Positions 1-64,000 of a stretch of 64,000 nt of DNA are shown one piece after another. Source of the stretch: Rhizodiscina lignyota (lineage: Eukaryota); the NCBI GenBank assembly GCA_010015805.1, contig ML978125.1, forward strand, positions 806,001 to 870,000, read 5' to 3'. The translations under genes were made by a program, and so were the position numbers. The notes below the pieces were generated by a model. That model made no database searches. It saw only the letters and a list, made by a program, of their open reading frames with translations, and was not told where the DNA came from. Each line of letters opens with the position of its first letter. Position 1 is the stretch's first letter.

Positions 1-35
1 CCTTCCAGGTGACAAAATAGTTGGTTGCCCGGCAC

Positions 36-187
36 GGTGTAACGCAAAGAGATCAACTCTTGCACTTCAAAGTTCAACGCAAGTAAGACTACATTTGAAG
101 TTTAGTTATACGTTCTTTGGAGTATATATAGCTATAGTGTAGCGTTGAAAAACTCGTATACTTAATCAGTTGTGGTGGCCATACAGC
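36..187. repeat. Solo copy of a ~165-bp dispersed repeat (same family as the array at 45762-46242)
   Basis: GATCAACTCTTGCACTTCAA at 51-70 is identical to 45784-45803. Positions 98-123 match 46152-46177 at 24 of 26 bases. Confidence 0.8.
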
Positions 188-651
188 ATATCTGTTCAGC
201 GTACTGAAAGCTGGCCTCGAGCTGTCTGTCATCCCCGACCGAGCCTTTGTTAATTTCAAGGGAGCAAGTGCTGCAGGTGCTGAGGCGTGTAACCTCACAG
301 AGAGACTGAACAATATTTATAAAATATCAACCTTCATTCGACAGCTTTTAGAATATCACAGTGAGGCTAAGCGGCGCATGACGAGTCGCAGAATTTGAAG
401 TTAGCAAGCTCGCATTTAAGAGCTATCGACTTTATAATACATCCTTTCCAGCGAGGCAAAAAGCCTCGAAATTCTCGCAGCGTATCGTGTCGCGCGGTAC
501 CAGAGTCAGACCTCCCGCGTCCGGTGCGGATGTTTCCAGTAGCACCGTGCCGATGCCATCGATTCTGAGCGCCATTACGCCAATACCCTCAGTTATGCAA
601 GACAAAAGAAAATCAAGTGCTATCCCAAAACAAAGCGCTACCCCGCATGTC

Positions 652-3600
652 CTACTCGTTACTCGTGCTCGTTTCGCGGTTACCCTGACCCTCTAAGATC
701 CGGTTCAGCTCCATCAGCCGCACCGGCTTGGTAAGAAAAACGTCAATGCCGCTCGTGAATGCCTCATGCTTCGCTTCGTCGCTCGCGAGGCCCGTCAACG
801 CTACAATCTTTGCGCATGTGTGCTTCTGTTCGCCGCTCGTCGCGTGCTCCGGTGTCGGCACCTTCACAGCGCTGCCCAAGCCAACGACTTCTGCGCCTGC
901 CGTTGTATGAGCCGTCTCCTTTGCGTCGACCTTCGCTTCGGCGACTTCCTTCTCGTGTGCGCGGATCAGTCTGGTGGCGGTGAGTCCGTCCATGACAGGC
1001 ATTGTGATGTCCATGAGGACAAAGTCGAATGCGGTTGACGATGATTTGAAGGCGTTGACGGCCTCAAGGCCGTTTTGAGCGGTCTCGTAGGTGTGGCCTT
1101 TCTTCTTCAAGAAAGTCACGAGAAGCTGTGCAATGTGAGCAATGATCATTCTAAACAGAGCGGTGTAAGGGAAGAATAGGCGTCCATACCGAAAGATTTA
1201 CGTAATTGTCATCGACCATCAGCACGTTCAACTTCTTTCCGGTCGTCTTCCGCAAGTGCTTCTCAATAGGCTTCTTCTGCATGGGAGAACCGGTAGAGAC
1301 CGAGCCAAGCGACTGAGACAAACTCGATCCAGGAGGCACCAGTGGTGCAGACAGGTTAACATTCTCTTTCAGATCTGCCGCTGTTTCCGCTGCCAGTGGC
1401 CTCATGGAGTTCGGTGTGAGCATTGGCACGGATGGAATTTTAACATGCGCCATTTTCGTGTCCGGATTGATGCTCATCGAATCCATCTCGTTCACAAGTG
1501 CCCGCTCGATAGGCGGGCTTGGGGTAGTGGCTGGAGTAGAAAGGCAAGTCTGGAGCGCTTTCGCGAGCTTCCGGGGGCCACATGGCAGCTTGACGCACTC
1601 CGCTGGCTTCCTCCAACTCTTCTTGGAAGATGTGCATTTCGAGCTCACAAGCGCCGAATGAGGGCACAATACCAGCAGTGGTGATCCATAAGGAACGTGG
1701 CCGGCCGCGACTGCGCCTTCAGTGGCGATATACACATCCGCTGCCTTGCCTGGTCCTTGCACCTCAAGACCACACCACGTCTGGCATGCCTTGCTGAGTG
1801 AAGCCTGCAATAGGCCATCGGGTGGGAGTGCGAGATCTTTCTGCTCATCGAAGCCAACAAAAGCAACCGTCTTGGCTCTCGATTGGGATGCGAGTGGGTT
1901 TGGCAGCACTGCCTTTCCATTGTCGAGACTCTTCTCCAAATCGACCAAGACGGAAAACTCTGATCCGCAGCCCTTTTCGCTTCTCACATCGATGCGTCCA
2001 CCCATGGAACCGACAATCTGTTTGATGATGCTCAGGCCAAGTCCTGTGCCGGGACTGAGTGGGTCCTCCTGTGCGAATGGATGGAACAAGTGATCTCGCA
2101 AGTAGCTAGGCGACATTCCTCTGCCGGAGTCCGTAACCGTAAGGACAACTTGCATACTCTTCCTGCCCGTTACTGCATCGTTATCGACCGAAGGGGGAAA
2201 GCATTCGAGCTTCACTTTAATGAATCCGCTATCGGTGTACTTCAACGAATTGCCGAACAGGTTCATGAGGATGCGCCTCCAAGCACCAGGTTGAGTTCGG
2301 AAGTTCCAGCCATTTTCCGGGTTCTGAATCTCCACGATCACCTTTACGGGTTCATCATCATCAATAGCGTCGCTGGGTGTACTGTGCTCGGCAGCCGTCT
2401 CGCCTGCAGCGAATGGGTTGATGACTGCACTGGGTTGCAAAGGCGCCGTTCCCATCACGCTAGTCGCTCTTGGCCTAGAAATTGTTCCATCGCGCAGCTG
2501 TGTCGTCTCGTGCAGGTCGAGTGGGCTCTTGGAGCTTTTGCGGAACTGGAATCCTGCATACACGGTCTCTACGACCTCTTCAGTGAGAGTTGCAAGATCA
2601 ACGTCTTGATTCCGGATGTCTGAGTCTTTCGCGCTCGAGTCATATCCGGAAGGCGTAGCCTCAGACTGCGCTCTGCGCAAATCGAGCTTGGAGTCAGGCC
2701 CACCAATTCTTTGGGTTGCGTGCTTTGTTACATTGTTGATCTTGGCGAAATCCAGAACGTGGTTGATTGTATCGAGGAGCGTCCTTCCGCACGTCTCGAT
2801 GGTGCCTGCTAACTCGCGATGCCAGGGATTCATAACGATCTCTTCGGTCTCATCGCCAAGCATCAGCTCCACACACCCGAGGATACCATGTAACGGTGAT
2901 CGAAGCTCATGCGACACGCCAGAGATAAAGTCCGCCTTTGCGCGGTCTCGGCGCGCAGCGTCACACCTCGCAACTTCTGCCATGACAGAGTTTCCAAACG
3001 CGGCAAGATAAGCGAGCTCTTCACTCTCCCGGAAGACACGACGCTGGTCACATGTCCAGATGAACGCAGCAGCGAATGGACGGCCATTCGTGTGATCGAA
3101 GACGTATAAAGGAAGCATGACAAGCGATCGGGCCCTGGGGAGCAGCGTTGAGAGCTTGTGGACGTCGACATCGAGCTGAGAGGGCTGCTCCGATCCGGCT
3201 GAAACAGGCGATGAACGAGGAGAAGGATCGAAGTCGAATATCCTGCCGCGTGGATAACGCTGCAACAGTCCCTTTAAGCACTGTTCAGTCATTTTCCCAT
3301 CGTTTGACCAGCCTGTCGCTTGCTCTGAGAGCGAATATCCCAGCACTCCGCATGGCTTGTCGCCAGCCGTTGAAATCGTGCTTTGCCTTCTTGCTGCCTT
3401 TGTCGCATCTGAGTCTTCCACCAAGCCTCCAAATGTAGTGATGCTGCCATCGAGGAAGAGTGCACCATCGACTTCCGTCGACTCTCTCATGACACGTGCC
3501 GCTCGCCGGAAGACGGATGTGATATCGCTTGCACTGCTGTAGTCATTTTTGAAGCTCTTTGATGGCCGTAGCGATGGGGTGACAGTCACCGAGCTTGAAC

Positions 3601-4709
3601 TGGACGTTGATTGTGAGGATAGCGGTAAATCCACAGGCGGTTCCGAATCCGGTGTCGTCACTTTGCTTGTCATGCTCGACTGTGCAGAAGAGCCAGAGTA
3701 CGACAAGCCTGAGCTTTTGATGCTTGCGTCTGAGCTCGTCACCGCCGAAGACAGCGGCCTCGTAGATCCAAATCCCGCTCCAAATCCAGGATCGATTTCT
3801 CCCTCATAGCCGTCTGGGGTGTCCCCGCGGCCTTCTACAAATGCTCCTAGACCTCTAACCATCTTCCCCCATCTCCTCGAGTATTCTTCTTCCTTCACCA
3901 TCTCCATATGCCGCATCACTGTGACCGCCAACTCCTTCATAAACGCCATCTGCTCGTCTGTAATGCCCTCCGGTCTCGGCGTTCCATCCAGGACGCAGAA
4001 TGCCCCAATGTTGTGCCCTGCAGGACTGCGAATCGGCACCCCAGCGTAGAACCTCGCATGTGGCGCATCTGTTACATATGGCTGGCGGTTAAACCTCTCG
4101 TCCAGAGACAAATCGGGGATTACCAGTGCGGTAATATCTGTGGGATCTGCACCACCGGTGTGCGGATCTGGTGAGGCATAGACAGTCGGAAGTTGCACTG
4201 TCGTCTCGCACACCCACAGGCCTTTGCCTGTGATCTGACTGCCCCAACATAGTCCGTTCTCAGCTCCTGCAGAGGCCGCAGGGGCGGACGTGATATAAAC
4301 GCCGGGAGTGCTTTCAGCGAGGACATAGGCGCGGGTGCGAGAGAAGAAGGTTATGAGGCAGCGAGCCGCATTGAGCTTGAGGGCACCAAGTTGTGCAAAC
4401 GCGGTGAGAGTCGGATCTTGCGAGAAATGGAGTGGTTCATCGGAGGCTGTCGAGTCGGAAGTTGAGGGATTCGTGGAGAGAGGGAATGGGTGAGAGGACG
4501 AAGTGTGCAGGTACGGAGGGACGATGGGGGTTGCTGGAGTGGTCGGATGGTAGTATCTGCGGAGTAGAAGACAACTTAAAATGCTTGTATCGTTCTCGTG
4601 CGAATGCGTGGGCGGCGTCTGCTACGCCAGGAGCGCGCACATACCTGTAAAACTCCCTCTCCCTCTCGCGCTCGGTGATTTTCACCGTGCCTGGCGCATG
4701 CCGCCTCAT
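652..4709 (-). CDS. Hybrid sensor histidine kinase (GAF-HisKA-HATPase-degenerate REC-REC)
   Basis: ATG at 4709; introns 4644-4557 and 1189-1126. N-terminal EREREFYR and DPTLTAFAQLGALKL; GAF RFYAGVPI; H-box SHELRSPLHGI; N-box NLFGNSLKYT; G-boxes DSGRGM and GTGLGL; receiver VLMDITMPVMDG...FLTKP. Confidence 0.93.
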
Positions 4710-5564
4710 GGCGTGACTTTGTCGCTCTCAGCCGTGTCGCGTCGCCTCAGGCGTTCGTATTGGGCAGTATCGCGTCGCTCTCGACAGGTGGTCTTGGGAG
4801 ATCGTATGCGCGGAGGTGTTTCCGGGCAGAATTGTTTATGCAGCAAGACGTCACGGCCTCGGGCGAAAGCCTGCCTTCCCTGTCCTGCACGTTGCGCGAG
4901 AGCAAGAGCAAGGTCCAGGGCAAGGCAAGATCTGCTGTTCACCACCAACGCGTGCAGCCTCAATCGTTGCGTGAGCGATGAGCGATGAGCGATAAGAGAG
5001 AAGAAGGTCCGACCCGCGAGGAGAGAAGAGGACTAGCGCGTGTGGAGTGTCAAGAGCCGCAACTCGTGCTTTCTCGAGTGAATTGAAGGGTCTGCGAGCG
5101 CGGGATTAGTACGCGCCACGCCCAGCCAATGACGTAGGCCCATCCCTGCCCACGCCGGCCGGCGCCATCGGAACTTCAGGGACATCGGACATCCAGGTGG
5201 CCCTGCAATTATTCTGAAGACGCTGGGTGGACGGCGAAAGCTGTGGGAAAAGAGTCTTCCTCAACTTCGCTTCGCGCTCCACGGATGAGATTCACGGAGA
5301 ACATGTAGAGTGTGATATCATCGGCTCACACTGACACCCCAGGGACCCTTGGAGCAGTTGGAGTCAATTACCACAGGAATCGTACGGCCACAAACAAGAT
5401 GGATTTGTTCCCGTCTGTATGAATACAAGAGCAATTAGAGCGCCAACTTGTTGTGCTAACATACTGTCCCATTTCGGATATCGAGACATAAATGAAGTTT
5501 TTCCAACTGCCCACATCCTCATCACCACTCTAGCTCCAGCCCAACAGCTCTCCTCTCACTATGC

Positions 5565-7764
5565 TCAGTACTCCAGAGTCACCTTCTGCCCCTTCACTCT
5601 CCCGATCACAATACCCGGCGCATACTTTGGAATAACCTCGTCGTCGTGTAGCATCTCGAACTCCTCGCTGGCGTCCTTACCCATGTGGCTGTACAGTGCT
5701 TGAGGACCGCCTGCATGAAATCAGATAAGTGTTCTGCAAAGCAACAGTTGGAGAGATGGCAGACGACTTACCAGGATGCTCATCAACCCAGTCCGTCATG
5801 TCCAAAACAACACCTTTCACCGCAATCCATAGGTCATCCTTCTTGTTATGCTTGGCAACCTCCTCAAGCGTGTACTCCTTCTCCGGGACCTCGAACTTCT
5901 TGACCTCGCCCGGCTTGCTGACCTGTCCAGGGTCCTTGGCATCTGAACCCGCCTTTCCTACCACCGGTGCTGTACTTGCTTGAGACTGCTGCTGCGGCCT
6001 TGACGAAGAGCCCGAAGAGCTGCCAGAACCCCACTCGACTGATACCTTTCCAGGCTGCGAGGGGTCGATGTGAAGAGAGATTTGGCCAAGGCGCTGGGCA
6101 GCACTTGAAGCGCCACCAGAGAGAAGTTGCTGGAAGAGGTATTTCGATGCAGATTCACCGGCTACACGGCCGTAGACGACACAGCCCAGCAGCGACGAAC
6201 CACCAAGGCGGTTAGCGCCGTGCACACCACCAGCAAGCTCACCACATACGAAGAGACCATCGAAGGGCTTGCGGCTCTGTGCGTTCATGACCTGAGCCTG
6301 GTCATTGATCTCGATACCGCCCATAGTGAAATGCAATACAGGCTCCATTTCCGCAACGTGGAAGGTGTCGTTGATGTCGAAGGGGAGGTTGTGGAAGTAC
6401 TTCTTGCCCCAAGGATCCTTCTTTTTGCCGTCACCGATAGCGTTGTACTCCTGGAACGACTGTTGGAGCGCTTTATCTCCACACCCGATGGTCTTGGCGA
6501 GCTCAGCGCCTGACATCTTCTTCATCAGCCCACGACCACTGTAATGCCTAGTGTGGAAATCGAGGACGTTCGAAGCCTTGGAGTTGAGTACTAGCCGGAT
6601 AGGCCAGTTTCCCTTCTCCTTCTCCTCCCACATCTTGCCTGATACGTAGTCACGGTGACCGAGGTCGTCGCAGAAGCGCTGGCCCTTGGAGTTGAGCAAA
6701 ATACCGCCCTCGCCACGCAGAGCTTCTGCGGCAAGGAACTTCCACTTTGAACCAGGATCCTTTGGATCAACGAGACCAGTCGGATGGACCTGGACTTTGT
6801 CCATATCAATTGGGTTGGCGCCAATCGACATGAGCATCTTGTGGCCATCACCAGTGGCGTGTGCGCCGTTCGTCGTGGCTAAGCCAAAAGTATCTGGCCT
6901 GTGCTTCTTCAGGAGAGAGTCGTCCGTGAAATCTGCGGCATAACCACCAGTCGCAAGTACAACGGGGCCGTCAACAGTCGTCTCCTCGCCATTGAAAGTG
7001 TATGTGACGCCCGTTGCCTGGTTGCTCTCTGTGTTGACCTTGACCACCTTTGCCTTCTTGATGAGTTGTACTCGCTCCGGCTCGGCCTCCGCAAGCTCCT
7101 CGAACCGCTGCATCAGAGCATATGTAATAGCCATACCGGGGAACTTTGCGTCATGACCACGATGCGTGCGGGGTTGGGAGTGACCACTATTAGAAATTGT
7201 CAGCCTTCTTATTGCTCTGGAGCACTTGGAATGTCAATGGACATAATGCACATACCCTAACCGTGAAACGAGAGTAAGATCCAAATTGAACACATCCTGT
7301 AGCCATTCCACTGCTGCTGCAGACTTGTATGTCAACACCTTGATCAGATCCGGCCTCGCCTGTTCGCGCGCGGACTTGAGTGTGTCGTCGTAGAATTGCT
7401 TGACGCTGTCGGCGATTTTGAGGTCGACTTGCGTTCGTGTGAGAGCACCGTTGATACCGGACGTCGCTTTCGTTGAATTGCCTCCCATGAAGTCTGTTGT
7501 AGTTCCATTGTTCAGCTATACCGCAAACAAAGCTGGGGACGGACAGCTCGGTCACTATGCGTCGAGGGATTTGGGAGCAAGCGAGAAAGACGTACTGTTC
7601 TTGTCAAGTAGAAGAACATTTCCGCCGGCCAAATAGATCGTATGAGCGGCCGAGAGACCAGACACTGGGATCTGTTAGATGCGCATTCCGTCATAGACCA
7701 AAGCAGTCGGAAAGGTAAACGTACAACCAGCCCCGACTACAATGACTTTCTGAGTCTCTGCCAT
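5565..7764 (-). CDS. OSM1: Soluble FAD-dependent fumarate reductase (flavocytochrome c family) with C-terminal cytochrome b5 domain
   Basis: Multi-exon. VIVVGAG FAD motif, GGNSTKATSGING, QVHPTG, EALRGEGG, HFTMGG, GVHGANRLGGSSL; b5 domain EEVAKHN...HPGG (spliced)...FEMLH; TGA at 5565-5567. Confidence 0.9.
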
Positions 7765-9722
7765 CTTGAAACGATGCTCAAATAGGAGAAGAGAGGGAAG
7801 TGAGGGTCGTAGGCGAGAGTCTGGGAAAGGTGGAGTGAGGTGAAAGGACTTGAAGGGCTCGCGACTCTTTTAGATGGTAGGATGTCGGTGCTGCCGCAAA
7901 TGCCTCGGCTCAAAGGACACCGGCCAATCAGTCAACAACTTTCCACGCAGTAAGACGTCGAAAGCCTCCTGAATTTTAGGTACCGCGGTTTTCCGTGCGA
8001 AGGAGAATTGGTACCGATTCGGGTGTCCTCGTGAGGGTTTAAAGGCCCGTGAGACACGAGGCGGAGCATGTGAAAGACCTCTCTGCGCGGATTGCCACGA
8101 CGAGCAACGGCCGCTTTCCCCGCGTGACGTTTCTGGAAGTCGAGGCCGCTGCCGATTGTGTAATTCGTGAATCAATGACGGCAATGACTTTTTCGTGCGG
8201 TCAGCCGATCTTCTGTATCCGTGATTCGCGGGTTCGACCTCAGCTCCCCATCTTCCCCTTGCAGCCTCATTCGACGCGTGGCATGTGAAAGACAGATGCT
8301 TTTTCATCCTCTTCTGAATGACTCTGGCCTCATTGCAATGCTTCTCTATTCACCGTTTGGAACGAATTCCGCTCTCAACGGAGCGGATAAAGGCGGATAA
8401 GGAGGAGGACACTGGAACCTTTGTCGATACCTCCATGCATACTGGAACGCGGAGAGCTGTCCGTCATTTAAGGTCATGTCATTTCTCTGCTCTACCCCAT
8501 ACATAGTGACCCCACGAACAACTATCAGCTGGCACTACTGATGGTTCAGATCAGTGCCGGTAGTAATGTGGCACAAGAGACAATGGAAATGTATCACACC
8601 AAGCGAGTTGAATGGTTTGATAATTGTCTTGAAAAGTGTAGAAGAACATTCAGCAGCAATTTCGAACGCCTATACCTCATCGATACGTGCCAGCAAACGT
8701 CCTTTCGGGCACGTGCGAAGTCTTTCGTGATCATCTCTGGAGTCATCAAGACATGATCCTGCAAGTATTGACGAATGCATGAAGACCAGCAAGTCCATCA
8801 TATAAACATTCAGAGTTGGCCATGCTCCGCAGAAAGCGTCCTTATTAGGAACATTTTGAGAGCTATAAGCACTTCGTTGCTGACATGATAGTGGAGGAAG
8901 CAGGTTCCGATGCCAAAAAGTTGGCCACAGCCTTCAAGACATCGAGCGACAAAAGTACATACATATACATTCCGAAGAACATACAATTACGCTTTCAGCG
9001 ATGGTCTCACCTACTTTGAAGAAGCAGAGCTGCTCGGCCATATCGAGGCGTTACAGACGCCTTCCTCCGCTAACGTAGGGATTCCGCTTCCTTTCTACGC
9101 CATTATGGGATAGAGTGGTGCATGGCAACTCCTCCACTATGTCCTCTGTGCGCTGGACAAGGAATAGCATGCACAACAATTTTATTCCGTGAATATTAGC
9201 GGCCCACCAGGCCGCTGAACATTGGATGCGAAGAAGCTAGTCGTTGGATGGCGGGAGGCGGCCCGCCTCCATTTCTGGCTAACCTTTCTCTCGAACATCG
9301 ATGGGTTAGAAAAGTTCTGCCACCAAACCCTGACACCTTCGAAGCCGTATTACCCGTCGACGACTCAGCAGCGGTATGTTCGCCTGAATCTAGCAGTCAT
9401 TCCCGAAAGGATGTATAAGCTCCATTCTGGAGTTCCAGCGGCAGGAGAGGTTAATCACAAGGTCCGCCAGAACATCCCCGGACGTGCATGTGGATTTGAA
9501 TGGGACCATTGCTTCGCGAGAAGATTAGCAACGAATGCATGGCGGTACGAGAATTAATGAATGTAGCACAGATCATTTAAGAAGTCGGCCTGGCTTTAGT
9601 AGCTAAGACACCTAAGAAGAAACTCTATTCATATCATCAACCTTGTCTCCGCGGATTCAATACTCTCGCTCACTACCATTACTGCTCTGAAGAGACTAGC
9701 CTGCACTACCTAGTTGCCCAAC

Positions 9723-11191
9723 ATGTTTAGTCGTACCCTCTTGGAGAGGCTCGAAGAACTCTGCAACATCGATGTTGACGACGTCGACACGGAACTCATC
9801 AGATCCCTCCTGATCAAACCGCACAATCGTCTGTAGGATGCTGCAAGCTTTCTTGGGGCCAATAAGTTGGATTCAAGCTACTAATGTGCCTCTTGCAGAA
9901 ACTTCAAACCAAGCCGTCATTGCGAACGCATTGTTCGAGTCTCAAAATGAAACGCTATTGGCTGACATGGTCGAGAAATATGGCAAGGAGGGCTGGGAAA
10001 AGGTATTTGACAATGCGGTGAGCACCATATCGTCTACCTAGCTCTTATGCTGTTCTTGTATTCTGATTTGGCATGTTCTTCGTCCTCAGACCGTACAGAT
10101 GTGCGCTCGAAATGTCCCCTATCTGTCAGGGCACGTGCTTGTTCAAACCTCTCCTCGCCACATCAACGACCGTACAGCAATCATCGACCAGTGCTACTCA
10201 TTTGCGAAAGCGTTTGACGAAGCCGGGGTCCCGAAAGACCGTTTTGCTATTAAGTTGCCCTTCACTGGATCCGCTGCTTCTGCTGCAGTTCAACTGAATA
10301 CCGAGGGCATCCGCACCCTCGCTACAGCAGTATTCGGACTCGAGCAAGCCCTCGCTGCAAGTCAATCAAAATGTTTGTTTATAAGCCCATATTACAACGG
10401 TGAGTCGGACATGGAAACGATGTGCGATGTGAGGGAATGGAAATTATTGGTATTCTAATCTCGACTGTAGAAATTGCGGCGTATGAGGACGTATCACTTC
10501 GCATTAACAACCCAGATCCAGCTATGAATGTAAGCCAACTACGAGCATGGGTGAAATACAGAAAGTGACCATCACGCCAGCATCCCATGTCCGCGCGGAT
10601 TATTCACATGTTAGAGGCATTCGCAAAAGAATACGCCGAGACTGGCACAGAACAACCCGTGATGGTAATCGCAAGGTAACTCTTGCTGCAGTCCCTGATT
10701 GCGTTGAGACTTGAAATGGGGCAATGGTTTCTCCTTTCTCGTTATTAAATAAACGCTGGTCATTGGCTAACTACGCTATCTCCTCCAGTCATTTCGGCAT
10801 CGCCGAAATAATGGCAATGCCTGAATTGGGCTGCCATCATGTTACCATTCGCGCAGACAATCTTCGCGCTCTGATGCAGACGCCATGCACGCTTCCGACC
10901 CTGTCTGCGCGACACGCCAAGCCAAAACATCCGTATGCAGAGATTGCGACGCCGGACCGCCTAAGGTGTTTGTCGAAGCTGGATCCGCTTGCGGGGCCGA
11001 ACTGGGACGGGATATTGGCTTCCTCCAGAAAAGTAGACTACGTCGCTAATGGTGGCGAGGCTCTCGACAATGCTATCCATGAAAATCCAGTCATGAATAA
11101 GAGGTTTAAGGATGCGATGGAGCTCTTCTTGAATGCGGAAGAGAAGGCGAGGGTGGGTATTGAGAAGGCAATCGCAAAGTGCTGGGGTTGA
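9723..11191 (+). CDS. Transaldolase/fructose-6-phosphate-aldolase family protein with aldolase-type active site
   Basis: ATG 9723; introns at about 9829-9898, 10018-10089, 10400-10470, 10530-10580 and 10676-10788. Motifs DVDDVD, HNQTSNQ, GHVLVQTSP, Schiff-base IKLPFT (AAG 10252-10254), GIRTLATAVF, ISPYYNEI, MVIAS, GCHHVTI. Confidence 0.88.
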
Positions 11192-11324
11192 TCAGAGATA
11201 TTTCCGTGTTGGAACCAGATAGATTCCCACAGCAAGTATATGTATGACGTCCACGATATTCAGCCAGACGAGATATATTCTGCGACTTTCCGTATCACTC
11301 TTCGCTTTGGCTTTAAGGGAATTA

Positions 11325-13549
11325 TCAAATTTCGTGACTAGTGCGGAGCCTTTGCTTCCTGGCGAGCGTGCTGGCAATCTCCAGGGCACATTCGATGCTT
11401 GATCCTGGGATCGCCCAAGGTTTGAGCTGGTTGACAGCAAGGGCCTGGAGAGTTTCAACATCCGGAATAAATTTCTTGAGTGGATTGCATAGAGCCGCAA
11501 TCGAGAGGATTAATACACAGGTAAGGCAACTATATGATACCAAAGATTAGGTCCATGTTAGTCGGTGAGTTGATGGCATGTACCATTTTAAAAATAAAAT
11601 AAGATGCTGCGAGGAACATAGTACTGGATTACTGCTTACCACTGGGCAGTGCTATACGTATATGACGACCTCTCTGAGAGTACGTGGTCTGCCGTTTGCA
11701 GGAAGAACCGACAGCTATTCAGACATACGCTGCACATATCGAGGACGGACGGAGGAATGACGGCGGCTTGTTCGGGTGCCAGCGAAGTCACATAAATGAC
11801 AAAGGGCCGGTATATGACTTGCTTTGCGGACCAGTACCGCAAACGTAGAAGACATGCTTGTCGGCTACCGACCGGGTCTGCCGCAAGATCGGGTTTTATC
11901 ACATCCGGCAAGGAGTCATACCAGGTTTCGAGCTGGTGATTGAGTTCCGCGCAAACTCTTAAGAGCGAAACATCAGGGTTAGGAGATGGGGGCAAGGTCG
12001 AGGATATCACGCTTAAGAAGCTGCCTGTGTATATGGAAATAGTGTCCGTGAAGTAAACTGCGTGATGGACGCGATTCAGTATAGACCGGGCAGGTATTTC
12101 TGCAAGGAAAAATAGAGTTTCGGGGTTTGATGAGTTGCTGAATTTCGGGAATGGCATCTTGTCGACCAATGGCTCGATGCCACTTCTTGGTTGATGGTAC
12201 TCGGCCAGGATATCGCTACTCAGTTCAATAAGTATTTGGTGCATGATACCAACCGACACAGGAACTCACCATTCAATAAGGAAACACGCCCAGCTTATAC
12301 GGATCATGTCTTGGGCATGAGCATCATCTGGCGGAATAGCGCTGCACCTCAAGGTATGTCAACAGTTTCTGCATGAGCAAAGGAGGCGGGTCTCTCACTG
12401 AATCAAGATCTGCTGTATGCTCGTGGAGGCCATGTGGATCGATTTCCAAGCCATCAAAGGCTCCACAGCATAAGTAAAATAGAGCGCAGATAGGACGAGA
12501 GCTTGTGATAGAGTTATATCGCCGCTGAACGATACTGCCCAGTGAGAAAGTAGGATTCGGAAAGCAGCACAGATGAGTTCAGCACCAGAGAGCCTATCAG
12601 ATCTATCTGGCGAGTCCGGCGCCGTCGCTCCCAACGCTAAAACCGTCAGAATCAGTGCAGACGGGATGTCGAACTTGAATCCTCGCTGCATGATATCATG
12701 GTACTGAGCATAGAGTTCGTCTTGGTCAAATATGGGATGGAATGAGTGAACGGAGATAAAGAACCGCTCCAAATATTCATCCCCATCCTCTCGTTGGACG
12801 GACGGAAGATTAATTGGCACTGCTGTCCCTGTTGGTCCAGCCATCAGGTGCGCCGAAACTGAAGGTACTCGGCTGTCCTCAACCATAAACAGAAACTCTT
12901 TTGGGAATTCCCCAAGTAGACTTCGCATCTGCGGCAGTACTAGTAGATTGCTATTGCTTGTTTGATGGCCAAGAGGGATTGTGAGTGGGGGAAGTGCAAA
13001 GGAGTCTGCAGTCTCCGGTCCTGGTGGTTGGATCCCACTCGACCGATTGATATCCCAAGGAGTGTTGACAGACGGTGCATTTTCCTCTTGTGAACTTCTC
13101 GATAGAGCAGGAGCGGGAACGGTGTCCAACTTCGAGCCATGAGGAGGTGTGGTTGATGTTGCTATCGATTGATGTTGCTGCAAACTCTTAATCGCTGCTG
13201 AGTGATCTCTGAGGAGAGACTCAATATTTTCCAAATGATGGAGCTGGTTCTCTAGCACATCTAACCGAGTATGTCTAAATCGATTCAGAAACCAAAAGCT
13301 ATTCAAGGGTCTCGTAGTAGAGGCCATAGGGTCTACTTACCTCTCTAAAGTAGGCTCCTGATAGTTGCACTCTAGCCCTTTCCTTTCACAGGTAGTACAT
13401 GTTGGCGTTTTACTGTCACAGCGGCGTTTCCTTAACTTCGTCTGAGCCAAATCCTAGAGAATGAATTTGCGAAAGATGCGCGCTGTACGTACTTACCGCA
13501 GTCGACAGAAACTACACGCTACCGCTGCTCTTTTACTAGTCGAATCCAT
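11325..13549 (-). CDS. Zn(II)2Cys6 transcription factor with fungal-specific middle homology region
   Basis: ATG 13549; spliced CSFCRLRKRRCDSKTPTCTTCERKGLEC (C-x2-C-x6-C-x6-C-x2-C-x6-C); FFISVHSFHPIF; LRLRYWSAKQVIYRPF; several GT-AG introns. Confidence 0.9.
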
Positions 13550-14299
13550 TAAGTTTCAATTGTTTTGTCCCTCAAAGGATGCCCAGGAATGATGTTAGAT
13601 TCCCATGTCAAAGAGCGAGTGATGATAGACAATCTATCCATGGTGATTTTCCACAACGAAGGATACGAGTCGTTAACGCTAGCTTGATGTCTTGAGCGAC
13701 GCTAGGAGAACTCCGCATATCGTATCGCCGAAATTAGTCTAGCGCGGTCAGCTCCAAAAGCTCTCCAACTGCCATTATCCTCTCAAAAGGGGCAATGACA
13801 CGAAAAACCACCTCAGATGTCCTCTCATGCCATCTGGCTGGACCCCGAGAGCAAGTGCCATTGCTCAAGCTCGTGGCTAAGATGCGTCAGAAGCATCTCA
13901 TGCAGTAATCATCATGGCTATTGCAGTTGGGCGGGCCGCCTCTCCCGCCTCAGGAGGCCCGCATTGCTCTGTACCCATTCTTGTCTAACCGCAATATCTC
14001 GACCCAGAAATTGTGCAGCTTCTTTTCTGGCCCATCTATGTCCCTTATCTCTGGAGCATGCCGTCCTCTAAGCAAAGGGCTGCTGATTGGAGCGTATCGT
14101 CCAACTGGCCAAGACATGCCAAAGGGGACACGCAACCTGGGAAGTGACTTCTCCACCTCGAAACTCGTGCACACTGGAAAGTTATAATGCCCCTCGCATT
14201 CTTCTCTTCTCATCTTTTAAAATCTTTCAATAGCTGCCTGAACTCGGGAAGAACTTACGTCGCTTTGCCTTTTGGTGGTCTATTTCCTAATTTCTTACA

Positions 14300-15343
14300 A
14301 TGACAACTCCTACTGCTTCGAAATCATCGATGAACGGGAACATCTGGGATCGTTTTTCCCTGAATGGGAGGAGTATCATAGGTAACGTCTTCGGACTCCT
14401 CAGCATCGCCCACTCCATAAATAAAATATCTGACTTTGCTATTCAGTCACCGGAGCTGTCGGAGGAATGGGTGTACAAGTCGTCAGAGGCATCCTGGAAG
14501 CGGGAGGTGACGTGGTATGCATCGACCGAGTGGAAATACCAAACGCGTCTGATTGGGGTGAGTAACGCTTCCAAGCTTTCGTTTTGATGCCAATCTGTCC
14601 GCCGAGAATACTGACAAATAAATCCACATAGAGAGGTCAGAAGCGATAGCATCAAGCAGCGGATCCAAGTTGTCTTACTACAAATGCGACGTTTCAGATG
14701 TCGAAGGGACTTACACCGTCTTTGAAGCTGCTCTATCACAAGCTCGTTACCCACTGAGAGGCTTGGTAACGTGTGCGGGAATCGGCTGGGTTGGTCCTTC
14801 GATTAGCTTTCCGATTGACGAAGCTCGACGTATCGTCGAAGTCAATCTTCTAGGCACTTTGATATGTGCGCAAGCGGCTGCGCGCCTGGTTTTCAAGAAC
14901 CAGTTCTCCGCCAGCTTTGTCTTTATTGCAAGCATGAGCGGCTACATCGTTAACAAGGTTAGCCACCATCGATGTGCGGTTGGCACATTAGAATAAACAA
15001 AGCTAACATGCGGGTCGAATAGGGCTCACCAAACACGGCGTACGCTGTTTCGAAAGCAGGAGTGCATCAGATCACACGAAATCTTGCCTCTGAATGGGCC
15101 TTTTCTAAAGATGCGCCCTCGATCCGAGTTAACTCCATTAGCCCGGGCGTGATCAGAACGCCAATGACCTCCAAGGAACTTGCAAAGTCCGACTTGGAAC
15201 GGATCTGGACGGAGGAAAGTATGCTGAAGCGCCTTTCAGACCCCGAGGATTATCAAGGCCCTGTAAATTTTCTGCTATCTGATGCAAGTGCGTATGTGAC
15301 TGCTGCGGACTTGCGGGTTGATGGGGGCTACACTGCATGGTAA
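14300..15343 (+). CDS. Short-chain dehydrogenase/reductase, polyol dehydrogenase/ketose reductase-like (D-arabinitol dehydrogenase/sorbose reductase group), probably NAD(H)-preferring
   Basis: Spliced VTGAVGGMG; VVCID (acidic residue ending beta2); IASMSG; YAVSK catalytic YxxxK; NSISPG; DLRVDGGYTAW; 3 introns. Confidence 0.88.
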
Positions 15344-15429
15344 ACTACGGATTACGGAGGAGATGTTAACACACATCGAGCATAGAAACACTAGAAGAAG
15401 ATCATAAACGAAAGAGAATCTGAAGAAGT

Positions 15430-15930
15430 TACACTTACAGATATTTTCGTGTCAAGATCTGGACGTACTGGTCTGAATTCCTGATTCTGAGAGGAAAACA
15501 TGAGCGTGAGTCCTCAAGATCTTTGACCCAGAACATGTTTCAGGAACGGATCTCGCCTCTACGAAGCAGCTAGTTTCCAGTGAGCGAACGAGACCTGTAA
15601 CGGCATCCCTTTTCCGTGATAACGAGGAGAAAATCTTCTAAGGTAGGCTGGGCAAGCTACTCCCTGATAACTTCGAATGCGACTTCCCCAATACGAGGAG
15701 GCTTCTTGGAAGTACCAGGGGCAACTCTAATAGAGCGGCTCTGCAGACTGTTCGCTCGCTGGAAATTAGCTCCTTCGTGTGGCTCTCGAGTCTCAAACAG
15801 TCATGTTTCAAAATGCCACCTGCAGAACGCTCCTCTACTGCCATGCCAGCGCATGCTATATCATCTGATTCTCGTAATTGTCCCAGGTCTTCGTTCCCTC
15901 CAGCGTCTGATCGAATAGAGCTATATAGAA
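15430..15930 (-). pseudogene. Possible degraded coding relic
   Basis: Protein-like stretches (LFDQTLEGTKTWDNYENQMI*HALAWQ*RSVLQVAF*) broken by TAG/TGA stops that could derive from CAG/CGA. No recognisable family. Confidence 0.25.
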
Positions 15931-16104
15931 AGCCGCCAGGATCCTAGTAACTGCTGTTTAGTGTTTACCCCCTAAACCCACTCAGCGCGTCTATAACAAC
16001 GGTAGCTTTGCCGCCGAGGAGATGTACGCCCAACTTCCCACTACGCTACTGGACAGGTACCGTGTTGTATAAGCGTTACTCTTACTTAAATAACAGTAGT
16101 CAAA

Positions 16105-16190
16105 TAGCAGTAAAGTCTAACAAGTATAAAATTTAAACGATAATAAACCCCTGTAGTAGCAGTAAAGACTGACAAGTATCAGATCCAATC
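16105..16190. repeat. Short degenerate direct duplication (~52-bp period)
   Basis: TAGCAGTAAAGTCTAACAAGTAT versus TAGCAGTAAAGACTGACAAGTAT in TpA-rich sequence. Confidence 0.6.
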
Positions 16191-16261
16191 GACAGTAGCT
16201 CCCTTGATAACACTACAAGAGCTACAAGAGCCGCCGTCCCCAAAGAATCCTCAAACACATC

Positions 16262-16779
16262 CTATTTGTTTCCACACGGTTTATAACCACTTGTAGCCGT
16301 TGGCGATGTATCCACACAAAGCTGGGTGCCTGGACACATAGTTCCCGGGTAACCGGTGAAAAAAGATTGGTGCGCAGACTGGTAACAAGCATTCTAATAT
16401 ATATAAGTACTGTTCCTTAAATTCTGGTATATTACTTACGCAGTTGAAGATATTATCTGCCCCCACAGGGCACACGTACGAAAGGCTAGGGTTCTCTATC
16501 GAGCGACAGCGCTAAAGAGAGATTACTTATTAGAATGCAAAAGAGGTGAAGATGGAAGATATACTGTGTCGCCACCACTTTGGTCGATGTAGCAACCGTC
16601 TAGATATCGTTAACTTGGTCATCGCATAGGAGTAATTCGTATTGCTAGCACATACTAACTCCAACAAAAAGGCAATCGCACGAATCAGCTCGAGCAACTA
16701 GAGCGTGACTGCGGCCGATAGGGCCCGCGGACACAGAGCTGAGGGCTGTCGAAAGGATAAGAAGGAAGGTAGCCTGCAT
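16262..16779 (-). CDS. Small secreted cysteine-rich protein (~120 aa, 10 Cys), effector/antimicrobial candidate
   Basis: Exons 16779-16656, 16599-16565, 16511-16440 and 16393-16262 join in frame through GT-AG introns. Signal peptide MQATFLLILSTALSSVSA; pro-region ending LVAR; TATA-like TATATATA near 16938-16946. Confidence 0.8.
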
Positions 16780-17419
16780 TATGAATGAAAGTTTGTAATT
16801 TTTGAGGCTCAGAAAAGGAAGGAAGGAAGTAGTAATGAAATAAGGAAAATAGGGATAAAGAAAGAAGACAAGAAAATTTGCTAAGATATTGTTGTAAATT
16901 GTTGGGGTGAATTGTTTGACACGAGCAACGAAGCGAGTATATATATCCTGATCGAATCCCTAGATCGTCTCCCCATTAGAATCGGTGCAATCTTATCCGG
17001 TTCTTACGCAGTAGTGTACAAAGTGAGCGAGGCACCGATACCAGAGTTTTCCTATACAGTAAATCTCTGGCTCGTCCGTCTACCGCACCCTGGTAAGCCT
17101 TGCATATAATTTTCACTGAAATCTGCGGTATATATAGCACAACTTGTATCCTCTTTTGGCATCCCCGCTGCGCAAGAGACATGAGTAGATGCGGAGAGTT
17201 GTACTGGCACCGGAAGAAGTCTGAGGGAACGGAACTTCTGGGATAGAGTAGGATAATGTTAAGCATATTCAGCGCAGGACACTTACTCTAGTCATGTCAC
17301 AATGTTTCTTAATAACTTAAAAAGGACAATCAACAATACCTGATACAGCGCTTTTCGGGTTCGCAGTCACCCCCTTAATCTTAACGGATCGTTTGGGGAG
17401 ATAACAAGGAGAAGTCACA

Positions 17420-18208
17420 TCATGTCAGGGATTGAGGCCGATCAGGTACCGTAGCAATCGGCGACATTCGCTTTGCGCTAAAAACGGGTGGCTATACACA
17501 GATATCTTTCAACCAATAGATCAATCGTAATATAGAGGTAGTGGATACCTCCCCACAGCTCAAGTTAGGGGAGGCGTGAGATTATAGTCGCCCGATTTTA
17601 GCGTAAAGCGAACGTTGCTAGTTGTTACGGTATTGGTCAAAAGATATCTGTGCACAGCCACCCATTTTTAACGCAAAGCGAATGTCGCCGATTGCTACAG
17701 TACGATCTTTGGTCAACGAGCATTCCCGCCGACGTCGAGGCTACGAGTCCGTGAACGACATGCCGATACTGGACGCGAACGACCGGTTCTACAGGACTCT
17801 CGGTGGACAGCTGTCGGATCGCTCATGCGAAATCCCTGATTCACGCGCATCTGGGTCTTGCAGGAGACCGGCATCGCAAGCCACCCGGTTGTCTACTACG
17901 GCCGGCTGGAGTTCGACTATCGTGGCCTCATGCACATGTCTAGATGGGTCACGCACTGCGTGCCGCAGCTTCAGACGGCTTACAGCGTCTCAATAGTCTC
18001 GATCCACCTTGAATGGGGATATTGGACCAACACGTGGCGGGAGGGACAAAGCTCGCGGTCGTGCGGCGTCGTGGATCTGCTCAGCAATGTCAAATGCCTG
18101 GGCTGCAGTGAGCCTTGGGATCGCATCTACGCGTTGCTGGGGCACCCTTTGCTGCAGAAGCCAGACGGCAGAGGTAAAGTTGTAGAGGTGGAATACGAGA
18201 CGCCTTAG
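17420..18208 (+). pseudogene. HET-domain (heterokaryon incompatibility, het-6-like) pseudogene
   Basis: LMRNP*FTRIWVLQETGIA, with the conserved Trp now TGA at 17837-17839; CSEPWDRIYALLGHP; frameshift near 17790; interrupted by the MITE; N-terminal HET motifs not found. Confidence 0.8.
17449..17700. mobile_element. 252-bp MITE (Tc1/mariner-type) with 70-bp terminal inverted repeats and TA target-site duplication
   Basis: 17449-17518 is the reverse complement of 17631-17700 at 63 of 70 positions, all mismatches transitions. TA at 17447-17448 and 17701-17702. Removing the element restores GAT CAG GTA CGA TCT (DQVRS). Confidence 0.88.
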
Positions 18209-18684
18209 AGTACACGCTGTCTCCAATGGAATGTTGGCAAGGCTCGCTCCACTTTTTATTCTCGTTAATAATCCTGTCGCGGCCACAATTGTCGATCCAA
18301 AGAAAGAAGAATTTGCGAGAATACAGGTACTCACTGGTGCTGTCACAGCCGGGAGCGTGGTACCCATTCTCTTAGTTCGATTGGCAATATCCAGAAAGAT
18401 ATTCGATAGGGTGTGATACAACTGGCCCGTCAGCTATATATATGGCATATTATGTCAGAACTCGTAACCGAAAAAGAAAGAGGAGCTGAAGTACTATGCG
18501 ATTTGTTTTCTTGTTTGTTACTTGTCTCTATGTTCTAGTTAGTTCATTGAACGATATCGTCCCTTCTGGGGACCGTCCTAAGCTTCTGCGAGCCGCAAAA
18601 CTTAATTGATAGGTGTCCGTATCCAGGCACTCTGACCCCTCTTACTTGTGCCTCGACATTTGCGTAGGCCATAAAATCAGGCGG

Positions 18685-19027
18685 TCACTCTCCAATGACA
18701 TATGTACAGCCCTCTGAACCCATCCAGACCTCATGTTGCCTACCAGCATCAACATCAACCCTAGCGCCAGGTCCGAACGTCTCTTTCGCAGGCTCTTTGT
18801 CTTTGGGATACGTGATAGTGAGGTCGCCGCGAAGAATCAAATGTGTGGTGAGTCCGCTGTGTGAGTGAGGGGGATAGTACGCATTACTGTGAGCAGTTAA
18901 TCTCTCATATGTACGTGTAGAAGCGCAGCAGAACGAAGACTTACGGCCCGTCTGTCCAGGTGAAGACGTGTCTGAAGCCCCACGATCGCACGTCTGCTTC
19001 GGCCTCGCGTTGAGACTTTCCAGCCAT
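18685..19027 (-). CDS. Small cupin-fold protein (~94 aa)
   Basis: Exons 19027-18945 and 18886-18685: MAGKSQREAEADVRSWGFRHVFTWTDGPNAYYPPHSHSGLTTHLILRGDLTI...VDVDAGRQHEVWMGSEGCTYVIGE. HxH...H cupin pattern. Absent from the ORF track. Confidence 0.85.
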
Positions 19028-19679
19028 CTTGATACCTTTATAGGTTCTGGTGCTCAGTAGAATAATCAAAAGTGACGGAGGTGGATGGGATGCGGCAACG
19101 AATCATAGTGTCAGTCACGCCGCGCGCCAACCCCGCACCCAAGCAATGCGGACACGTGCGGAGTGCTTATGGGTACCTGTGTACCGGATCTGCGGTACAT
19201 AGTTCCGGAAATTTCGGTGCGTGGCAAGCCTAGTCGTTCGAGCACTCGACTTTTCAAATCTCTTAATTACCACGCTAATCTATATTATCGCAACTCTAAT
19301 GTATTCTCACATGAACAACCAATATACCAATGTCTCAGTCTCTCGACAACCATTTTCTTCAGAGGCCAGACTGTTTGGGGCCAAGTTCTTTTATGGCGTT
19401 CGTCCACCAGTAAGTAGGGAAGGGTCGCACACATCGACGATCGTTAACATTGCGCGTGACGGGGCGCGTTTGGGAATCACATCGGCGCAAGGAAGTACTA
19501 TGGTAATCTTCGAATCAGACCGAATTCAAGGTTTTCCGTATTTTCAAGGATGAGACGTCATACGCGGTAATGTTGTATGCCCCGGGTATTTAAGTTGAGG
19601 CAGACTCAGACATGCAGACAAAACAATTCGGTTTAATATCATACATAAACATCATATTATCTGAAAGGAAATTATCACC

Positions 19680-19995
19680 ATGGACTCTCAAGGCGCCAAG
19701 TCGGTCATGTCTGAGGACATGAAAGACCTTACACGCGGCGAAGAAGATATTTCCCATTCCGTCCAGGGCCACAAGGCTAACCTCTCAAACCCAAGTACGA
19801 TAGAGTGTTTCATATTCTTTACTTAGTGATACGAGTGATTGCTAATAGCGCAAAGATACATCAGAGAAATCCAAAGCGGCCAGTCGTGAAGCCATCAAGG
19901 CTATGGGAGGAGATGCAGCCCATTACGGAGACGAGGAGAATCCAAGGACGGAGAACGCTGCGGAGAACTTGGAGGGAAGCCAGGTTGCGAAGTAG
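19680..19995 (+). CDS. Con-6-like conidiation/stress protein (~84 aa)
   Basis: Exons 19680-19794 and 19856-19995; spliced GHKANLSNPNTSEKSKAASRE resembles the Con-6 motif; hydrophilic. Confidence 0.75.
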
Positions 19996-20319
19996 AAGAA
20001 CTGTAGCGAGCGAAGGGACATAGGATGAGACCAACTGTTGAGGTATTGGCGGACCTTAAATTTGAATTAATTGATACCAGAAGCAGGAACATCATCGAAA
20101 ATTGCGTTCATGAGAGCAGAATGTGCAACAAAATAGTCGATTTGAATTCTACATATCAGAGCATTTGACTCCTCCAGATATGGATCGCTATGAGCACCAC
20201 TATTGGTAACGCTGGGGAAGAGCTTAGAGCAGTGACTTGATGAAATAAGGATTCAAACGAGACTCCAAACTTGAATGAAAAAAACGCCAGATGTCCCATT
20301 CCAGGATGGTCTCGGTATC

Positions 20320-21420
20320 TCACGCCGTGACAACTGGCCAGCCTGATGAAAAGTCCAAATAGTTGTAGCCGAATTTAAAATTCTGCATCTGATACGGGTC
20401 TTGAATTGTCGGGTCAACTAAGAATTGGTTAGTTTCGTATATGCTTCATTTTTACTTTAGCAACATACCGTAGTGATAGTACATCACCGGGGCCTTCAAA
20501 CTGTTATCGGCAACGACACTCTGGCCTCCAGGAGCGTACACATGGTCTCCATGCGAACCGAGAACAAGCGTGCCGCCATCTTGGTTCAAACAACTTCGTC
20601 CCGCTTTGTCTGTGAATGGACCTGTTGGTTTGCTTGACCGACACACCATAACCTTATATTCCTGGCCTTGCGGAGGGAGTGTTGGCGGTCGCTGGCAACA
20701 TGCTCCACTTGAGAAGAAGAGATAGTAATATTTGGTCTCGCCCACGGTGTTTGCGAAGAGGAAGCTACCCTCCGTAACATTTCGTGTAGAATTATACGCG
20801 ATATTCGACGGGGGGCCTGCATTAGGGGCTTGTTTGAGGAACGTGTTATCCATCTGGGTCTGAAAGATGTCGCGCCAATAGCTTCCAAACTGAAGGAGTC
20901 GCGTATCGCCATCGTGGAACAAGTTAGGGTCAATCTCATTGTAACCGGCGGAGCTCAGATCCTTCGGAATGCCGGTGCTCCCATGGTCAGTCCAAGAGCC
21001 TGCGTCCATGGTTGTTGAGGTGGCAACGCCTATCTCGCTGTTCTGTTTGCCTGTCTCGCTAATGGCATCGTAGACATGGTATGCGCCATCGACATAAGAC
21101 GCGTCCGGTGCCCATATATCAGAAGCGGGTTGGGGATTATAGATTTGGAGTTTACTCCCGTTCGGCAGGAAGGAGCCTACATAGGTCCATGGTCCGCCGA
21201 TGCCTGGAGAGGAGAAGTAGCGGCCAGCGTTCGAACAGAATCTGTACCATTTTCCTGAGGTCTGATGTTTGACGATGGAAGGATCGTGACAGTTGGAGAG
21301 GTTCCCGCTCACTGGCAAAGGCTCTGGGAAGCCTTCTTGCCGCTTTGAGTTTAGGGTCAGCGGAGAGGCAGCCACAAACGATGTGAGGAATAAGAGATAC
21401 GCAATAAGACACTTCATCAT
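20320..21420 (-). CDS. Secreted GH43 endo-1,5-alpha-L-arabinanase
   Basis: Signal peptide; KR pro-site; HDPS, WAPD, IDPN, FGSYW, TEGS, YAPGGQ; last exon after a short intron ends LDFSSGWPVVTA*. Confidence 0.9.
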
Positions 21421-22128
21421 GAAAAGAAATAGAGGAGAACTGACGGTGACAGATTCGCCTTCTCAAGAAACTGGTTTCTCTTATACATTATACACAAGCT
21501 TGTCTTATCTCTGGCTGCTGTTCAGTCATACGCTCCAGCAGCGCCTCTTTAAGGCAGTTCGACATTTATGGCAAAATCGGCCGCTCGAAGGTTTCACAGA
21601 ACCTTTTTAGATGATGGCAATGAATCCCGCCCGACCGGACAGGGCTGAAAAGATGGTAGGAGGACGCAAAGCAGGTCGTCTATTCGTCGAGTGGAAGATT
21701 TGACGAGGGTGAGGATGGCGGTGTACGCCAAATGAGGCGAAGGCAGCGGAGCCCGAACGGTAAGACGGACTTGATGTTATACTACTGCCACCAGGAACAC
21801 TCAATTCGTGAGTTTTCCTTAATTTTTATAACGTTCGAGTATGGATCTGGAGAGCAGAGTTTGATCGACATCTTCGCATGGGATTTTCCAATTGCCTATC
21901 ATCATGTGCGCCCTCTTCAGGGATCCTCCAGTCCAGACTGCCCCACGCTTTCACTACGTCATAGCAGAATTTGATGATACCCATCCAACTGCAAGTCTAT
22001 TTCTTAGATTTCAATACGCTGATTGAGAACTCTGCTTTTTCAAGTCTTGTGCTATCTTCTTCAACCCTCAGCTATCTCACATCGCGCCATAAACTTCTCA
22101 GAGCATTGCACTCTCTACAGCTTCAAAG

Positions 22129-22758
22129 ATGTCTGCTTTCAACCAGTCTATGCCATCCCAGCCCTCCAAATCAACTGCCTACGAAACGGGCGACAATCCC
22201 GTCTCAAAAGAGCCCGCCGAAGCACGAGCTGCCCAGTACAATGACTCTTCGGATTCGTATCCAACTGAGCAGCGCATGCCGCAACAGCAATCTGGATCCA
22301 TTGATGACGCGACGCCTTCAGCGATGGGCCAGGGCATTCGTGGCGCCGGGGCTGGAGAAGAAGCGAGAGGATATGGAGAGGAGGATGTAGGCAGGCACCA
22401 GGAGTTAGATGCACAGCAAATGGCAGCACCAGGAGAAGGTGAAGTCGCAAGCGCAGTAGAGGGAAAAACAAAGAGAGGAGCGAGTGGACAGCAGGAGGAT
22501 TTAGTGGCGGATATTGACAGGTGAGTGAACTTCTTGATAATGGATGCACACACCTTTTGCGGAAAGGAAGGCAGTTGGATGATATCTGTTCCGCTAACGG
22601 TTGTGGCGATATACAGGAAGAAAGCTGAGCAAGCACCTTACCGTGACGCGATCCAGGAGTCAAGAAGAGAGGATGTAGATGTCGGCGGAGTTCTTGGCCA
22701 GCGTGGCGGACCTGCGAATCCAGTCGACCAAGGTGGATATCCCAACTCTGGGGATTAG
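22129..22758 (+). CDS. Hydrophilic Gly/Glu/Gln-rich hypothetical protein (hydrophilin/stress-protein-like)
   Basis: ORF 22129 plus a GTGAGT...CTAAC...CAG intron (about 22521-22616) joining DIDR|KKAEQ. Confidence 0.75.
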
Positions 22759-23821
22759 GACATTGTGCAGGTGATTTTAAGGCAGCGCGATGGTCGCTTG
22801 GGAAGGAAGGTCGGAAAAGTGAGTCTTCAGACTTGTCCGGAGGTAATGCACTCAAGGGCATGCTCATAATCTATTACCTGTGGAACCGTTCAATTCACTG
22901 TGCCCCTCTGAATATAAGAGCTGTCGTAAGTGATACTTTCTGATTGGTCGACCACATAAGATGTGAGGCATCCGAGGCATCCGCAAACCCAGCATCCAAT
23001 CAAGACCAGCGAACTATACAAACACAGAGCACAACTGTGAAGAAGATATATCGAGCAAACATCCTAAGCAGAGTCGATGGTTAGCACATGAAGTGGTTGC
23101 GCCTTCACGGCCATGGACTGGAATGGCCGGCCGTTTTGTAAAGAATTCCACAGTCGTAGAGATCCAGCAGAAAGGAAACTTCAAGACGTAAATGCCAGTG
23201 CATCTTAGTAAGTCGCGTAGCAATCAAGGAGCTCCGGCGCGGTGCTGAACCATGCTCAACATTTATAGGAGGGAGCAGTCTTAAAGGCGTCCTCTGGCCG
23301 CAGAGGAGGCTCGCGGAGATAGAAGAGCTATTCTTTTGGCTTGGATCGTTCAAGAGGCACGTGATTGAACTCGGCAGCAGCCATCTTCCAGGTTAATGGC
23401 CGCTTTACTCCGTACCGACCTTCGATAATATTCTCTGGCGATGTCAGTAATGAGAACGACTCGACGCGTCTCCGGCTCTCGGCGCCTCTTGCCCAATCGT
23501 CGGTACGAAGTAGGTACCTGTTTCGCACCGGGAACCACAATCAATCTTCGGTACGTACCCGCCCAGCCCAGGGACCCTTGCACGCGCAGCTTAGGGGCCT
23601 CGGCAGCTCAACAAATTGAAAGGATCCACAAACGGACGGGATCCATCTTGCCTAAGACAATGCCTGCCTTGTGTGCATCTCATCTGACGACAGCGAAGCA
23701 CACGACCACCTCACACGCAGTTACCTCCTCTGCTCAACTCTCTACATAACAAGATGTGCTAGCTCCACCGCGATAGCTCCACCGCGCCTATTCTTCATTC
23801 ATCTCAGTAAATAACACGAAA

Positions 23822-25027
23822 ATGCGCGATCCGTTTCCGCTGCCTGCGCCCGCCGCGCTGAAGCGTCTCGTCGAGCCGTTCTCGAGCTATTTCTCCCTCA
23901 CAACGCTTCCTCTGCACATTCACGAACTCTTGTTCGCGACGCTACTCTATACCTTCATCCAGCTATATGTCTCGCCTCTTATCTCACCCATCATCTTTCC
24001 GAAAACGTACCCAAAGCTTAACAAGCGCACAAAGCTCAACTGGGATGTACACGTCGTGAGCATCATTCAGAGTGTGCTGATATCCGCGCTAAGCTTTTGG
24101 GTGATGGCGGAGGACCAGGAGAGAAAGACTATGCCGTGGTTGGAGCGTGTTCATGGATATACGCCAGCTGTGGGCATGGTTGCGGCCTTTGGGTGCGGGT
24201 ATTTCTTGTGGGATCTCATGATCACTACGTGGAACGTCTCCATATTTGGCGTTGGGATGTGGGCGCACGCATTTTCCGCGCTGACCGTTTTCTCGCTGGG
24301 CTTTGTGCGTTCCATATCCCAGACTTCTCAGCTCTCAAGCTTGACGAAGCAGCGAGAACCAGACTAACAGAAATCATGTGAACAGAGACCATTCCTCTAC
24401 TATTATTGCCCAACTTTCCTCCTCTACGAGCTATCCTCCCCATTCCTCAATATCCACTGGTTCCTCGACAAGCTCGACATGACCGGCTCACTCCCGCAAT
24501 TCATCAACGGCTTCGCCCTGCTGGGCACATTTGCTGGCTGCCGCCTCATCTGGGGCACGTACAGCTCTATCTGGGTTTTCACCGACGTGTACCGCGCCTG
24601 GCGGCAAGGTATGATCACGCCTGAGCTCTGGGCGCGCGACGCTGGCATGAACCCGGAAATGGAAGCTATCTTGAGGAGCCAGACGGGACTCGGTAACAAA
24701 GCAGACGAGGTCATGATATACGCGGCCGGAAGGGACGTACCGACTTGGCTGGCGCTTAGCTATCTGGCCAGCAACATCACGCTCAATACGCTGAACTGGT
24801 ACTGGTTCGCAAAGATGATCGCAACGGTCCGAAAGCGGTTCGATCCGCCGTTCGGCACACGCAAGCCGGATGAAAAGGAGGCGAATGGAAGCATGGACTT
24901 GGATGTCCAACTTGGTCGAAGTGTGTATGAAGATGGGACGAGAGGAGTTGAGGTGAGTAGCACAGAGGTGCGGAAGAGGAAGGCGAAGAAGGAGATGGAC
25001 GAGGATGAGGAGCAAGTTATATTATAA
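23822..25027 (+). CDS. TLC-domain (TRAM/LAG1/CLN8; DUF887-type) membrane protein
   Basis: NWDVHVVS, GYFLWD, spliced RPF...LYELSSPFLNIHWFLDK, LNWYWFAKMI; intron 24305-24385. Confidence 0.88.
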
Positions 25028-26157
25028 TGAGAAGAAGAGACAGAACGCACGTCGCTGGCAGACACTGAAGAAATCGGACTGTAGAAATGTTTTAATGGCC
25101 GAGTTGATCGACAGTTGTAATGTTCATTCCAACCCTTCACAGGGTCCCAAGCTGATAGATTGAAGAATACTTGAAGTAGTCTCTCGACGCATCATAAAAT
25201 GACTCCACGGTAAAATCATATGACGCTCGATATAATGTCGATATTGGCGCTGGATAACGTATCGTAGCACATTTGGCTTTGTATTCTCCGCAGGGCGAGA
25301 AAGCAAGTGAGGACACATCGTCTTCATCTTTCGGCTCTCATCAGAGAAAGTAGCATTTTCATAAGCTTTCTTCACCAAGCAACGGCCTATCCAATATCAT
25401 CATGCACGGCCGATTAAAATGCGGATGCATATGTTGATTCTCCATAAACCTCTTCCAGCCTATTTCCTCGTGGCGGAGTCTGTCTGTTATATATCAAGGA
25501 ACAAGTATTCATGGAGCTCGATGGTAACAGTCTTCTTATTTAAAAGTCAAACTGGAGCACCTTGCTTCTCCTTGTATCCTGAAATAGAATGTAACCTCTC
25601 CTTACCTGCGGAGACTTCTGTCCCGATCTCTGAGGTAGTACAAGAGAGCGGCAAGAAAATCCAGAATCCATTCCTCAACTACCTCTTCTAAGTCCTTCGT
25701 ACACGTAAACCTATTAAGACAGCACTCTCCAATTGTCGACCTATCCTTTCTCCTCGTGGCGTTCGTCAGCGTTTTCAAACCTCCGACAAATCCGTGGGTC
25801 AAGCGGCAGGAAATCCAACCTGAAACCTGGAGTATGATTGGGAAGCTCGTGAGAGATTATATGCAACACAACTTGACTGTGGCCAAGGAGATCAAAGTCA
25901 ACTGGGCAGATATTCCGCGGTATTCCCATTGATACAAGAAGTTGTCGTAATCGGGTCTCGAATTCAATCCTAGCCAGCAGAATACAGTTTCGAAAATGCA
26001 CTTATTGTTCAATATTAAATACGGGATATATCAGTACTTTAATTTCATTGGCACCGCCATTCATCACCATGTCTGCGTCCGTTGGTATCACATTGCATCG
26101 ATATTGAGGGTTACCGTCGTGGATTTCTTTGTCGGTCCCTCAAGATCGCAAATCGCC

Positions 26158-27947
26158 TCAAGCATTAGCCGCATCAATACTCGCTCTATAAGCCTCGCTC
26201 ACGCTCATCCTAGGACCACTGCTCACACTCCCTCCAGCCCTTCTAATCGCCAACTCTGCTTCATGTCCGCCAATGATCCCCTTAGCAACCTCCTTCGCTT
26301 CCAGTACAACCTGGGGTCCCTCGTACCCGTGAGTTCTCTTCCACAGGTACCACGCCGTCATGAATATCGTCACGCCGCCAACCAGGACGACATTCCAATT
26401 CATCGTCGCCTCCAGATCTAGTGGCAGAGCGTATGGAAACATGTAGATGACGTTGAAGACGATGATGTACGCGCATGCGGTGCCGATGATTACAGGCCCG
26501 ATCCAACCGTACATATAGAAGTGGCCGGGCTTGATATACTTCCTGCCCGTAAGGATATGCGGGAGTAATGCCGCGACATATGAAAGGGTGGTCAGAATGG
26601 CAAAGCATCCAACAAATGCATTGAACGCGGCTCTCGATCCAATGTAAATGCATCCGAGGACTGTACAAACACAACCGATGATGAACGTTGCACGAAACTG
26701 GTTGCGGAACGTGGGATCGATTTTTGCGACGTAATTCGAGAAAGGGACAGCGTCGTCACGCGCCATGGTCCAAAGCATGCGGCCTGCAGTAATGTATGCA
26801 CCAGGCGTGCAGATGGTCAGATCTATGATGAAGATGATAAGGAGGCCGGCGGTCGCGGCCTTGCTGCCTGTCGCTTGGAGGTAGATAGTGGCGAGGGGTA
26901 AGGAGACGATGTTTGAGTCCAGGACGGCATCAAGGTCTGATATTGCGTAGAGGAGGGCGATATAGAGGAAGAAGGTCGTGAAGAACCCGGTAGTTAGTTG
27001 AGCAACGACGCCTTTGGGGATGTTTTTCTTTGGTTCAGGGATTTCCTCTGCCACTATTTGAACTGTTAGCGGCCGCTACGCCCGAGCAGCTTCCTTTTGA
27101 TACTCACAATGCGTGCAGCCATCGGGTGTGCCAATCGCAAAAGCTCCGTTGAGCATGCCCGCCAAGAACACAAATCCATTACTAGAATATCCCGTCTGAT
27201 TTTGCCAATTTCTCCAGACAAACGCGTTGCTCGCGTAGCCACTCCCTTTCGTACTAGGCATGATTGCCACGACCATGAGCGTCACAAACCAGATCAACAT
27301 GCACAGGACACCAAAGACATTACTCAAATGAGGCAATATCCTTTGACCAAAAAGTACAATGCCGCAACATAACCATGTAAACCCCAAATAGGCAAGGAAG
27401 ATGTGCCATCTCTCGGGAACGTAATCTTCATGGTAGAGGTTGTAGATGGCGAGAATAGAATTCGCGCCAAAAAGCGAAACGGATGCAGCGCCGAAGGCCC
27501 AAGCAACTGTGTTCCACCACCCCGCGTACCAGGAACAGATTCGAGAGTATTTTGGACCAGCTGTTACAGAGGCCCAATGGTATACGCTAGCAGAGGAAGG
27601 AATTGCGGACGCAAGCTCGGCAAGTCCGGCACCGATAGCAAAGTAGAAGAGACATGCAACGATGCTATCAAATGTTAGCTCTTGAATAGCTAAAGCCTTA
27701 AATTATGCACGTACTATTCATACAGAACGCCTGGCGGTCCTCCATTGAATAGCGCTACCGTCAATGCACCAGTTCCCGCAGCCCATGCATTGTCCGTGAT
27801 AAGACTAACAGCACAAATACTCCAGAACCCAAAAGTGCGGTCCAACTCTTGGACGTGGCCAGAGGCATTGACGAGCTCACGAATCTCACCGGGCTGAACG
27901 TCCGGGGCTGGTTCCTGCTTCTCTTTGTCTGCGTCGCTTGAGCTCAT
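26158..27947 (-). CDS. APC-superfamily amino acid/choline/GABA permease
   Basis: NASGHVQELDRTFG, NGGPPG, LAELASAIPSS.SVYHW, HLAEEIPEP, ARDDAVPFS; many TM segments; 2 introns. Confidence 0.9.
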
Positions 27948-29121
27948 CTTGCTGAGTGACAGACTCCACCAAATTTTATAAGGAACTCTGTATGAAGATC
28001 AACGGAAAGCAACCTGCTGCAAGATGACGCCCGCAGGAATGGATACGACAGAAGAGAACGACATGGGGGACAACGTCAGATCTAAATACGTAGCTTCCCT
28101 TCTGCTCAAGGCCGGTAAATTTACAATTAACCTAGCAGTAGCCGCATGTTTGCATGCGACTTCCGTCAAGGTGAGAATCGCGGACGATAGGTACAGTTAC
28201 CGCGGCGAAGGTTCCGGGAGTCGATGCGACTGGGCTTCCCTATCACGGCGAGATGATCAACCCATCAGCAGCCAGCAAGCACGCCGCGGCCGCGTCTTTG
28301 GTGCATAGGGCACGTTCTGGAGCTTCCATCCAGAAACACGGGGCTGGGATTGAACCGGTGGCTTCCTTGGCTTGCGCGTAGGTAAACGCGCTTTGCGGAT
28401 TTCCCGAAGGCGGGTGTACAGATAAGAAGTTGAGTGAGTACGAAATACACTAAGATCGCTGATAAGACTGGATAAGAATTTGGCATTAATGAGAAAATGC
28501 AAGGTTCGGACAGGGTAAGCCAGTCGGTACTTGAGGGGACGAAGCGGTGCAGCAGCGGACTGCATCATGGTCTGGATCTGTAACGGGGCCATATCGTCTT
28601 GCACGACCAAATCAACGATACGGAGATAATGGTGGAAAGCGGTGGCTCATGGTTCGGCATATAGCCCAAAATGGCATTCTAATCCCTTTGCGATTCCAAT
28701 TCCTGGGGTCCGCAATGTTGAAATCATATTGTCGAATGAGAAGCCTGGCATGTTCCAGGAAATTTACCGACGTGTTTCGATCGGCCTTATTAACTAGGAG
28801 CTGAGGTTGGAAGGTCAAGAGTTTGGAAACGAGCCCTCGGACACGGGGAATAGGACGGGGGTATCTTGGGTTAATCATCCCTTACGTAATGCATTCACGT
28901 GATACAATTCCCCAGACTCTGACGCCTGCGCCACAAACGCCAAGACTTTGAGCCTCGAAGATGCAGGCGCAGGCAGGGCAGCATCCCTGCCCCGCGTGCA
29001 TGCCCCTTTCCATACGCGTCAGTGGAGGTTCAATCGAACAAAGAATTTTTGAGACAGATCCAGCGTTTGCCCACTCTGTCAATATGCGAAGTGCCAGTAT
29101 ATACCATCAAACTCCTTCCAG

Positions 29122-30569
29122 ATGATACGCCTCGGCCTCCCGAGCAGCGTTCGGGTCCTCGTCATCTCATGCACGCTCTTCTTCCTCTTCATTACGTATG
29201 GCCGGAATCACTTCTACAGAGACCCGGGAAGCGCCTTTTTTGACCAAGACCGCGCGTTCGAGCGGTATTACAGTCTGGTCCGCGAGCTAGAAGCGTCCGA
29301 TTGGCGAAATGAAGTCTTCCACCAGCTCAAAGGCCACACGAACCAAACAACGCATGGAAATCATGACGTGTTGCATAGCAAAGGACCAGATCCGCAGTTG
29401 TGTGCCGTATTCGTAACGGCGTACAGAGAAGGTGGACCACAGTATGTAGATGTAAGTCAAGATTTAGTTATAGGCTTCTGCACATCTCACTTTAAAGAAC
29501 TGGGGCTAATTTTTGTGTCCCTCTAGACTGCAATTAGTTCCGCACTGGCAGGCCTCACTCCCGCAGAGCGCAAAGACATCGACGTACGGCTCTACGTTGC
29601 AAACACAGACCCATCGGTACACCCGGCATGGAACTCATGGCTCAGGGACGTCGTCGATGACACCTTCACCACCAAGGACAACGTATACGCGTCAAAGATG
29701 CAACATATGAAGGTGCTGGAGAAGGAAAAGAAGTTCCATGAGAAGGCGGGTCTGGACTATAGTGTTGCGTTACAGAGGTGCGTGGCGGACTCGGCAGCGC
29801 CATATATTGCGATATTTGAGGGCGACGTAATAATCGCCGACGGCTGGTTTGCTCGTACCTTGCTTGGACTAAAGGATATACGAGAGCAATACGAGATGGG
29901 TACCAAACAATGGTTATACATGCGTCTCTTCAACGAAGAAAGGTCAACTGGATGGGCGACAAAGGATCCACTCGGGAACAACGTGCTCTGGATCTCTCTT
30001 GGAGTCGACGTTTTCCTTTGCGCTATTGCATTCCTCCTTAAGCGCCACTCACGTCTTCTCGGTCCGTTGTTCAGTCCGCTCTCCATGCTCATCATCTGCC
30101 TCATTACGGTCCCCGGACTTGTGATCCTTTTCTTCCAGGCCGGAAAGGCATCCATGCTTCCTCCATCCACCGGAGTTCACAGAGAGGACGGTTTTGGATG
30201 CTGCAACCAAGGGATGATATATCCACGTGAGGTCGCAGCTGATCTCGCTTCATATCTCGAGGAGATGGCAGCGAATATGCCACACGATAATGCAATCATG
30301 GAATATCATCGCAAAAAGCAGTTGGCGTTATTTGCGTTATATCCAATGCAGGTACAGCATGTCGGTAAGATTACATCCCAAAAGAATTCGCATTGTCAGA
30401 CTTGCTGAAGGTAATTTTAGGATTCCGCTCCATCATTACTCCCAACAGGAGAGACGACATGGAAGTTTGGAGCATGGCTTTCGAGAGTCTAAGCCCAACA
30501 AATTTGGCTCACGATCATGAGCGTATGGTCAAGGAGATCTACGGCGACAAGGCGTGGGAGTTGACCTGA
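29122..30569 (+). CDS. Membrane-bound GT-A glycosyltransferase-like protein (PGAP4/TMEM246-like)
   Basis: N-terminal TM anchor; IAIFEGD DxD-like motif; WLYMRLF; two inserted TM helices; GCCNQGMIYPR; MQVQHVG; 2 introns; TGA at 30567-30569. Confidence 0.65.
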
Positions 30570-30918
30570 AGCGAATCATGACCGGATCAAGGACCTGTGC
30601 CACCCTTGAAAGATTGAGTAATGGACCTTGAGTTTATCCTATCAAGTCGACCTCAGCAGCCCACAGACTGTTCTAGTTTTGCACATACCTTCTCGGCCTC
30701 TTTCCATATTTTTGGACGGCATCGATATATCGGGCCCATTGCCCCAGGGCCATTGGACATATTTTAATGATGCAGTACACACTGCATTTTACGGTTGGGA
30801 CGCATTTTGGGACCACAAAACTCATTGCGATGATACCCGGATCGGAGCATGGCGCGGCGTTTCAGATTCTCAGTTTTCAAATAATGTATTAATGTGTAAA
30901 CGAGCCCTTCGGGGCATT

Positions 30919-32084
30919 TTACAGCTTCCCTCTGACCTTGACAAGCTTCTCGGCCTTTTCATGTTTAGGCGCCGGCGAATGCAAGACAACGCCATTGACT
31001 TCAAACCTCTTAATAACACTCTGTCCCCCCTCTTCCTTAGCAATCCACTCTAGAAACTCCACTCCTAAGTTGTCGTCCCGTGCCCGTGCACCCAACAACG
31101 CATGCGCCGGATTCAGCAGCTCATCATTCTCATTCTCCACAACCGCCTCCTTGAACACCTTCATTTCCGTTCTCACCTCTGCTTCAATCGCACACCATGT
31201 CCCGCGATCCACAAGTGTGTACTCACCCAGCTTACTGGCAGCTCTCAGCGCTTGGAACGGAAACGCGACATACCGATGATACCACCCCGACACCGGCTCC
31301 GCCCACAGCGTGCATCCAATCGATGCCCAGATTGTTGACTCGCGAATGTTATTCGCGCTCTTGTCATACCTGCTCAGAAACCTGACCTCTTTCCCATCTC
31401 CCTGGCCGGCGCTGGCGACTGCGGCTTGGAATAGTAATGCAAAAAGCTCTCTTACGCCTAACTTTTGGTCTGTTGGAAGGTCTGCGGGATTCGATCTAGG
31501 ACCAACGAGCATGAAGCAATCACGCCAGGCGTAGACACGTCGCGTTGCTATGCCCTGTGCGAGCGCGATTGACTCAGAGCACGGATGATAGGTGATGCTG
31601 ACGTCTGCAGCGCCAGTGGCTAGAGCATTGAAGGAGATGGAAGTGTCTGTTGCAAGCCAGGCGATTCGGAAGGGGATGGTGGTGGGTCGGCCTTTGAGAA
31701 AGCTATTTTGGAAAGGAGATACTTAGTTGACGGCACCCAGAGATACACTTTGAGGAAAGCTCATATACACTTAGTGTGGCAACCAACAGAGCATGATCGA
31801 GAAGAGTGCAGGATAAAGGTATAGACAATTCAGCCTCGCAACTTATTGACAGGACGGAATGGTCCCTCCAATGAAGGGCTTGAGATAATACTTTTGACAT
31901 GAAGAAGGCTAATCACGAAAGGTTCTCACTCAGCGATGAAGGCTTCTGCCAAAGCTCTCAGTAGTCCCGTCTGGCCAGCTCCCCCCGTTGCGATGCGAAG
32001 TCCTATGGGTCCTTTATCGCCATATACTGACGCAGGCGGAATTTCCTGTCTCGGTCCAGTCGGATCAAAATTGACTGATGCCAT
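30919..32084 (-). CDS. Periplasmic-binding-protein fold protein (TupA tungstate-binding-like), no signal peptide
   Basis: Exon 1 32084-31930 (LRIATGGAGQTGLLRALAEAF); 227-nt intron 31929-31703; exon 2 with FMLVGPRSNPA, FLSRYDKSA, YTLVDRGTW, LLNP. Confidence 0.78.
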
Positions 32085-32635
32085 CTCCTGCTTCACAAAT
32101 CCTCATTGTACAGTATTTTTCTGCACTCAATTAGGAAATGCTAATCTCAGGGTTCATCTTTTCTTGACTTTGCCAGCAGTATTCGCCCTCATAATTTGTA
32201 TGCGTGCTTACCGCTGACAACTCGGCTCAGCCTCGGCCTTGTCCGGTCGCTTTGGATTGGCCATCGAGTCCACCTCCAACGCATCTTTCCGTCCAGGTTT
32301 ACTTAAATTGGATTTCGAGAATGTGAGTAACCGCCTGGTTGATTGCTCATATCATTACCAAGGTGTCATAGAGGTATTCACGCTTCCAGATTGTCGCTGT
32401 TCATGCCGGTGGTTCTCAGGGCGCGGTTCAACATTGTTCCCTTATAGTGCGCCTTCCCAAGGACTTCCTGCCGTGACTTTCGCAACTATTTCGAATCATA
32501 GCATTTTCACGGGGCTCTCTAGTAGCTTTCAATTGTATTTAAATCTTAAGACCCGCTAAATGGGCGCGCGAGGTATCCACGGAGAAAGCTTCTTCTGACA
32601 GTTTCGTATTATATCATCCATATCACGCTGTCGTC

Positions 32636-33850
32636 ATGAGTTTCAACGGCTTCGACACACTCCCAGACAGTGCTGCAAACGTTATAAAGGCTTGGAAAGT
32701 CAATATTCCGCAGCAAGATCTCGATAATCTTTTCACATTGCTCAAAATATCTCCGCTTGCCCCGAATACGTATGAGAACTCTCTACCCGGAGAAGACAGG
32801 AGCTTGGGTGTTAGACATGATTGGCTTTCGGCGGCAAAGAAGTATTGGGAGAATGAATTTGATTGGAGAAAGCAAGAAGAGCATATGAATTCGTTCCCTC
32901 ACTTCAAAGCATCAGTTCACGATCCCATCGGCGAGTTTGATGTGCACTTTGTTGCACTGTTCTCCAAACGCAAGGACGCTATTCCCATCATACTACTCCA
33001 TGGTTGGCCGGGAAGTTTCCTCGAATTTCTCTCCATACTGGACAGTCTTCGATCCAAGTACACCGCGGATACTCTGCCTTACCACCTCGTAGTCCCAAGT
33101 CTGCCGGGCTATACGTTCTCCTCTCCGCCACCATTGAACCATAACTTCCGTCCCACCGATGTCGCGCGGATCATTGATAAACTTACCACACTCCTCGGGT
33201 TTCAGGCGTACATGTTTCAAGGTGGCGATGTTGGCGGTCGAGTAGGCCGCATAATGGCAGCGGAGTACCCCAATTGCAAAGCAATCCTCCTGAACACCTG
33301 TCCCATGCCCGCGCCCGATTTTGGCGACATCAAAAGCCCAATCAACGACAGTGAGGAAAAGGGTTTGGAAAGACACAGGTTCTTCTTACACAACGGCAGT
33401 GCCTACGCATTGGAACATGCCACACGACCCGCCACGATTGGCTTCGTGCTCTCGAGCAGTCCACTCGCGCTACTAGCCTGGATCGGCGAGAAATTCATGG
33501 GCTGGACTGACACCGATCCGTCGCTTGACGAGATACTGACATCGGTGACACTGTACTGGGTTACAGGCTGCGCAGCAACGAGCCTGTGGTCCTACCGCGA
33601 GTTTTACGGGCCAAATGCGACGAGCCATGCTACCAAGGAATGGCACGTCAAGAAGCCACTCGGCTTCTCATGGTTTCCCAGAGAAATCACACCGGTGCCA
33701 AGGGCATGGGTTGAATTGACTGGCAATCTAGTTTTCTATCGGCAGCATGATAGCGGTGGGCATTTTGCGGCGATGGAGAAGCCGTCAGTCTTGTGGAACG
33801 ATGTTGAGGAGTTCTTGAATGACGTTAAGGGAGTTTTTGACACGAGATAG
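32636..33850 (+). CDS. Epoxide hydrolase (microsomal/EHN-type alpha/beta hydrolase)
   Basis: Intronless. FDWRKQE...FPHF, LLHGWPGSF, VPSLPGY, nucleophile QGGDVG, tyrosines in AYALEH and SYRE, FPREI, GGHFAAME. Confidence 0.93.
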   Translation: MSFNGFDTLPDSAANVIKAWKVNIPQQDLDNLFTLLKISPLAPNTYENSLPGEDRSLGVRHDWLSAAKKYWENEFDWRKQEEHMNSFPHFKASVHDPIGEFDVHFVALFSKRKDAIPIILLHGWPGSFLEFLSILDSLRSKYTADTLPYHLVVPSLPGYTFSSPPPLNHNFRPTDVARIIDKLTTLLGFQAYMFQGGDVGGRVGRIMAAEYPNCKAILLNTCPMPAPDFGDIKSPINDSEEKGLERHRFFLHNGSAYALEHATRPATIGFVLSSSPLALLAWIGEKFMGWTDTDPSLDEILTSVTLYWVTGCAATSLWSYREFYGPNATSHATKEWHVKKPLGFSWFPREITPVPRAWVELTGNLVFYRQHDSGGHFAAMEKPSVLWNDVEEFLNDVKGVFDTR

Positions 33851-34300
33851 GCTTATACGTATTTAAACTGCTTTCGCACGGCCCCCTGGCCACCGGTGTG
33901 AGTACCAAAGCTAGTGTGACATCTCTCGTGCCCCCCTATTCAGGTGTCGTCGGCCGATACGGACTTAAATTTTATTTGAGTTCCTGACATAAATACTCCG
34001 TATAGATGATTTCTCGGTCGAGTGCTTCTTCAGACTGACCGTGCATCTAGGGTAGCGAGCTACTGATTACTCTAATAAGCAAATGGTTATGTATGTGCAG
34101 GTTCGCTCGAGACATGCTTATGCTACCAGCTTACTCTATGTTGCTGAGTGTTATATCACAACTTTATTCTAAGTAAGCTAAGTCAACCAGTCCACAAGGT
34201 TGCCAAAATGCATAACTTTTGATCTTGCGGGATACGTTTGCTGTTAATGTACCACAGTACACAAATACCGCCCGACGCGGAACCGCACATCAGACCTCGC

Positions 34301-35080
34301 TTACGCTTGAAACGCCATTGCAGCGTCCAAGATGAACTCGGCAGTCTCTTTTGGCTTGCTTATAAATGGCGAATGAGACGACTCTAGTGTCCTTGTCGTG
34401 ACGCTCGCACCCTTCTCCTTCGCGGCCGCAACCATCATCTCCTGCGCCTGGATCACAATAGCTCCGTCCAACGTGCAGAAAAGATACCACACCGGCACGT
34501 CCATGAAGCCCTCATACACACCATTCCTCCCCGGCTCGCCCTCGAGGCACGCTGTCGACAAGTTCTTCAACTCGGACACCATGAGATCTTGGTCTTCCTT
34601 GGAGCAGTCGTGATAGAACAAGTCCCGTGGGTCCTTTCTTGTGATTTCTTCCCAACCGCCCGGCGTTGGCGTATGGAACAGGGTATCGCGGGGCGGGAGC
34701 ACGTCGATTAGAGATGTCTCAGCAGGTGGCATGAAGGCGCAGACATAACAGATCCCGATGACCTTGCCCCAACCCTCTTTCAGCTTCGATAGGTTCTTAG
34801 AAGTGTAGCCGTTGACTGCGCTTTGACCGACGGACCCTCCGAAGGAGTGATTGATCACAACCACGTCGCGTCCTTGGGAGACCTCTGCCTCGATGAGTCC
34901 TTGAACTTGTTCAATGGCATGTTTGATCGACGGCAGTGGTTCCACGGTGTTGCTGAAAAGAATTTGCTCTGCAACGCATTTGTAGCCTTGCGCCTCGAGC
35001 TGTGGAACGACGTATTTGTTCCAGCAGGTGGGCGTATGCCATGCTCCATGAATGAGGATGAGCGTTGGCTTAGCAGACAT
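34301..35080 (-). CDS. Alpha/beta hydrolase (Abhydrolase_6, methylesterase-like)
   Basis: LIHGAWH, NHSFGG nucleophile elbow, LDGAI, SSHSPF triad motifs; intronless. Confidence 0.88.
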   Translation of the reverse strand: MSAKPTLILIHGAWHTPTCWNKYVVPQLEAQGYKCVAEQILFSNTVEPLPSIKHAIEQVQGLIEAEVSQGRDVVVINHSFGGSVGQSAVNGYTSKNLSKLKEGWGKVIGICYVCAFMPPAETSLIDVLPPRDTLFHTPTPGGWEEITRKDPRDLFYHDCSKEDQDLMVSELKNLSTACLEGEPGRNGVYEGFMDVPVWYLFCTLDGAIVIQAQEMMVAAAKEKGASVTTRTLESSHSPFISKPKETAEFILDAAMAFQA

Positions 35081-36301
35081 TATGAAGGGGTATGAGAGGG
35101 AGCGAAGAAACTTGAAGCTTCGAATTCGATATGCAATGTCTTAAATAAGGCTCGAGTTTTTCAAATGCGGAAATGATGCTTATTCTTGCAATATCGAGAA
35201 AGGAGCGTTTCTGAGAATGGCAAGAGAAGAAGAGGGAGCCACTGGAGTGTGGACTAGGGTGTGGCTGAAAAAGAAGTTGGATGTTGGGCAGAATATAAAT
35301 ACAAGATGGTCAACTCCCGGCCACGATTCCCTGACGAACACGCCAATGCGGAATCGGGGCAATTTAGCTCTAATTGATTGGCAGGATGGGCCTCGATGGG
35401 GCTAAAAGATTACAAGGCGGGGTGGACGGGGAGCCGCTTTCGAGCCTCTCGTTCTTGTCCTTCTTCTTTAAAAGCATATAAACGTTCTCCGACCGACTGT
35501 GCTGGCTTGGTCAAATACTAATCATCCTGCCTGGGAGCGGTCAGCAGCCTACAAGAGAAACACCGTAATGGGCAAGAACTAATTACGAACGATGAGAGAG
35601 AGAAAAGACAAGAGCCGTGATGATTGCCCGAGCTTACTCTTTGCAAGTGCGACATCGCATTCCTGTTCAATGAAGAAAATAATGCGAAGACTCCTGAGCT
35701 ATCTTGCGAGCGCCAGTGGCAACGGAGATATCTACAGTCTGTGTAGCCCATTTTGGTGCCATTGACAGCATATGGTTCACTCAGGCCAAGCCGACCATTC
35801 AACATCTTTGATCATTTCAAGGCATGAAAGACTGGATTGAGCATAGTCCTTGACTACCATTAACTACTTGTGTACATTACATTGAGGTCACATTAGAGTT
35901 TTAGGCTCTGGAGAACCTTGTTCAGTGGTCGCCGAAGTCAGGTCGGCGATCTCATGTGGACAGGAACGAGGAAGCGGCCAAAGGAGTTACGGTTTATATC
36001 CGTATTTTCTTATACTTGGATATTGATTGGTCATCTTGACCGTCACTAACGACGTCCAATGTGATACCTTCTAAGAAACCAGAGATAGCGAAAGCTATGA
36101 TGCAGAATACTCCGTAATGTCCGTTACGCCCATTGGAGCATGAAGAAATGGGTATCAAGCAGTAATGAAACCGGCCAAGACGTGTAGTCCCTCCGAAGTC
36201 CAGTTCTCTCTAGTACTGACGAATACCAATACTGCCTCATGATATATGACTACAAGCCGAGCTTAGCAGCTGAGGCGAGAAATCTTAAACGATGCGTATC
36301 C

Positions 36302-37300
36302 TCAGAGCTCCGATAACGCTGAGTCACAGAGCTTCTGATACTTCTCGGGGTCGAAACGAGTCCTCTTCCACTTCCTCTCACGGCCTTCGCGTATGCGCTC
36401 GAACTTCTCTTGTTCCATCGTGCTGGCCTGCTTCTCTTTCGACCCAGACGGCTGGTTGAGCTCTGTTGTTGGCGAGGAGCTTTCGGACCGTAAGGCATCT
36501 TGTACTTCTCGTCGCGATGCTACCGACCGTTTGAATTCCTGGATACTCGCTATGTGGTGTCGTATCATGGAACAGAAGACTGCCACATCGGTCTCGTACC
36601 TGTGTCGAATTCGAGCGTTTCTTAAATGCACCAGGGCTTGGTCGCCATCCCGATCTGATTCCTTACTCGACGGGTAGATGCAGTCGTGCGTGAGAGATGC
36701 CAGATTGCCATCGAAAGAGAGCGGTGTATCTTGTGGCAAGAAGTCTGTCTCGGTCGGCATGTCCTTTCTAGGATCTTCGATATACGACCCCATCCTCTTC
36801 ACCACCTGCTCATCCTCCTCTTGAGACCATGTAGATGACGCAGGCGAGGAAAGCTCTGAATTTTGGGAGACCGTAGAGCCAAAGGATGTTGCAGATCTAC
36901 GACCAGATGAAGTATGAGATGCATTTGACGGGAATGAATTAATTGAGAATCCAGAGTCCAGTTGAAAGGTTGATTCACGAAGAACTTGTTGTGCGGCATG
37001 ATACAACTTCTCGGCATCGTCCAGTGTTTCATCCAGTGTTGTTGTATGCATACTCATGCCTCGAGCGAGCGCATCATATGAAAGTCCAGCATAGAATGAT
37101 AGAAACGGCGCGGCGAGAGAATGGAGCTGTGGAGTTTGTTAGCGTTTGATGTCTCTGATCTTGTTCGATGAGTATACTTCGTGGGACTCATTCTGAAGCT
37201 CCCAAATGTAGACTGCAACACATTGCTTGAACTTGTTTCGCAAGAACAACTGCTTCACGTTCTTATGAATCTCGTCGAACCTGTACATTGCGACCGCCAT
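36302..37300 (-). CDS. Conserved-looking fungal hypothetical protein
   Basis: ATG 37300, one GT...CTAAC...CAG intron joining the 36302-37057 ORF; Ser-rich linker; basic C-terminus RIREGRERKWKRTRFDPEKYQKLC. Confidence 0.7.
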
Positions 37301-38570
37301 TGGTATTGCAATAATGTTTGATGGAAATGTTGGAGTGTGGAATGTGGATGTGTGGTTGAGAATATTTATTGTTGTTATTGCTGTGGGGCTATTGTTTTGG
37401 TACATTGTTGTGGTATCTTATTTCATCCTGTGTTATGCACATGAAAACTAACAGGTGAGCACTAGAGTGACAAAGGGCTCCAGGTGAGCAACAGAGCGAC
37501 GAAGGGCTCCAGGTGAAATAAACATGTGAGTGACAGAAGCTATGCTGAAGCCTATGCAATGCTAAGTATTTCAGGAGGACGCACGTCACGCCGCATCGAG
37601 GTGCCTGCTGTCGCTCTATGTGAAGGGTTGTCCCTTGTTGAAACAGCACCTGCTATGGCAACAACACTGACCTGTCAGATACTACATGGCTGCTAGGAGT
37701 TCTGAGTTTAGTTTATGAAGGCAACCATTCTATTAACCTTAGCGGCTTTGCCGGCCTTTTAACTGGAGGAAGGTTTCAATCCGCGCGTTTCAGCTTTTCC
37801 GTACGAACCCACAAACTCGATGCGACAGTCGTTGCTAAGGGCACAGCTCCTAGGCAATTTCGCAGAGGAGCAGTGACAATAATGAGCAATATCATAGGCC
37901 AGAGTACACGCTGCCAGCTGGACACGTATCAAACTTGGAGGCACGAGTATTTGCGAAGAATAGAAAAATTAACGCTTTCAATTGCCCCTGAGGCCCGGCC
38001 CGACATCCTCACAAGGTGATGCCGCTAGGCTAAATCTGGAAACCTCGGACACTTTTTCAGACTTCAGTCGCCGTATGGCCGGGTTTCTCACACGATTCGG
38101 CGAAAGAGTTCACAAGTTCATGCCTTGCTTTATGATGAAAAGGTTTCATACTTGCCTGTGGAGGGCTGCTGGGTCTGAACGTGTCCGCAAACGCTAGGCC
38201 TCTTTCCATTCCATGCGGTCTTTACTGTGCTCATTAGGCGATACCTCTTAACTCTCACGCCACGTATTAGCAAATTCATCCCACTTTCTCAGTCATTCTC
38301 TCAAGCATCTGCTCCGCTTCAGTCGCTTCCATCGTTCCTCCTGTTGAGTCTATGTCTCTCTACCCGCGGGCACCGCGGAGATCGCTTAGAATAAGTGGCA
38401 TCTGCGATGGATGTACCGCGAGAAATGCTCCATTTATGGGGCCTTCATCCCTATACCATTGTGCTTAGTTTTCGTATGAGTTTGCTTTTCTATATATGAT
38501 GAAGAGTATAATACGAACTACATTCCAAGCTGTCCTGAATAGATCTTCAACTCGACAAAACACTCGAAAC

Positions 38571-39993
38571 ATGACAACCGGTGGATATAACACCATACCT
38601 CCTCCTATGTTCTGTTTGTTCATCTAATATGCATTTAGTGACTCCAAAGTTTCCATTCGCCCGAGAGCACGGTGCCGAGCCTTCTATTCTCAATGCAAAG
38701 CTCCGTGGGCAAGGTCCTGTATCGGAGGTGGAGCTGTTCGACGGCAGCAAAGCCTGGGTAGTAACGCAAAATCAGTTGATTTGCGACACATTGGCTAGGG
38801 ATGGGAAGGACCTTTCAGCAGTAAATTATGACTTCAGACATGGGCACATACTGCACTCTAATCCTTGGACAGGATCGCCGTCAGCCGAACTACCCGGAAA
38901 TCCACGAAGGTGGAAGCAAGGCGAAAGAAGCCCGACCTACTTTCGTAAACCTTGATGATCCGGAACATGCCAAGCAGAGGTGAGTACACAGATCGCTTTT
39001 TCTTTGATCGGTTGAATGGTAATGGTTCCGGAAAACAGGGCGATATTGGAACCTGCTTTCGCCCCGATAGCCGTAGAGTCCTACCGACCGATGATGCGGA
39101 GGATCATCAACGACGTCCTAGACAAGATGGAGCAGAAAAAGGGCCAGCAGCCGATTGACTTGATTAAAGAGTTTGCGGCGCCAGTGCCGACTCAGATCAT
39201 CTACCAGCTCCTTGGCATCCCGGAGTCAGATGTGGATGAACTTTCAAAGGACTCTGAGATCCGCGCCAGTACGAGCCGCAATGCCGCCGAGACTTCTAAC
39301 TTGACCTTGCAGAAATACATCCATGATCTTGCTGAACTCAGGATCAAGAAGAAGGAGAATGACCTCGTGAGCGACCTCGTAGATCATTATGAGAAAGGTG
39401 ACCTGGAAAGGGAAGATATCGACGCGCTGTCTTTCCTTATTCTCACTGCCGGTAACGCAGCGCTGATCAGTACAATCGGCATGGGCGTCATTGCACTGTC
39501 GCAGCATCCGGAGCAGCTTGAGGAATTCAAGCGAGATCCAAGCTTAGCACCAGATGTCGTTAACGAGATTATGCGATACTATACAGCATCTGCACTCAAC
39601 TGCCGCCGAGTGGCGACACATGAGTTCAAGATTGGTGGGCATGTCATTAAACCCGGCGACAAAGTCATTTGTGCAGTGCAGTCGGGTGACAGAGACGAAG
39701 CGGTGTATCCAAATCCAGAAAAATTTGATATCCATCGCAAGCATGACCCAACGAAGCTTCTTGCTTTTGGTTTCGGGCCCCATCGCTGCGTGGCAGAGGG
39801 TATATCAAGACTTCAGCTAGAGATGGCTTTCAGTAAGTATAGCTCATCACTCCGGTCCGCTTGATAATGACGGTGATTAGCTTCATTGTTCCAACGATTT
39901 CCCAATTTAAGACTAGCGAAAGATCCTTCCGAGTTGACCTATACTCCACCAGCACAGAACATCAGCGTCGCTGAGGTGCCGGTCTATCTTTGA
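38571..39993 (+). CDS. CYP55: Cytochrome P450 of the CYP55 (P450nor, nitric oxide reductase) family, divergent
   Basis: PKFPFAR...EP, VELFDGSKAWVV, PTFVNLDDPEH, DLIKEFAAPVP, I-helix AGNAA, YTASAL, heme motif FGFGPHRC; soluble (no TM anchor); 4 introns. Confidence 0.85.
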
Positions 39994-40286
39994 GTAATTC
40001 TGGTAGTGTGGACTCGCTCTAAATGCCATCTATTGCATTGGGGGACCTTCTGTTATAGATCAAATAGATGTAGACGTGTCATCCATTAAATCATATTTAC
40101 TTTGCTCCCGATGCTAAGTGGCTGCAAATTTCTCATTCTAGGTATTGGGCCGGAGAAAGGAGGGTGGAAGTCATTGAGACACTTCAAGAAGGCTGATTGA
40201 CGATCAAAAGTTACACTTCGGTTTAATTCTACACACGGTTGCATGCCGTTTGCGAAACAGCGCAGGAAATTGCCCTCCAAATTTTT

Positions 40287-41309
40287 TTACATGTCCTCTG
40301 AAGCAGTAGCACCAGTGATAATCTCGACCAACTCTCCCGTGATGACGGCTTGTCGGGTACGGTTATAGACAATTTGGTACCTGCTGATCATATCACCAGC
40401 GTTCTTGGAAGCGTTATCCATTGCATTGCGGCGGGCAGATTGCTCGCATGCGTGGCCTTCAGCAAGTGCCTGGGATAGTTCGTCAGTAGCTGGTAAGTCT
40501 ATGTATAGTTGCAACATACCCAGTAGAGAGAGTTTGCCAGCGAGTATTCCCTGAGGTTTTCCAAGACGCCATCATCCATCTCGAATTCCGCAATATTGGG
40601 AGACTCGGTGATTGCCTCCTCAGAGTACGCGGGAACAGTCACAGGCTCGTAGCTCTGTGCGTTGAGGAACTTGTTGTACATGATTGAGACTGAAGCATAA
40701 TCTGTGGGCAGCAAAACGATCTGGTCCGCAATGGCTTGGGCGTCTGCGAATGTTGGAACATCCTTGCCAATGCCTGCGAAGCTAAGTTGCACGTTCTTTG
40801 CGCTCGACCTGCCCAGCTGCGCCTTGCACTTCTCGCCAACGATGACCAAGTCGGTGTCAGGGTGGTCAACAAGTAAGGCTCGCGTCCTTCTGGTCATGCC
40901 AGAGTGAATACCACCGCAGAGACCTTTGTCGGAGCTGCAGATAATGAGGAGATCCTTCTTGCCCTCACCCTCTAGCGGCTTCGTCTCAGCCTTCTCGAAC
41001 ACGGTGTTTGAGGTTTGCCCGTACGACCGAGACTCCCTCATAGCCTTTTGCGCGCGAGTGAGCTTGGTTGAAGCGACGATCTTCATGGTCTTGGTGATCT
41101 TCTCGATGTTACGGATGGACTTGAGACGGCCTTCGATTTCTTTAAGGGTGGCATAATTGGCAGTCTGCAGGGCAACCGGCCTAGGTAGAATTGTTCGTTA
41201 GTCTCCGGATCTATCATCTTGTGTATATCCGAGCTGGTTCCTGAGGAGCATACCGAGCAGAGGCTGCAGTGGCAGCTCTGAGAGCCGGACGGGCAGCGCG
41301 CGAGAGCAT
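40287..41309 (-). CDS. ATP3: Mitochondrial F1 ATP synthase gamma subunit
   Basis: Presequence [64 protein letters not shown]. Confidence 0.97.
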
Positions 41310-41488
41310 CTTTCACAACGTCAATTCGAGTGAAAGAGGATATGTAATGCTCCCGCCGATGCTCCGGATAGCAATTGAGATGAGGCGCGGCGAGATGGCG
41401 TAGATGAGAGCTGGTGAGGGAGCTCGCGGACCCGATTGACGATTTCAAAACGGAGAAGCACAGGCCACTTGGTGCAGGAGCCAAGCCA

Positions 41489-41496
41489 TCACGTGA
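41489..41496. promoter_or_regulatory. TCACGTGA E-box (Cbf1/bHLH-type) in the ATP3-TOP1 bidirectional promoter
   Basis: Palindromic octamer between the two divergent starts (41309 and 41790). Confidence 0.4.
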
Positions 41497-41789
41497 CCTG
41501 TTCGGGCCAGCGATTAAAGAACAGCAGAAGGCTCCACTTCGCTGCTTCACTTCTTCTTTTCACCTCTTGTCATTTTCCCCACGCCTCGGTCGCTACCTGG
41601 CTTCCCACTATATTCAATCTCGCCGTAGTAGGCTCGCGTTGCGGCCTCTGCCTCACGCGTCGAAGCCTCGCCTTCACACGTCCCTTCTTCCTCACGCCTA
41701 TCAGAAACAACACCACTCAGCGCAACACGCTTCCCGAGCGCAACGGCAACTTCCCATTTCCTCGAGTCGCATCTCGACTTCCTCTCACC

Positions 41790-44700
41790 ATGGCCTCGTC
41801 TTCAGAAGATGATGTGCCGCTCGTCAAGAGCAAGGCCAACGGCGGTAAGTCACTTTCAGGCGCAAAAGCTCTCTTTCACGCTATCTTTCGGCGCCGCTTG
41901 TCTCTGTATATCACTCAACAAAGCCTCCCTAACATGACAACACTCGAATCTCATTTCATATGCATCTCAATCTCCCTTTGAGCTATTGCTAATGCGACAA
42001 ATCGCAGTTAAATCTTCTGACACCATCCCCAAGAGTGTTGATCAAGCGATGGACAAAGAAAATCCCACAAATGGCCACGTCGAGGCTGGCATTTCCGTTC
42101 GCCATGGGCCTGTGGAAGAGATGGATGTGGATGAAGACGCGAATGGCCCTATAATGGCGAATGGCGTCACAAATGGCAAGCGGAAGGCGAGGAGCAGTGT
42201 GACCAACGGAAAGAGTTACAAAGAGGCATCATCCTCAGAAGAAGACGACAAGCCTCTAGTGCGTCAAATACAACCTTATAGATCCCATTGTTTCACTCCG
42301 CTAACTCTTCGCAGAGCAAGCGTCGCAAAATGGCCGCGCCTCCTAAGCCAGTCCTGGACTCGGATTCAGAGTTGAGCGACGAACCACTTATCAAAGCGAA
42401 AGCTAAAATGCCTCCTAAAGTCACAGCTGCTCAGGTTGGCGAAGACTCAGACTCCGATCAACCCATCACCGAGAAGCTTGCGAAGAAGAAGGAGAAGATC
42501 GAAAAGGCTGCGGAAAAGACAGCAAAGGCCATTCGCGCTGAGGAGGCATCGTCTGCTAAAAAGAAGAAGCAGAAGAGAGTTGACAGCGATGATGAGGACG
42601 ACGTTCCCCTTGCTAAGAAAACCACCAAGAAGATTGCGAAACCGAAAAAGGAGGAGAGTGATGACGATATTCCTTTGCGTCGCAAGGCACCTGCCGTTTC
42701 AGCTAAGAAAGACAAGACTAAGGTCAAAGCTGAAGCTGTATCTCCAGCAAAGAAGGCAAAGGGCAAAGTAAAGGCTGAGAAGACGGAAGATGATCTTGCA
42801 GCCGAAGCAGAAGAAGAAGAGTTTCGTTGGTGGGAGAATATGGACAAGAACGACAATTCTATCAAGTGGAATACCCTTGAGCACAATGGTGTTGTCTTTC
42901 CGCCAGAATACGTGCCGCTACCAAAGAACGTTAAGCTCGTTTACGACGGTGTTCCTATTTCTCTTCATCCAGATGCCGAAGAGATTGCTGGCTTCTACGG
43001 CGCAATGTTGAACTCTGAGGTCAATGTTAGCAACCCGACCTTCAACGAGAACTTCTTCTTTGACTTCAAGGCTATGTTGGATAACACTGGCCATGGAAAG
43101 GATAAAGATGGCAACAAGATCAAGATTAAGGAGTTCGCGAAGTGTGACTTCAAGCCAATCTTCGAGTATTATGATGCGGAACGTCAGAAGAAGAAGGCAT
43201 TGCCGGCCGTCGAGAAGAAGGCATTGAAAGCCGAGAAGGATGCCGCCGAAGCACCATATACTCATTGCATGTGGGATGGGCGCAAGCAGAAGGTCGGAAA
43301 CTTCCGTGTTGAACCTCCAGGCTTGTTCCGTGGTCGTGGCGAGCACCCCAAGACCGGCAAGGTCAAGCAGCGCGTTCGACCCGAGCAGATTACGCTCAAT
43401 ATTGGCAAAGACGCAAAGGTACCGACACCACCAGAGGGCCACAAGTGGAAAGAGATCAAACACGACCAGACCGCCACTTGGCTCGCGACATGGCAGGAGA
43501 ACATCAACGGTGCCTTCAAGTATGTCATGCTTGCGGCTAGTTCAGACATCAAAGGCCAGAGCGACTACCAGAAGTTCGAGAAGGCGAGAGAACTCAAGAA
43601 GCACATCGATCGTATTCGAAAGGACTACAACCGAGAACTCCAGTCGAAGGTCATGGCCGATCGCCAGCGCGCCACAGCTGTCTACCTCATTGACAAGTTC
43701 GCCCTTCGTGCTGGAAATGAAAAGGGCGAGGATGAGGCCGATACCGTTGGCTGCTGCTCTCTCAAGTACGAACATGTCACGCTCAGGCCCCCAAATACTG
43801 TCATCTTCGACTTTTTGGGTAAGGACAGTATCCGCTTCTACGATGAAGTGGAAGTCGACACGCAAGTCTTCAAGAACCTCAAGATCTTCAAGAAGGAGCC
43901 TAAGGGACCAGGTGACGAGATCTTCGACCGCCTAACGACTTCCGCTCTGAACAAACATCTCAGTAGCTACATGACTGGTCTAACTGCAAAGGTTTTCCGT
44001 ACTTACAACGCATCTTGGACTATGTCAAACCTGCTCAAGGACATGAAGTCCACTGGTACCATCCCGGAGAAGGTCAAGGATTACAATGATGCCAATCGTC
44101 AAGTCGCTATTCTTTGCAATCACAAACGTACCGTTGCTGCCGGTCATGCTGGACAGATTGAGAAGATGCAGGAGAAGGTATGTTCCGAGGCACTCTTATT
44201 GGTGTTAGATTTTAGTTAACGCAGGCAGATCAACGGCATGCTCTACCAGCAATGGCGCCTCAAGCAAATGATGATCGATGTCGACTCAAAGATCAAGAAG
44301 AAGAAGGGTGCCGACTTCTTCGAGCTTCCCGAGGATCTTGACGAGGAATGGGTCAAGAAACACCAAGAATACCTGGTCGAAGAGCATCGCCAGAAGATCC
44401 GCAAGAAGTTCGAGAAGGAGAATGAGAAACTCGTGGCAGAGGGCCAGAAGGAGATGAAGGATAAGGAGCTTAACGATCGTCTCAAGGACGCTGACGAGCT
44501 CGAGAAGAAGTTCAAGAAGGAGAATAAGAGTAAGAAGGTTGCTGCCGAGGGCAAGAGCCCATCTATCGAGAAGTTGGAGGCTAGCATCGAGAAGATCCAG
44601 CAGCGCATCGAGACGAGTAAGATCCAGCTGGAGGATAAGGACCAGAATAAGGAAGTTGCGCTTGGTACTTCGAAGATCGTAAGTCTTCTACGATTCGCTT

Positions 44701-44864
44701 TCTTTCTACGATTTACTCATTGAAACTAGAACTATATCGACCCCCGTTTGACCGTTGTCTTCTCCAAGAAGTTCGACGTTCCAATCGAGCGCTTCTTCTC
44801 CAAGACTCTGCGCGAAAAGTTTGACTGGGCTATCAAGTCTGTCGACGAGGACTGGGAATTCTAA
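41790..44864 (+). CDS. TOP1: DNA topoisomerase I
   Basis: [58 protein letters not shown], spliced SKI|NYIDPR with the catalytic Tyr; 4 introns. Confidence 0.98.
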
Positions 44865-45761
44865 GCGTTCAGCGACCACTCAAACATTCCGTGGGCAGTT
44901 CATCAGAAACTTTTCCTAAGTTTTTTTCGTCTCACATGGCGAAGGATTGGCATCTGCATCTCGTGGGTTTAAGCATTGAAGGTGCATTGCATCGAAAACG
45001 GCGTTCTGCAATGCGTGCATTCGCAAAGGGTCAGGATTGTCAAAGCACATCGAAGCTGCGGAGACTGATCATTCTGGCATTTTCAGTTCGGGATTCTGAG
45101 GTTTTGCTTCTGCGTTTAGGTGGCAGTCGGTTACCGGCAGGTGGCAAAGTGCATGGTGAGCTGGGGCGGTCTTCTGAAGTCAAATGGTTTTTAGACCCTT
45201 TTCTGGTCTTCTGAATGCGACAGTCTACAGGTGTATACTACCCCAAAATCAAAATTGTCTTAGGCATTTCTCTCCAGGATTGCCCTGATACGCCCCTTTT
45301 ATGTGACCTTTCTCTTTCGGTGCCTCGTGCAGCGAGACATGGACATGGGGGACTGACTACCTTTGAAAGGGCTCGAGGGCGACAAAGAGGTGACTCTGAC
45401 GGATGTCGAAAGGGTGCAGCAAATACGAGACTGGCTCTTCAACTTAAGTGAGAGCATCATTGAAAGCTCAATGTGAGATATATATTCGCTACTGTTTACT
45501 AAGACAGTGGAAGAAACAAAACAGTAAATCCCTGAAGGTTGAACTCAACGCAGAAACGGCGGTGTTTGCTGCTCTTCCACGATGCTTCTGGGAGCAATTC
45601 TGAAGGCTTGATTATATATATATTAGCCAACGCCCAGTAACAGCATACAGATTTGATAAACTTATTATATCTTTACGGTAGTGACCATGTACTTTAATTA
45701 CTGCATATATTGTAGCGATGGGCTGTGTCGCTGTAACATTTGAAGAAGTCCATTCTACTGA

Positions 45762-46242
45762 GCAAGGTGTAACGTTTCAAAATGATCAACTCTTGCACTT
45801 CAAGGTAAGCCAGACCATATCTGAAGGTTTAACTACACGTTCTTTGGAGCGTATACTGCAGTAGTGAATCTTTGAAAATACTGTACGCTATACTGGCTAC
45901 AGTAGCATACACTGAGGCCGTCGGCCAAGGTGAGTAACGCCCAAGGCCGAGTAGTTCTTACACTTCGAAGCAAGCGATACCATCTCTAAAAGCTTGGTCT
46001 TACGCTCTTTAGAGCATTTACTACAATATCCAACTTTCGAAAACACTGTATGCTATATTGGCTGCCGTGGCTATACACCAAAGCCGTGCCGGGCAAGATG
46101 TAACCCTTAAGGGCGAGTAGTTCTGACTCTTTGAAGCAAGACTGCATCTAAAAGTTTAGTTATACATTCTTTAGAGTCTATACTGCAATAGTAAACCTTT
46201 GAAAATGCCTTACGCTATATTGGTTATAGTAGCTATACACCA
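45762..46242. repeat. Three degenerate tandem copies of a ~163-165-bp unit
   Basis: Anchors TTYGAAAA at 45871, 46036 and 46198. Recurrent CAAG.TG..TAAC, CTTTRGAG and TAYGCTATAYTGG...ATACAC blocks. Lies between convergent TOP1 and TAF2. Confidence 0.85.
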
Positions 46243-46551
46243 GTACGGATTGTCGTCGTAGGGCTGGGGCTCTATAGGATTCGGAGAGTTGAGTGCCCTA
46301 AGGGTAACTCGATAGGGAAAAGAAAACGGGAGTGTGGTAGCGACACCATAACAAGTGGTCATGGAACAAGTTTGTCTAATCGTTCTCATTTCATATATCC
46401 GAGAGCGCCTTCGCTTAACACTCGTGTCAAAAATGCTTATAAAGAGAAGGAACACATCCTCCAGTAGCCTCAATATAATTTAGAGACTAAAAAGTAGGCA
46501 ATGCCATACTAAAAGACTTTATGATACATGCTCCAATCGATTGATTGTGAT

Positions 46552-49500
46552 CTACTCCTTTTTACCTAACTTTAATTTCAACTTCACCGACTGCGACGGT
46601 GGTGTAACGCCATTGATTAACTCCATAAGCCGACGTTTTCCGACCTTCAACTTCACAATAAGCGACTTTTTGTTCGGCTGGCGAGCCCGAGGGGGGTGAG
46701 CAGGCGGCGGCGCAGGTGGCACAGGGGCAGGTGGTTGTACTGGTTGTACTGGTTGCACTGGTTGAGGTGGCACCACCGCCGGTGCCGGAGAAGCCTCTTT
46801 CTGCTTCTGCGTAATGCGAATAGTGGGATGTGGTTGCTTGACGTGGTCCTCCGTTGCGCGACGCTTGAGCTCGGGCGAGCCCTGGCGCTTCGCAGGCTGA
46901 GACTTTGTCGGTGGTGCGTATGGCTTCATCTTCGTCGTTCGGATCTTTTCGGTCTTAGAGAATCGAACCTTTCCGCCGCCGAGATGCTCAACACGCCAAT
47001 ATCGTGGGTATTGAAGAGTGACAACCAACTTCCCTTCACTTGGATCGTAAAGCACGTCGCAAAGATCAAGCAGTTCGACAAAGTCCTCGGCGCCAATACT
47101 GGGAGAACGCAGTGCCTGGAGCGTGGCATCTGCAAGGCCTTCGTCTTGACCGAGCTCGATCTTGAGAGCGCCCAAGGCCCCAGGAACGGTTTCTTTTCGC
47201 TTGAGTTCGGCTTGTCTTTGTTCTGTTGTCGACTGATCTTGTTCAACGATGAGACCACCATTCTGTTCCGGTATTGAGGCCTGTGTTTGAGGTTTGGTAA
47301 GGGAAGCATGTCCAAGGCCTAGCCACAGTGCGGTCCAAATTTGCTTTCGCATATACGGCGAGGTTTCGAAAGCAAAGCTCTGCACGATGTACTTCATCAC
47401 CGTTGGATTCGCCATAAATCCTAGCTGAGCAAGACCATCGAATGCCTTCACGCGGATCGAATCCGCGTTACCCGACCTGGTGGATTGCATAAAATCAACA
47501 CCCTTGCGTGGAATCGTCTTGCTCTGCATGAGAAGCTGCATGCAGTCCATTGACGTGACAGAGTGAATATTCTGATACGACGGTATCCACTCATCGATTC
47601 GTCGGTATCGCTCAATCTCATTGATTGCCTTCCTTTGAAATTCTGCTTCGGCAATGGCCGCCTCATCTTCTTCAAAGGAGAAATCGTATCTGGGTGCACC
47701 AGACTGAGATTTTGTGATAAGACTCTCTCCAAGACAGGACATGAGAATGGAGAGGTAGTAGCAGTCTGAGTACTCGTTGTTCGAGTTGTCGTTGAATTTA
47801 AGTTTGTCGACGAAGAACTGCTTGACGCGCATTGGGACCTTGCCATTGTTGTCTCGTACTCGAGCCATGGCGCGTGGAATGGCACATTGTATGAGATATG
47901 ATACCCGATCCGAGAAGTCGTTTGACCGTGTCATTAGAGAATCATTCAAGCAGAAGAACTCCTGGTATGCTTTCTCGAGATGATACAGGCCGATATAGTC
48001 TAGCTCTTCTCTTCCGTTCATGGCAAGGATATCTGCTGCCATCACTCGGATACCATGGAAGTATCGTCGGTCCATGAGGGTGCGGACACAGATTGCCGAT
48101 ATGAGAGGATGGGGGTGGTTTTGCGCTTGAAAGTAGAGGTATTGCATTGCCTGGAGTCTTGTTACTATGATGTATAGAAGGATAGAATGTAAGGACTCAC
48201 TTCGACTTGTGCTACAACGTCGTTATCCTGTTGCAGCTGCGAAACATACATGTAATGTGGCTGGTTGAACATGACTTTGGCGATCCACTCAAAATCTTTG
48301 TCGACGCGAATCCACTCATAGGACTCTTGAGCCATCTTCTCCTCATCCTCTTTGGACCAATCTGTCAATCGCCAATCCTTGACTTCTTCTTCTGATTGCA
48401 GTGTGTCACCAAGACAGTACAACAAGACATCGTCTTGGTTGTCTCCGGCCGTATCAATGCCCGTAGCTGCGGCCGCACGTTCTTTCTGTCGTCGACTTCG
48501 CTTGAGCCGCTTGTACTTGGTGTTGTACGGAATTTCGACTTTTGTAACTTGATCCTTGATCTCGACAATATGCTCGTAAGGTGTGCCATCAGCTTCATGA
48601 ATACGAATCGTCATTGGCCCTGTGAAGATCGGTTGGGTTTCGCTCCCGCCCACATCCAGTTGATCTTCTTTGACTCTGCGATGGAAATTCCCTGGCTCCA
48701 ACTTCTGCTCAACGATGGAATCCTTTTGCGACTGTCTGATAGTCAACTCCACCACAAGCTTCTTCTTGTTGAACCTTTGGGTGATGTAGAAGAGTGGACA
48801 ACCCGATCCATAGACCCACTGATCGAAGAAGGTATCTAGTTTCGAGTGGCCTACTTTCTCACATATTTTGAGGAAGTTTTGCGTCGAGATGGCACCATCC
48901 AAAAGGGCCTCGGTCTTCGCGTTCTGGAAAAGTCTCGCGTATATTCGGTTTACACCATTCCTACCAGATGCCTTTACAAGCCGCTGGTGGAGGATATGGA
49001 GGACCAACGGAGCTTTCAGCTTCATGAAGTCTCGCCATGCCGGAATCTGTGAGACGTGCTTGCCAAGCTCATGCAGAGATGGGCGATTCATGTCCGTGTC
49101 AACAATCTTGTCAGCAGCCATCTTATTCCGGAAGCGCTGCTCATTTTTGCCCCATAGCTCTTGACCGAAATGATCCGCGATGAAATGTTGGCCTCCGATT
49201 GCGATCCATTCATCTTCTCCTTCGCGTGGTATAACTGAAATGCCAATCCACTGTGCCGCAAGACCTCGTATCAGTTCACGAGTAACGTCGTCAAGTGGAT
49301 CCAAGATGTTCTCGGGAACTAGAAGGCGGGTACTGCAAATCGAAAGAGAAGCAGTGTCCGCTATGTTGGGCGCCAAGTCGTCTACAAAGCAGACTTTGTG
49401 ATTCGCAAAAGGGTAAACTCCGTAGTGAATCCCGATGAAGTCTAGCGCTGCTGCTAACGGCATGCACGTGTTCCGAATTTCTTCTGCTCGTCCGGGCAAA

Positions 49501-50549
49501 CAGAATCCGTGAACACGAGTAGCATTCGTGCCTAGCTTCTCGTCTTGATCACTCTCTCGGAACTCGGATAAGTTGACGTGCTCGAACGGGCCGATTGCAA
49601 ACCCGATGTGACGAGGTGCAACAAGGTTGTTAACTCGAAATGAGACTGTCTTGTGGGTTGGATCATTAGGATCGGTAATGTCGTCCGTCAGATCGCCAGA
49701 GCAAACCACGAGCATCTCCGTCGCCAGCTCTTCCCGGGTAAGTGAAATGATGTACTCGGACTGGTCAGTACCCGTCATCGAGTGGTCTCCGTTCGATTGA
49801 GTGACGCCATTGGGAAGATTGGAAGCTGAGGCAACTGCTGAAGGGGCTGGAGTCTTTCGAACTGCATCACCAAGTGTACGAGGACACCGAATAGAGATAT
49901 CCCATTCGTGACGTGACGAAGCCTTGTCGACACATGGAAATATGGAACATGCCGTACCAGCCAAGCTAGAGTTGTGGGTGTAGACATGTGGGTATCGATC
50001 GTCTCCGTCTAGAAGGCCAACGAAGTGGAGTCCGTCGCGGAAGGATGGTACTTCGAATTCGAGAGTAATGTCGAGGTTGACATACGACCCAACCATTTCA
50101 ATTCTTGGAACCGCAGAGTCAAGCACATCTCCATTAACAACTCCATTTGTTTGCGCATCAGGTCCGAGGATTAGAGGTTGCCGAGGAACTAGCGTTTGGC
50201 CGGCCTGCTTTATCTTCACTCCCCGTGGCATCGCTAATTCGAGCGCATCTTCTGGTTCCAGCGGGGCGAGCTTCAGCTCATCTTCCAGCCTCTCGCGAGC
50301 TATCTGGTGTTGATGTACCGTCCAGGAAGGGCGCATTTGTATTCGGGTGTATGGGTCGCTGTACTTCGGACTCACTGGGAAGCCTTCAATCTGCGCCTTC
50401 TTGATGATGCATTGTCGCGCATTAAGGCGTATGGTGTTTAGGTCTTGCGTCTTGGGTTGAATTGTGATAACCGTCTTTCCTTTCAGCGACCGTGTGACAA
50501 AGTCGACGTCGAGCTCAAGCTTCTGAGCTAAGACTGTGAATTCCTCCAT
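46552..50549 (-). CDS. TAF2: TFIID subunit TAF2 (M1 aminopeptidase-like fold)
   Basis: LNARQC, FPCVD, HIGFAIGPF, FFDQWVYGSGCP, FTGPMTIRIHEADGTPYEHIV, WIRVDKDFEWI, DVVAQ|VEA, DRRYFHGIR; one intron near 48200-48151. Confidence 0.95.
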
Positions 50550-51160
50550 GTTTGACAAAGGGTGGTGGTTGTAGTTGATTTGGAGGAGTGGAGTGAAGAG
50601 GAGAGAAGAGGTTCGCGGAAGTGTAGCTGCAGCGCAGCTTTATCTCGCGATCCTCCGCAGTGTTGGTCTCCGAATGATCATCGCGCGAGAGCTTGCGTAT
50701 GCGCTCTAGCGCGGTGTTAGGTTTGGAGGTGTTCGGCAGGTGTACAGCGTGAAGCGGAGAATGCGTCAAACGATACTTGATTGGCAGATGAAAATGGCGT
50801 GAGCGGAGGAGGTAGGTGGACGGTGAGAGCCTGATGACGACTGTGTGTTTCGGAATTTGCTGGAGATTCGTGAAGGTCGCGTGGATGTGGGTTATGAACA
50901 TTTAAATCGAGAAAGCAGCGCCGGTCACAGCGCAACCTATTGTCGGAAGTGAGAATAGTTACGGAAGATTTACGGAATAACTCCGGCAGCGCTAGCAAGG
51001 GACAGCCTTAGGATGTGGAGCCGCAAAGCTTGGCATTCGAGGCTGCAGCACCTAGTTCTGCCGAAGGCGGTGAGCTCGGGTTTTTCGTCTTCGCATACGA
51101 TACTCCACGCGCAGTATAATGTAAATAACGACGCTTCAACGGAGCGACATTGCAGTTCAA

Positions 51161-53713
51161 ATGCCGCCGTCGCAACTCAAGAGGTTAAAAGCCTCGCTAC
51201 GTGAACAAGGCATCACGGGCCCGCAGAAATCGAAAAAGAATAAAAAACGCAACAGCGCCCCCGATGCCGAGCAGCGCATACGCCGAGATACAGCTCTTGC
51301 TAGCATTCGAGAAAGCTTCAATCCTTTCGAGGTCAAGCAGCCTACGAGACCGAGCAAATTCGGTGTGACATCGAACAAGACGCTTGCGGACAGCAAATCG
51401 AGCACGATATATGGCAGGCCAGGCGTCACGAAGAGTTTTGGGGAGGAACAGAGGCGAAAAACTTTGTTGCCCGAGCTCCATCGACGCAACAAAGTTGGAG
51501 GGATATTGGATCGAAGAATTGGTGAGAATGACCCGTCTATGACTCCGGACGAGCGGATGCTGCAGCGTTTCACTAGGGAGAAACAGAGAAAGAAGGGCAA
51601 TGTCTTTGATTTAGAAGACGATGCAGTGGAAGACGAACTCACACACATGGGGAGGTCCTTGGGACTCGATTCAAGCGGCATAGGGGCAGATGATTTTGAT
51701 GAGGAGATATCTGGAGACTCTGATGAAGATGAGCCCAGTGAGGGTGGTTCACCTAGTCGAAAGCGCACTTTTCAGGAATTGGAAGAGTATGACAAGGACG
51801 AGGAAGTTCCAGAGCGCAAGAAGACAAAGGCAGAGGTCATGAAGGAAGTCGTCGCCAAGTCCAAGCTTTATAAGTACGAGCGGCAGCAGGCCAAGGAAGA
51901 CGATGAGGATTTGAGGGAAGAGCTTGACAAAGGCATGCCGGATCTCATGTCTGTTCTCCTTGGGAAACGGATCCAAAGCAAACCACCACCTCCATCTGCA
52001 GAAACCAGGGATCCTATAGCAATCAATCCCGAACGACTGGCCATCATAAATGGTGCAGATAGAGCGACTGTCGAGAAGGACTACGATTCAAGATTAAGGC
52101 AGATGGCACTCGATAAACGATCGCAGCCGACGGAACGAACGAAGACAGAGGAAGAGAAAGCGGCGGAAGAGGCGACACGGCTACAAGAGCTGGAAGGAAA
52201 TCGCGTTCGTCGCATGAGAGGCGAGTCTATGAGTGACGAAGATGATGAGGATGCCGCTCCAGCGCACTCCGCTGCGATTGAGTTCGTGGAGGAGCCTGAT
52301 GACGCTGCTGTATTCGGCTTTACAACGACATCGAACAAAGAAGAGCCGCTTGGTGTAGAGGATGAAGATGATTTTATTATTGACGAAGAGCTGGTCGCAA
52401 GCGACTCTGACGCTGATTCCGTTGCCACATTTGGCGATGATGAGTCCGCAAGTGATGCATCAGAGCCTCAGGAGGTCAATGGAGAAAGAGAATTCGAAGA
52501 GGAGGAAGACGAGCTGATATCTGGATTGCTGAGCAAAACAGACCGGGAGTTATTTGGCAGAGACCATAAGAAGGCAGTAAGTGGAGAGGGAGAATCGAAG
52601 GAGCTCGCCTTCACCTATCCATGCCCACAGTCGCACGATGCGCTTCTTGAAGTCTTCCAAGGAGTTCCGATTATCGAAATCCCCATTGTCATCCAACGCA
52701 TCAGAGCGCTGTACCATCCACAAGTCAACGCTGGTAATAAGCAGAAACTGTGCGATTTCTCAACTGCCTTGGTGGCACATCTTGTCCATATGGGGTCCAA
52801 AGGGTCGCAGGCACCACTCAGTGTCACAGAAACAGTTGTACGACACATCCATTCGCTCTCGCGGACTTTCCCGGACGCCATCGCAAACGCGTTCCGGGAA
52901 CATCTTCGCGCTCTGCATACTAGGGCACAGATGACGCCAGGATACTTAGTCGTGCTTACGGCTATTGGGACCATTTATCCCACGTCCGATCATTTCCACC
53001 AAGTTGTCACGCCAGCCATCACCATAATAGCACGCTGGCTCGGCCTAACGATACCAAACAAACCAGAGCAATTTATCATGGGAGCGTATCTCGGTGCATT
53101 GTGTATCAAGTACCAGCAACTCTCGAAACGATACATTCCAGAGCTAGTGCGGTTCTCTATTCTGGCTTTGAGGTCATCATCCTGCCCCGATGATGTCAAA
53201 GCCTCTCACATCTCCAATCTTAGCGCCGCTGTAGACCTCTGGTCGACCAAATCAGCATTCACGGAAATCTTTTCCCCTGATGTCCTCGAGACTCTCACGG
53301 AACTCAACCACCCAGCCGTTCCTACGGTCCTCAACCGCCTCCGTATTCTCCTCTCTCAGTCCAAGCACACTCGCCGGCCCCTTGAGCTTCATCACTGGCG
53401 GCCACTTGCCATCAAATCCGCGGTGCCTAGATTTGAGGAGTCTTTCAACCCAGATAGACACTATGATCCAAACCGCGAGCGGGCAGAGGCGAGCAAACTA
53501 CGTGCCGAGTACAAGCGCGAGAAGAAGGGCGCCCTCAGGGAGTTAAGGAAGGACGCCAACTTCTTGGCAAGACAGCAACTGAAGGAGAAGAAGGAGAGGG
53601 ATAGCGCATATGAGGAGAAGTTCAGGAAGCTGGTGGCGGAGATTCAGGGTGAGGAAGGGAGAGAGAAGAATGAGTATGAGAAGGTTAAACGAGCGAGGAA
53701 GAGAGAGAGATAA
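51161..53713 (+). CDS. NOP14: Nucleolar protein Nop14 (40S biogenesis)
   Basis: MPPSQLKRLK, NPFE, KVGGILDRRIGE, LTHMG, KTKAEVMKEVVAKSK, ELAFTYPCP, TSDHFHQVVTP, KREKKGALRELRKD. Confidence 0.95.
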   Translation: MPPSQLKRLKASLREQGITGPQKSKKNKKRNSAPDAEQRIRRDTALASIRESFNPFEVKQPTRPSKFGVTSNKTLADSKSSTIYGRPGVTKSFGEEQRRKTLLPELHRRNKVGGILDRRIGENDPSMTPDERMLQRFTREKQRKKGNVFDLEDDAVEDELTHMGRSLGLDSSGIGADDFDEEISGDSDEDEPSEGGSPSRKRTFQELEEYDKDEEVPERKKTKAEVMKEVVAKSKLYKYERQQAKEDDEDLREELDKGMPDLMSVLLGKRIQSKPPPPSAETRDPIAINPERLAIINGADRATVEKDYDSRLRQMALDKRSQPTERTKTEEEKAAEEATRLQELEGNRVRRMRGESMSDEDDEDAAPAHSAAIEFVEEPDDAAVFGFTTTSNKEEPLGVEDEDDFIIDEELVASDSDADSVATFGDDESASDASEPQEVNGEREFEEEEDELISGLLSKTDRELFGRDHKKAVSGEGESKELAFTYPCPQSHDALLEVFQGVPIIEIPIVIQRIRALYHPQVNAGNKQKLCDFSTALVAHLVHMGSKGSQAPLSVTETVVRHIHSLSRTFPDAIANAFREHLRALHTRAQMTPGYLVVLTAIGTIYPTSDHFHQVVTPAITIIARWLGLTIPNKPEQFIMGAYLGALCIKYQQLSKRYIPELVRFSILALRSSSCPDDVKASHISNLSAAVDLWSTKSAFTEIFSPDVLETLTELNHPAVPTVLNRLRILLSQSKHTRRPLELHHWRPLAIKSAVPRFEESFNPDRHYDPNRERAEASKLRAEYKREKKGALRELRKDANFLARQQLKEKKERDSAYEEKFRKLVAEIQGEEGREKNEYEKVKRARKRER

Positions 53714-53858
53714 AGGTGCTAGAGTAACTTGTAGACGTAAGTGGCAATATATATGCACATTCTCTCAAGTATAAAGCGCTTTTGGCCATAACTGGCTGTG
53801 GTGACTACCCTAAATACTCATACAAATTTAGTACATCAATGACATTTCTTTAGCTAAA

Positions 53859-55221
53859 TCATATATCTGCCACACCAATCTTCTGTACTATAATTCCCGT
53901 ACTTGCTCCTCCACCGTTGCATATAGCTGCACAACCAAACTCTCCATCCTTCAGCTGATGCAACAGCGTCGTCAATATCCTGCTTCCTGAGCTGCCTAAC
54001 GCGTGACCTAGGGCTATTGCTCCTCCTCTCACGTTCACGTTATCTTCGCCCAGTCCAAGTATCTGGGCATTTGCCTTGATGACAGCTGCAAAGGCCTCGT
54101 TGAACTCCCAGATTGCGATGTCTTCCTTCTTCAGTCCGGCTTGTTCAAGCACCAATGGTACGACCTTCGCAGGCGCAACGGGAAAGTCAATCGGATCGAT
54201 CGCAGCGTCTGCATAGCTTACTATCCGCGCAAGTACTCTCGAACTGCCTCCATACTCCTTTGCTAGGTCTTTCGACCCGAGAACAAGCGCGCTTGCACCA
54301 TCGCTCAACGGACTGCTATTCGCAGCCGTGACGCTGCCCTTCTCTGACCTATCAAAGACCGGCTTGAGCGTCGGCACCTTCTCCAGCTGGATCTTCTTCG
54401 GCTGCTCATCCTCCTTCACCATAACCTCCCCCTTCTTCCCCTTCACCGTCACTGGCACCACCTCCTCCGCAAACGCGCCGCTCGCCCACGCCTCTTGCGC
54501 GCGCTTGTACGACATGATCGCATAGTCATCCTGGCTCTTCCGCGAGATGTTGTACTTCCTCACCGTATTCTCGGCACAATTTCCCATATGGATCTGATTG
54601 TACACATCCCACAGCCCGTCGGCAATCAGCCCGTCCTTCAACTCGATATTCCCAAACGGCGGGAGCTGACTGCTCCGCGACAGATAGTACGGCACACGCG
54701 TCATGTTTTCCATACCACCCGCAATCAGCGCGTCCGCTTGGCCAAGCTGGATGCTCTGCGCTGCTAGTGTGACGGCCTTGAGCCCCGACGAGCACACTTT
54801 GTTGATCGTAGTGGCTTCGATGGTGTTGGGGAGGCCGGCAAAGATGGCGGCTTGTCGCGCGGGGGCTTGTTCCACGCCGCCTTGGAGTACTTGGCCCATG
54901 TAGACATGTGAAATGGAGGATATGGGGACGCCGGATTTCGAGAGGGCGGATTTTATGGCTGTGGCGCCGAGTTGGGGCGCGGGGACGGAGGTGAATGCGC
55001 CATTGAACTAGGAGCGGCGTTAGAAAGGCTGAGAGATGTATAACATGGGAACATACCACTCCAACCGGTGTCCGAGAGGCGCTGAGGATGTAAGCATCTT
55101 GAATCTCTTTGCTCTTCGCCGCCGTTGTCGCAAAGCTTCTTGACCTTTGCGCCGACAAAAGCCGAGGTTGTGATGTTCGAGGCAAGGAACGCGCTGCTGA
55201 ACGGAGAGTCTGTGAGGCCAT
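53859..55221 (-). CDS. ERG10: Acetyl-CoA acetyltransferase (thiolase) with mitochondrial presequence
   Basis: Arg/Ser-rich presequence; [42 protein letters not shown]; one intron. Confidence 0.9.
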
Positions 55222-55403
55222 TATGAGGTCGTATACAAATAGGATACAAAAGACGGAAGGAGGAAATGACAGACGAGATCTGAAGAGTTGTCAATCCAGG
55301 AGAAGAAACTAATCACATGGAGCTCCAAAGGTCTGGTGCAGAAAGTGACGCTACGGAGATGGCGCTCCCCGCGAATAGCCGCGGAAACGGTTCCGCCCGA
55401 GCC

Positions 55404-55444
55404 TAGGCACAGGAGAGAAGATTAGGCACAGGAGAGAAGATTAG
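55404..55444. repeat. Perfect 19-bp tandem duplication TAGGCACAGGAGAGAAGAT
   Basis: Two exact copies at 55404-55422 and 55423-55441, between USO1 and the thiolase gene. Confidence 0.9.
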
Positions 55445-55571
55445 ACACCGGAATCAACTCGGAATACATCTTGGGTGAATTAATGGTGAGATGCTCTCCA
55501 TTCCAAATGGCGCTTTTGACCAATCCGCTGAACCGCTTGAACGTATATGTACAGTTGTCATTGAATCAGAC

Positions 55572-58500
55572 TCAATCTACATCATCCTCTGCTTCTTCAC
55601 CTTCTCCCTCTTCCTCGTCCTCTCCCTCCTCTTCGCCATCTCCATCTGCATCTTCCATGTCCGATGTTTCCTCCCCAAGCTCCTTTAGTCGTTTCTGTAG
55701 GCTTCAATCAGGAAATGATCTCTTAAAGTGTCAAATGAGTGACGCTCACCTTGTCTTTCGTTCTCTTGTCCTCCAAATCAGCGAGGACCATCAACAAGTC
55801 ATCCTTTTCAGTCTCCGCCGCCTCCTTCTCTTCTTCCAAAGTCTTGATCTTCCCTTCGACCTCCTTCAGTTTCCCATCCTTCTCTTTCGCCACCTTCTGC
55901 GCCTCTTCCATCTTCTTTTGAAAGCCGCCAATCTCCGTTCGGATCTTCTCGGTTGCGCTCTTTGTGCGTTGCGCCATATCCAACAGTCCCGTGATCTTCT
56001 CATCCCGCTCCCTGACTTTAGCTTCTAGGCTCGCAACCTGCTGCTGTGCAGTCGCGAGCTCGGCTTTGGTGATGTCGAACTGGCCACGCAGATCGGCGAC
56101 CGTGCGGGACATGGCCTCGGCGCTGTGTTGTGCGGAGCTGTACTTCTCCTCTGCTTCGGACCTTGCCTTCTTCATAGATTCTAGTTCACGGGTATGCTGA
56201 TCCCTAGACTTAGCCATGTCCTCGGAAGCTTGTCGCTGTACTTGTTGGAGCTGTGCCTGGAGGGCTTGGTATTGTTGCCGAAACTGGCTCTCCATACCGG
56301 CAAGTTCTGACTTGTGAGCCTCTTCTATTTCCTGAGTATTGGACTCATGATTCTTCTGCAAAGCTTCGTTGATCTGCTTGATGCGAGCGATTTCTGTTGC
56401 CGAGGTCTCTTGAGCTCTACGGTGATCAGTCTCTTCCTGATTGAGCTTGCGCTCCATGGATATCATCTCAGTCTCGGCCTTTTGCAGTGCTTGTGTCTTG
56501 TCTTCAATTTGTGATCGTAGAGAGTCGACGAGATCCCTATCGATGCCATCTTGAGATAGATTGACTTCAAGTCCAGGATCTCTATCAATGGCCCGACTCA
56601 GACGACTGAAATTATCCTTGAAGAAGTCTACAAATGTAGAATCAAAGGTAACTTCTGGCTGTGCTCCTGGGTCTCCGCCTAGAGATCCCTGGGTGAGCAC
56701 TTCGAAATCCCGGACAAGCGGATGTCGACGCAGTTGCGCAAGTGCATCAAGATAGCGCTCTCTCCCCAGCGAGGACATTAAGATGGGTTGTAGCTTCCGA
56801 CGAGGTATAGGTGAGTCCTTCGTAGAGAACTCGTAAACTATACCCACGAGTACTGCACAGATACCGCGAGTGATCACCAGCTCTGCGTTCGTCTTCGAGG
56901 CGGTTTGCATTAGAACTTGTAGGCTGCTACCCTCTCCAAGGAAATCATTGACAGCGTCAGGGCTTTCAAAAAGCCACCCGCATAATAGCATAAGATAACC
57001 TGTGGTGATCCGTTCGTCGTCCCCTCTTTGAATGCCAGCAACAAGGTTGCCGGAAATTGCTTGGATGCAAGTCACGACCTCTTCCCCGCTCTCGGCGTCG
57101 CCCTCCACGAGCTTCATAGCCAGAGCTTTGGCTTCTTGATCCTCCGATATCAAGTAGAGTACAATTACGGCGGCGAACCAGTATCTATACGCATCGGTTG
57201 AAGGTGAGTTAAGTTGACCTCTAATTAGTATCGTTAAGACATTCGCCGTTTCGTCCTCGCCAGCAGCTTTATGGCCATCTATAGCTCGATTCAGGAAGTG
57301 GACTTTTATCTGTTGGTGGTTGTGGCAGTACGCTTTTACGCATTCACAAGCAGCGAATCGGGCCTCAAATGCTGAGGGAGAGGATTCTGAAAGTGTGAGG
57401 TCGAGTAGAGCATCGATGACATATGTTTTTGGCGCGCCATTGGCCAACGGCTGACCATTCGCCTGCTTTGGTTGCGACTGTGATGACAGTGGTACGACTT
57501 GGAGCTGAGCGAAGCCCTCCTGTAGCCGCGCATTACCTCTAATCATATCCGCACATGTGTAAAGCGCTTCCGCTCGAATCGGAAGAGCAGTAGTGCTGGT
57601 GAACGCTAGGTTCAGAATGAGTTGTATGAGGCCGTGTTTCTGGAACGCAGTCTGATTCAACTGTGTGCTCGGACTCCCCTTAGCGAGGAAGAGTCGTAGG
57701 ATTGCCAAAAGACCCCAAAGATTCTTGTCCTTCTGCGGGTTAGTCCAGTCATCGTCCTCGGTACTTTGTCTAGTCTGGCCTCCGGGGAGTAATTGTGACA
57801 AACGAACAACACACCCAGTCTCCCGGAAGAGCGATTGGTTCGAGTTGTTGTACCGCACGAGATTCGCAAGGAGTGAAAGACAGTCCTGAACAACTATACC
57901 ACCTTGACTTAGTGATCCTTCTAGCTCAATGAGCTTGAATATGCGTTCGAATGCATTCTCGAATGCGACGAGCTTCTGGAGCTCAGTGGAGGTTTGCGTG
58001 AGGTCGATGAGTAGGAGAAGGCCAGCTGTCAACAATCTTAGTTAGCAGATTGGATATTCAACGCTATTTCAGTTTGCGTACCATTTCGAATAGCATCTCG
58101 ACGGTCATCTAGAGTCGCCACTAATCGGGTTGTACCCAGTGGGGCCGAAAGGATACATTCTTGTGTACGCTGGGGTCGCAAAGAAGTGATAGCGGCAATC
58201 AATTGCAGCGAGTATAGTCGAAGATAGAACTCCTGTGCTTCGAGAAGGTCCAAAAGAATGGTTATATTATCTTGCCGCTATCATAAGCTCAGTACTGGCC
58301 CAGAGGTCAAAGGGCATCAGCCTACTTGTGTGAACTCATCTGCTAGCCACAATGCTATGTCCTCCGAAGCTTCAGGCTGTTCCACAAGTCAACCTCTGAT
58401 ACGCATTTGATCCTACGACACATACACTTCGCTCGTCTGGGTTGAAGAGCATAAGTAGCGTCTCCAAGACCACCTTGATGGTATCGACATCGTCAGCATC

Positions 58501-58695
58501 TTTGTTGAGGCTGCTGATCAGATCGCGTAGGGAGCCTGAGGCGACAGAGGCAGGATACTCCTTCGCGAAACTCCGCAGGCCCAAAATAGCGGCTCGTCGG
58601 TCTTCCAAGAGAGTAGCACTGCTCAAGCGACTGCTCAGAGTGCTTATGGTGTCCGTTGCCGTTTGTTTTGCGGGAGTCTCAAGCCTCTTCAACAT
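55572..58695 (-). CDS. USO1: Vesicle tethering factor Uso1/p115
   Basis: ATLLEDRRAAILGL, QKLVAFENAFERIF, QDCLSLLANL, NQSLFRETG; long coiled coil; DDLLMVLADLE; acidic tail; 4 introns. Confidence 0.95.
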
Positions 58696-59155
58696 TTCGA
58701 AGGCAGGCTAAAGGGCAGATTTTTCACCGCCGGATGTAGTCAGGTACATTCATGGAGACGGTGATCTGGATTTGCTGATCGCTCGATCAAACTGGTGCGG
58801 TAGAAGCCATTCTTCATTACTCCGTAAAGTGTCCAAAACAACACGGCAGCTTTGGCCAGCTCGGAGGTTCGCACGCGCCAAGCCTCAGCCTTACGATGCG
58901 GGCTTGGCGCGCCTGCCGCATCCGCTCGATAATTCAAAGGCCGCAACTGCTCCTCTCAGCTTCTTCACTCACCAACACGCCAACGCAAAAGGGAGACGAC
59001 CGCTGCTGCAGCTCCCTCGAGTCAACAAGCGCGACGCGCAATCCACACTCCACTCCATCGAATTCTATCGTGCACAACGACTTTCCAGAGGCGAAAACAC
59101 ACGCGACAACTCTTTACCCTGCGACTGGTCGCGATCTCACTACAACTCGCCCATC

Positions 59156-62100
59156 ATGGGTGTTCCAGCCCTCTTCCGATGGCTGTCACAAAAGTACCCG
59201 AAAATCATTACTGCCGTGGTTGAGGAAGACCCGCGAGAGATTGATGGCACCACAATTCCAGTAGATTGCAGAGGTGCTAATCCAAATGGATGGGAAAATG
59301 ACAATCTCTACTTGGACATGAACGGCATCGTCCATCCATGCTCCCATCCTGAGGATAAGCCAGCGCCAGAAACCGAAGCGGAGATGATGCTGGAGATCTT
59401 CGCATACACTGAACGGGTGGTGAATATGGTCCGCCCACGCAGGCTTCTCATGATCGCTGTCGGTATGTTGTAGAAGATTCACAACGCGGTTCTACCCCAC
59501 GAGACGATTGCAGTATCGATTTTACTACAAATCAAGTCGCTCAGGGGGTATGACTGTTCCTTTTCTTGCGCGGAGTATTTGCAGTTTATGTTGTGTTCAT
59601 GCTAACTCTTATGAAGATGGTGTTGCACCTAGGGCGAAGATGAATCAACAACGAGCACGACGATTCAAGTCCGCACAAGAAGCGAAGGAGAAAGACGAAC
59701 AGAAGGCCGAGTTTCTCACTATGCTCAAGTCCCAGAACAAGGACGGACCAATAAGTGAGGAGGCCGAAGCAAACATGTCGAAGAAGACTTGGGATAGTAA
59801 CTCAATCACACCCGGAACCCCATTCATGCACCTTCTTGCTGCATCATTGCGATATTGGATCGCGTGGAAGCTGAACAAAGACCCCGCATGGGCAAACTTG
59901 AAGGTCATCATCTCTGATGCAACCGTTCCCGGAGAGGGAGAACATAAGATCATGGAGTTCATTCGTTCCCAACGAAGGTCGCCTGATCATGATCCAAACA
60001 CCAACCACGTCATCTACGGTCTTGATGCCGATCTCATCATGTTGGGTCTCGCGACGCACGAACCTCACTTCCGTGTACTCAGAGAGGACGTTTTCTTCCA
60101 GGAGAGCAAGAATCGAACTTGCCATATCTGTGGCCAGACTGGTCATATTGCAGCCAACTGCCGCGGTGAGGCAAAGCAAAAGTCTGGTGAATTCGACGAA
60201 AAGGGCGTAGGAGCGACAAAGAAGCCATTCATTTGGCTTCACGTTTCCATCCTGCGTGAATATCTCGAAGCCGAGCTTACTGTGCCCGGCCAAGGATTTG
60301 ATTTTGACCTTGAACGTGCATTAGACGACTGGGTCTTCATGTGTTTCTTTGTCGGAAACGATTTTCTGCCCCATCTACCAAGTCTTGACATCCGTGAGAA
60401 TGGCATCGACACGTTGATCGCTATCTGGCGTGATAACATACCGGCTATGGGTGGATATGTGACATTGGACGGCCACGTTGAACTGGAAAGAGCACAGTAC
60501 ATCCTGGAAGGCCTGGCAAAACAGGAAGCTGCCATCTTCAAGCGGCGGAAGGAAGCTGACGATAGAAAAGCAGCGGCAGACAAGAGGCGAGAGAAGGAGC
60601 GACAGCAGCGTCGCGGTCCACGCTGGTCACAGGGAGAATCTCGGGGTGAGAATGGATCATACGATAACGGCAATGGCAACTCTTACGGTGATGCCGCGTC
60701 CTCAACACCTCTCACTCATGACATGGTGGTCAACCGGAAAGCAGCTGTTGCACAGGCAAACGTAGCGAACAAGAGTGCTGCAGCAGTTCTCAAGGAGCGA
60801 ATGCGCGCACAGAATGGATCCACAGACGCTCTAGGCTCAAATGGTACGAATGACGATTCCTCATCTTCTCCGTCTGCCCTCGGCAAACGCAAGGCAGATG
60901 CATTGGATGAATCTGACAATGGCACACCTGGACGGAACACGCCCAACAACGAGCCCACCGCAAAAGGTGAAAACAATGAGCCTCCGGAAGATACAGTTAA
61001 ACTATGGGAGGACGGTTACGAGGAGAGGTACTATGAGCAGAAGTTCAAGGTCGATCCACACGATATCGCATTCCGCAACAAGGTGGCACGGGACTACGTT
61101 GAAGGCCTGGCCTGGGTCTTGCTGTACTACTTCCAGGGCTGTCCGTCTTGGACATGGTACTACCCTCATCACTATGCCCCCTTTGCCGCAGATTTTGTGG
61201 ATCTCAAGGATATGACGATCAAGTTCGAAAAGGGCAAGCCCTTCAAACCCTATGAGCAGCTCATGGGCGTTCTACCGGCTGCTTCAAATCATGCTATACC
61301 AGAGGTCTTCAGACCTCTAATGTCTGATGAGGATAGTGATATCCTTGACTTCTATCCTGAAGACTTCGTTGTTGATCTCAACGGCAAGAAGTTCTCCTGG
61401 CAAGGTGTCGTACTACTTCCTTTCATTGACGAGAAACGCCTATTGGCAGCAATGGCGACCAAATACCCCCTTCTCACTCCCGATGAAGTGGCCCGTAACG
61501 AACGAGGCCGTGAAGTCCTCATGTTCTCTGGCAAGCACAAACTCTATGCAAAGGTTGAGGATACCTTTTACTCAAAGCGACAGGGCGATCCGAAGTACCA
61601 GCTTGACGCTCAAACGAGTGACTACCTCGCGGGGAAGATTGAAAAGGATGAGGATTACCTCCCTCACGGTCCTCTAACCTCTCCTCTTGGTGATCAAGGT
61701 TTGGAGCATGTATACGAGGACCATTCTATGAGGTTGGTGGCTTAGATTCTTCACATCATTTACTTTCTGGCCAATGCTGACATTTCAATTTAGTGTGTTC
61801 TACGAGATACCTCCCTCGACGAACATTCACAAATCCATGCTCTTGCGTGGTGTCAAGCTCCCGACTCCTGTCCTTGATGGTGAAGACATCAATGGCACTA
61901 AGCAACGTGCATCGCGAAGTGGACGATCTTTCGGCGGCGTGCCATTCCGCGGAGGAAATCGCAATGGTAACGGATATGGCAGAGGCGGTTCGATCAACTA
62001 CGGCAATCCCTTCGCTCAGCATCTCAATCCGAATTTCGATCCTAGCGTCATGTCTCGGGCTCCTCCACCACCGCATATGGCGGCTGCGAGTGGATGGGTT

Positions 62101-62493
62101 CCTCCACCCCCACCAACGATGCAGGCAAGTGGCACCTACTGGAACGGTGCCGGTTACACGGCTTCAGGAGGAGGCCAAGGCTGGGGATACCGAGGACCTC
62201 CGCCGCAGGCTCAGCAGAACAACGGACAAGGCTCTGGTCAAGGTTACGGCCAAGGTTCCGGACAGGAGAGCTACGCTGGTGGTAGGGAACAAGGAGATTA
62301 CGGTGGTGGCAGGGACTCGTATGCTGGGGGTGACAGCTACCGTGGAGGTGATTCGTATCGCGGCGGTGGCAGAGGAGGAAGAGGTCAAGGCTACAACAAT
62401 GGCTATGACAACAGGAACGGAGGCTACGGCGGAGGCTACAATAGAGGCAATGGTAGAGGCAATGGAGGTTATGGTGGAGGCCGACGCTACTAA
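59156..62493 (+). CDS. RAT1: Nuclear 5'-3' exoribonuclease Rat1/Xrn2
   Basis: [60 protein letters not shown] knuckle [29 protein letters not shown]; Gly/Arg-rich tail. Confidence 0.97.
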
Positions 62494-62928
62494 AATGGCT
62501 GGCCTCTAAATTCCATTGCAATGCCTTCTGGATGATGATTGCGGGCCCCGAGACATAGGGCCTACTTACTATGCTGCAGAGAGTGGACCATCTGTTCCCC
62601 TCTTCCGCAGCGCTTGGTCAACATGTACGATACCTAAGGAAAAAAACTAAAAAAGGCAGAAAAAAAATCAAAAACCTTGTACGAGTAAAAACCATTTTTC
62701 ATCTTTATGCTTCCGTGAAACAAGTGCTCCTGATATTGTGGCAATTCTCGCCGCTTGCTCACATAGTATGAGTGACTGTGTTACGTCTGAGTCAACCCGC
62801 CGCACCGCAAATATAACAATTTCACGACTCACGCACCCCACCCCCAAAATTCCACAACGCAACTCAATCTACTGATCGCACACTTACATGGGCGTCTGTG
62901 AGCTTGCGAAGCTCCTCCAAAGCTCAAA

Positions 62929-64000
62929 ATGTCCATAGACTTCCCGAAAGAAGAGGAGCGCGTCCTCAAGCAGTGGAAGGAAATCGACGCCTTTCGCCGC
63001 CAGGTCGAGCTCTCGAAGGGCCAAAAACCGTACACCTTCTACGATGGACCGCCATTCGCAACTGGCTTGCCTCACTACGGGCATTTGCTTGCCTCGACCA
63101 TCAAAGATATCATACCCAGATACTGGTCCATGAAGGGCCGGTACGTCGAGAGGCGATTCGGATGGGATACGCATGGCCTGCCCATCGAGTATGAGATTGA
63201 CAAGAGATTCGACAAGAGCGCGAAAGACTTGGTGGCGGAGATTGGAATCGAGAAATACAATGCGGAGTGCAGGGCGATCGTCATGAGGTTTGCGGAGGAG
63301 TGGAGGCAGACTATCGATAGGCTGGGGAGGTGGATCGACTTTGACAACGACTACAAGGCATGTACGGCCGCAATTTCGATGGAAATGTAAAGCTAACTGA
63401 GACTTCTAGACCATGGACCCGAAGTTCATGGAGTCTGTGTGGTGGGTCTTCAAGCAGCTGTATGACAAGGACAAGGTGTATCAAGGCTACAGAGTCATGC
63501 CTTTCTCGACAGCTTTGAATACTCCTCTCAGCAATTTCGAGGCACAGCAGAATTACAAGGACGCGCAAGACCCAGCTGTAGTCGTCACGTTCCCTCTTCT
63601 CAACGACCCTCAGACATGCCTGCTCGCATGGACGACAACGCCATGGACACTTCCTATGCACACAGGCCTCGCTGCCCACCCCGATTTCGAGTACGTCAAG
63701 ATTCACGACGAAGCTTCTGGAAAGAACTACATATTGCTGGAGGCGTTACTCCGTACCTTGTACAAGGACCCCAAAAAGGCGAAGTTCAAGGTATTGGAGA
63801 AGTTCAAGGGCACAGAAATGCTGGGCTGGCAGTATGAGCCGCTATTCGACTATTTCTACGAAAAGTTTAAAGATGTCGGCTTCCGAGTATTCAATGCGAA
63901 GTATGTTACTGCCGACAGCGGTACAGGCATAGTCCATCAGGCGCCGGCGTATGGAGAAGAAGATTACAACGTCGCGATGAACGCAGGCGTCATTAGCAGG
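62929..64000 (+). CDS. ILS1: Cytosolic isoleucyl-tRNA synthetase (5' part, runs off the window)
   Basis: [16 protein letters not shown] (HIGH-type), [48 protein letters not shown]. Confidence 0.96.

What the first reader, a model, noticed from the sequence alone, without database searches (positions are those of the whole stretch)
9723..11191. 'Transaldolase' carrying the signature of an aldolase for non-phosphorylated sugars
Seen in sequence, aligned by eye to E. coli TalB: GRISTEVD becomes GHVLVQTS (Glu96 to Gln, CAA 10144-10146). ISPFVGR becomes ISPYYNE (Phe178 to Tyr, TAT 10390-10392; Arg181 to Glu, codon split by intron 10400-10470). MGASFR becomes VIASHF (Arg228 lost). The Schiff-base Lys and the N-terminal Asp/Asn are kept. 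Established knowledge: Gln plus Tyr at these positions is the FSA (fructose-6-phosphate aldolase) signature. Arg181 and Arg228 bind substrate phosphate, and engineered TalB F178Y/R181E has improved affinity for non-phosphorylated acceptors. Inference: this is a natural class I ketose/dihydroxyacetone aldolase acting on free sugars, likely to be auto-annotated as transaldolase. It may be biocatalytically useful.
Basis: partly seen in the sequence, partly recalled or inferred. Interest (0 to 1): 0.8.

Follow-up and report, generated by a model that had tools for sequence, protein, structure and literature searches.

The report
Fungal free-sugar aldolase mislabelled as transaldolase
This fungal gene, labelled a transaldolase, has the active site of a sugar-splitting aldolase but no phosphate grip and sits beside a sugar-alcohol dehydrogenase gene in many fungi, which suggests an untested route for eating sugars without first adding phosphate.

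Summary
The pattern is family-wide: no Arg/Lys at either site in 41 of 41 close homologues. The genome has a separate canonical transaldolase. New here: the gene is clustered with an NAD-type polyol-dehydrogenase-like SDR (adjacent accessions in 15 of 15 testable assemblies, three further fungal classes) and a Zn2Cys6 regulator; a sister clade sits beside sugar transporters. Best reading: a class I aldolase for an unphosphorylated 3S,4R-ketose in a kinase-free route, polyol to ketose to dihydroxyacetone plus aldehyde (0.6). Substrate, direction and activity are inferred, not shown; no RNA run was available. Aspergillus niger 'TalB' (An07g03160), modelled as a pentose-phosphate transaldolase, carries the same signature (24% identical, another subfamily), is xylose/XlnR-induced and lies near xylulokinase, but xkiA deletion abolishes growth on xylose, so it is no efficient bypass. 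Ten literature searches found no characterised member.

The parts
9723..11191 (+). TAL/FSA-family aldolase gene, six exons, 363 aa
   Evidence: equals P0003; Pfam PF00923 90.6 bits over cut-off 27; model pLDDT 90.4
9771..9779 (+). Asp17 (extra, family-conserved; TalB Val15) to Asp19 (TalB Asp17 / FsaA Asp6)
   Evidence: D17 in 39 of 41 and 112 of 120; D19 in 39 of 41 and 113 of 120
9907..9909 (+). Asn39 (TalB Asn35 / FsaA Asn28)
10144..10146 (+). Gln94 (TalB Glu96 / FsaA Gln59)
10252..10254 (+). Lys130, Schiff-base lysine (TalB Lys132 / FsaA Lys85)
   Evidence: 41 of 41
10318..10326 (+). Leu152 (TalB Asn154 / FsaA Leu107) to Thr154 (Thr156 / Thr109)
   Evidence: both 41 of 41 and 120 of 120
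10384..10392 (+). Ser174 (TalB Ser176 / FsaA Ala129) to Tyr176 (Phe178 / Tyr131)
10399..10472 (+). Glu179 codon split by intron 10400-10470 (TalB Arg181 / FsaA Arg134)
10674..10795 (+). Ser230 (split by intron 10676-10788; TalB Ser226) to Phe232 (TalB Arg228 / FsaA Lys168)
11639..13549 (-). Zn2Cys6 / Fungal_trans transcription factor gene, tail-to-tail with the aldolase and divergent from the SDR; 3' end not mapped
   Evidence: PF04082; six-cysteine motif read; 37% and 53% identity to the TF part of the Paecilomyces aldolase+TF run-on model P0030
14300..15343 (+). Short-chain dehydrogenase, polyol-dehydrogenase-like, Asp at the end of strand 2 (NAD type, inferred); exons about 14300-14381, 14447-14557, 14632-14957, 15023-15343
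   Evidence: P0202; nearest solved relatives include galactitol, mannitol, gluconate-5 and polyol dehydrogenases and carbonyl reductases; motif

Best explanation
A class I (Schiff-base) aldolase built on the large transaldolase barrel that cleaves an unphosphorylated 2-ketose, most likely with the 3S,4R diol, into dihydroxyacetone (DHA) and an aldehyde. Lys130 binds the ketose carbonyl; Tyr176 with Gln94/Thr154 and a water acts as acid/base and lets the Schiff base hydrolyse (aldolase, not transferase); Asp19/Asn39 hold the C3-C4 hydroxyls; Ser174 favours DHA as donor; Glu179/Phe232 remove the phosphate pocket. With the neighbouring NAD-type SDR and Zn2Cys6 regulator it forms a substrate-induced, kinase-free catabolic module: polyol -> ketose -> DHA (-> DHA kinase -> glycolysis) + aldehyde. 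Shown: residues, fold, conservation, linkage. Inferred: activity, stereochemistry, direction, cofactor, co-regulation. The substrate is open; ketoses for which I recall no dedicated fungal kinase (L-sorbose, sedoheptulose from volemitol, L-galacto-heptulose from perseitol, L-erythrulose) are my first guesses, D-xylulose and D-fructose next.
For: Signature aligned to TalB and FsaA and conserved: Q 40, K 41, L 41, T 41, S 40, Y 40, E 36 of 41; Arg/Lys 0 of 41 at both phosphate sites; Q+L+Y together in 88 of 97 non-canonical full-length family rows, Arg/Lys at the R181 site in 2 and at the R228 site in 2 of 97. Best PDB sequence hit is TalB F178Y/R181E (3KOF), reported with at least 2-fold better affinity for D-glyceraldehyde; F178Y alone switches TalB to a DHA aldolase; FSA A129S raises DHA efficiency 17-fold (PMC3962226 passages). 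Tyr131 as proton shuttle with Gln59/Thr109, and Arg134/Ser166/Lys168 as the phosphate region, in PMC13259622 passages. Far below the curated transaldolase cut-off, 69.9 vs 396 bits. Housekeeping transaldolase exists elsewhere in the genome. SDR adjacent in 15 of 15 assemblies where both genes had comparable tags or accessions; same regulator joined to the aldolase in a Paecilomyces model; sister clade next to a sugar transporter in 7 of 13 loci examined; two Dak1 loci in the genome.
Against: No assay or expression data for this clade. Only 21-27% identity to TalB and 20-23% to FsaA depending on the alignment; the clade has a long insertion after Glu179 and a C-terminal insertion whose basic residues could not be located in the model. 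Ser230 (a phosphate ligand in TalB) is kept. Ten of the 15 syntenic assemblies are related Chaetothyriales (order recalled), so the independent cases are about six; three genomes also hold a non-adjacent SDR paralogue. No transporter or kinase family among the 33 window ORFs scanned near the gene. Several characterised relatives of the SDR make 3R ketoses (recalled: D-ribulose, L-xylulose, L-tagatose), which would not fit 3S,4R. Retro-aldol cleavage is uphill and needs pulling (recalled). In A. niger, deleting xylulokinase abolishes growth on xylose and arabinose (PMC12744346) although the related talB is induced there (PMC8140973).
Confidence: 0.6

Rival explanations
1. Same chemistry, opposite direction: the enzyme condenses DHA (or hydroxyacetone/glycolaldehyde) with small reactive aldehydes into a free ketose, which the SDR reduces to a polyol or a kinase assimilates (aldehyde salvage or polyol synthesis).
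For: Aldol addition is the favoured direction of FSA-type enzymes (recalled). A. niger talB lies two gene numbers from xylulokinase xkiA, which fits DHA + glycolaldehyde -> D-xylulose -> xylulose-5-P, and xkiA deletion is not rescued on xylose.
Against: The SDR has Asp at the end of strand 2 in 20 of 20 rows where the motif was found (of 39 hits), an NAD mark that suggests oxidation (recalled rule); the sister clade is linked to a sugar importer-type gene.
Confidence: 0.16
2. A transaldolase for free sugars: it still moves a DHA unit from one unphosphorylated ketose to an aldose without releasing DHA.
For: Large transaldolase fold including the C-terminal helix, Z 35-36 against large transaldolases versus 19 against FSA; Ser174 and Ser230 are TalB-like.
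Against: Tyr at 178 is the residue that converts TalB to an aldolase; Gln94, Leu152 and Tyr176 co-occur in 88 of 97 family rows.
Confidence: 0.09
3. Still a sugar-phosphate enzyme (a eukaryotic fructose-6-phosphate aldolase or an odd transaldolase) whose phosphate site has moved to basic residues in the insertions.
For: Ser230 kept; unmodelled role of the insertions; databases and A. niger network models call the family transaldolase.
Against: An acid or amide residue dominates at the R181 site (Glu 36 of 41; Gln/Glu 117 of 120) and a non-basic one at R228; the only invariant basic column in alignment A1 is the catalytic Lys130, and the Arg of the insertion is Trp in several members; the linked enzyme is a dehydrogenase, not a kinase.
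Confidence: 0.08
4. The substrate is an unphosphorylated but unusual ketose: a sugar acid such as 5-keto-gluconate, a deoxy- or 3R-ketose, or a secondary-metabolite precursor.
For: Some SDR orthologues are auto-named gluconate 5-dehydrogenase or D-arabinitol 2-dehydrogenase; the extra Asp17 and changes beside Asn39 may alter specificity.
Against: The names are automatic; Glu179 would disfavour a terminal carboxylate (inference); Asp19/Asn39 that set the C3 geometry are kept.
Confidence: 0.07

Closest known systems
E. coli transaldolase B (large transaldolases, TIGR00874; EC 2.2.1.2)
   Same: Fold with C-terminal helix (Z 35-36, rmsd 2.4-3.2 A over about 300 residues); Asp17, Asn35, Lys132, Thr156, Ser176, Ser226.
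   Different: Glu96->Gln, Asn154->Leu, Phe178->Tyr, Arg181->Glu, Arg228->Phe, Val15->Asp; 21-27% identity; 69.9 bits against a cut-off of 396; two insertions.
E. coli fructose-6-phosphate aldolase FsaA (TIGR00875)
   Same: Gln59, Leu107, Thr109, Tyr131, Lys85, Asp6, Asn28; the strand-5 motif is nearly the same.
   Different: 363 versus 220 aa; Z 19; 35 bits against a cut-off of 246; Ser for Ala129; Arg134 and Lys168 absent.
Engineered TalB F178Y/R181E (3KOF), E96Q/F178Y (4RZ6, 9QPK) and FSA A129S
   Same: The window protein carries E96Q, F178Y and R181E together, and the Ser of A129S.
   Different: Natural and conserved across fungi; Arg228 lost as well; own gene cluster.
Aspergillus niger TalB (An07g03160 / NRRL3_04473), uncharacterised in the papers seen
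   Same: Gln, Leu, Tyr signature, extra Asp17, Gln/Thr in place of both arginines.
   Different: Another subfamily (24% identical); Ala at the Ser176 site in 118 of 120; XlnR-regulated and near xylulokinase rather than beside the SDR.
Fungal non-phosphorylative aldolases GaaC (2-keto-3-deoxy-L-galactonate) and LkaA (L-2-keto-3-deoxyrhamnonate)
   Same: Pathway logic: kinase-free sugar catabolism ending in an aldol split (named).
   Different: Pyruvate-releasing enzymes on keto-deoxy acids from other families (recalled); here DHA from a neutral ketose is predicted.

Membership tests
TAL/FSA family (Pfam PF00923) | Profile score above the curated cut-off | tested here: met
   90.6 bits versus 27
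TAL/FSA family (Pfam PF00923) | Transaldolase barrel with Schiff-base Lys on strand 4, and Asp/Asn/Thr | tested here: met
   model pLDDT 90.4, Lys130 in strand 127-132; Z 35-36
Transaldolase proper (EC 2.2.1.2; TIGR00874) | Glu96 acid/base, Asn154 and Phe178 | tested here: not met
   Gln94, Leu152, Tyr176
Transaldolase proper (EC 2.2.1.2; TIGR00874) | Phosphate site Arg181/Ser226/Arg228 | tested here: not met
   Glu179, Ser230, Phe232; Arg/Lys 0 of 41
Transaldolase proper (EC 2.2.1.2; TIGR00874) | Curated HMM cut-off | tested here: not met
   69.9 versus 396.2 bits; TalB control 555
Transaldolase proper (EC 2.2.1.2; TIGR00874) | F6P/E4P transfer activity | not testable with these tools
   needs assay
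Fructose-6-phosphate aldolase (FsaA/MipB/TalC; TIGR00875) | Gln59/Leu107/Tyr131 catalytic signature | tested here: met
   Gln94/Leu152/Tyr176
Fructose-6-phosphate aldolase (FsaA/MipB/TalC; TIGR00875) | About 220 aa small form and curated HMM cut-off | tested here: not met
   363 aa; 35.2 versus 245.95 bits, FsaA control 279
Fructose-6-phosphate aldolase (FsaA/MipB/TalC; TIGR00875) | Arg134 and Lys168 phosphate region | tested here: not met
   Glu179, Phe232
Fructose-6-phosphate aldolase (FsaA/MipB/TalC; TIGR00875) | Decamer | not tested
   no complex prediction run
Polyol dehydrogenase (neighbouring SDR) | Classical SDR with NAD-type Asp and polyol-dehydrogenase relatives | tested here: inconclusive
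   SDR and Asp met; solved relatives at E 1e-25 to 1e-35 mix polyol dehydrogenases and carbonyl reductases, so the substrate is not fixed

The most novel reading that the evidence does not exclude
Fungi hold a broad, multi-subfamily group of transaldolase-derived aldolases for unphosphorylated sugars (window clade with an SDR and Zn2Cys6 regulator; sister clade with a sugar transporter and bHLH regulator; A. niger TalB clade near xylulokinase under XlnR). They define kinase-independent polyol/ketose cleavage pathways that current fungal metabolic models miss because the genes are entered as pentose-phosphate transaldolases, and they are natural DHA aldolases for free aldehydes of the kind that has been engineered from TalB and FSA.
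Probability: 0.5. Interest if true: 0.82.

Novelty: new variant of a known kind. Interest (0 to 1): 0.68.

Why it matters
If right, it adds a kinase-free way for fungi to split sugars and polyols, and it reassigns many 'transaldolase' annotations, including TalB in the A. niger sugar network. Aldolases that accept unphosphorylated substrates are called highly desired for biocatalysis in PMC3962226; this family offers hundreds of natural candidates (433 hits for one subfamily alone included canonical-distance relatives; 122 representatives at 50% identity with E below 1e-30). The test is cheap: one soluble-looking 40 kDa protein and a ketose panel.

Tried and rejected
RNA check: no RNA holder listed; the one run laid was a contig without joints, possibly the source DNA. 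Canonical transaldolase, misalignment and mis-splicing were considered and rejected. Pseudogene rejected: intact frame, conserved catalytic residues. Further paralogues in the own genome: none found with PF00923, P0117 or P0045 (lower bounds). The metagenome scan gave no locus of the window's own clade (best identity 29-48%), so regulator synteny for that clade rests on one other genome. ESM Atlas gave only the automatic name transaldolase and a generic MFS label for the transporter. IQ-TREE did not finish; the FastTree tree (76 of 104 rows; 14 fragments or faulty models and 14 near-duplicates dropped) cannot place FsaA (long branch), so convergence versus descent from FSA is left open. Literature: ten searches found no characterisation; one search was swamped by unrelated words (40 of 10,628 listed, none with the locus tags); PMC7873862 has no mention of transaldolase. 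The library lacks most subscription papers, and supplements were searched only for PMC6231085. 'A. niger TalB is an efficient xylulose-cleaving bypass' is disfavoured by the xkiA phenotype, though residual growth on some substrates is reported. The open frame 11195-11509 (-) is not the regulator's tail.

Full report
Observation. The region 9723-11191 (+) is a six-exon fungal gene with five GT..AG introns and a 363-aa product, identical to a deposited protein named 'aldolase' of Rhizodiscina lignyota (P0003), a dothideomycete. Against E. coli TalB and FsaA fetched from MG1655, HMMER and MAFFT give the same register: Asp19=D17/D6, Asn39=N35/N28, Gln94=E96/Q59, Lys130=K132/K85, Leu152=N154/L107, Thr154=T156/T109, Ser174=S176/A129, Tyr176=F178/Y131, Glu179=R181/R134, Ser230=S226/S166, Phe232=R228/K168. 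The Glu179 codon begins with the G before the donor at 10400, so it cannot be Arg; 12 of 26 metagenome loci of the family encode Glu there with no intron and the others break at the same place. No RNA run could be used.

Fold and family. The AlphaFold2 model from 36 homologues has pLDDT 90.4 and pTM 0.90, with the key residues in or just after strands 91-94, 127-132, 151-154, 172-174 and 225-228. It matches large transaldolases (Foldseek TM 0.71-0.76 by query for the E. coli, Francisella, yeast and mammalian entries; VIA-align Z 35-36, against 19 for FSA). It passes Pfam PF00923 but falls far below the NCBIfam cut-offs for transaldolase (69.9 vs 396) and for FSA (35 vs 246), while the TalB and FsaA controls pass theirs. 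The best PDB sequence match is the engineered TalB F178Y/R181E (3KOF, title), by a small margin over wild type. The genome also encodes a canonical transaldolase with Glu, Phe and both Arg and no third family member was found.

Conservation. In the 41 hits: Gln 40, Lys 41, Leu 41, Thr 41, Ser 40, Tyr 40, Glu 36; Arg or Lys at either phosphate site 0 of 41. A profile search found 122 representatives at E below 1e-30 and 889 below 1e-10, the weaker ones including ordinary transaldolases. Among 102 rows of 290-420 aa are canonical; of the other 97, 88 have Gln+Leu+Tyr, 2 have Arg/Lys at the R181 site and 2 at the R228 site. Of ten representatives looked up, those with an organism name are asco- and basidiomycetes. 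A FastTree tree (76 of 104 rows) puts the window clade (18 rows, support 99) inside a 30-row clade (100), apart from the clade holding P0117 (14 rows, 99) and from canonical transaldolases (6 rows, 100); FsaA cannot be placed.

Neighbourhood. In the window the aldolase is followed by a Zn2Cys6 regulator on the minus strand and an SDR transcribed away from it. SDR orthologues carry tags or accessions adjacent to the aldolase in 15 of 15 assemblies where both could be compared: Fonsecaea pedrosoi, F. nubica, F. erecta, F. multimorphosa, Cladophialophora immunda, C. carrionii (two), Exophiala spinifera, E. dermatitidis, E. xenobiotica, and Aspergillus terreus, Trichoderma citrinoviride, Pleurostoma richardsiae, Hypoxylon sp. 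and Xylogone sp. (classes of the last genus and of Pleurostoma). The first ten are close relatives, so about six cases are independent; three genomes also have a non-adjacent SDR paralogue; for the remaining aldolase hits no SDR of the same assembly came up, so they are untested. A Paecilomyces run-on model joins the aldolase to a regulator 37% and 53% identical to the window's. The SDR's solved relatives include galactitol, mannitol, gluconate-5 and polyol dehydrogenases but also carbonyl reductases; Asp ends strand 2 in 20 of 20 rows where the motif was found, of 39 hits, which by a recalled rule marks NAD use. In 13 non-duplicate metagenome loci of 4 kb or more (120 of 199 ORFs scanned), more distant relatives have a divergent sugar-transporter gene in 7 and a tail-to-tail bHLH-like gene in 9 (Pfam hit in 2, the rest linked by BLAST); 2 of 26 loci also hold an SDR 31-33% identical to the window's. 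Several of these loci are close kin. The genome has two DHA-kinase loci.

The A. niger link. An07g03160/NRRL3_04473, named TalB, is 58% identical to family member P0117 and 24% to the window protein; it has Gln102, Leu162, Tyr186, Gln189 and Thr230 at the five diagnostic sites, and none of 120 members of its subfamily has Arg/Lys at the phosphate sites. It is entered as EC 2.2.1.2 in the A. niger network (PMC6231085, passages and supplement rows), is 8.9-fold higher on xylose than maltose (PMC2639373, table passage), belongs to the XlnR regulon (PMC12538316 and PMC6854810, passages), rises in the xylulokinase mutant on xylose (PMC8140973, passages) and is two gene numbers from xkiA. D-xylulose has the 3S,4R diol (recalled). 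Against a simple bypass: xkiA deletion abolishes growth on xylose and arabinose (PMC12744346, passages), with residual growth on some substrates (PMC12538316). N. crassa NCU06142, a lowly expressed predicted transaldolase (PMC13158570, passage), and the residual growth of T. reesei xki1 mutants (PMC6454604, passage) were seen but not tied to this family by any search.

Mechanism. From PMC3962226 (passages): F178Y turns TalB into a DHA aldolase with 3S,4R products, two Arg and one Ser bind the phosphate, R181E improves affinity for D-glyceraldehyde at least 2-fold, and A129S raises FSA efficiency with DHA 17-fold. From PMC13259622 (passages): Tyr131 is the proton shuttle with Gln59/Thr109, and Arg134/Ser166/Lys168 form the phosphate region. 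The window protein has the aldolase set, the DHA-favouring Ser and neither basic residue. With the SDR, the simplest module is polyol -> ketose (NAD) -> DHA + aldehyde, DHA being trapped by its kinase (0.6). Rivals: the synthetic or aldehyde-salvage direction (0.16), transfer between free sugars (0.09), a relocated phosphate site (0.08), an acid, deoxy or 3R ketose (0.07). That it is not an ordinary transaldolase I put near 0.9; that it acts on unphosphorylated sugars near 0.8. Primary mechanistic papers on E96Q/F178Y are recalled, not read.

Novelty. It works like FSA and like engineered TalB, but by the tests above is a member of neither TIGR00874 nor TIGR00875. Ten searches found no characterised fungal member nor the phrases xylulose, ketose or sorbose aldolase; the library lacks most subscription papers. 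Verdict: a new variant of a known kind, with a predicted new activity and pathway that a single assay panel can test. Interest 0.68.

Noticed in passing
P0304 versus P0398: The deposited An07g03160 model differs from other A. niger models in residues 25-39 and lacks the Asn35 motif; it looks mis-spliced, so the 329-aa model should be used for tests.
   Followed up: partly
P0131: A 324-aa metagenome protein with Gln and Tyr but also Asn154 and Arg181, sister to canonical transaldolases in the tree (support 99): a possible intermediate or a large-type sugar-phosphate aldolase.
   Followed up: partly
L007-L028, query position 227: Many members of the sister clade carry Lys at the TalB Met223 / FsaA Leu163 donor-pocket position, where the window clade has Val/Ile; may mean another donor.
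   Followed up: no
L019:325-3192 (-): A GH31 glycosidase gene next to the transporter-aldolase-bHLH module; may release the sugar used.
   Followed up: no
L029:3400-5817 (-): A GMC oxidoreductase gene upstream of a distant family member.
   Followed up: no
G000:C13:826129-827055 and C2:981060-982138: Two DHA-kinase (Dak1) loci in the genome.
   Followed up: partly
window 1151-7770 (-): Histidine kinase and an FAD_binding_2/cytochrome b5 (fumarate-reductase-like) gene upstream of the aldolase; no sign that they belong to the cluster.
   Followed up: no
window 18685-19053 (-) and 19681-19998 (+): Two short intron-containing genes by eye; the first has no Pfam hit, the second was not scanned.
   Followed up: no
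window 20452-62493: GH43, TLC-domain, amino-acid permease, PBP-like, epoxide hydrolase, alpha/beta hydrolase, P450, then housekeeping genes (ATP synthase gamma family, topoisomerase I, TAF2, Nop14, thiolase, Uso1, XRN); ordinary.
   Followed up: no
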